Assembly: GCA_002010215.1 (NCBI GenBank)
Contig: MTMY01000038.1
Span: 1 to 40,955, forward strand
From: Archaeoglobus sp. JdFR-37
Lineage (GTDB): Archaea; Halobacteriota; Archaeoglobi; Archaeoglobales; Archaeoglobaceae
Length of the DNA: 40,955 bases
Direction of reading: 5' to 3'
Made by a program: the position numbers and the translations under genes. The notes beneath the pieces were generated by a model. That model was given only the letters and a program-made list of their open reading frames with translations. It was not told where the DNA came from and did no database searches. Positions 1 to 40,955 of the stretch are shown here, one piece after another (positions within the stretch are counted from its first letter, which is position 1; each line of letters opens with the position of its first letter).

Positions 1-102
1 GTATACAAGGTAGCTGAACCTCCATATGTTGCCCAGTCCAATTGCAGAGCCCACTGCTGCAAGGATGAAGCCGAGTCTGGTGCTCCAGAGTTCTCTTGCC
101 AC
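1..102 (-). CDS. Sodium-dependent transporter, NSS/SNF family (5' part; runs off window edge)
   Basis: Manual translation from GTG at 102, after a [44 protein letters not shown]. This carries the NSS TM1 signature [12 protein letters not shown]. Not in ORF track. Confidence 0.93.
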
Positions 103-126
103 GGAAACCACTCCTGTATCGCTTTT

Positions 127-1227
127 TTATTGCGGTATGAACATCTTTTTCATTCCACCAAGCTTCTCAATCCTCTCCATTGCCCAGATCTCAGCAGCTT
201 TATGGGTTGAAACCTGTCTGCCTGAGCTGTCAAGGATGTTCTCTGAAATTCTGAAGATTTCCTTCAGTCTGCTCCCGATCTGCTCGATCTCCTTCAGAAG
301 CATCTCCGTATCCACTTCTTTGTACTGATTCGTGCACTGATATTCATGTGCCACCGTAATGAGGCCTCCGGCATTGATTATGTAATCTGGAGCATAGAGA
401 ATGCCGAGATTTGCCAGCATATCCCCATGCTTTTCACTTTCAAGCTGGTTGTTGGCAGCTCCTGCCACTATCCTGCATCTCAATCTTTTGATGGTGCTGT
501 CGTTTATCACACCACCCAGTGCGCATGGTGAAAAGACATCGCATTCCACAGAATATATCCTGCTGGGTTCAACGTACTCTGCACCCATTTCCAGACAGGC
601 TTTCACCCTCTCCTCGTCTATATCTGTCACTGTCACCTTTGCTCCACTTTCAATCAGGAGCCTTACAAGTTCGCTGCCAACTTTTCCAAGCCCCTGAACG
701 GCTACATGTACGCCATCCAAGCAGTCATCGCCAAAAACGTATTCCAAGCATGCCTTTATACCGTGATAAACGCCGTATGCTGTGAAAGGAGAGGGGTCGA
801 GCTTCACACCTGATACATAATCCGTCTCAGTCTTTATTATACGAATATCTCCAACCGTTGTTCCTACATCCTCTCCCGTTATAAAGCGGCCGCCCAGCGA
901 CTGAATAAATCTGCCGTAACTCCTCAGTAAAACCTCATTTTTAATTTTCTTTGGATCGCCTATTATTACTGCCTTCCCTCCTCCAAAGTTCAGGCCTGCA
1001 GCAGCAGACTTGAGAGTCATAGCTTTCGCAAGTCTCAGGACGTCGCGAAGAGCATCAACTTCATTTTTATAGCTCCATATTCTTGTCCCGCCCAGAGCTG
1101 GACCGAGGGTTGTGTCGTGTATGGCAACTATAGCTTTTAAACCGGTTCTTGCATCCTGAAAGAATACTACTTCCTCAAAATCATCCCTTTCCATCAGCTC
1201 AAACATAAAACTTTGCTGAAGCTGCAT
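127..1227 (-). CDS. Leu/Phe/Val dehydrogenase (Glu/Leu/Phe/Val dehydrogenase family)
   Basis: Motifs AIHDTTLGPALGGTR, GGGKAVI, GEDVGT, GLGKVG, GAANNQL, PDYIINAGG. Start uncertain (ATG 1227 or ATG 1206). Confidence 0.92.
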   Translation of the reverse strand: MQLQQSFMFELMERDDFEEVVFFQDARTGLKAIVAIHDTTLGPALGGTRIWSYKNEVDALRDVLRLAKAMTLKSAAAGLNFGGGKAVIIGDPKKIKNEVLLRSYGRFIQSLGGRFITGEDVGTTVGDIRIIKTETDYVSGVKLDPSPFTAYGVYHGIKACLEYVFGDDCLDGVHVAVQGLGKVGSELVRLLIESGAKVTVTDIDEERVKACLEMGAEYVEPSRIYSVECDVFSPCALGGVINDSTIKRLRCRIVAGAANNQLESEKHGDMLANLGILYAPDYIINAGGLITVAHEYQCTNQYKEVDTEMLLKEIEQIGSRLKEIFRISENILDSSGRQVSTHKAAEIWAMERIEKLGGMKKMFIPQ

Positions 1228-2119
1228 GCATATCACTCTCCATTTTTACAAGCTTTCTCCACCTATCCTCAACATACTCCCTTATCTTGACAACATCACC
1301 ATCTGAAAGGTGTGCAAACCTTCCCTGGGCAAAGAGGTACTCTCCAATATCCTTCATCTTCCTCCTACCCTCTGCAATTGCCTTGCTCACACCAGTGAGC
1401 CTGAAATGGCCCTCTTCATACTCATACAGAATCCACATCCCCGTCTCCACAGCAAGTTTTCCTATCTCAACGGTCTTCTCCATCGGATACCTCCAGCCTG
1501 GAGGACAGGGAGAAAGAATCTCTATGTATCTGAACCCCTCCATCTTCTTCGCCTTCTTCACTTTCTGGTAGAGGTCGGCAAGGTAGCCCGCTGAAGCGGT
1601 GGCAACATATGGAACTTCATGGGACATCATGAGCTCGGCAACGTCTTTGCGATGTTCCTTCTTGCCACTCCAGGTTGTTGTGGTCCAGGCTCCGTAAGGC
1701 GTGGCCCCGCTCCTCTGTATGCCGGTGTTGGAATACATCTCGTTGTTGTAGCAGATGTAGATGATGTCCTCATTTCTCTCCGCCGCTCCAGAAAGCGCCT
1801 GCAAGCCAATGTCGTACGTTCCGCCGTCTCCAGCCCAGACAACAACATTCGCATCGATTCCCTGCTGGAGAAGCGAAGCTTTGATTCCAGAAGCTGTTGC
1901 TGCTGCTGAGGCAAAGGCAGTGTTAAAGACTGGAACAGCTATTGCCGAATTAGGAAACATTCCCTGATAAACAGAAGTGCAGCTAGCCGGCACTATGAGC
2001 ACCGTGTTTTTCCCTAGAGCTTTCAGGACTGTTCGCAAACACATAGATGATGCACAGCCATGACACGCAGCGTTTCCCGGCAAAAGGTATTCTTCCCTAG
2101 GCAAAGCAGAAATTCTCAA
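1199..2119 (-). CDS. porB: 2-oxoacid:ferredoxin oxidoreductase beta subunit (POR/VOR type, TPP-binding)
   Basis: ACHGC, GDGGTYDIG...NNEMYSNTG TPP motif, SPCPPGW. TTG start at 2119 follows GGAGGTGA and overlaps the alpha-subunit stop. Confidence 0.92.
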   Translation of the reverse strand: MRISALPREEYLLPGNAACHGCASSMCLRTVLKALGKNTVLIVPASCTSVYQGMFPNSAIAVPVFNTAFASAAATASGIKASLLQQGIDANVVVWAGDGGTYDIGLQALSGAAERNEDIIYICYNNEMYSNTGIQRSGATPYGAWTTTTWSGKKEHRKDVAELMMSHEVPYVATASAGYLADLYQKVKKAKKMEGFRYIEILSPCPPGWRYPMEKTVEIGKLAVETGMWILYEYEEGHFRLTGVSKAIAEGRRKMKDIGEYLFAQGRFAHLSDGDVVKIREYVEDRWRKLVKMESDMHAASAKFYV

Positions 2120-3273
2120 TATATCACCTCCATAACCCATTTTTTATCCAGCTCACCCAATACAGCCTTCTCAAAAACCCGGGATGTAACATCTCTTCCT
2201 CCCAGCCCGACAATTCTGCCATAAACCTCTGGAGGAGACCGTAAATCCCAGAGAACTGCTTTCAGTTCTGAGAAGAGCTGACCATCAAATCCCGGGCTTA
2301 CAGATCTGTCGAAAACGTAAACCTTCTCAACACTCCCAAGTTTTTCCACCACCTCCTGCTTGGGAAAAGGTCTGAATGCTTTTAGCCTGAGCAATCCAGC
2401 CTTAACTCCTCTTTTTCTCAGCTCATCAACGGCAATTTTAGCTTCGGAAGAGATTGCCCCCATGGTTACCATTGCCACATCTGCGTCCTCGAGGCGATAT
2501 TCTTCGAGAATGAGCGGCGTTAACCTGCCGGAATACTCATAAAACTCCCTTTCAACCTCTTTCATCACCTTAAGAGCCCTCTCATGGGCCTCACACACTT
2601 CTCTCCTCAGCTCCATGAAGTAATCCGGAGGCAGAATATTACCGTGAGTTGAGGGCTCATCGAAATCTAGCCTCCACACCGGATGATACTCGTCAATGAA
2701 GTCATTAACGTCTGTAATCTCAATGGGCATGGCTGTATGGGAAAGCACAAAGCCATCGTAGCAAACCATCGCTGGGAGGAGGACATCTCTGTGCTCTGCA
2801 ATCCTGTAGGCCATTATTATCGTGTCGTAAATCTCCTGATTATCGCTGCAGTAGAACTGCATCCAACCTGTATCTCTCTGCGATATGCTATCGCTGAGAT
2901 CTGCCCATATGTTCCATCCTGGCCCTATTGCTCTATTGGCTACGGCCATAACAACCGGTGTCCTCGCATTTGTGGCGTAGTGCAGCAGTTCATGCATGTA
3001 TGCAAGGCCGTGGCTAGATGTTGCCGTGAAAGTTCTCGAACCTGCTGCAGAAGCGCCAATACAGGCCGCCATTGCTGAATGCTCAGACTCGACGAGAATA
3101 AAATGAGCCTTCATCTCTCCCGTCTCAACCATTTTAGAAAGTTCTTCCACAACAGGTGTTGCCGGAGTTATAGGATATGCCGCAACAACTCTCACCTTTG
3201 CGTTCTTTGCAGCCAAAGCTGCCGCTTGATTTCCGGTTATTATCCTGACTGCTCTGGTTGTATTTGACTTCAT
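2116..3273 (-). CDS. porA: 2-oxoacid:ferredoxin oxidoreductase alpha subunit
   Basis: AYPITPAT, VESEHSA, FTATSSHGL, GLGGRDV motifs. Confidence 0.93.
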   Translation of the reverse strand: MKSNTTRAVRIITGNQAAALAAKNAKVRVVAAYPITPATPVVEELSKMVETGEMKAHFILVESEHSAMAACIGASAAGSRTFTATSSHGLAYMHELLHYATNARTPVVMAVANRAIGPGWNIWADLSDSISQRDTGWMQFYCSDNQEIYDTIIMAYRIAEHRDVLLPAMVCYDGFVLSHTAMPIEITDVNDFIDEYHPVWRLDFDEPSTHGNILPPDYFMELRREVCEAHERALKVMKEVEREFYEYSGRLTPLILEEYRLEDADVAMVTMGAISSEAKIAVDELRKRGVKAGLLRLKAFRPFPKQEVVEKLGSVEKVYVFDRSVSPGFDGQLFSELKAVLWDLRSPPEVYGRIVGLGGRDVTSRVFEKAVLGELDKKWVMEVIY

Positions 3274-4157
3274 ACTACCACCTCTCTAGAGACCCTGATA
3301 GCCTTCTTAGGACATACAGCAGAGCAGACAAGGCAGCCCTTACAGAACTCGTAATCAATCTCAATTCTGCTTCCAACTCTTTGTATCGCGCTCTCAGGGC
3401 AGTGAAGCCAGCAACTCAGACAGTTGCTACAAACGTCATAGTCTACTTCAGGTCTGAAATCCCTCCAGAACCTCGTTCTGCCAGCTACTCCTGGTGAGGG
3501 TGTAGAGACAGGCATCGTCACGGCCCTCTTTCTCCTGACGTCCTCTGTGGAGGGTTTCCCTGAACCTCTAACCTTCTCAACAACCGTCGATTCATATGCC
3601 TCTCTCACAGCAGCCACATTAGCCTTACCATTCTTGCCAAACTTCTTCATGACAACCTCTTCAAGTGTTTCAAGCTCTATATGTGAAAAAATCTTCAGAA
3701 AAGCTCCCAGCATCGGCATATTCACAACGGGTGTCCCAGCTACCAGCAAATTATTCTTGATTGCAATACCTGTAGCATCCACCGTTGCTACCAGCAATGA
3801 GCCCTGTTCGAATTGAAAATCCATGGGTGACTTCACGGTATTGATTACGATGCTTCCACCGTCCTTTAAACCCCTGAATACGTCAACAGCATCCAGAATG
3901 ATCGGATCAAGGACTATTACGTAGTCGGGAGTGTAAACCTGACTTCTCTCATGGATTGCCTCATAGGAAACTCTAGTAAAGGCCATTACCGGGGCTCCTC
4001 TTCGCTCTGCTCCAAAGAATGGTATTGACTGTGCCTCAAAACCACTGAGATAAGCTGCTTCTGCCAGTATCTTTGATGCAGTAACGGCTCCCTGACCACC
4101 TCTTCCGTGAAACCTTATTTCCCACTTTTTCCCCAATTTTTCTCCCATCATATTCAC
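3270..4157 (-). CDS. 2-oxoacid:ferredoxin oxidoreductase fused gamma/delta subunit
   Basis: N-terminal IRFHGRGGQGAVT and FGAERRGAPV (gamma); C-terminal CSNCLSCWLHCP and CKGCLVCSAVCP (two 4Fe-4S clusters, delta). Start may be ATG 4151 or 4148. Confidence 0.92.
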   Translation of the reverse strand: MNMMGEKLGKKWEIRFHGRGGQGAVTASKILAEAAYLSGFEAQSIPFFGAERRGAPVMAFTRVSYEAIHERSQVYTPDYVIVLDPIILDAVDVFRGLKDGGSIVINTVKSPMDFQFEQGSLLVATVDATGIAIKNNLLVAGTPVVNMPMLGAFLKIFSHIELETLEEVVMKKFGKNGKANVAAVREAYESTVVEKVRGSGKPSTEDVRRKRAVTMPVSTPSPGVAGRTRFWRDFRPEVDYDVCSNCLSCWLHCPESAIQRVGSRIEIDYEFCKGCLVCSAVCPKKAIRVSREVVV

Positions 4158-4180
4158 AATAATAAATTAGGTGCAAAAAC

Positions 4181-4187
4181 TATATAA
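4181..4187 (-). promoter_or_regulatory. TATA box of the oxidoreductase operon
   Basis: TTATATA on the minus strand, about 24 nt upstream of the first start codon. Confidence 0.65.
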
Positions 4188-4190
4188 CCT

Positions 4191-4210
4191 AACAATCAAT
4201 CATGATTGTT
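4191..4210. promoter_or_regulatory. Perfect 8-4-8 palindrome, putative transcription-factor site
   Basis: AACAATCA-ATCA-TGATTGTT, immediately upstream of the TATA box. Confidence 0.65.
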
Positions 4211-4237
4211 TTTAATAAAAATTTTTATTTAAAAAAA

Positions 4238-4978
4238 TTATTCAAAAAGATATCTGGAAGTCGTTTTTATGTCCAATAAATGCGGCTCTCTGTCTCTAAG
4301 TTCTTCAATAAGCCTTTTCATTATTTTGAACTCTGCTGTTCTTAGATGGTGCAGACAAGTAGATTTTGCTATGCCAAAACTCTTTGCAAGTTCGTCAACA
4401 CTGGTTTTTCGGGGCCACTCAAAGTAACCGCTCTTATAGGCTTCTATGAGTACCCTTTTCTGCTTCATGGATAAACTTCTTGAGATTTGCCCGATAATAT
4501 CCTCCACACCCTCATCTTCTAAAGACCTGAGATTCGTGATACTCAGTACTTCAACATCTATTTCATCGAAATCTATCAGCTTGTTGAGGGTGTCACTTAA
4601 CTTCTCCTCGTCAATTAAAATCACCCAGTATTCAAATCCGTTGGCTATAGATATTCTCATGGGCATGAATTCCAGAGAGAAGACCTTGTCATAGAACGTG
4701 GTGTGGGGAGGAAATCGGGCGTGGATGTCTGCTTCCAGATCATTTTTGCCTATTATGTAAACATCGTAGGCATATTCGCTGTAGTTCTCGATGCTTTCCA
4801 TATACTCTCGCAGCGCTTCATAGTTCTCTGCAATCAGGTGAAAATTGGCTCTAACCTCCTTCTCAAGCTTGAAGACGCCCTTTGTGATGAGGCACACATG
4901 GGGATGGTCTTTCGTAGACTCAATCGACCAACACCTAGGATGCCACAACTTAAGAGTGACTTTTTTTAACCCCCTCAT
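4238..4978 (-). CDS. Bacterio-opsin-activator-like (HTH_10) transcriptional regulator
   Basis: C-terminal LSMKQKRVLIEAYKSGYFEWPRKTSVDELAKSFGIAKSTCLHHLRTAE; N-terminal WHPRCW sensor-type domain. Confidence 0.88.
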   Translation of the reverse strand: MRGLKKVTLKLWHPRCWSIESTKDHPHVCLITKGVFKLEKEVRANFHLIAENYEALREYMESIENYSEYAYDVYIIGKNDLEADIHARFPPHTTFYDKVFSLEFMPMRISIANGFEYWVILIDEEKLSDTLNKLIDFDEIDVEVLSITNLRSLEDEGVEDIIGQISRSLSMKQKRVLIEAYKSGYFEWPRKTSVDELAKSFGIAKSTCLHHLRTAEFKIMKRLIEELRDREPHLLDIKTTSRYLFE

Positions 4979-5133
4979 TTCACCGCCTTCAACAAACTAA
5001 CAATTTCTACTCATATCTCTACTCTTCCACTATTAATCATTATGCGTTGAATGAGATATAAAACCAGTTTCGATTATAGTCTATGACAGAATGTGCCAAA
5101 AAGTCAGAGGGTGAGGAGAAGACGGTTTGAAGC

Positions 5134-5631
5134 CTATTTCAGCTTTAGGTACATATCATATTCGTAGTGAGGATTCACGATTTCAAACCCGAGCTTCATG
5201 TAAACGTGGATAGCTCTGGCGTTTGTCCTTTCAGTTACAAGGGTTATGCCCTCAAAACCTGCCTCTCTGCAGAACTCAATCATCCTCTTCATCATTTCCT
5301 GCCCTATCCCTCTGTCCTGAAAATCCTGATGGACAAAGATTGTGAGATCGACATCTTTCCCGTCTTCCGTAGGGACGACAACTGTATGGCCAACAATTCT
5401 GCCATCTATCTCAGCCACAATGCCAATTCCGTTTTCAGCCAGGTAGTCTATCCATCTAGAGATTGCTCCCCGCGTAGAGGGCGGTAGACCAAGGCAGCGG
5501 TTATCACTGCTGAAGGATGCATACATGTCTATCAGCTTCTCTCTGTCCGATGCGTGATCATAAGGTCTGATGATTACCTCGTCTCCCTTTCGATCCCTGA
5601 AAACCACTGGTTTAAACTGTACTGTCAGCAT
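5134..5631 (-). CDS. GNAT family N-acetyltransferase (Pat-like)
   Basis: Acetyl-CoA motif FVHQDFQDRGIG and NARAIHVYMKLGF. Confidence 0.9.
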   Translation of the reverse strand: MLTVQFKPVVFRDRKGDEVIIRPYDHASDREKLIDMYASFSSDNRCLGLPPSTRGAISRWIDYLAENGIGIVAEIDGRIVGHTVVVPTEDGKDVDLTIFVHQDFQDRGIGQEMMKRMIEFCREAGFEGITLVTERTNARAIHVYMKLGFEIVNPHYEYDMYLKLK

Positions 5632-5758
5632 GCTAAACTCTCAATAAGTAGGCGAAGTATTTATTATTTTCTTAGGCTTATTAATCATTTGAATCATTTG
5701 AATAGGTTTTGGGCTGTAAAGAGTAAATAGAGGAGTGTAATTCTGTAATTCCGGAAAA

Positions 5759-6280
5759 TCAAGAGAGCATCTCGTTAACGAACTTCTGAAACTCCTTTAC
5801 CTGCTCCTCACTTATATCTGCCAGAATTACCCTTTTCAGTTTGCTTCCAGCATCTATGTGGGCTTTCAGCTCTTCCACCATTATCCTTGCAGCTTCAGCT
5901 TTTGGAAAACCTCCCACTCCGGTTCCGAGAGCGGGGAATGCAATGCTTTCAATTCCGAGCTCTTCAGCTTTTTTCAGGGCTGCACGCATTGCAAGCCTTA
6001 CTTTCCCCGCATCAGTCCTGAAGTCCATTTCCATAGTTGGAGCATGGATTACGTATTTCGCCTTTAGCTTCCCTGCTGTTGTAGCAACAGCCTCTCCAAT
6101 TTTTATTGGGCCCTGTTTGACTGCTTCATCTTCAATCTCCTTCCCACCAGCCCTTTTGATGGCTCCGGCAACGCCACCACCCATCACAAGGCGTGTGTTG
6201 GCAGCATTTACTATTGCATCCACCTCAAGCTTTGTTATGTCACCAAGGTGAGTTATGACTTCAACTCCCCTGTAGTTCAT
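5759..6280 (-). CDS. Macrodomain protein (ADP-ribose binding / O-acetyl-ADP-ribose deacetylase)
   Basis: GDIT, AIVNAAN, GGGVAGAI, PALGTGVGG. ATG 6280 lies about 23 nt downstream of a TTTTAC TATA-like box. Confidence 0.93.
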   Translation of the reverse strand: MNYRGVEVITHLGDITKLEVDAIVNAANTRLVMGGGVAGAIKRAGGKEIEDEAVKQGPIKIGEAVATTAGKLKAKYVIHAPTMEMDFRTDAGKVRLAMRAALKKAEELGIESIAFPALGTGVGGFPKAEAARIMVEELKAHIDAGSKLKRVILADISEEQVKEFQKFVNEMLS

Positions 6281-6356
6281 AATGAATGATTGTCCAGACA
6301 AAGTAAAAGGTTTCTCATTTTTATTTTGATATGCTTTTAACCTTCAATACCACTGA

Positions 6357-6374
6357 AATGAAACTCAGGGACGG
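6357..6374 (+). repeat. 18-nt direct repeat, copy 1 (ORB-like)
   Basis: AATGAAACTCAGGGACGG, identical to 9362-9379. Confidence 0.8.
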
Positions 6375-6398
6375 AGGAGGTCTGGGTGAATGGAAAAA

Positions 6399-7880
6399 TT
6401 AATTGTTGTAAAAATTAAGCCTCATCACATTCCCGCCTGGCTGATATACTGCAACTTTTCCGGGCATTGGATTCAGGTTCACCTTTTTTTGGAACTCTGT
6501 CTGGCTCTGCCATGTTGACGAGTTTATGCAGAAAACTCCCCTGTAGAATCCCACTCCATAGGTGTGGACATGTCCAGTATGAAGGATATCTGGAACCTCA
6601 TCAATTACCAGATAATCTTCCCTCTCTGGAGCTATGGGAGAGCGCTGCCCATACATGGGAGCAAGGTGTCTTCGTTTCAGAAGCTCGTACAGAGCTTCAT
6701 GGGGCCTCTCGTAGTTCAGCCTTGGTATCTTTGCCATCAAGTCGTCCAGACTCCTGCCGTGGTAGATTAGAAGCTTCAATCCGTCAAGATCCAGAAGTGA
6801 AGGATTTCCCACGTGGGTCACATTCTTTCCAAAAAGGTCTGAAAACTCCTTTGGAAGGCACGGCTGGGGTTCCGCCTGTCTGACAGCATCGTGGTTTCCG
6901 GGGGCTAAGATTATTTTTATGTGGTCGGGAACCCTGTCAAGCTGGGATGCAGCTTCTTCGTACTGCTCATAAATATCAAAAATCGTCAACTCGTGCTCCT
7001 GCCCCGGATACACACCGACTCCGTCAACAACATCTCCAGCAACAACCAAGTATTTCACCTTCTCAGAGCCCTCTCCAATTTCCCCATTCAGCCACTTCAA
7101 AAACATCTCCCACTCCTTCTCTAGGAAGGTGTTGCTGCCGAAGTGAGCATCTGATATGAAAGCAATAGCAAAGTCCTTCTTAATGGTCTTACTGCCGTTG
7201 GGAATATCTGGAAATACTATTCTTTCAGCCATTATGCTTCTCCCACCTCTTATGGTTCCCGAAACTCCGATGACCTCGTCTCCCATCAGTTCCATGGCAA
7301 TCTCCTTTATCTTCCCCGTTGCAACAACGCTGACGATGCCTGTACGATCCTCTAGCTCGAAAATTGCCGTGTTCTGGTTGACCTCTCTCACTTCATTGAC
7401 AATCCCAATAACGTCAATGTCCTGAGTCCTCACCTTCCCTATTGCAGAAATGGGAATGGCTTTAAGGCGAGGCTTCAGTATTCTCGATATCTTTTCCAGT
7501 CTGGAGTTGAAGTAGACAACGAAGTCCTCTACTGTCCCCCTACAAGAAGATTTCCCAGTTATATCTTTCAGTACAGATACTTCCCGGACCTCTGCTGATT
7601 TCACCTTTTTAATCTCCTCTTTTGCCATCTCAGCTTCAGATTTGGGTTGAATGCTCTGAACGGGACTAACAGTTTTAACCTTGAACTTGGAGATTATGGG
7701 CTTTATCTCTTCAGGAGTTATTATAAAGCAACCATTGGCAGTCCTGCATATTTCAGCGATTATCCCATCTATATCCTCCTTCATCCCCTTAAGAAGCTCC
7801 ACAGCAGATGGATGGATGTTGTAGCCATGCATGGCGAACTTCGTAATTATAAGTCTTGAGTCGATATCTTTAACTATCAT
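6399..7880 (-). CDS. polB: DNA polymerase II (PolD) small subunit DP1
   Basis: OB fold plus phosphoesterase motifs ISDAHFGS, GDVVDGVGVYPGQ, PGNHD, YHGRS, GHVH. ATG 7880 follows a GGAGGAG RBS. Confidence 0.95.
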   Translation of the reverse strand: MIVKDIDSRLIITKFAMHGYNIHPSAVELLKGMKEDIDGIIAEICRTANGCFIITPEEIKPIISKFKVKTVSPVQSIQPKSEAEMAKEEIKKVKSAEVREVSVLKDITGKSSCRGTVEDFVVYFNSRLEKISRILKPRLKAIPISAIGKVRTQDIDVIGIVNEVREVNQNTAIFELEDRTGIVSVVATGKIKEIAMELMGDEVIGVSGTIRGGRSIMAERIVFPDIPNGSKTIKKDFAIAFISDAHFGSNTFLEKEWEMFLKWLNGEIGEGSEKVKYLVVAGDVVDGVGVYPGQEHELTIFDIYEQYEEAASQLDRVPDHIKIILAPGNHDAVRQAEPQPCLPKEFSDLFGKNVTHVGNPSLLDLDGLKLLIYHGRSLDDLMAKIPRLNYERPHEALYELLKRRHLAPMYGQRSPIAPEREDYLVIDEVPDILHTGHVHTYGVGFYRGVFCINSSTWQSQTEFQKKVNLNPMPGKVAVYQPGGNVMRLNFYNN

Positions 7881-7899
7881 TTCTACTCCTCCGAAATCC

Positions 7900-8400
7900 A
7901 TGTCCAAACAAGCACTCAGTCTTCTCAAGGATGTTGTGTCAACCCTAATTACTGTTGCGGTTATAGTTGCCATTGGCATAGCAGTCACTGGTACATGGCC
8001 ATTTATGGTGGCAGTGGAATCGGGGAGCATGGAACCCAATCTGCACAGAGGAGATGTCGTATTCCTTTTCAGCCCGGACAGGGTTGGCATAACCACTTAC
8101 GAGGAAGGAGTGGCTAAGGGATACAAGAGTTTTGGCAATTATGGGGATGTGATAGTTTACTATCCCAATGGAGACAAGAGCAGAACTCCTATCATCCACA
8201 GAGCCATAAAGTGGGTAGAAAGGGGTGAGGAAATTCCAGGAGATGGCATTGCAAAGCATTCAGGCTACATAACCAAGGGCGACCACAATGCTATGATAGA
8301 CCAGCCGTACCTCTCTGCTCCGGTTAAAAAGAGCTGGATTGTTGGAGTTGCTAAGTTCAGAATTCCCTATATAGGCTATTTCAGACTGATGTTTGGATGA
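7900..8400 (+). CDS. Signal peptidase I (Sec11/S26B type)
   Basis: TM helix, then VESGSMEP (catalytic Ser), IIHRA (His), TKGDHN. Start placed at ATG 7900 (MSKQALS). Confidence 0.93.
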   Translation: MSKQALSLLKDVVSTLITVAVIVAIGIAVTGTWPFMVAVESGSMEPNLHRGDVVFLFSPDRVGITTYEEGVAKGYKSFGNYGDVIVYYPNGDKSRTPIIHRAIKWVERGEEIPGDGIAKHSGYITKGDHNAMIDQPYLSAPVKKSWIVGVAKFRIPYIGYFRLMFG

Positions 8401-8461
8401 TTTGCATGGGTGATTGCGTGGTTCGCAGGGTGAAGTGAGAACAGCAAGATCGGGAGATAAT

Positions 8462-8710
8462 ATGCTGCTGCTCATCTTATCTCTTGTTGGAGGTCTTATT
8501 GCTGGATACTTTCTGAAAGACAAAAAGATTGAAATTTCTAGGCCCATGCAGATAACGCTAGTGGTGCTGATATTTTCTCTGGGATACGACATGGGTTCAA
8601 AGCTGGATTTTGCTGAACTGGCAAATGTTGGTGCCATTTCAGTCATCTTCGCAGTAATAACGCTCCTCCTAAGCTACCAAATGGCAAGAATCCTGAGGTG
8701 GTTTATCTGA
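8462..8710 (+). CDS. Small membrane protein, LysO/DUF340 N-terminal-like
   Basis: Three hydrophobic segments with an LIFSLGYDMG motif; overlaps the downstream LysO-like gene. Confidence 0.7.
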   Translation: MLLLILSLVGGLIAGYFLKDKKIEISRPMQITLVVLIFSLGYDMGSKLDFAELANVGAISVIFAVITLLLSYQMARILRWFI

Positions 8711-9267
8711 GCTTTGTTTACGTGGTTGTTCTGGTAGCGGGCATTCTGCTAGGTTTCTCAGAGATTGACTTTCCTCTCTACATTCAGGAAGTGCTTGCAT
8801 TGCTACTCTTCATAATTGGAATTGACCTTATGATGTCGGAAGATAAGGCAGAGAAGATCAAGAACTCTTGGAAGAGCTCCATGAGACTTGTTATGGCGAC
8901 TGTCACTGGCTCCATCGCCGGAGGATTGATTGCAGGGGCTCTGACGGGAATGGATTTGAAGACGGCCATGGCCATAGGAGCTGGAATGGGCTGGTATTCT
9001 TTGACTGGCCCCTATCTTGCCGCAAAGGCTGGAACATTCGCTGGAGCTGTTGGCTTTACATCCAATTTTTTCAGGGAGTTGCTAACCATAGTTTTCTACC
9101 CAAAGATGCCTGACAAAGAAGCAGGAATATCTGCTGGGGGTGCCACCACCATGGATTCGACTCTGCCGATTATTGCCAGCTTCGGTAGAGACTTATCGTT
9201 GACAGCATTCATGCATGGATTTGTCATTTCTATCTTGGTTCCTTTGCTGCTCTTTATTTTGGGGTGA
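8698..9267 (+). CDS. LysO (DUF340) family exporter
   Basis: GMGWYSLTG, NFFRE, GGATTMDSTLP motifs. Confidence 0.88.
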   Translation: MVYLSFVYVVVLVAGILLGFSEIDFPLYIQEVLALLLFIIGIDLMMSEDKAEKIKNSWKSSMRLVMATVTGSIAGGLIAGALTGMDLKTAMAIGAGMGWYSLTGPYLAAKAGTFAGAVGFTSNFFRELLTIVFYPKMPDKEAGISAGGATTMDSTLPIIASFGRDLSLTAFMHGFVISILVPLLLFILG

Positions 9268-9302
9268 GAAGGTGGATGGGTGGGGTGATGGGCTGATATT
9301 TC

Positions 9303-9322
9303 ACTACAGTATACTACAGTAT
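9303..9322 (+). repeat. Tandem 10-nt duplication within an imperfect inverted repeat
   Basis: ACTACAGTAT x2, flanked by GGCTGATATTTCA ... TGAAATCAGTCC. Confidence 0.7.
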
Positions 9323-9361
9323 TCTGAAATCAGTCCATTGATGCAGGTCTTTCTCTAATTG

Positions 9362-9379
9362 AATGAAACTCAGGGACGG
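9362..9379 (+). repeat. 18-nt direct repeat, copy 2 (ORB-like)
   Basis: AATGAAACTCAGGGACGG, identical to 6357-6374. Confidence 0.8.
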
Positions 9380-9542
9380 GTGAGTTGGGGAAAAAAGAGA
9401 AGGCAAAGATTAAAAAATAGCAATCCTGCTTTTTCTGTCAGAATATCGTTGAATCACAATCTGGAAAATTTCATGATACAGCAACTAACCCATTTCCACA
9501 TAAAATCGGAAAGCTTTTACTCTGCGAAATGAATCAGAATGT

Positions 9543-9740
9543 ATGGAACTCGGTTCAGTTGTCCTCATTCCATACAGCCAGTACGTAGCCGTGTGGTTTC
9601 TGTTCTTCGGAGTCCTGTCTTTCATTTACGGTCTGTACGCTATGAAAATAAGGAAAGAGAGGCCGAGAGAGGGAGATCTTGCCATAGCCGGAATAGCATG
9701 GGGTTTGGTGATGATCGCTGCTGGCATGCTGTTTTTCTAA
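9543..9740 (+). CDS. Hypothetical 65-aa two-TM membrane protein
   Basis: Two hydrophobic helices separated by a charged loop (KIRKERPRE); upstream TTTTAC TATA-like box; downstream T-rich tract. Confidence 0.65.
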   Translation: MELGSVVLIPYSQYVAVWFLFFGVLSFIYGLYAMKIRKERPREGDLAIAGIAWGLVMIAAGMLFF

Positions 9741-9785
9741 TTCTTCTTCTAATCTTTCTAATCTTTTTAGTTTTTCAATGGTTTT
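9741..9785 (+). terminator. T-rich putative terminator between convergent genes
   Basis: Several T-runs, including TTCTAATCT x2, directly after the stop codon. Confidence 0.4.
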
Positions 9786-9798
9786 AAACTCGGCTAAA

Positions 9799-10857
9799 TC
9801 AGCCAATTATAATCTTCTCAATATCTTCAAGAATAGCATCTGTTTTAAAAGATGTGCCGCTGAATCTTGTGCGTGAAGCGGCATAACCAAGTTCTCTGAG
9901 CTCTCTAATAACCTTCTCAATTGGTGGTGGTGCAGCTCGAAGTCTTCTGCAAATATTATGGAGGTCGTAATGGAATGGAATGTTCAGTTCTTCGTAAATC
10001 CGGCTGAAAATATCTTTCAGTTTTCCTTCACTTCTCTCAACAAGCTTTTCAACAAAATCCTTTCTTTCAAGCTCTCCTAACCATAAAGGGCCAAGCATAA
10101 CAGCTTTCTCTCCACACGAGCACAGAGTTTCAGGGGTCTCGTACATGCTGTTCCACCATATTCTCCCGCATCCACATTGCATGATGTAACCTATCTTTCC
10201 ATAGACCTTGCCAGCCTCTTTTGAGGAGAATATTACGCGCAGGTGGATTCTGTAGTAGTGCTCCTTTGCCCAGCTTACAACTGGCTGCACAGCCTTGTCG
10301 TACTTTGTCGCCTCCCTTGCAACTTTTCCGAGAAGCATTCTAATTCCAACTTCGTGCATAAAGGGTGTTTTGATGGCATAAGCGGAGTACTTTCTCAGGC
10401 CTGACACAGTGGCACTTCCGCAGAGGGCCGCGATGTCAGTGGCGGTAACGCTGAGAAACCTCCTTGCTGAATAGCATGCAGCATCCACAAACTGTGCTGG
10501 ACTGCCGAAGGGATCTATGTCAATGTGGAAAAAACTTCTGTCCCTCATGAGAGAGACTGCATCCCTGTTGAAAACTTCTGCCTCAATCCCATTAAGCTGA
10601 AGATTTTGCTTTATCATCTCAACAGCCTTTCTGTCAACATCGTTGAAAAAGGGTGTGAACTCTGCCTCCAAGCAAGCCCTTATTCCCCTGATACCTGTAG
10701 CAGCAAGAGCATCCAGATAGCTGTGCCTATTAACTCCACTCTTCCTGAGTTCCGAGAAAACGATCATGTCTATGTCTCTGCACAGCCTCATCCTTGGGTT
10801 GTAGAAAACCCCATCAACAGCAATCCTCGCTCTCCCTTCTGAAATGAGCTCGGTCAA
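9799..10857 (-). CDS. trm1: tRNA (guanine26-N2)-dimethyltransferase
   Basis: VFYNPRM, DALAATGIRGIR, DIDPFGSP, VTATD, GPLWLG, Cys pairs. TTG start. Confidence 0.95.
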   Translation of the reverse strand: MTELISEGRARIAVDGVFYNPRMRLCRDIDMIVFSELRKSGVNRHSYLDALAATGIRGIRACLEAEFTPFFNDVDRKAVEMIKQNLQLNGIEAEVFNRDAVSLMRDRSFFHIDIDPFGSPAQFVDAACYSARRFLSVTATDIAALCGSATVSGLRKYSAYAIKTPFMHEVGIRMLLGKVAREATKYDKAVQPVVSWAKEHYYRIHLRVIFSSKEAGKVYGKIGYIMQCGCGRIWWNSMYETPETLCSCGEKAVMLGPLWLGELERKDFVEKLVERSEGKLKDIFSRIYEELNIPFHYDLHNICRRLRAAPPPIEKVIRELRELGYAASRTRFSGTSFKTDAILEDIEKIIIG

Positions 10858-11369
10858 GGGAGAACCCCCTCAATCTTTCTAATAATCTCATCAGCCAGCC
10901 TGTTCCTGTTCTCCAGAGTGATCTCGTAAACTTCGAACTCCCGTCGTATCCTCTCCAGAAGGGGATGCCTGCTTTTATAGTGGATGGTGAAAAAGAGGTT
11001 GCTTTGAGATGTAATTAGTTCCTCCACCTTTCTCACAAAAACTCTGCTTTTAAGCTCCATTGGTCCAACTTCATCAATTATGATCAGGTCACCGTGGAGT
11101 TCGTTGAAGTTTCGAGAGATGTAGCCTTCAAATTCATCCAGCATCACAACATAACTCCCTACCATAACTTTGCCTGATCCTTTTCTAGCTAACCAGAAGC
11201 TCTCGCCGCTACGCAGATCAACGACTTTAAAACCAATTCTCCTGCCACCCTCCCTTACCTCTCTGGTGATGAATCCACCAATTTTTATTTTGTTGGAGAG
11301 TTCCTCGAAAACCCTGAGGCAGAGGGTGGTTTTACCCACTCCTGGTCTGCCTGTCACCGCTACCTTCAT
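10854..11369 (-). CDS. Nucleoside triphosphatase (THEP1/NTPase_1 family)
   Basis: MKVAVTGRPGVGKTT Walker A, GGFITREVREGGRRIGF, IIDEVGPMEL. Start placed at ATG 11369. Confidence 0.92.
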   Translation of the reverse strand: MKVAVTGRPGVGKTTLCLRVFEELSNKIKIGGFITREVREGGRRIGFKVVDLRSGESFWLARKGSGKVMVGSYVVMLDEFEGYISRNFNELHGDLIIIDEVGPMELKSRVFVRKVEELITSQSNLFFTIHYKSRHPLLERIRREFEVYEITLENRNRLADEIIRKIEGVLP

Positions 11370-12855
11370 GCTTGTGCCCCTCACATTCTTCACGTTTTCC
11401 ATGTTCCTTACGTTCCCCGTATTCCTCATATTCTCCATACACACCAAATCCTAACGGCTCGTCTTGGATATAGTTTTTATTGAGCTTCGCTGCAATTTCC
11501 GCCTTCATCAGCTCCCTCCCCAAATAAGCAGCATGCTCAAGGCGGGAAACCAGCCCTTTCGCTATAACAGTGTCGTAGATGGCCTTCGCCGTCCTGCCCC
11601 TCACACAGAGCTTTTCGTGGCTGCAGATGATCTCCCCATCCCTCACCCAAATCCTGAAATCCCCCATTGAGTCTCTCACGAATCTTTTAGACTCCTCACC
11701 TTCCTGGCAGCCCTCAAACTCATCGCACACTTCAAATCTGACCTTTTCCTTAACCACCAGCAGATTCATGCCCAAGTCTTTTGGCGGAGTCTTTCGGAGT
11801 TTTGCTGCCTTTGCCATGTAGGAAGCAATCCTGAGCTCTTTAACACTCCCGTACGTCTTAGGACTTGCCTCAGTTGTGAAAAGCAAGCTTGCTCCAAGCT
11901 CTTCAGCCATGAAGGCAAGCAGTGCATTCATTCCGATGCTATCAGCATCGCTCAGCTCGGTAACATTCCCAACCCCGAAAAGCACCGGTTTATCACTTCT
12001 TCTAGCAAGCTCTGCGTATCTGAGGATGGAGTGAGTGGTGCCGGGGAAAGCATCAAGTACGGCATCGAGTATTATCCTGTCCGTATACCTCTCAGCCTTC
12101 TCGGCAATTCTGAGGAGTTCATCAACATTGCGGGAGACTATCACAACAGCTCTTCCTTTAATTACATCAAGGGCCTCCAAGTTCTCAGCAGATATACTCA
12201 TAACCATGTCTGCTCCTGCCTCGATACCTGCCCTGATTGCCTTTTTACTAAAGGTATCAATGCTGACAGCATCATGCATGTCAGCGGCTATTTTCACAGC
12301 CCTTCTTACCTCAGAAACGTCAAATTCCATGGGTATGCCCATGTCTATTATGTCTGCGCCACTTTCAAGGTAGTGGGAAATTTTGTGGCGAAGCTCATCT
12401 TCGCTGAGCCTTGTTGCATCAACCACCTCTGCTACGATCTTCATCCTGCTGCCTCCGCCAACCTTCACACTGCCAATCCTGAAATCGTAACTGTCTATGC
12501 TGTCAACAAGTTTCATCGTCTCCCTGAGCTTCTGCTGGGCTATGAGTCTGTCAGCTGGCACATCGTGGCGTAGCTCGATGGAGTTGAGATGACGGAGAAC
12601 AGTAGGGATATCATAGGCATGTGTCGGGCCAAGCCTGATTTTAACCCCTTTCTCTTCTTCCAGCTCCTTCCAGCGGGCCCCTCTTGTGAGGCCGGGAACC
12701 ATGACAAAATCATACTTATTTAGGCTGAGGTGGCGAATATGAGAAGGAGTTATAAAGGCAGCAACATCAACATCTGCCACGTAAACATCAGCATCTCCGG
12801 CTTGCATTCTTACCTGCTCTTCGGCAAGCCTGCCGGTGACGAGAAGAACATTCAT
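11332..12855 (-). CDS. Dihydropteroate synthase-related pterin-binding protein
   Basis: N-terminal LLVTGRLA/VAAFITP, GADIIDMG, SIDT, GVGNVTELSDADSIG, C-terminal HAAYLGRELMKAE...YIQD. Confidence 0.85.
   Translation of the reverse strand: MNVLLVTGRLAEEQVRMQAGDADVYVADVDVAAFITPSHIRHLSLNKYDFVMVPGLTRGARWKELEEEKGVKIRLGPTHAYDIPTVLRHLNSIELRHDVPADRLIAQQKLRETMKLVDSIDSYDFRIGSVKVGGGSRMKIVAEVVDATRLSEDELRHKISHYLESGADIIDMGIPMEFDVSEVRRAVKIAADMHDAVSIDTFSKKAIRAGIEAGADMVMSISAENLEALDVIKGRAVVIVSRNVDELLRIAEKAERYTDRIILDAVLDAFPGTTHSILRYAELARRSDKPVLFGVGNVTELSDADSIGMNALLAFMAEELGASLLFTTEASPKTYGSVKELRIASYMAKAAKLRKTPPKDLGMNLLVVKEKVRFEVCDEFEGCQEGEESKRFVRDSMGDFRIWVRDGEIICSHEKLCVRGRTAKAIYDTVIAKGLVSRLEHAAYLGRELMKAEIAAKLNKNYIQDEPLGFGVYGEYEEYGERKEHGKREECEGHKHEGSGDRQTRSG
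11376..11438 (-). repeat. Degenerate 9-nt tandem array (7 units)
   Basis: atggagaat atgaggaat acggggaac gtaaggaac atggaaaac gtgaagaat gtgaggggc (minus strand). Confidence 0.7.
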
Positions 12856-12876
12856 GAGTTAAGGAGGGTTGCAAAG

Positions 12877-13509
12877 GTGAAAAGGGTTGCGGAGCTTCAT
12901 GTGCATACCAGGCACAGCGATGGGAGAAGCAGCGTGAGGGAAGTACTTCAAGTGTGCTTGGAGAAAGGCATTCAGATTGTGTCCATTACTGATCACGATA
13001 CAATTAACGGCTCTATGGAGGCAATTGAGATAGTCAGGGAGGAGCATATGGATATTGAGGTTCTGCCGGGCATGGAAGTTACAACTTCCAGCGGTCACCT
13101 GCTGGTATACGGTGTTGAAGAAGATGTGGAGAAGGGCATGTCGATTAAGGAGACAGCTGAAAGGGTTAGAGAGCTTGGCGGTGTGACAGCGCTGGCGCAT
13201 CCCTATCAGATTGAGAGGAGAGGTGTTGCAATTCCATCAAGGCACATGCCATATGTGGATGCAGTTGAGGTCTTCAATGCTAAGTATGTAATAGGAATAT
13301 GCAACGCAATGGCCAGAAAACTGGCTGTGAGGTTTAACAAGAGCATGATTGCTGGCAGCGATGCCCATGTAGCTGAGCATGTGGGATACGGTTTAACGAT
13401 CATCAAAGGGCAGGTAATGGAGTCGATAAGAGACGGAAGAACTGAGATAAAGGGTAAGAAAATTCCAGTTTCTTCCCAGCTTCTTTATGCTCTTGGCATT
13501 AAAAGATAA
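12877..13509 (+). CDS. PHP-domain phosphoesterase
   Basis: ELHVHTRHSDG, ITDHD, GHLL, LAHP, AGSDAH. GTG 12877 follows AGGAGG. Confidence 0.9.
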   Translation: MKRVAELHVHTRHSDGRSSVREVLQVCLEKGIQIVSITDHDTINGSMEAIEIVREEHMDIEVLPGMEVTTSSGHLLVYGVEEDVEKGMSIKETAERVRELGGVTALAHPYQIERRGVAIPSRHMPYVDAVEVFNAKYVIGICNAMARKLAVRFNKSMIAGSDAHVAEHVGYGLTIIKGQVMESIRDGRTEIKGKKIPVSSQLLYALGIKR

Positions 13510-13542
13510 ATCGGTAAAAAAGTGGAGCCCTCATACAAAAAA

Positions 13543-14706
13543 CTAAAAGGATAGTCCTTCCATTCTTTTAAGGGCCTCCTCAATCACTTCAACATCTCTT
13601 GTCAAAGCAAACCTCACAAATCCTTCGCCATGCTGACCGAAGCCGACTCCAGGCGTTACAAGGACTCCAGCATCATCCAGAAGCTTTCTGGCGAAGGATA
13701 TGCTGTCATAGCCATCAGGAACTCTGCACCACACGTAAAATGTTGCTTTTGGATAGTCAACATCTAAGCCAATGTTTTTGAGCCCCTTCACAAGAATATC
13801 TCGCCTAATTCTGTAGATGGAGTTGGTTTTGTCTATCACATCATCGCTCCCCCTCAGAGCAGCAATCCCTGCTTCCTGCACAGCCTGGAAAACTCCGCTA
13901 TCCACGTTCGTCTTGACCTTCAGCAACCCCGCCAAAATCTCTGGATTGCCAACAGCAAATCCAATCCTCCATCCAGTCATGTTGTAGGTTTTAGAGAGGG
14001 AATTGAACTCTATTGTTACCTCAAAAGCTCCATCAACTTCTAAAAAGCTCAAAGGCCGGTAATCAAAGGCGATTTCGCTGTAAGCAGCGTCATGAGCCAG
14101 TATAATGTTGTAATCCATGCAGAAGTCTATTGCTTCCTTTATGAATTCCTTCTCAGCCACCGCTGTGGTGGGGTTGTTGGGATAGTTCAGGAACATTATT
14201 TTGGCTTTTCTGGCAACATCAGACGAGATTGAGGAAAGATCAGGCAGAAAGCTATTTTCGGCCTTCAACGCCACCTCATATGGTTTTCCACCGGCCAGGA
14301 TTGTTGATGAAGCGTAAACTGGATAACCGGGGTCTGGCACAAGCACATAATCCCCATCATTCACGAAGGCAAAGGGCAGGTGTGCAATACCCTCTTTGGA
14401 GCCTATAAGAGCTATCACTTCCTTCTCTGCATTCAGCTCAACACCTTTCCTTCGAGCATAAAAATCGGCCACAGCCCTCCTGAACTCCAGCATACCTTCG
14501 TAGCTGGGGTATTTCTGGTTCTCCTCCTTCTCAACTGCTTTTTTCATGGCATCGACTATATGTTTTGGCGTAGGCAAATCAGGATCCCCAACTCCGAAGT
14601 CAATAACCCTGACACCTTCTTCCAGCTTCTTTCTCTTCATCTCATCCAGCTCAGCAAAGAGGTATGGTGGAAGCTGCCTCAATCTACTCGAAAGCTCAGG
14701 ACTCAT
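13543..14706 (-). CDS. dapL: LL-diaminopimelate aminotransferase (class I/II PLP aminotransferase)
   Basis: LPPYLFA, GVGDPD, GSKEG, NYPNNPT, DAAY, SLSKTYNMTGWRIG. ATG 14706 follows GAGGTGA. Confidence 0.85.
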   Translation of the reverse strand: MSPELSSRLRQLPPYLFAELDEMKRKKLEEGVRVIDFGVGDPDLPTPKHIVDAMKKAVEKEENQKYPSYEGMLEFRRAVADFYARRKGVELNAEKEVIALIGSKEGIAHLPFAFVNDGDYVLVPDPGYPVYASSTILAGGKPYEVALKAENSFLPDLSSISSDVARKAKIMFLNYPNNPTTAVAEKEFIKEAIDFCMDYNIILAHDAAYSEIAFDYRPLSFLEVDGAFEVTIEFNSLSKTYNMTGWRIGFAVGNPEILAGLLKVKTNVDSGVFQAVQEAGIAALRGSDDVIDKTNSIYRIRRDILVKGLKNIGLDVDYPKATFYVWCRVPDGYDSISFARKLLDDAGVLVTPGVGFGQHGEGFVRFALTRDVEVIEEALKRMEGLSF

Positions 14707-14858
14707 TGTTTTCACCTCTTGTGCCTTTGGCTGGACTGAAATTTGATAAGTTTTTCTGAAAGGTATTGTGATCATTGTGGTTATTTTTGTTTGGGACAGG
14801 TTTTGCTGAATTTTCTTGAGATGCTTTTACAAAAACTGGATGCTATGTTTTATCCAAA

Positions 14859-14877
14859 AAAAGCCATTTTGGCTTTT
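14859..14877. other. Inverted repeat downstream of tRNA-Pro (terminator or operator)
   Basis: AAAAGCCA-TTT-TGGCTTTT. Confidence 0.4.
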
Positions 14878-14921
14878 GTACATCAATCAATCTCTACAAT
14901 CCCCTCAATCAAAATAGAGAG

Positions 14922-14995
14922 TGGGGCCGCCGAGATTTGAACTCGGGTCACCGGCTCCCAAAGCCGGAAGGATAACCAGGCTACCCTACGGCCCC
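14922..14995 (-). tRNA. tRNA-Pro (UGG)
   Basis: GGGGCCG acceptor stem, anticodon arm CCGGC-TTTGGGA-GCCGG, T arm CCGAG-TTCAAAT-CTCGG, discriminator A. CCA not encoded; no intron. Confidence 0.97.
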
Positions 14996-15152
14996 AGTGG
15001 TTCTGAGTTGAGGACAACCCTTAGTTAAAAAATCTTATGTTCTTAGGGGAAGTTTGGACTGTTCAGATTGTTTGATAAACTGTTGACAATCTGTTGAACC
15101 CCTGCCAGTTCTGAACCCCTATATTTATCTATTCCCCTGTATAACCATCAAT

Positions 15153-16346
15153 ATGGAAACAAAAAACATCCACGATGCTATACATGGTACCATAACAGTT
15201 GAAGACTGGCAGCTCAGGATAATCGACACGCCTCAAATCCAGAGGCTTCGCCGTATAAAACAGCTCGGCTTCGCCAATCTCGTTTACCCCGGAGCAAATC
15301 ACACCCGCTTTGAGCACAGTATTGGAGTCATGTACATTGCCTCCAAACTTGCAGAAAGGCTGGAATGTGATGAAGATGAACGCATGGAGATTGTTGCTGC
15401 TGCTCTCCTCCATGATGTTGGCCATGCACCCTTCAGCCACTCCAGCGAATTGATACTCAGAAAGTACCTGAGGATGAAGCATGAAGAGTACCTCATCAAG
15501 AGGGGTGGGGAGCTAAAGGAGGTTTTGAAAGACCTTGGCCTTCGTGTGGGGAGAATAGCGGAGCACATAGCTGGAAAGAGGTATGGGGTGGTCAGCGGGG
15601 ACATAGATGCCGATAGAATGGACTATCTGGTTAGGGATTCCTACCACACTGGCGTGGCATACGGGATTTTTGATCTCGAGAGGTTGATTGCCAAAATAAA
15701 GTTTGAAGGGGACATGGTGATAGGGGCTGGTGGCATCAGGGCTGCCGAATCTCTCCTCATCTCCCGCTTCATGATGTATCCAACCGTTTACTTCCATCAT
15801 GTCTGCAGAATAGCTAGGAAGATGTACGAAAAAGCTGTGGAGATGGCAGTCATTGAGGGAAAGCTTGATGCCAGACAACTTTTAACCATGGACGATTACG
15901 ACATGGTTTCTTTCCTCAGAAATGCAGGAGGTTACCAGTCGGAGATAATGGGGATGATCGATAGCAGAAAGCTGTTCAAGAGGGCTCTGTACATAGGTCC
16001 TGATTCAATTGACTCAAAAGAACTGGAAAAGCTTTCTGCTGAAAAGGTTGAGCGTGAAATTGCGGAGGAGGCAGAGATTCCTGAAGAGTACGTTTTACTG
16101 GACATCCCTCCCCTTGAGGAGGCTAGGGAACTGAAGGCTTTGGTAGAGGTGGAAGGCGATAAAAAGAGGCTTGAAGATGTATCACCTCTTGTCAGGGCGC
16201 TGAAGGAGGCAGAGAGGACCACGTGGAGGCTGGGAGTTTACACAAAACCTGAATACATCGAGAGGGTTGAAAAAGCAGCCATAGACTTCCTCGGAATAGA
16301 GAGACTGCCTAAGCAGAAAAGACTTGATGAGTTGCCTATCTGGTAA
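15153..16346 (+). CDS. HD-domain phosphohydrolase (SAMHD1/dNTPase-like)
   Basis: QRLRRIKQLG, HTRFEHSIG, LLHDVGHAPFSH, DADRMDYL. Confidence 0.92.
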   Translation: METKNIHDAIHGTITVEDWQLRIIDTPQIQRLRRIKQLGFANLVYPGANHTRFEHSIGVMYIASKLAERLECDEDERMEIVAAALLHDVGHAPFSHSSELILRKYLRMKHEEYLIKRGGELKEVLKDLGLRVGRIAEHIAGKRYGVVSGDIDADRMDYLVRDSYHTGVAYGIFDLERLIAKIKFEGDMVIGAGGIRAAESLLISRFMMYPTVYFHHVCRIARKMYEKAVEMAVIEGKLDARQLLTMDDYDMVSFLRNAGGYQSEIMGMIDSRKLFKRALYIGPDSIDSKELEKLSAEKVEREIAEEAEIPEEYVLLDIPPLEEARELKALVEVEGDKKRLEDVSPLVRALKEAERTTWRLGVYTKPEYIERVEKAAIDFLGIERLPKQKRLDELPIW

Positions 16347-16391
16347 TCTTGCTTAACTTTTCAACCCGAAACATTTTTAATTTTGGTTAAA

Positions 16392-16405
16392 TTAAGCTTA
16401 CTTAA
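16392..16405. promoter_or_regulatory. Palindrome between TATA and start codon; putative autoregulatory operator
   Basis: TTAAG-CTTA-CTTAA, just downstream of CGAAACATTTTTAAT (BRE/TATA). Confidence 0.45.
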
Positions 16406-16415
16406 GTGATCTCAG

Positions 16416-16973
16416 GTGGCTACCGTTAGGGACAGAATTATGCTTTCACTGTTGTGGGGAGAAAAAGACTTCACAACCCTAAAGGATGAGCTTAAGGTCT
16501 CTTCTCCAACTCTCTCTACCCACCTCAAAGACATGCTAGAGAAAGAGTATCTGGAGTTCAAGATAGAGGGCAGAAGGAAACTGTATCGCTTGAAAGAGAA
16601 GGCATTTCAAAGTCCTTTTCTCTCTTCCTATTTCAGAGGGTTGAAGGCTGCTTCAGACGTGATAAGAGGCAGAATAGATGCTCTCACGGGTTTAAGGCAG
16701 GTTGCAGAGGACGAAGTTGCCCTAAAGGCATTCACATCCACAATTCTGAGATTCTACCAACCTCTGAATGGCAGCAGGGATGGGTACAGAGACCTCATTT
16801 CAGTGCTTGAGGAGGACATATCCGGAGTTGAGAGGCTTATTGGAGTTAGAGATTTGGATGAAATCAGAGAAGTTTTAAATTCAAGAATTCGTTTCCTGGA
16901 TTCTCTCTACTCATCTCTTGGTCCACCTCTCAGCGTTCTGTGGATGAGGTACAGAACGAGAATTGAGGAATAG
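16416..16973 (+). CDS. Winged-HTH (ArsR-like) transcriptional regulator
   Basis: FTTLKDELKVSSPTLSTHLKDM...EGRRKLYRL; unrecognised helical C-terminal domain. Confidence 0.8.
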   Translation: MATVRDRIMLSLLWGEKDFTTLKDELKVSSPTLSTHLKDMLEKEYLEFKIEGRRKLYRLKEKAFQSPFLSSYFRGLKAASDVIRGRIDALTGLRQVAEDEVALKAFTSTILRFYQPLNGSRDGYRDLISVLEEDISGVERLIGVRDLDEIREVLNSRIRFLDSLYSSLGPPLSVLWMRYRTRIEE

Positions 16974-17002
16974 CTAGATACTTGACGTGAGTTTTATCGA
17001 CT

Positions 17003-17098
17003 TCAGCTACCAGTCATAAACCGATCCCGCCACTCAATCCTTGCCACCATCTTTAAATCTTTAACAACTATTTCAGAAAGCTTTACTTCAAAACTCAT
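17003..17098 (-). pseudogene. RelE-like toxin relic with internal deletion
   Basis: MSFEVKLSEIVVKDLK (RelE-like N-terminus) joined directly to VARIEWRDR (RelE-like C-terminal strand); 31 codons; ATGA overlap with the upstream antitoxin-like ORF. Confidence 0.6.
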
Positions 17099-17190
17099 TC
17101 AAGACCTAACTTCTTCTTTGCCTCCTCAAGAGTATAAGCCTTCATCTTGCCAGTTTCCCTGAATGCCTCAATCCTTATAATGCCAGTCAA
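17095..17190 (-). pseudogene. RelB-like antitoxin C-terminal remnant
   Basis: (L)TGIIRIEAFRETGKMKAYTLEEAKKKLGLE*, with the TLEEAKKKLGL ending typical of archaeal RelB-type antitoxins. Confidence 0.6.
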
Positions 17191-17240
17191 CCCAACATAT
17201 TTGGGAATAATTTTTTATCTTATCAGGCTTTGCTTTGAAC

Positions 17241-18344
17241 ATGATAACTGAGTTGCTTGAGACATATAATGCTCAGTTCTTCGTTCAGTATGCCAGCAGC
17301 AGGGATGCAAACTTCTTTTATTCCACCGGATTCAAGGTTCACGACCCAGTTCTGTATGTGCTTGGCTCTGACGGCACCGATTTACTCGTGGTGCCTGACA
17401 TGGAGAAAGGTAGGGCTGAAAGGGAGAGTAGAGTAAGGGAAATAGCGGGGCTTGGGGATATAGGCTACTATGAGAACCTCCGTTACTATAAAGACCCAAG
17501 AACGGCTCTGGCTCAGACCTATCTGGAGCTTTTACTATCTCATGGAGCAAGAAAAATACTGGTTCCCACAAATTTCCCCTCCTTTCTTTCATTCTACCTT
17601 ATCAAACAGCTAGAAGTTGAGGTTGTGGAGAATCCCTTTTCCAAAATGAGGGCTGTTAAGAGGAGAGATGAAATTGAGAAAATAAAAGAGGTGGCTGAGA
17701 TTGCCATCAAGGCCTTCGAACACGGTCTTAACTTTATAAAGGCGAGAAAGAAGTGTGAAGTGGTCAGGAGTGAGATTGAAACTTACCTTTATTCCAAGAA
17801 ATACCTTGCGGAGGACACCATAGTATCTTCAGGCAAACTCTCTGCTGATCCACATCACATTGGGATGGGTGAAATAGAGAAGCATGTGGTGATGGATATT
17901 TTTCCCAAGAGCAGAGTGCATGGTTATCATGCGGATTTTACCCGAACGGTCTTGCTTGAAGATTTTAAGGAGATAGAGGAGATGCTTGAAGCTTGCATTG
18001 AGGCCAAAAACAGGGCTATTAAGACTGTTAGAGATGGTGTTTTTGCTTCTGAAGTGCATCAGACAGTGTGCGATATCCTTGAAGACCACGGTTACCACAC
18101 ACTTCGCCATAAAGCTGGAGAGGGGTTCATCCATTCTACCGGACACGGTATTGGGCTGGAGGTTCATGAACTGCCGAGGATATTTGAAAGCGGAGAAAAG
18201 CTTAAAGCTGGCATGGTTTTCACAATCGAACCGGGACTATACTACCGGAAATGGGGCGGAGTGAGGGTTGAGGATACCGTAGTTGTTAAAAAGAATGGCT
18301 GTGAAGTACTCACTCCCTACCCTGATAAGGTTGATTTAAGGTGA
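17241..18344 (+). CDS. Xaa-Pro aminopeptidase/prolidase (M24B)
   Basis: DFTRT, HSTGHGIGLEVHE, TIEPGLY, GVRVED. Confidence 0.92.
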   Translation: MITELLETYNAQFFVQYASSRDANFFYSTGFKVHDPVLYVLGSDGTDLLVVPDMEKGRAERESRVREIAGLGDIGYYENLRYYKDPRTALAQTYLELLLSHGARKILVPTNFPSFLSFYLIKQLEVEVVENPFSKMRAVKRRDEIEKIKEVAEIAIKAFEHGLNFIKARKKCEVVRSEIETYLYSKKYLAEDTIVSSGKLSADPHHIGMGEIEKHVVMDIFPKSRVHGYHADFTRTVLLEDFKEIEEMLEACIEAKNRAIKTVRDGVFASEVHQTVCDILEDHGYHTLRHKAGEGFIHSTGHGIGLEVHELPRIFESGEKLKAGMVFTIEPGLYYRKWGGVRVEDTVVVKKNGCEVLTPYPDKVDLR

Positions 18345-18389
18345 TAGCTGGCAGCTGGGTGTCTGGAAAGTGATGGCTGAGGTGATAGC

Positions 18390-19301
18390 GTGGATAATGT
18401 GGATAACATGAATGATGTAAATGACGTGGGAGAATTGGAGGAAAGATTTGAAAAAACAATCAAAGCTGGAGAAGTGCTGAGACAGGTTAGAGAAGAAGTG
18501 AGGCCAAGGATAAAACCGGGGGTAAAGCTCCTGGAAGTGGCAGAATTCGTGGAAAACAGGATAAGAGAGCTGGGAGCTGAACCAGCCTTCCCCGTCAACA
18601 TCTCCATAAATGCTGATGCCGCTCACTTCACACCTAAAAAAAATGATGAGAGGGCATTCAAGGAAGGAGACCTTGTGAAGATAGATATTGGTGCTCACAT
18701 TGACGGTTTTATTGCAGATACTGCCTTCACGATTGATCTTGGTGATCATGAAGAGCTTGTAAAAGCAGCAGAGGATGCGCTAAAGAGAGCAATTGAAGTG
18801 GTGGAGCCAGGGATAGAAACTTCAGTTATAGGGGCGGCAATAGAGGAGGCCATCAAGGAGTTCGATTTCAGGCCCATAGTGAACCTCACCGGTCATGGCT
18901 TTCTGCCCTACGTTGCCCACGCACCTCCTACAATATACAACTTCAAAACCGACAGAGGTGTGAAGGTGGAAGAGGGCATGATCTTCGCTATCGAACCCTT
19001 CGCCACCAACGGGGCTGGAAAGGTGGCGGAGAGGGGAGAGGTGGAGATCTACTCTGTGGTTGCAGCTAAACCTACCAGAATGAAAATGGCCAGAGAGTTG
19101 CTTAAGGAGGTGGAGAAGTACAAAACCCTTCCATTTGCCAAAAGATGGCTTACCAAGGCTCCAGAAGTGATTCTTTCGAAGCTGGTGAGAGAAGGGATAC
19201 TCAGGAGCTATCCCGTACTCACAGAGATTAACAGAGGTCTTGTCAGTCAGGCAGAGCACACAATAATTGTTGAGAGTAACAGGGCGAGGATTGTTACCTG
19301 A
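18390..19301 (+). CDS. map: Type II methionine aminopeptidase
   Basis: AFPVNISIN, AAHFTP, DIGAHIDGFIADTA, NLTGH, AIEPF, QAEHT. GTG 18390 follows GAGGTGA. Confidence 0.95.
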   Translation: MDNVDNMNDVNDVGELEERFEKTIKAGEVLRQVREEVRPRIKPGVKLLEVAEFVENRIRELGAEPAFPVNISINADAAHFTPKKNDERAFKEGDLVKIDIGAHIDGFIADTAFTIDLGDHEELVKAAEDALKRAIEVVEPGIETSVIGAAIEEAIKEFDFRPIVNLTGHGFLPYVAHAPPTIYNFKTDRGVKVEEGMIFAIEPFATNGAGKVAERGEVEIYSVVAAKPTRMKMARELLKEVEKYKTLPFAKRWLTKAPEVILSKLVREGILRSYPVLTEINRGLVSQAEHTIIVESNRARIVT

Positions 19302-19318
19302 TTAAATTTAATTTTAAC

Positions 19319-20260
19319 TCAAACCACCAGCTTGGTAATGCCAGAGAAAATGACGATAGACGCTATAGAGTTAGAGCCAGGGACCGGGTAATCACCATAC
19401 CTTATTTCAATATCTGGATTAACTCTTTCGATGCGGGAAATACAGGCGAAAAGGCCGTCCATCGTTATCTCTTCTGGCTCACCGCTGAAAACTAACAGAG
19501 CACCTTTGGCTGTTGTGACATCACAATTCACGCTAAGGCTGGAAAGGCTTTCGTCAACCATATCCACCATTCTCTTCGTCCTGATTGCTTTGAGTTCGCT
19601 TTCCCTTCTGTAAACTATTCTCCTTATGAGGTGGTGCTGAAGTTTCTGCCTCGACATGCCCAGCACTGCTAACCCCCTCTTCCTTATGGCATTGAAGACG
19701 TCGCTAGTATCAACTACAACCTCTCCAGCCCTTCTCTTTTTCAGATCTATTTCTCCAACAAGAGCGATGGTGTTGAGTGATTCCAGAACGTAGTTTCTGT
19801 AGTTATCTCTTCTTTCAAAGATGATCGGCACATCAAACTTTTTACTTGCATTTCTCAGCCTCATTCCCATTTCCCTGAAATCCGCTTCATCCAGTGTTGG
19901 AATTGTAACGAGTGCCATAACGGGCTCTTCTGTAACATCTTTCAGCTCATCTGCCATCTCCATGGCAGTTTGGAAGGCGAAGTCATCATCAAGGGCAAAG
20001 GCGAGCATGGAACCCTCAAAAATCTCATATCTCGAGAGCATCGAATTCAAAGCACTCGTTAGATCTACCTCACCATTTCTGTACACAACGTAATAGCGAT
20101 TTTTGTCGGGAATGGCCTTGGCACTTTTTATTAGCCCCACATCATTGCTAATAGCATGACACTTGAAGAGGGGGGCATTGTTAACCCTGGCCCCTCTTCT
20201 CGCGAAGATCTCTGTAATTTCAACGCCTTCTCTGCCTATCCCGACGGTAAGGAGTTTCAT
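19319..20260 (-). CDS. Divergent tubulin/FtsZ-superfamily (CetZ-like) protein lacking the GTP-binding signature
   Basis: N-terminal MKLLTVGIGREG (T1-like), GEVVVDTSDVFNAI (T7-like), C-terminal ALLVFSG and IRYGDYP. No GGGTG[S/T]G motif. Confidence 0.72.
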   Translation of the reverse strand: MKLLTVGIGREGVEITEIFARRGARVNNAPLFKCHAISNDVGLIKSAKAIPDKNRYYVVYRNGEVDLTSALNSMLSRYEIFEGSMLAFALDDDFAFQTAMEMADELKDVTEEPVMALVTIPTLDEADFREMGMRLRNASKKFDVPIIFERRDNYRNYVLESLNTIALVGEIDLKKRRAGEVVVDTSDVFNAIRKRGLAVLGMSRQKLQHHLIRRIVYRRESELKAIRTKRMVDMVDESLSSLSVNCDVTTAKGALLVFSGEPEEITMDGLFACISRIERVNPDIEIRYGDYPVPGSNSIASIVIFSGITKLVV

Positions 20261-20284
20261 TCAGGAATGAGTTTCTTAACGAAC

Positions 20285-20866
20285 TTATAAGTGTATCGAA
20301 GAAAAGAATTTTTCGATGGAGTCAAATCTCCTAATAATTCTCAAGTAGAAATCATCCAAAATCCTGCTGGATGCGCCCCATATGAGCTCACCATCACACT
20401 CGAAATTTGGCCCCCAGTCAGTAATACGACGTGAGAGAAGAACCTTCTTGAGATCGTCAACGAGTATTTTGCTCACCTCGTAATCATCAGGTTTCAGCTC
20501 TGTTTCTTCTACAACCCCCACAACTGGGTGAATTTTTATTCTGTGCTCTATAACCTCTTTTGGTGAGAGAAAACCCAGAACTTCAATTTTATCGGCTTTG
20601 ACACCAATTTCCTCTTCGCTCTCCCTTAAAGCTGTGTCAAGGGGCGTTTCGTCCATCTCTCTGATCCCGCCAGGGAATGCAACGTGTCCGGCACTTCTGC
20701 TGAGATTTTTTGACCTCAGAATCATAACAAGTTTTGGTTTTTCTGCCAGCATTATGGGAACAAGTATTGCGGCGCTCTTCTCGTGCCTTATATATTCCAG
20801 TGTTGTGTCGAGGATTTCTCTCAGGCCTTCCTGAAATCTCACCTTATATCCCTCATGTTTAATCAC
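20285..20866 (-). CDS. Nudix hydrolase, CoA-pyrophosphatase-like
   Basis: ILRSKNLSRSAGHVAFPGG followed by the Nudix box E...TALRESEEEIG; IWGAS. Confidence 0.88.
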   Translation of the reverse strand: MIKHEGYKVRFQEGLREILDTTLEYIRHEKSAAILVPIMLAEKPKLVMILRSKNLSRSAGHVAFPGGIREMDETPLDTALRESEEEIGVKADKIEVLGFLSPKEVIEHRIKIHPVVGVVEETELKPDDYEVSKILVDDLKKVLLSRRITDWGPNFECDGELIWGASSRILDDFYLRIIRRFDSIEKFFSSIHL

Positions 20867-21903
20867 TATAAATTTTGCGGTATCTGAAATGGCACAGGCG
20901 TGAATGTCAGGAGAGCTATGACGAACACGATAATACCACCAATGACTCTTGTTCTGTCCAGCGGTTCATCTTCTATTGGATCGGGGTGCCCCTGCATTGC
21001 GAAGAAGAAGGATATAAGTCCCCAGAAAAACCAGACAGAGGATGAGACATTCAAGTAATAATTGACAAAACTTCCCAATGCCAGCAGAAAGAAAGGCGTT
21101 GCCCTGCTTATGGCATTGGCTTTTTTTCCTATCAGGGCTCGCATAACGTGCCCTCCATCAAGCTGCCCCACCGGTATGAGGTTCAGAGAGGTTATGAACA
21201 TTCCAACCCAGCCAGCAAAGGCAATTGGATGCATGACTCCACCATTGAATCCAGTGAGATACGCTAGAAAATCGAATAGGGGAGGGGTCCCCAGCATTAT
21301 AATTGCTTCTCCACCAGCCCTGAATTCCATGTTCATGCCTATGAGGGCCACAATTATTGATGCTATGATGCCAACGATGGGGCCCGAGCAGCCTACATCG
21401 AAGAGTGCTTTTCTGTTGGGAATTGGGCCGCGATGCTTTATAACAGCTCCCAGCGTTCCGATAATTGTTGGGAAGGGAATGAAGTACGGGAAGGAAGTTT
21501 TCATCCCCCACCTTCTTGCAGCGATGTAATGCCCCATCTCGTGGCTTCCCAGAACGAACATTATGGCCATACTGAACTGAAAGCCACCAAGAATGTTGAA
21601 TTCAGGATAGAAGGTTGAACCTACGAGAGTGGTGGTGATGATAGTTGCGAAAAAGAGTATGAGGGGCAGAATTACATTCTCCTTCTCCTCCTTGAGCTCC
21701 TGGACCTCCACCACGAGCTCTCCATAATGACTCCTCATAGAAATTCTATATTGGCCAGAATAGGGCAAAATCTGTTTTTTCAGCTCTTCAGGATTAAATG
21801 TCTCCTTTGGAGTCACATAGAGTCTCAGAACTCCGTCGCTAACTTCTTTCCAGTAAATTCTGAAGTGTTGCTCAAGAATCCTCTCTATTTCTGCTGCTTC
21901 CAT
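20866..21903 (-). CDS. Site-2 protease (M50) membrane metalloprotease
   Basis: HEMGH, PYFIPFP, NLIPVGQLDGGH, multiple TM segments. Confidence 0.93.
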   Translation of the reverse strand: MEAAEIERILEQHFRIYWKEVSDGVLRLYVTPKETFNPEELKKQILPYSGQYRISMRSHYGELVVEVQELKEEKENVILPLILFFATIITTTLVGSTFYPEFNILGGFQFSMAIMFVLGSHEMGHYIAARRWGMKTSFPYFIPFPTIIGTLGAVIKHRGPIPNRKALFDVGCSGPIVGIIASIIVALIGMNMEFRAGGEAIIMLGTPPLFDFLAYLTGFNGGVMHPIAFAGWVGMFITSLNLIPVGQLDGGHVMRALIGKKANAISRATPFFLLALGSFVNYYLNVSSSVWFFWGLISFFFAMQGHPDPIEDEPLDRTRVIGGIIVFVIALLTFTPVPFQIPQNL

Positions 21904-21906
21904 TCT

Positions 21907-22356
21907 TCACCTCTTGCTCTCTCCACTTCTACGCCTCTTCACCTTTACCAACCCTTCTTTTTCAGCCTTTATGCATATGATATCTCCAGTTCTAATCATC
22001 TCCAGTGGATTCTTTTCGAGTTTATCTATTACTGGTATCCCTGCAAGTATGGCCCCTACTGCAATTATTGGTTCGCTCTCAACATTTATAATGCCAGCGG
22101 GGGCAACACCTTTTTTAGCCATTCTAAGAATTACATAACTTCCAACAGTAGAACCCCTGCCTGATGGAAACACGAAAATTTTGCCTGCTATGCTTTCTCC
22201 CCTGATGTCGCTGTCTTCAGCAACAACAATGCCCGTTTCAGGATCAACATCTCCTAAGAATGAGAAATTCCGCTTACTGACTATTGCCTCACCCTCCGTC
22301 TCTCCTCTCGATATTGTTCTTCCCCTGATTCTGACTCCGTTAACCTCAATCGTCAC
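21907..22356 (-). CDS. Aconitase X swivel subunit (phosphomevalonate dehydratase small subunit)
   Basis: FSFLGDVDPETG, GRGSTVGSYV, APAGII. GTG 22356 overlaps the large-subunit end. Confidence 0.9.
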   Translation of the reverse strand: MTIEVNGVRIRGRTISRGETEGEAIVSKRNFSFLGDVDPETGIVVAEDSDIRGESIAGKIFVFPSGRGSTVGSYVILRMAKKGVAPAGIINVESEPIIAVGAILAGIPVIDKLEKNPLEMIRTGDIICIKAEKEGLVKVKRRRSGESKR

Positions 22357-23506
22357 TAAAGGCCCTCCTGATGCAGTCCTTAATGCTGCCAAAAATAACA
22401 TTCACCCCCCTGAGCTTGGGGAGGTAAGTCAAAGCTTTTCCGGAATTGACCATAACACATTCATACCTGCTGGTTGAAGGCGAAACAACCATGCACGTGT
22501 CGCAGAAAACTTTGAATCCTATGCTTTCAAGCTTTTTAATCAATTCGTCATTCTCACCGTACACCTTTCTGGATGTAAAGAGCCAAATCTCTTTTTTAAC
22601 CCCGCCCAGAGAAGTGAATTCTGAGGCTATTTCGAAAATTTTCCTGAGCTCTTCAGGACTGAGATGGGGACAGCCTAAGGCAATGAGGTCAGGTGTGCAA
22701 TCGTCTGAGCTAAAATCAATTTCAGCCAGATCGATCTCCATCCTCTCCCTTGGCCTCTCAAAATCACCGCTCTCCGGCGTAACTCCCTCAACATGAAACA
22801 GCGCTGTATTGCCCTTTGCAGCCATTGCAGCCCCCATTTGCTTAAGTTCGTCTTCTGTGACAGTTCTGGGAAGGCTGATAAGAGGTATTTCTCCCGGGAT
22901 TTTATCCCCCAGTAAGTAGCCAAGAAACGAAGGATTGAAAACCTCTGCTCCTCGGACTCGGACATAGATTGTTGGAGCCCTATTTTCCTTCACATGAAGT
23001 CCATAGTGGGGTGTTTTGCCGATTATAGCTGAAGCAATTGCGGTTATTCCGCTCTCCCTATTTGTTCTCGCCCCCACCACGGAGTTTGCGTAGCAGACAG
23101 CAGAGCTCTCCGCCCAAGCCAAATGGTCTCCGAAGGAGGGCGTGTGAAGGTAGTAGGGTGTGCAGGTTAAGGAAAGCTCTGCACCGATTCTCTGCAGGGC
23201 TTTGAGAACCCTCATCTGCTTGCTGTAGAATTCAATGTCAATTCCCATCTCTTTCCATCTCTCCACATCCATACCGGCAGGATTGACATAAGCGGGAACT
23301 TTCACCCTAGCATTTAAACATTCAAGCCACTCCAAACCAGCATCGCCAATGTTATCATAAGAAACTCCGCTTATCTGGGCACTCTTTACCGGTATGAGCC
23401 TGTCTGCATCGTATATCTCTCCGATGGCCACGAGTATCTCCATGCACTTGGCAATCGTCTCATTGTCTGAGCTGAGAAGCTCTTCTTCTTCCCGGGTCAG
23501 GTGCAT
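22346..23506 (-). CDS. Aconitase X catalytic subunit (phosphomevalonate dehydratase large subunit)
   Basis: QISGVSY, TCTPY, AWAESSA, GARTNRE, GCPH, DTCMVVSP, NSGKA. Confidence 0.92.
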   Translation of the reverse strand: MHLTREEEELLSSDNETIAKCMEILVAIGEIYDADRLIPVKSAQISGVSYDNIGDAGLEWLECLNARVKVPAYVNPAGMDVERWKEMGIDIEFYSKQMRVLKALQRIGAELSLTCTPYYLHTPSFGDHLAWAESSAVCYANSVVGARTNRESGITAIASAIIGKTPHYGLHVKENRAPTIYVRVRGAEVFNPSFLGYLLGDKIPGEIPLISLPRTVTEDELKQMGAAMAAKGNTALFHVEGVTPESGDFERPRERMEIDLAEIDFSSDDCTPDLIALGCPHLSPEELRKIFEIASEFTSLGGVKKEIWLFTSRKVYGENDELIKKLESIGFKVFCDTCMVVSPSTSRYECVMVNSGKALTYLPKLRGVNVIFGSIKDCIRRAFSDD

Positions 23507-23602
23507 TGAGCTAAGCTGGATGGAGAGAGATAAAAGATTAACTGGCTTCTGTTCGGAAATGGAAACGGCTAAGTTTATACCCTCTACCTAGTAAAAGCCT
23601 GC

Positions 23603-25600
23603 GTGGATGATACAGTGGATACCGTGGATGCCGGTAATACAAAAATTCAAGATATCCAGGATTACATTCTGAAGCTTAAGAAGCTGATAGAGCTTGAAAG
23701 GGAAGCGGAGATTGAGGCTGTTAAGAGCGAAATCAGAAGGCTCAGCGGAGAGAAGAGGGAGAAGCTGGGCAGAGCTATTCTGAATCTGAATGGGAAAATA
23801 GTGGGACAGGAGTTCGATTACAGGCTTGTCAGATACGGCAGGAGAAAGGAGTTTGAGACTGAAATAGGCGTGGGAGATCTGGTTTTGATCAGCAGGGGAG
23901 ATCCTCTGAAGAGCGATTTGATGGCCACGGTTGTGGAGAAGGGGAAGCGCTACATTACTGTGGCGGTTGAGAGCATTCCCGCTTGGGCTCTGAAAAACGT
24001 GAGGATCGATCTCTACGTCAACGAAATAACCTTCAGAAGGATGCTGGAAAACCTTGACAGTCTGACCGAGAATGGTATTAAAGCCCTCAAGTTCCTTCTC
24101 GGGCTGAAAAATCCGGCGGTACCAGAAAAGGTTGATTTCCAGCCCTTCGATGAGCAGCTCAATGCCAGCCAGAAAGAAGCGGTAAGCCTTGCGCTGGGCA
24201 GTAAAGATTTCTTCCTCATCCATGGCCCCTTTGGAACTGGAAAAACAAGAACTGCTGCAGAAATCATACTGCAGGAGGGGAAGAGGGAAAACAAGGTTCT
24301 TGCAACAGCCGAAAGCAACATAGCCGTTGACAATCTTGTGGAAAGGCTTTTCGGGAAGGCCAGAATTGTCAGGCTCGGCCACCCATCCAGGATTTCCAGA
24401 CATCTGATAGAATCGTCCCTCTTTTACCAGCTTGAGCAGCACAAGAGGTTCAGGGAAGTTAAGGAGTTGCGAGAGAAAGCGGAAGAGGTGATGAGAGCGA
24501 GAGACAGGGAAACGAAGCCATCCCCTCAGTGGAGGAGGGGTTTGAGCGATGAAGAGATAGTGAGGCTGGCGAAGCGAGGAGGAGGAATGAGGGGTGTTCC
24601 TGCTAATGTAATACAGTCAATGGCAAGATGGATCGAGCTGAATAGGGAAGTACAGAACCTTCTGGCTTCATCCAGAAGGATTGAAGAGGATATCATGGAA
24701 GAGATCGTTCAGGAGGCCCAGGTTATTCTGGCCACAAATTCCACTGCTGCTTTGATAAATCCTGAAAAAACAGAATTCGATGTAGCGGTGGTGGATGAGG
24801 CATCTCAGACCACAACTCCAAGCCTGCTGATTCCGGTTGTAAGAGCAAAACGTTTTGTTCTGGCCGGTGACCACAGACAGCTCCCTCCAACGGTGCTGAG
24901 CCAGGAGGCAAAGGAGCTCATGGAAACTATGTTTGAAGAGCTCATAGAGAGTTATCCTGCCAATTCCAGAATGCTGGAAATCCAGTACAGAATGAATGAG
25001 AAGCTGATGGAATTTCCAAGCAAGGAGTTTTATGGTGGAAGACTGAAGGCCCATGATGACATCAAGAACATCTCCCTGAAGGACCTTGGCATCGGTAAAG
25101 CATCCAACAGCCCGTTCTGGAGCAGAGTACTGAATTGCGAGCCTCTGGTCTTCATCGACACATCAAAATGCTCTGATAAATGGGAGAGGCAGAGGAGAGG
25201 CTCATACTCCAGAGAAAATCCCCGGGAGGCTCAGATTGTTAAAAAAGTAGTGGAGAAGCTGCTTCAGCTTGGAGTAAAAAAGGAATGGATAGGTGTCATA
25301 TCTCCCTACGATGATCAGGTGGATCAGCTCAGGCAGATGATTTCTGGGGTTGAAATTAGCACTGTTGACGGCTATCAGGGTAGGGAGAAGGAGGTAATCA
25401 TAATCTCCTTTGTCAGAAGTAATAAGCACGGCGAACTCGGATTCCTTGAGGACCTGAGGAGGCTGAATGTGTCTTTAACCAGGGCAAGAAGAAAGCTGAT
25501 AGCCATAGGCGATAGCAGCACCTTGAAAACACACGAAACTTACAGGAGATTCATAGAATTTGTTAAAAGAAAGGGTAGCTTTGTTGAGTATTGCTGGTGA
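23603..25600 (+). CDS. IGHMBP2/Upf1-like SF1 helicase
   Basis: GPFGTGKT, SNIAVDNL, DEASQ, GDHRQLPP, QYRM, TVDGYQGREKE, RRLNVSLTRA. Confidence 0.93.
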   Translation: MDDTVDTVDAGNTKIQDIQDYILKLKKLIELEREAEIEAVKSEIRRLSGEKREKLGRAILNLNGKIVGQEFDYRLVRYGRRKEFETEIGVGDLVLISRGDPLKSDLMATVVEKGKRYITVAVESIPAWALKNVRIDLYVNEITFRRMLENLDSLTENGIKALKFLLGLKNPAVPEKVDFQPFDEQLNASQKEAVSLALGSKDFFLIHGPFGTGKTRTAAEIILQEGKRENKVLATAESNIAVDNLVERLFGKARIVRLGHPSRISRHLIESSLFYQLEQHKRFREVKELREKAEEVMRARDRETKPSPQWRRGLSDEEIVRLAKRGGGMRGVPANVIQSMARWIELNREVQNLLASSRRIEEDIMEEIVQEAQVILATNSTAALINPEKTEFDVAVVDEASQTTTPSLLIPVVRAKRFVLAGDHRQLPPTVLSQEAKELMETMFEELIESYPANSRMLEIQYRMNEKLMEFPSKEFYGGRLKAHDDIKNISLKDLGIGKASNSPFWSRVLNCEPLVFIDTSKCSDKWERQRRGSYSRENPREAQIVKKVVEKLLQLGVKKEWIGVISPYDDQVDQLRQMISGVEISTVDGYQGREKEVIIISFVRSNKHGELGFLEDLRRLNVSLTRARRKLIAIGDSSTLKTHETYRRFIEFVKRKGSFVEYCW

Positions 25601-25646
25601 GGTACTGGCGGGCTGAAAGGATTAATGGAAAATCAAAAATCAAAGA

Positions 25647-26906
25647 TCATAAAACCCTCATGTACTTCTCTCCCTGACCAAGCTCTTTCGTGGCATCTAT
25701 TCCCCATTTGTCTGACGTTTCGTTATCATAAGCGGAAGGATCAAGGCTGCTGCCCCTTGCACCCTTCACCACCACAAGATCTCTGCCAGCCTGAAATCTG
25801 GTGGCAATTGCATATTCAACATCCTCGCTGCTGTAGATGTTGATGTCTTCATCCACGACCACCACCCTTTTCAGACTCGGATGCCCTGTGAAGGCTGCAA
25901 GAATGGCGTTCTTCCCATCACCTTCCCTTTTCTTCTCAATCTGGACAATGGCATGGAAGTAATGTCGCCCACCAGCTGTCAGAACAACATTCCTCACCCT
26001 GCAGACCCTTGAAACTGCTTTGTAAATCTCCCCCTCATATGGCAGCCCCATCAGCAGCTGATGTTCGTAATCTGCAGGCGTTATTGAGTAGTAAACGGGA
26101 TTATCCTTAACGAACATGGCATCAAATTCCACAACCGGTTCCAGTCTTACTCTATCATAGGTGCCGGTCAGATCAACAAAGGGGCCTTCTTCAACCCTCT
26201 CAGCAGTAATTCTGCCGAAAAGAATGATTTCTGAATCAGGAATCAGCATATCATTTAGCCTGAAGAGTTCCAGCTTGCCCATCAGCTTTGCAGCATACCT
26301 GAACTCGCTCATGTCTGTTCTAGTTGAGGCAGCAAGCATGAAGAGGGGGTGTGGAGATATGGAAACTGCTATTGGTAGCTCTTTACCCTTCCCGACGGCT
26401 TCCTGCCACATCAGAAAGGTGTGGCGGGGCTGAACTAGGCGAATGGCAGCTCTTCTGTCATCCAGCACCATCATTCTGTGTATGCTTACGTTGTAGGCAT
26501 CGACATCATCAGCATTGCTCCACGGGAGTCGGGAGATAACACATCCCGCTGTTATGTACCTGGCCTTATCATGAGGGAAGTACTTTGGCACCGGTAAATC
26601 TGAAAGCTTGGCTTTTCTCTCCTTCAGCTCCAGTTGCTCTGGTTCTTCGCCAAGGGTAATCTCTCCATCTCTCTTGGAAACCTCTACCATAAAAGGTGCA
26701 AAATCCTCTCTGCATATTCCCAGATGACCACAAATGAGATCTCTTGTAGCCAGAAAGTTCGTTGCCAGCTTTTTACCTTCCACATTCAAAAGCAGCGGAG
26801 TCTGGCGGAGATCCTTTGAATGAATAAAATCCACAACCTTGTCATGCCTGATATCGTCATCAAACCTCTGATATGAGACACTTTTCAGGACATCCCGAAA
26901 ATTCAT
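25647..26906 (-). CDS. UbiD-family prFMN decarboxylase (probable anhydromevalonate-phosphate decarboxylase)
   Basis: NVSIHRM, EGPFVDLTGTYD, VVVDEDI, SSLDPS, GIDAT; close to the aconitase X genes. Confidence 0.88.
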   Translation of the reverse strand: MNFRDVLKSVSYQRFDDDIRHDKVVDFIHSKDLRQTPLLLNVEGKKLATNFLATRDLICGHLGICREDFAPFMVEVSKRDGEITLGEEPEQLELKERKAKLSDLPVPKYFPHDKARYITAGCVISRLPWSNADDVDAYNVSIHRMMVLDDRRAAIRLVQPRHTFLMWQEAVGKGKELPIAVSISPHPLFMLAASTRTDMSEFRYAAKLMGKLELFRLNDMLIPDSEIILFGRITAERVEEGPFVDLTGTYDRVRLEPVVEFDAMFVKDNPVYYSITPADYEHQLLMGLPYEGEIYKAVSRVCRVRNVVLTAGGRHYFHAIVQIEKKREGDGKNAILAAFTGHPSLKRVVVVDEDINIYSSEDVEYAIATRFQAGRDLVVVKGARGSSLDPSAYDNETSDKWGIDATKELGQGEKYMRVL

Positions 26907-26945
26907 GTTGTAAGCTTTCTCAACTCTTATTTACCCTTTTTCCTA

Positions 26946-28589
26946 TCACTGCTCTCTATTTCTCCTCTTCCTCCGCACCTCTACTGCATATCCCTTGGTT
27001 GCCTCCACCATCTCATCGCCGAACATCAACGCCCTTCCAACGCCTATCATGGTGGAGTTGTAGAATACCACGTAGTCTCCCGGTTTTATTCTGCTGTCTG
27101 CCTCTAAAACTGCGGGGGCAAAAATTGTCCCTTTTGGGTCGAAATCATCAATTTTGACAGCGTATCTGTCAAGTTCAAGGAGCTTTTCGGCAAGCATGAA
27201 ATCGGGTTCCAAGCAGCCGTAGCGGGCATCTATTCTGGCAACTCTGAGCCTCTGATCAAACAGCTCCAGCTCAGGATACCTGCCCCTCGGCCTTCCACCA
27301 ACCTCCATTCCGAACTGATACAGGCAGGCATGCCTGAAAATTTCTTCATACAGGTCAAACGCTCCCTTATCAGCTTTCTCAAGCTCCAGTCTGAGCCTGC
27401 TGAGGGATTCCGACGATAAAACATTGCCCTCTGCCGTGAAGATACAATCCATTCCCGCAATGCTTAAAGCCTTCTCCACAGCCTTACTGTAACCCCCTTC
27501 CACGTGAGCGATAATAGTTTCGAATTCTCCCTTAATCAAAATACTTGCAAGCCTTTCAGCAACGAAATTAATCTCCTCCTCACTCCAGTACCCTGTAACA
27601 GGCGTATCGTAATTGATGGCAGGGTAAACAAGCTCCAACTCCCTCGGAACCACAAGGGGTGAGGAAATTATTATCTCGTTCACACCCCTTATGAGCCTAC
27701 CCACGGCATTTCTGATAGTTCTATGGGTTTTTGAAGTTAGATAGGGCTTTCTTGCGGAGCACGGGAGCAGCAGGACTGTTTTTGATTTGGGAGAATACAC
27801 TTCGGCCGAACGCTGAAAGAAATACGTTACCTCTGGCTTGCTGAAGGATTCAATTGTGTTGAAATACGCTGTACTTCTCCTGAACCTCTGGAACCTGGCT
27901 TTCTGGTATTTAGCGTTAATATAGGCTTTTAATTGGTCGTCGGCAATCCTCAGCATCACTGTAAGCTCTGGGCTGGCCTTGCACTTCATCTCCACGTAAT
28001 TTCTGAGCTCTTCCCTTTTGATTAACTCTCTTACGAGCATTGCTTCATTCTGCAGCATTGCTGTGTTATGTCTCACAACATTCTCTACATCAAGACCTTC
28101 TCTGCAAGCTTCACACTGACATGGGGGGTTAGAAATTGATGATACTTCAAGCTCGCCCCATGGGGTGAAGTAAAAGCCCTCATAGGCCCTTGAGATGGCC
28201 AGGATGTTGTCAAAGATGTCTACTCCAAGGTATGCCAGAATGGGAAGATTAGAAGGTGTTGCAGCAGCAACGGCGTAGATGGGTTTTACCGCACTTTCCT
28301 TTTTGATAGAAGTTATCAGCTCTACAACCCGTCTGGCAGGCATTGCCTTGAGACCTGTCAGCACTTCGATACCTTTATTTCTGGCCTTTAAGGCCTCATA
28401 AAGCTCTGGAGCTATATCTGAGGCGGCATCCGGTACAACTCCAAAATCCAGTTTCATGAATTCGTTCTCTTTTGTAAAATCGATGACATAAGGAGTCACA
28501 TAGCTGTTTTCCAGCCTGATTTCAGCTATTCTTGCAGCACTGTCTCTCTTGATTAGGGACACGTTTATCCGGAACTCATTTATCTCCAT
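26946..28589 (-). CDS. arcS: Archaeosine synthase alpha subunit
   Basis: Degenerate TGT-like N-terminus, LLPCSARKPY, VPRELE..YP...YDTPVTG, C-terminal PUA domain. Confidence 0.92.
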   Translation of the reverse strand: MEINEFRINVSLIKRDSAARIAEIRLENSYVTPYVIDFTKENEFMKLDFGVVPDAASDIAPELYEALKARNKGIEVLTGLKAMPARRVVELITSIKKESAVKPIYAVAAATPSNLPILAYLGVDIFDNILAISRAYEGFYFTPWGELEVSSISNPPCQCEACREGLDVENVVRHNTAMLQNEAMLVRELIKREELRNYVEMKCKASPELTVMLRIADDQLKAYINAKYQKARFQRFRRSTAYFNTIESFSKPEVTYFFQRSAEVYSPKSKTVLLLPCSARKPYLTSKTHRTIRNAVGRLIRGVNEIIISSPLVVPRELELVYPAINYDTPVTGYWSEEEINFVAERLASILIKGEFETIIAHVEGGYSKAVEKALSIAGMDCIFTAEGNVLSSESLSRLRLELEKADKGAFDLYEEIFRHACLYQFGMEVGGRPRGRYPELELFDQRLRVARIDARYGCLEPDFMLAEKLLELDRYAVKIDDFDPKGTIFAPAVLEADSRIKPGDYVVFYNSTMIGVGRALMFGDEMVEATKGYAVEVRRKRRNREQ

Positions 28590-30037
28590 ATAATCACCGC
28601 ATTTTCTGGCAGATCTTTGAGATACTCTCTCCAGACCTCTGAGGCGAAGATTCTGAATTTCTTATCCCTGTGATATGCCAGAAACTTCCTCAAACCTTCA
28701 ACGGCAATCAGAAACGCCTCAATTTCAACGTCGCTTTCCGGCATCTCCGCATGCCCTGCAGGGTAAACCTCCAGCATCTCTGCTGGAACAACTCCAAAGA
28801 CGGGCTTTAGGTAGAAATCAGCTGCAATGCCGTGGTCAGTTGAGATTGTCACCCCCTCTTTCTCCACATCAATCCTCAGAACCCTTTCATGATGCCTTGA
28901 AATGGCTGGCCTGGAACAGCTATCTGCGGAGGTGTAGAAGAAGACCTTCTTCATAGTGGGATCATACTTTTCCATCAGGGCCACGTATTTCCTCACAGCT
29001 CTCCACGCAGCCACCAGACTTGGATGGTTCCTGATTCTGCTCTCCACAAGTTCAAAGAGAGTGTTGTCCCTTATGGCCTGCTTTACCCTTCTGAGCTCCT
29101 CGAAGCTCACGTAGAGGTTGTGTTCTGCCATCAGCATCTGTCTCTCTTTCTTATCCATCCTTCTCAGCTCTTCAGGTGTGTGGGAGAGGCAGACAGGGCA
29201 GCTGCACGGGAAATACTGCAGTTCGGCAAGCTTCTTTGTTCCGTAAGGTGTAAGGTAGCGGTCATCCTTGGCATACAGGGCATAGGCAGCAGAGTCGAAA
29301 AGATCACAGCCTAAAGCAGTAAAGAGAGAGAAAACCATGGGATGGCCGGCACCGAAAAGATGTATGGGTTTAATGGGAGATATGACGCTCTTAACCTCCA
29401 GAATTATTTTTGCAACATCGGCAAAGCGGTAAGTGTCAAGGAGAGGAACAACACCCCCAACAGGTATCACGTCTCCAAGGTTTTGCACTTCTTCAGCACT
29501 CTTACGCCTGAGTTCTGGATGTGTTGAACCCTGAACTGGAGCGGCTAGGAGGAGCGGGTTGTCGTTCTGAAAATGGATCTGATGAGCCTCCCGCTCCCTT
29601 TCTAAAGTTATATTCAAATCGTTGCGGGCTGTATCAAAATCCGCATCTGGGGGCGTTGGTATGTCGAGAGGAACCACTATGTCGCTGCCTATTCTGTTCT
29701 GGAACTCAACAATTGTCCTGTTGTCTATCTCCACGTCTCCATACACCATGAGCTGATAACTGCCGCTGTCCGTCATCACCGGCAGATCTACGCCGAGAAG
29801 AGAGTGAAGCCCATTCTTCAACGCCTTCTCCCTGAGCTTTGAGGTTCGATAGATGATATAGGAGTTTGTTATGAGGATTTCTGCCCCAAATTTCTTCATT
29901 TCTGAGGGGGTGATGAAGTCAATATTTGGATTGATTACGGGCATCAAAGCAGGAGTTTCAACGCTGCCGTGGGGAGTCTCAAGCTTTCCGATTCTTCCCA
30001 TGGCATCTTTGTGGAGTATCTCAAAAACCTGACGCAT
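28580..30037 (-). CDS. tgtA: Archaeal tRNA-guanine(15) transglycosylase
   Basis: TPALMPVINP, MTDSGSYQL, QGST, HLFGAGHP, FDSAAY, zinc site CSCPVC...H. No C-terminal PUA domain. Confidence 0.95.
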   Translation of the reverse strand: MRQVFEILHKDAMGRIGKLETPHGSVETPALMPVINPNIDFITPSEMKKFGAEILITNSYIIYRTSKLREKALKNGLHSLLGVDLPVMTDSGSYQLMVYGDVEIDNRTIVEFQNRIGSDIVVPLDIPTPPDADFDTARNDLNITLEREREAHQIHFQNDNPLLLAAPVQGSTHPELRRKSAEEVQNLGDVIPVGGVVPLLDTYRFADVAKIILEVKSVISPIKPIHLFGAGHPMVFSLFTALGCDLFDSAAYALYAKDDRYLTPYGTKKLAELQYFPCSCPVCLSHTPEELRRMDKKERQMLMAEHNLYVSFEELRRVKQAIRDNTLFELVESRIRNHPSLVAAWRAVRKYVALMEKYDPTMKKVFFYTSADSCSRPAISRHHERVLRIDVEKEGVTISTDHGIAADFYLKPVFGVVPAEMLEVYPAGHAEMPESDVEIEAFLIAVEGLRKFLAYHRDKKFRIFASEVWREYLKDLPENAVIIWR

Positions 30038-30283
30038 CGCTCTGCTTTAAGCTGGCAGGTATAAAATTGTTTAGCATGCTTGGTTGGTTCCTGCTTCCAG
30101 CTAATTGATCCAGCTCAATCTTCTCAATATTTATCCCTCCCACCCAGCCCATCCTCCATCCCTTAGCTTCATCTGTTTGGATTTGATGGGGGTGCTGAAT
30201 GATTTAAGGGGGGTGATTTTAAGATAATCACAACCAGTAACCTTCGAAAACGTTATGTACTCAATACATCTGGTGTAAAAACC

Positions 30284-30718
30284 ATGGGGCTCTTCGGCAC
30301 AAAGGCCAGTCTGTTCTCAGATATAAGCCTGATTCTTGAATTCCTTGTTACGGCTTTCTTCATTGTAGGGATAAGGTATGCTGGAAAGGTGAAAAGGAAG
30401 CACTGCATGCTCATGGCCACAGCTTTCACCTTGGACGTCTCGTTCATGGTGAGCTACATGATAAAAAGCCTGATTGAAGGGAGAACAGAATTTGTGGGAC
30501 CTGAAACGATAAAACTCTATGTATATCTTCCAACCGTCATAATCCATTCCATCATATCGCTGCTGGTTCTTTTTATGGCGGCATACATGGTCTTCAGCGG
30601 GTTCAGGGGATGGACAGAAAGACACAGAAAACTGGGAATGCTTACATTCTACACATGGCTAATTTCCTTCGCCTCCGGCATCGCCGTTTATCTGCTGCTG
30701 TATGTCCTATTCATCTGA
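30284..30718 (+). CDS. DUF420-like membrane protein
   Basis: Four TM segments with conserved-looking His residues (KRKH, IIHSI, RHRKLG) and ASGIAVY. Confidence 0.75.
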   Translation: MGLFGTKASLFSDISLILEFLVTAFFIVGIRYAGKVKRKHCMLMATAFTLDVSFMVSYMIKSLIEGRTEFVGPETIKLYVYLPTVIIHSIISLLVLFMAAYMVFSGFRGWTERHRKLGMLTFYTWLISFASGIAVYLLLYVLFI

Positions 30719-30738
30719 TTTTTATCTGAATTTAGGCC

Positions 30739-30852
30739 TTACTTGAGTCTTTTTTCTATTTCCATGGCTTTCCTTAATGCTGTGAGGAACATTGCGGCGA
30801 TGACGATCATCACAGCCAGCGTGGCAGCAAAAACTGCTGTAAAGTCGCTCAT
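30739..30852 (-). CDS. CcmD-like single-TM peptide (37 aa)
   Basis: MSDFTAVFAATLAVMIVIAAMFLTALRKAMEIEKRLK; ATGA overlap with the ccmC stop; GGAGGTGG RBS. Not in ORF track. Confidence 0.72.
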   Translation of the reverse strand: MSDFTAVFAATLAVMIVIAAMFLTALRKAMEIEKRLK

Positions 30853-31517
30853 TCTTCCACCTCCTCAGCCTTAATTTTCAGAAATTCCAGTTTTGATTCA
30901 AGAATGAAAAAAGAGATGTAAATCAGAAGAAAAGCCGTTATCATCATTCCCAGCGTAGAGCCAACTTTCACACCCAAGGAAATTCCAGAAAGGGGAACCG
31001 TGCTTGGAGAAGGATGAAGGGAGAAGTATATTCTGGTGGAGAAGTAGCTAAGGGGAACAGTTGCATATGCAAAGATTGCCAGAATAGATGAGTTCTTTGC
31101 CCTCTCCTCAGGGGTGTCGATGGAGGAGCGTAGCGCGAAGTAGGCAGCATAGGCGAACCAGAGGATCAGAACTGCCGTCTCTCTTGGATCCCAGTTCCAG
31201 AAAGAGCCCCAGGCAACCCTGGCCCATATAGATCCGCTAATAAGAGCTGCTGTGATGAAGAAAAAACCGGCTTTAGCTGAACTCGAAGCATAAATATCCC
31301 ATTTATAATCTCTAGTCCTAAGATAATTTATGGCTGTAACAAGAGTTACAGTAAAAGCCGTGAAGGACGTGATGGCTGATGGAACGTGGAAGAATATTAT
31401 GCGGTAATTGTTCTCAAGCTGCGGCTCAACTGATGGTGGGAGCATAACCAGGCCTCTGAAGCTACCATAGGCGAAAAGGAGAATTGCCAGAAGCATAACG
31501 GGTATAAGCTTCCTCAT
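30849..31517 (-). CDS. ccmC: Cytochrome c maturation heme-handling protein CcmC
   Basis: RIIFFHVP, WWD motif WARVAWGSFWNWDPRET, SLHP. Confidence 0.92.
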   Translation of the reverse strand: MRKLIPVMLLAILLFAYGSFRGLVMLPPSVEPQLENNYRIIFFHVPSAITSFTAFTVTLVTAINYLRTRDYKWDIYASSSAKAGFFFITAALISGSIWARVAWGSFWNWDPRETAVLILWFAYAAYFALRSSIDTPEERAKNSSILAIFAYATVPLSYFSTRIYFSLHPSPSTVPLSGISLGVKVGSTLGMMITAFLLIYISFFILESKLEFLKIKAEEVEE

Positions 31518-31624
31518 GGCTTGATTTTACATCTGACAGATATTTAACCTTTTACTTTGCCTTACTCAAGCATAACTTTCACATCACCCGAAAGTATTAA
31601 AACGTCTGAAGATAAAATAAATCC

Positions 31625-31855
31625 ATGGTTATCGGCGTTACCATGGTGAATGTCTCGCCTGGCAGTGAGAAAGAGGTTTATACCAAGGTTAAGGAGATGA
31701 AAAACGTCAGGGACATTTACCATGTGTTTGGAGAATTTGACTTCGTTGTGATAATTCAGGCTGACAGTCTATCCGACCTGAACAGAACTGTTGATGCGAT
31801 TAGAGAGATTAAAGGTGTTACTAAAACCCAGACGGTTGTAGGTGCAGAAATTTGA
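31625..31855 (+). CDS. Stand-alone Lrp/AsnC ligand-binding-domain protein
   Basis: VFGEFDFVV, IREIKGVTKTQT; no HTH domain. Confidence 0.88.
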   Translation: MVIGVTMVNVSPGSEKEVYTKVKEMKNVRDIYHVFGEFDFVVIIQADSLSDLNRTVDAIREIKGVTKTQTVVGAEI

Positions 31856-31885
31856 AGATAAAAAGAAAAAACAGGCATTCAGAAC

Positions 31886-33718
31886 ATGATAGCTGAGGAG
31901 CTGGCCAAGAAACAGAAAGAGATTAGCATTGCAGAGTTCTTTGAGAAGAACAAGCACATACTTGGCTATTCCAACCCCTCGAAAAGCCTCATTACATGTG
32001 TTAAAGAAGCCGTGGACAACGCCCTCGATGCATGCGAAGAAGCAGGAATTTTGCCAGATATAATGGTTCAGATAACGAGGGTTGACAAGAACACCTTCCG
32101 AATCGTTGTTGAAGATAACGGGCCTGGCATAGTGAAAGAGCAAATTCCAAAAATTTTCGGGAAGTTGCTTTATGGCTCACGCTTTCATGCCATAAGACAG
32201 AGCAGGGGACAGCAGGGCATAGGCATAAGCTCAGCCGTCTTGTATGCTCAGCTCACAACGGGAAAACCAACGATTATTACATCCAAAACATCACCTAATG
32301 AGGAGGCCTGGAAGGTATCTGTTTTCATAAATACCAGAAAGAATGAACCAGAGATAGTTGAAGAGGAGCAAGTTGAGTGGCACCGTCCAAGAGGAACAAG
32401 AATTGAGCTGGAGATTCAGGGGAGCTACGTTAAGGAGCGAAAGCAGAGCGTGTTTGAGTACCTAAAAGAGACTTCAGTTGTCAACCCCCACGCTAGAATT
32501 ACCCTTATTGATCCAGATGGAGACATCTATGAGTTCGAGAGGGTGAGCGAAGAGCTCCCCGAAATTCCGAAGGAAATCAAACCCCATCCCCACGGAATCG
32601 AGCTCGGAACCCTTATGGCAATGCTGAGATACACGAAAGCCAAGGATCTGAAAGGCTTTCTGAAAAGTGAGTTTGTGAGAGTTGGAGATAAAATCGCAGG
32701 TGAGGTTCTGAGTAGAGCAGGTTTTAGCGGTAGAGAAGATCCCCAGCAGCTTACGAGGGATGACGCTGTAAGGCTCCTCAACGCCTTCATGGAAACAGAT
32801 TTCTTGCCGCCTCCTACTGACTGCCTGTCTCCTATTGGAGAAAGCCTGATAATGAGGAGCCTACTATCAGAATACAAACCAGAATTCGCCTATGCTGTGA
32901 CAAGAAAGCCCAAGGTTTATTCCGGGCATCCTTTTCTGATTGAGGTTGGAATTGCCTATGGGGGGGAGCTGAGAAGCGATGATAAGGTTATTCTGCTTAG
33001 ATTTGCCAACAAAATCCCCCTGCTCTATCAGCAAAGTGGTTGTGCTCTAACAAAAGCTGTAGAAAGCGTTAACTGGAAGTCATACGGGCTTCAGCAGAGC
33101 AGAGATGAACTTCCGGTTGGACCTGCAGTCATACTTGTCCATCTTGCATCCACAAACATCCCCTACACATCCGAATCAAAAGAGGCAATTGCAGCAATTC
33201 CCGAAATCATAGATGAAGCTCGTCTCGCCTTACAGGAAGCGGGAAGGAGATTGAAAGAGTACGTTGACAGAAAAAACAGGTTGCAAAGCAAGAAGAAAAA
33301 GGAGGAGGTTCTAAACAGAATCCTACCGCTTCTGGCTAAGAAAGTCTGTGAGGTGCTGGAAGTCGAGCCCTTAGATGTTGAGAAAGTAGTTGCCAGAATA
33401 ATGGGGAACTTCCATGTAGAGAGAGTTGTGAATCAGAGAGATGGTTTCGCTGAAGTGGAGCTATCTGTTTCCAACTATACCCGCTCCAAGAAGAGTGTGA
33501 AGATTATAGAGATGTGCAGGGGAGAGGTTGAAGTAAACGAGGCAGATGGAGCAAATGTCAGGGAAGGGACGATAACAACTGTTAGCTGGAATCTTACCCT
33601 TGAGCCTGATCAAGAACTTAAACTTCGCTATAGGTGCAAGGAGATCGTGAACAGGAAGCCCTACGTTGAGGGAGTGGAGCCCGAGATTCTGAGCGGTGGG
33701 GAGGTGATGCCCCTCTGA
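31886..33718 (+). CDS. top6B: DNA topoisomerase VI subunit B
   Basis: [45 protein letters not shown]. Confidence 0.97.
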
Positions 33719-34797
33719 AGGAGATTGAAAGGAGATGTCTTACAGCATTGCTTTCCATCGTGGAGAGGATGTACAACCAGCTGAAAGCTGGCAGAATCCC
33801 TGAGCTTGATATAGCCACTAGAACGAAGTATAACATTGAATTTAATGAAGAAAGCGAAGTCTGGGTTTATGGAGCGAGAACGTCAAAGAGGACGGCAAAA
33901 ACGGTTAAAGGAGCCTATCAGCTCCTAAGAATGGCCCACGTCATCGGCTTTTTGAAAGAGCAGCTAAACCTCAACAAATCTTCGACACTGAGAGAGCTTT
34001 ATTACATTTCAGAAAACTGGGGGCTGGCAAAGTTTGAGGAACAACAAGACAGCGACAGGCTGATTGAAGACCTTGAAATTCTGACTGAGTTTCAGAGAGA
34101 GCACTTCCACATAAGGCCTGAGGAAGATGGAGCTACAGTCATAGGACCCTTGAGGATAAGAGAGGAGACCAGGAGAGGTGTAAGAGAAATACACTGTCAG
34201 GACGATGTTGGAGAGGGCGGCTATCAGATTCCAACCAATGTTGACAACATCCAATTTCTCGACCACGATGCGAAATTCGTGATAGCAATAGAGACAGGCG
34301 GTATGAGGGACAGGCTCGTGGAAAACGGATTTGATGAGAAGTTCAATGCCATCATAGTCCATCTGAAAGGTCAGCCAGCCAGAAGTACAAGGAGACTGCT
34401 TAAGAGGCTTAATACCGAGCTTAATTTGCCTGTGGTGGTGTTCACAGATGGCGACCCCTGGAGCTACCGCATCTATGCCAGCGTTGCCTATGGCTCAATC
34501 AAATCTGCTCACCTCAGCGAGTATCTTGCAACTCCTGCTGCCCAATTCGTTGGAATCAGGCCCTCTGACATCGTGAAATATGATTTGCCATCTGACAAGC
34601 TGAACGAGCAGGACATAAGAGCTCTCAATGCAATTCTAACGGATCCTCGCTTCGAAACGGAGTTCTGGAAGAAAGAAGTAAATCTTCAGCTTGAACTCAA
34701 CAAGAAGTCAGAACAGCAGGCTCTGGCCAAATACGGGCTAGATTATGTGAGCGATGTTTACTTGCCGGAAAGGCTTACGGAGCTGGGAGTGATTTAA
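33715..34797 (+). CDS. top6A: DNA topoisomerase VI subunit A
   Basis: TLRELYY (catalytic Tyr), IETGG, TDGDPW, EQQAL. Start proposed at CTG 33715; the ORF track uses TTG 33748. Confidence 0.95.
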
Positions 34798-34918
34798 GAC
34801 AGGAATTAACGGAAGGTTTTATTCGTATTACAGTTTTTACCAGAGAATTTCTGGCTCAAAATCAACCGGACGCAACACAACATAATGTTTTTAATTCCTT
34901 CTGCAGGCATGATGCGAA

Positions 34919-35086
34919 ATGATTGGTGTGACAAGATACTGTGTTGGCTGCAGCTTCTGCAGACTTGTATGCCCTACCGGGGCAATAGAGGTGATGGGTA
35001 AGGCAGAGATTAATCACGAACTCTGCATAGAATGCAAGAAATGTGTATCTTACTGCCCTCTGGAAGCTCTGAGGGTAATAGAATGA
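34919..35086 (+). CDS. 2x[4Fe-4S] ferredoxin (55 aa)
   Basis: MIGVTRYCVGCSFCRLVCPTGAIEVMGKAEINHELCIECKKCVSYCPLEALRVIE, with two CxxCxxCxxxCP motifs. Not in ORF track. Confidence 0.93.
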   Translation: MIGVTRYCVGCSFCRLVCPTGAIEVMGKAEINHELCIECKKCVSYCPLEALRVIE

Positions 35087-35129
35087 ATTACGGTGAAAAT
35101 CCAATGAAATTTACCCAGAGAGGGATTGA

Positions 35130-36332
35130 ATGAAAGTTTGTGTGATTGGTGCCGGGCTCGGAGGATTGCTGTCGGCAGCACTGTTGTCAGCCAAGGGATA
35201 TGAGGTTGATGTATTCGAGAAACTCCCTTTTTATGGGGGCAGATTCACCAGCATAAATTACCGGGGATTTGAAGTCAGCACAGGGGCCCTTCATATGATT
35301 CCTCATGGCAGCAAAGGCCCCCTTGCCACCCTGCTGAAAAAAGCGGGGAGCGATGTTGAAATAGTTGATTCAGAACCTGAAGGTGAAATCTTCTTGAATG
35401 GGAAAAGGATAGAGGTCAGAAAGAAGCATTTTCCTTTCAAATCCCGTATGAAGTTTTTCGCTTGGTACGCTTGGAACGCTCTGCTCGGCAAGGATGCTAA
35501 CCTTGATGAGTTTGGAAAGCAGCTTGATGAGTTCAGCTACAATTTTATGAAGAGTTTTGTAGGATGGAGCTTCAGCGTAATGCCAAAGGACATTACATTT
35601 TCAAAAATGCTAGCAGTCTACAGGCAGGTAGCCAAATACAGGGGGCCTGGGATACCAATAGGCGGATGCAAAGCCGTTGTGGAATCGCTTGCAGAGATCA
35701 TAGAATCCAATGATGGCAAAATCCACCTGAAGACGAAAATCGAGGGACTCATGGGTGAAGATGATGAGAAAGTGGTAAGAGCTCTTTTTAACGGAACTTC
35801 TAGAGATTATGACATCTTCATCTCAAATATCGGCCACACCCTTACAGCGAAGCTCCTCAACGATCCCGAATATGAAAGGCGTTACCAGACAGAGCCCAGC
35901 AACGGTATAAAGTACACTTTAGCCCTTAAAGAACCTTTCATCGGTCATACGGGGGTTCTTTTCACACTCAACACCAGAAGGATAAGCGGTATGAATGAGG
36001 TTACCAATGCGGATCCAAGCTTGGCACCTGCAGGCTACCACATGCTTCAGGCTCACCAGCCAATGGAGACTGAGAACGTCAGATATGAGATAGGACTGGG
36101 TTTGAAGGACATTGAGGAAATTCTTTCCGGAATTGAGTATGAAGTTATATCCATTCAGAGTTACAGAGATGACTGGCCGGTGAATAGGATTAAGGCGGGA
36201 AGCGACATGGGTGTGAGGACACCTTACAGTAACCTCTATGTAGTGGGTGATGGAGCCAAAGGAGATGATATTGAGGTGGATGGTATAGCTCTGGGAGTTA
36301 TGGAAGTCATGGAGGTTCTGGAGGCTTTATGA
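35130..36332 (+). CDS. Phytoene-desaturase-like FAD-dependent oxidoreductase
   Basis: VIGAGLGG FAD motif, GGRFTS, STGALHMIPHG, PIGG, DPSLAPAGYH, LYVVGDG. Confidence 0.85.
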   Translation: MKVCVIGAGLGGLLSAALLSAKGYEVDVFEKLPFYGGRFTSINYRGFEVSTGALHMIPHGSKGPLATLLKKAGSDVEIVDSEPEGEIFLNGKRIEVRKKHFPFKSRMKFFAWYAWNALLGKDANLDEFGKQLDEFSYNFMKSFVGWSFSVMPKDITFSKMLAVYRQVAKYRGPGIPIGGCKAVVESLAEIIESNDGKIHLKTKIEGLMGEDDEKVVRALFNGTSRDYDIFISNIGHTLTAKLLNDPEYERRYQTEPSNGIKYTLALKEPFIGHTGVLFTLNTRRISGMNEVTNADPSLAPAGYHMLQAHQPMETENVRYEIGLGLKDIEEILSGIEYEVISIQSYRDDWPVNRIKAGSDMGVRTPYSNLYVVGDGAKGDDIEVDGIALGVMEVMEVLEAL

Positions 36333-37027
36333 GGGACGTTGTTAACCTTAAGGATGTTACGAAGGTCTTTGGAAGGTTTAAAGCTCTGAAGGGAATAAGC
36401 CTCAGTGTCAAAGATGGAGAAAAGCTGGCAATACTGGGTCCCAATGGGGCAGGCAAGACAACGCTTATCAAGATAATAAGCGGCCAGAGCAAGCCCACAA
36501 CAGGGGAAGTCAGCGTTTACGGCTTCACACCCTGGAAATACAGCGAGGAAGTGAGGAAGAAGATAGGCGTAGTCTCCCACAACCTTTTGCTTTACGAGGA
36601 TCTGACAGCCTATGAGAATCTCCAGTTCTTTTCCAAGCTTTACGAAGTTGATGAGAGCAGAATTGGTGAAGTTTTGAAGGAATTTGGCCTGTATTCAAGA
36701 AGGCATGACCTGGTGAAGAACTATTCCAGAGGTATGAAGCAACGTCTCTCGATAGCCAGAGCGGTCCTTCACGATCCGCAGCTCCTCATACTGGACGAAC
36801 CTTCCACCGGTCTAGATTACCAAGGCAGGCTTAAGCTTATGGAGATGCTGGAGAGTTATGGAGAGCGGAGAACCGTGATTCTGACGACACACAACATTGA
36901 GGAGGCTGAAAGACTCTGCAGAAAAGTTGCCATCATAAATGAGGGCAGATTGCTCAGCTATGGAGAGGTTGAGGGGATAGAAAGCCTTGCAGAGTTCTAT
37001 CTCAAAATCATGGGTGGTGCCCCTTGA
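36329..37027 (+). CDS. ccmA: ABC ATPase CcmA
   Basis: GPNGAGKT, YSRGMKQR, LDEP; translationally coupled to ccmB. Confidence 0.85.
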   Translation: MRDVVNLKDVTKVFGRFKALKGISLSVKDGEKLAILGPNGAGKTTLIKIISGQSKPTTGEVSVYGFTPWKYSEEVRKKIGVVSHNLLLYEDLTAYENLQFFSKLYEVDESRIGEVLKEFGLYSRRHDLVKNYSRGMKQRLSIARAVLHDPQLLILDEPSTGLDYQGRLKLMEMLESYGERRTVILTTHNIEEAERLCRKVAIINEGRLLSYGEVEGIESLAEFYLKIMGGAP

Positions 37028-37683
37028 GAACCTTTGGTAAGGCTCTGGAGTTAGCAAAAAAGGACCTTCGCATTGAATTCAGGACGAAGAACACCATCAA
37101 CTTCATGCTGCTATTTGCCCTCATAACCTCTATGATGTTCAGCGTTGCAGTGCCAATCAGCATTGCCGAAAAGGTTGCACCGGCTCTGATGTGGCTGGTC
37201 TTTCTTTTTGTTGGCATGCTGGGTTATTCAAGAGCATTTCTGAGGGAGGTGGAGTTAGAAACCCTGGATGCTCTACGCATATCTCCCATCAGCCCCTCAA
37301 GCGTTCTTATGGGTAAAGTTATATACAATATCTCCCTCATGCTCCTGATGGAGGTAACAATTCTGCCCATCTTCCTTGCCCTCTTCAATCTGTCAATTGT
37401 CGATCCTTTAATGCTGTTGGTAGCCGTTACTGCAGGAAACGTTGGATTTGTGGTAGTCTCTTCTTCTCTCTCAGTCTTAGTTATAAAATCCAAGTCAAGG
37501 GAGCTTTTACTCCCCGTTATCATGTTCCCGGTCATCTTTCCAATCATTACTTCCACCATAAATGCCGTTAATGCAGCTATGAGGGGAGGAGATGCGCTGC
37601 CTCACCTTGCAATCATCGGAGCCTTCTGTGTTATTATGGTGACCGTAAGTTTGCTGACCTTTGATTACGCCTTTACAGAATAG
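37024..37683 (+). CDS. ccmB: Heme exporter permease CcmB
   Basis: AKKDLRIEFR, FLRE.E..TLDAL, KSRELLLPVIMFP. Confidence 0.9.
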   Translation: MRTFGKALELAKKDLRIEFRTKNTINFMLLFALITSMMFSVAVPISIAEKVAPALMWLVFLFVGMLGYSRAFLREVELETLDALRISPISPSSVLMGKVIYNISLMLLMEVTILPIFLALFNLSIVDPLMLLVAVTAGNVGFVVVSSSLSVLVIKSKSRELLLPVIMFPVIFPIITSTINAVNAAMRGGDALPHLAIIGAFCVIMVTVSLLTFDYAFTE

Positions 37684-37728
37684 TCTCATATTGGTTGGAT
37701 TTATAACTAAACAAAAGAATAATAAAAA

Positions 37729-38655
37729 TTATTTATACTCTTTAATCTTCTCCAACAGCTTAGGCACCACTGCGTAGAGGTCACCTATAATCCCATAGTC
37801 AGCATGCTCGAAAATAGGTGCATTCGGATCGCTGTTGATGGCTATGATGGTCTTGGAATCCCTTACTCCGGCTATGTGCTGGATCTGTCCCGAAACGCCA
37901 ACGCCCACGTAAAGCTTCGGTTTAACAGCAACACCGGACATTCCAACCCAGTTAGGTGCCCAGTGCAAATCGGCTGACAAAGGCCTTGTAACTCCTACTG
38001 CCCCGCCAAGAACCTCGGCCAGCTCTTCAAGCATTGAAAGGTCTTCTTTCTTCTTGACGCCTCTCCCGGCCACCACTACTACCTCTGCATCCTCCAGCCT
38101 TAGTCCAACTTCTTTACTCCTCACCTCAACCACTTCAACGCTCGGGGAAATCTCAACCTGAACCTCTTCAATCTCTCCTTCTCCAGCCTCATCAGCCTTT
38201 GGATATGAGCCGGGTTTGAGACATACGATGCTAGGAGAAGTCTTCAGCTTTATTTCTGCCTGAGCCACACCGCCGTATGAGCTCCTTACAGCAATCAGCC
38301 CATCAGCTCCATCATCCATCCTTACCTGTGACGCCTCGCTTACGCATGCAGCATCAAGCTTTGCAGCCAGAATTGATGCCACCACAACGCCTTTGGGGCT
38401 ACCTTCCACAAGAAGCACATCAGGATCTACACTTTTAACTATATCATTCAGCACTTCAGCATACTCTGCTGGCCTGAATTCTCCAAACTTCTCAGAATCT
38501 GCGAAATAAACTTTGTTAACGAATTTTCTGGCCAGTTCAGCAAACTCTTTGGTTCCGATTACTGCAGCGGATATGCTGTCCGCTCCAATCTCCCTGGCTG
38601 CCGTGACCAGCTCTTTCAGCCCGCCATCATTTTCTGAATAGATGAGAACGTTCAT
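37729..38655 (-). CDS. etfA: Electron transfer flavoprotein alpha subunit (FixB-like)
   Basis: VVVAGRG, VGMSG, GVSGQIQHIAG, AINSDPNAPIF. Confidence 0.93.
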   Translation of the reverse strand: MNVLIYSENDGGLKELVTAAREIGADSISAAVIGTKEFAELARKFVNKVYFADSEKFGEFRPAEYAEVLNDIVKSVDPDVLLVEGSPKGVVVASILAAKLDAACVSEASQVRMDDGADGLIAVRSSYGGVAQAEIKLKTSPSIVCLKPGSYPKADEAGEGEIEEVQVEISPSVEVVEVRSKEVGLRLEDAEVVVVAGRGVKKKEDLSMLEELAEVLGGAVGVTRPLSADLHWAPNWVGMSGVAVKPKLYVGVGVSGQIQHIAGVRDSKTIIAINSDPNAPIFEHADYGIIGDLYAVVPKLLEKIKEYK

Positions 38656-38679
38656 GAACACCACCCCCCATCACGACGC

Positions 38680-39456
38680 TCAAATCAAATTCTCCTTGTG
38701 GAGTTCTTCTACAAGCTTACTAATGGCCTCGTCAACCTTTGCTGCATCGCTGGCATCAAATACAACGTTTTTCCTAGCAACTTTCGGCATTCTTGCAGAG
38801 AGAACTTCCATTTTGGCATCCACCTCAACACCAAGATCAGAGAGTGAGAGCTGGTTGAAGGGTTTTCGTGAAGCCTTCAGAATTGCAGAAAGCTTTGGAA
38901 TTCTCGGCTCGTTTATCTCCAGCATCACAGATACAACCACTGGCAGACTAGCACTGTAAACGTAAACTGCATCGCCCAAATCACTTTCAGTAACAACCTT
39001 TCCATTTTCCACCTTCAAGGAGACAGCATTTGGCAGGAGGGGGATGCTGAGATTTGCAGCAATCTTTGCCGGAATCTGCCAGGAGTAGCCGTCGGTTGAA
39101 GCAGCACCACAGAGGATGAGATCGTAACTCCCAATCTTCTTTATGGCAGCAGCCAGAACTTTTGCGATAGCTGTGGTATCAGCATCCTTCAAGGCATCAT
39201 CCATTACCGCATAAACTTCATCTGCCCCCATTGCGTATATTTCCTTGACGACCTCCTTAACATCGCTCCCTCCAGCAGTAACTGCCATAACCTTCCCGCC
39301 AGATGCCTCTTTTATTTTCAAAGCCTCCTCTAAAGCCCTTTTATCCATGTCACTCATTTTTTTGGGGGCTCCAGCCAGCATCGGTTCCCCTGTCGATGGG
39401 TCGAACTTTAACTGCTGCACATCATAACTCTGCTTAACACAAACAACGATGTCCAT
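38680..39456 (-). CDS. etfB: Electron transfer flavoprotein beta subunit (FixA-like)
   Basis: VVCVKQ, ALEEAL, AMGAD, DLILCG..STDG, INEPR. Confidence 0.93.
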   Translation of the reverse strand: MDIVVCVKQSYDVQQLKFDPSTGEPMLAGAPKKMSDMDKRALEEALKIKEASGGKVMAVTAGGSDVKEVVKEIYAMGADEVYAVMDDALKDADTTAIAKVLAAAIKKIGSYDLILCGAASTDGYSWQIPAKIAANLSIPLLPNAVSLKVENGKVVTESDLGDAVYVYSASLPVVVSVMLEINEPRIPKLSAILKASRKPFNQLSLSDLGVEVDAKMEVLSARMPKVARKNVVFDASDAAKVDEAISKLVEELHKENLI

Positions 39457-39483
39457 AAATATCACCATTAAAAAATAAAAATA

Positions 39484-40749
39484 TTACTGGGAGACGTAAT
39501 CCCTGCCGATGATGTCTCTGGCTATAATGTATTTCATTATGTTCTGGGCGCCTTCAGCTCCAATAACATAGCTGAACGGGCCAAGCCACGCTCTGAATAT
39601 TGGCGCCTCCTTTGTGTAGGCGTATGCACCATACCACTTCATGACTTCCTCAGCAAGGTCAACGCATGTTTCTGGCCCGTAGTTCTTGGCCAGAGCAACG
39701 GGTACATTGAGATCTTTGGGCTTGTAGGCTGGGTCTTTCTCTATGTATATCTTGTCAGCAAGTCTGGACGCTCTGTAAACGAAGTATTTTGCAGCCTCCC
39801 ATCTTGCATATAGCTCAGCAAATCTGAAGCTGACGCCTTGGAATGAAGCGATACTTTTGCCTCCAAACAGTTTCCTGTCCTTGAACCACTGTACTGCCTG
39901 CTCTAGAAGCCATCTTGCAGCGCCTATGGTGGCTGCGGAGACAACAATCCTAGCAAGATTGAAGCTCTCCATCACGTAGTAGAAGCCCTTGTTCTCCTCT
40001 CCAATCAGGTAATCCTTTTCCAGCTCGAAGTCCTCAAGGATGAAGCCGCCAGTTGTCAAGCCATGTCTTCCGATATCTTCATAGAGAGTAGGATTCCAGC
40101 CGGGTTTCAGCTCTCCGTTCTTTCTTGCCAGGAGGGCGAAGGCTGAGAGCCCTCTATGCCCGGGTTCGCCAGTTCTTGCCAGTGTAAACCAGCCACCACC
40201 CCAGGAGAGTTTCTGAACTTCACCAACACCACTTATGTATGCTTTTTCTCCGTTGAAAACGTAGACATCACCCTTTTTCACGGCTGTTGTCCTGAGTCCG
40301 GCAACATCTGAGCCTCCCTGAGGCTCGGTGGATGCGATGCCAAAGAATGCATCACCCTTGGCAACTTCTGGAATTATTTCCTGACAGACCTCTTCCTTGC
40401 CAAAGAGCTCCAGAGCGAAGGGCCATCCGGTGTTGAGAAGAGCGTAGACCGCAAGAGCCACAGATGGATCAGCATAAGCTATCTCCTCAATTGCGATGGT
40501 CGCCATGGTATAAGTTCCGCCCTGTCCTCCATACTCCTCGCTGCAAGGAATGCAGAACAATCCCTGCTCTCCCATCTTTTTAATTGTGTCAATAGGAATG
40601 TTCATAGGTTCCTTATCAGCAGCTTCATCAATCTCCACCCATTTGGGTGCTATATACTTCTGGCAAAACTCCCTCACAGTTTCTCTAAAAAGCTTCTCCT
40701 CCTCGGAGAAGGTCACTATGGTATCTTTCGGGTAATCTATTACGCTCAT
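39484..40749 (-). CDS. Acyl-CoA dehydrogenase
   Basis: EEYGGQG, STEPQGGSD, NGEKAYIS, R.LFG...FQ, AEGAQNIMK. ATG 40749 follows GAGGAGG. Confidence 0.93.
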   Translation of the reverse strand: MSVIDYPKDTIVTFSEEEKLFRETVREFCQKYIAPKWVEIDEAADKEPMNIPIDTIKKMGEQGLFCIPCSEEYGGQGGTYTMATIAIEEIAYADPSVALAVYALLNTGWPFALELFGKEEVCQEIIPEVAKGDAFFGIASTEPQGGSDVAGLRTTAVKKGDVYVFNGEKAYISGVGEVQKLSWGGGWFTLARTGEPGHRGLSAFALLARKNGELKPGWNPTLYEDIGRHGLTTGGFILEDFELEKDYLIGEENKGFYYVMESFNLARIVVSAATIGAARWLLEQAVQWFKDRKLFGGKSIASFQGVSFRFAELYARWEAAKYFVYRASRLADKIYIEKDPAYKPKDLNVPVALAKNYGPETCVDLAEEVMKWYGAYAYTKEAPIFRAWLGPFSYVIGAEGAQNIMKYIIARDIIGRDYVSQ

Positions 40750-40867
40750 CTGGCAAAACCTCCTCAAATCTTTACCAAACCTTACACATGATTAATTTTT
40801 AAATTTTTCTATTCTGGAATGCCACTTCCAGATTTAACTTCCGAATTTGACCCACCTCACCCATATC

Positions 40868-40955
40868 TTACCCATACTGGTAGTGGACGCCAAAGCCTCC
40901 ACTGGGATAGTTCCAGTCCAAGTCTTTCGGGCATGCAACCCTACAGGTTCCGCAT
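40868..40955 (-). CDS. fixX: FixX-like ferredoxin (3' part; start lies outside window)
   Basis: Manual translation CGTCRVACPKDLDWNYPSGGFGVHYQYG*, a typical FixX C-terminus. Could also be the tail of a FixC-FixX fusion. Confidence 0.85.
   Translation of the reverse strand, partial: CGTCRVACPKDLDWNYPSGGFGVHYQYG

Follow-up and report, generated by a model that had tools for sequence, protein, structure and literature searches.

What can a member of the tubulin superfamily do once its GTP-binding loops are gone? We address this question for a gene of Archaeoglobus sp. JdFR-37, in the window analysed here (the whole stretch of 40,955 nucleotides). The open reading frame at 19319-20260, on the minus strand, encodes a 313-residue protein (P0001) that we identify as a pocket-less CetZ paralogue based on its CetZ_C match, its predicted model and its best fold match, CetZ1 4b46. 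A preliminary description, made from the sequence alone, had seen in it a tubulin-superfamily protein without a GTP-binding loop, and the four motifs that it named are all present as described: VGIGREG at residues 6-12, LDDDFAF at 90-96, VVDTSD at 182-187 and IRYGDYP at 286-292. A Pfam scan finds the CetZ C-terminal domain (CetZ_C, PF21011) at residues 161-310 (E 2e-22; 80 bits against a cut-off of 21.6) and returns no match to the Tubulin GTPase domain (PF00091); the three PF00091 matches in the host genome are other genes. Across the family, CetZ_C is matched by 107 of 107 members and Pfam Tubulin by only 2 of 107, with E 0.003 at best, so that surveys using the tubulin GTPase-domain profile miss these proteins.

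The AlphaFold2 model of P0001, made with an alignment of 107 sequences (P0001 and 106 of 108 homologue hits, two fragments being excluded), has a mean pLDDT of 89.9. Foldseek matches it over its whole length to CetZ1 4b46 (TM 0.80, E 2.6e-22). Structure comparison with VIA gives Z 33.1 for CetZ1 (rmsd 2.3, 283 residues) and Z 27.1 for the best FtsZ. The fold predicted from the model is the two-domain fold of tubulin and FtsZ with CetZ nearest, which bears out the superfamily layout originally noted. Profile-profile alignment of the family against normal CetZ spans 306 columns (probability 100, E 2.2e-41). The closest solved relatives by sequence, CetZ1 and CetZ2 of Haloferax volcanii (4b46 and 4b45), share with P0001 the predicted two-domain fold, the CetZ_C domain, the T7 loop (E218 corresponding to D187) and a basic/hydrophobic M-loop. 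Unlike them, P0001 has no T4 signature, a deleted T3, none of the T2/T5/T6/H7 nucleotide contacts and no C-terminal helix and tail. The helix and tail are likewise missing by comparison with normal CetZ, and 99 of 111 family members end 5-6 residues past the last strand motif.

The differences from normal CetZ gather in the nucleotide pocket, whose loops we name by presumed correspondence with tubulin/FtsZ topology. All lie on the minus strand. The T1 remnant (residues 6-12, VGIGREG; 20225-20245) retains GxG, with GQAGG changed to Gx[RK]G[AS] across the family and R or K at position 11 in 91% of members. The T2 equivalent (residues 38-44; 20129-20149) is an NTAxxD that has lost its N and D. 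At the T3 remnant (residues 58-66; 20063-20089), the profile alignment shows a 16-residue deletion of the glycine-rich loop, as the preliminary description had suspected. At the T4 position (residues 88-97; 19970-19999), the alignment sets LDDDFA opposite the LGGGTG of normal CetZ; GGGTG has become [ED][DE][DE][FY] in the family, with at least two acidic residues at positions 91-93 in 97 of 111 members. The T5 equivalent (residues 121-128; 19877-19900) has lost EG and retained P, with indels across the family, and the stretch from T6 to the start of H7 (residues 149-157; 19790-19816) has lost DN and the H7 Asn, with a 13-residue deletion after T6. The Asn and Asp of T2, T3, the EG of T5, and the T6 and H7 Asn are all lost at the level of family columns (retention is 3% for the T6 Asn, 7% for the H7 Asn class and 0-5% for the T4 glycines).

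This loss holds across the family. The signature GGG[TS]G occurs in 0/111 family proteins, as against 25/25 picked normal CetZs of Archaeoglobi and 30/51 other CetZs. It is also absent from all 90 copies drawn from whole genomes (89 full-length and one contig-end fragment); where such a copy contains a GG, it never lies at T4. A search bias towards T7 was checked for, and all 90 genome copies were retrieved, the weakest included. Damage to a single copy or a pseudogene is ruled out by the open frame in all 90 class matches. The pattern predicts that P0001 would show neither GTP-dependent self-polymerisation nor GTPase activity.

The opposite face of the protein tells a different story. The T7 loop and start of H8 (residues 169-190, GEIDLKKRRAGEVVVDTSDVFN; 19691-19756, minus strand) place D187 on the catalytic E218 of CetZ1, and the motif E-x3-D-x-S-D-x2-N is found in 89/89 full-length genome copies, so that the T7-like loop reported as intact is conserved and the T4 loop lost throughout the orthologues. 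Both D184 and D187, the equivalents of CetZ1 D215 and E218, are invariant in the family; D replaces E at the catalytic position, where the host's normal CetZ has E. The S9 strand (residues 285-292; 19385-19408, minus strand) carries R[YFW]GD in 89/89 full-length copies. The S8-H10 region (residues 260-280, EEITMDGxF; 19421-19483, minus strand) is conserved, with substitutions specific to the family: the H10 motif is matched by 83/90 genome copies and differs from normal CetZ by R to M, K to D/E and E to F, with K312 and W314 absent. Being conserved yet unlike normal CetZ, H10 may fit a different partner. The M-loop (residues 203-226; 19583-19654, minus strand) is basic, with a short predicted helix at 210-216, and moderately amphipathic (median moment 0.53, at least 0.6 in 31/111, a figure without a control). 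Residues 171-183 of the T7 loop are the sole segment of the P0001 model below pLDDT 50, and the block matching the T7 loop in the normal CetZ model has a mean pLDDT of 68. A loop that is invariant yet of low confidence in a monomer model is as expected of one that orders on a partner.

Counting positions by element makes the division clearer. Of the positions conserved in normal CetZ, the family retains 6/33 in the pocket and top loops, 19/27 on the T7/S8/H10/S9 side and 34/57 elsewhere; the Fisher p of 6e-5 for retention by side is descriptive only, because the element boundaries were drawn after the column table, from tubulin topology, and adjacent positions are not independent. Within the family, positions conserved at 90% number 0/43 in T2, T3, T4, T5 and T6 to the start of H7, 11/19 in T7 and 5/8 in S9. 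Mean family conservation is 0.27-0.43 for T2, T3, T5 and T6 to the start of H7.

A set of near-invariant, family-specific residues (G23, V26, N27, L31, F32, N72, E79 and E82) lies outside both polymer faces. They fall in residues 23-33 and 72-83 of P0001, at 20162-20194 and 20012-20047 of the window, and could have a structural role or belong to a site for a second partner.

How might one intact face be used? In the tubulin superfamily, successive subunits build the GTPase site jointly, one supplying its nucleotide face and its neighbour the T7 face (PMC8936486, accessible text). By geometry, a subunit with the T7 face only would join a filament at its nucleotide-exposed end and could not be extended, and would therefore act as a cap. 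Our leading explanation, in which our confidence is evenly balanced, is that P0001 caps normal CetZ filaments, docking by its single face at the end where nucleotide is exposed. P0001 would bind no GTP; its T7/H8/S9/H10 face would sit on the GTP face of the terminal normal CetZ, where D184 and D187 would complete one GTPase site, so that hydrolysis would time the release of the cap. Nothing would add onto P0001, its own top face being eroded. Docking on a GTP-exposed face, as proposed in the preliminary description, would be the simplest use of a single intact polymer face.

Stimulation of hydrolysis and arrest of elongation, also proposed there, fare less well. In the accessible text on FtsZ, the S. 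aureus substitutions D210N and D213N suppress assembly (PMC8936486), and in that on CetZ1, mutation of the T7 residue E218 hyperstabilises polymers (bioRxiv 2024.04.08.588506). The T7 aspartates serve the interface as well as catalysis, and their conservation favours docking more firmly than GAP activity, which is plausible for P0001 and not implied by the T7 loop. A block to elongation is doubtful, since FtsZ filaments are described as shrinking at the nucleotide-exposed end and growing at the T7-exposed end (PMC8936486, in part). It would hold only given a microtubule-like polarity of CetZ; the accessible portions of bioRxiv 2024.04.08.588506 and bioRxiv 2026.02.15.705738 contained no statement on CetZ filament polarity. 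Binding at the nucleotide-exposed end of FtsZ is expected to nucleate or stabilise, according to the part of bioRxiv 2024.03.31.587266 available to us. Given FtsZ-like polarity, the capped CetZ end would be the shrinking one, and P0001 would set turnover, or would nucleate or anchor filaments, with its basic M-loop possibly providing the contact with the membrane. The role of the cap is thus most likely in turnover, nucleation or anchoring, rather than growth arrest.

Such a cap needs a normal CetZ to act on, and the distribution of the two genes is informative. The tubulin superfamily of the host genome comprises FtsZ1, FtsZ2, one normal CetZ and P0001, and two CetZ_C matches are found there and in most of the 96 class genomes. 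The pocket-less gene is single-copy in 90/96 class genomes (72/73 of those of high quality) and normal CetZ is present in 93/96, with both genes in 87; in other words, 87/90 bearers of the pocket-less gene have a normal CetZ. The other bearers are G065, where normal CetZ is a fragment at a contig end, and, speaking against the pairing, G084 (97% complete) and G093 (95%), two genomes of good quality in which it was not found. Family f3, with two genomes, has only the normal CetZ. In G092 the two genes share a strand, the pocket-less one starting out 147 bp upstream of normal cetZ. Less favourable to a pair, adjacency to cetZ occurs in 1/14 Archaeoglobi loci examined and 0/80 Methanomicrobiales loci.

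The strict one-to-one copy number and the operon-like pair in G092 would also suit an alternating co-polymer or obligate heterodimer with normal CetZ, comparable to alpha/beta-tubulin, in which P0001 would cleave the GTP of the partner below it while its nucleotide-free top carries the next normal subunit; the acidic T4 residues (97/111) could then replace the phosphates. We find this improbable, given that the top-face loops are the least conserved (0.27-0.43) and carry indels, unlike a fixed interface, and that normal CetZ retains both faces in 31/31 aligned genomes carrying the pocket-less gene. Alpha-tubulin does give the catalytic acidic residue for its partner's GTP while its own GTP stays unhydrolysed; unlike in P0001, its GTP site is filled and neither polymer face is lost.

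The single face that a cap requires is equally all that would be required of a GAP or sequestering factor for free CetZ-GTP monomers, which would form a closed dimer, drain GTP and shrink the polymer-competent pool; cappers often sequester too (bioRxiv 2024.03.31.587266, accessible text). Counter to this, the negative regulators named in that text (MinC, SulA, MciZ and MipZ) are all on the opposite, C-terminal face, and the basic M-loop retained by P0001 suggests a located role, making this explanation distinctly improbable. The same four FtsZ end-binders, as described there, cover one face of a tubulin-superfamily filament, as P0001 is proposed to do. They differ in having non-tubulin folds and in taking the C-terminal (growing) face, whereas P0001 would take the nucleotide face.

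The case that P0001 is a nucleotide-independent scaffold or self-polymer, with its T7 loop reused for another partner, is a slim one. The family has invariant residues beyond the normal CetZ consensus (N27, L31, N72, E79, N163, M267 and F271) and its T7 loop is longer and basic. Against this, the exact E-x3-D-x2-D/E-x2-N spacing and the R-x-G-D of normal CetZ are retained, which a new partner would not obviously need.

Profile search led to a half-eroded sister family, the long-tailed CetZs of Methanomicrobiales. These proteins retain GLGG, the EG of T5, the DN of T6 and the H7 Asn, and are without T3 and the TGSG of T4 (GGG[TS]G in 0/122). They occur in 59/301 phylum genomes, 59/60 within six families, and all 59 genomes have two or more CetZ_C matches; the partner CetZ has an intact T4 in 12/12 checked. 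No second cetZ was seen in the flanks of the sister-family genes (0/80 loci). The deepest Archaeoglobi members of the pocket-less family, P0113 and L006, retain the T6 and H7 Asn, so that three stages of pocket erosion are visible.

In a tree without the pocket columns, the pocket-less proteins of Archaeoglobi and Methanomicrobiales group together (96/96), and the Archaeoglobi family forms a branch separate from the Halobacteria-like CetZ. A tree of the C-terminal half leaves this grouping unresolved, and the stems of both families are long. Normal CetZs from the carrier lineages also fall into one clade (97/95); a single clade of all Archaeoglobi normal CetZs is rejected (p-AU 0.0012, for a group chosen after viewing a quick tree). 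In the tree without the pocket columns, which is sparser, the f3 CetZ did fall with the other Archaeoglobi at 90/86. These mirrored trees suggest that the pocket-less gene and normal CetZ travelled together, as a single event that is no proof of co-evolution. Carrier-lineage-specific positions of normal CetZ lie on the top loops in 5/10 cases against 37/163 (Fisher p 0.048, within one clade), which for partner-side co-adaptation would be a lead only.

Because the normal CetZs of both lineages fall in one clade, the comparative data make CetZ a likelier partner than FtsZ, a choice that the preliminary description had left open. Capping by the same mechanism with FtsZ1 or FtsZ2 as target, which would make P0001 a division regulator, has a slimmer chance still than a scaffold. 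Both FtsZs are in the host genome, the catalytic residue is D as in FtsZ, and G084 and G093 carry the gene with no normal CetZ detected. Opposed to these points are the mirrored CetZ trees, the predicted fold, nearer CetZ than FtsZ, and the 90/301 phylum genomes that have no CetZ_C match, hence neither paralogue, and in which FtsZ is assumed. That P0001 is an ordinary if divergent CetZ holding guanine nucleotide in an unusual way is very unlikely: the retained T1 GxG with its conserved R/K, and the T5 EG, T6 DN and H7 Asn of the sister family, are outweighed by the family's near-complete loss of the T6 Asn, H7 Asn and T4 glycines, by acidic residues at the phosphate-binding position and by the scarcity and weakness of Pfam Tubulin matches.

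Returning to the one-faced cap, a useful comparison is gamma-tubulin, a divergent paralogue that works through a single polymer face to cap and nucleate at the end that grows slowly or shrinks. The face used by gamma-tubulin, which does bind GTP, is the GTP face; P0001, by analogy, would have dispensed with that face and kept the opposite one. A fuller version of our explanation, tentative and unlikely as a whole, is that P0001 is a dedicated, GTP-free tubulin paralogue from which CetZ filaments are nucleated and anchored at their nucleotide-exposed end, and which comes off through the hydrolysis that it sets in motion. It would be an archaeal gamma-tubulin in mirror image, passed on together with its partner CetZ; Archaeoglobi and Methanomicrobiales would share this unit of two genes, and three stages in the erosion of the pocket would be on view.

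The gene itself has been catalogued before. In its accessible text, the survey of Brown and Duggin 2023 (PMC9856176) counts four members of the tubulin superfamily in each Archaeoglobales genome; it describes two CetZs in this order and in Methanomicrobiales, suggested to be functional pairs with separate functions. Among its entries are genes of 933 bp from Ferroglobus placidus and Archaeoglobus veneficus; accessions for the second CetZ are D3S2A9, F2KRD9 and O28545. Our homologues from these two species, P0010 and P0005, have 310 residues. Species, gene length and separate branch agree, and the pocket-less family is very likely the 'non-Halobacteria-like' second CetZ of that study (PMC9856176, in part), which treats it as a CetZ whose M-loop is short and whose function is separate. 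Loss of the pocket is unmentioned in the portion of the paper available, and its main text contains neither 'T4 loop' nor 'T7 loop'; the predicted structures in its Figure S1 may bear on the novelty of this loss. The accessible parts of PMC9871819 and bioRxiv 2026.02.15.705738 hold nothing on pocket loss. Our literature searches, with subscription papers outside their scope, returned no report of a pocket-less CetZ, and Duggin 2015 and Aylett and Duggin 2017 may mention the family. It is real, conserved and catalogued as a gene, and its pseudo-GTPase nature was apparently unrecognised before. In both orders, Archaeoglobales and Methanomicrobiales, the 'second CetZ' probably forms no polymer of its own.

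Little is known of how CetZ filaments start, are placed and turn over. For such questions nature offers a reagent, a one-faced subunit retained by almost all genomes of an archaeal class: adding P0001 to normal CetZ would reveal the growing end, and also whether a tubulin paralogue can be an end-specific cap or GAP outside eukaryotes.

Several further observations concern gene neighbourhoods. A functional link to neighbouring genes was ruled out because the neighbours are not fixed: methionine aminopeptidase is encoded close to the pocket-less gene in at least 7/14 Archaeoglobi loci, Nudix in at least 3/14 and M50/AcnX in at least 3/14, and Methanomicrobiales loci have other neighbours. In the window, the methionine aminopeptidase gene (18390-19301) adjoins the P0001 gene; one also lies near normal cetZ in two f3 genomes (L008:3636-4499 and L009:11464-12327), and this shared neighbour is perhaps a trace of an ancestral common locus. 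The tandem of pocket-less and normal cetZ with 147 bp spacing occupies L006:6987-9305. Next to it comes a gene (5812-6975) whose product is predicted to be anchored in the membrane, and a homologue of this gene also comes after normal cetZ in L008 and L009. Elsewhere in the window, AcnX swivel and AcnX genes (21907-23506 and 25647-26906) have a UbiD-family gene nearby, a set that we take to be the ordinary one expected for the modified mevalonate pathway. A promoter and terminator scan returned 9 sites against 5.8 expected; its consensus is of bacterial type and uninformative for an archaeon.

Members of the sister family (P0116-P0162; loci L082-L161, with matches from about 6001 onward) often have a poorly conserved C-terminal extension of 200-550 residues. 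Their neighbours include a putative NrpR-like gene in 70/80 loci and a putative dCTP deaminase-like gene in 68, and also putative mer/mtd-like genes. In family f12, G225 and G201 have four and two near-equal normal-type CetZ_C matches, where one is usual. Finally, the CetZ-like proteins P0215, P0228, P0244, P0247, P0193 and P0206 have altered T2/T4 motifs and branch apart from the pocket-less family in a quick tree, hinting at possible independent erosion of the pocket.
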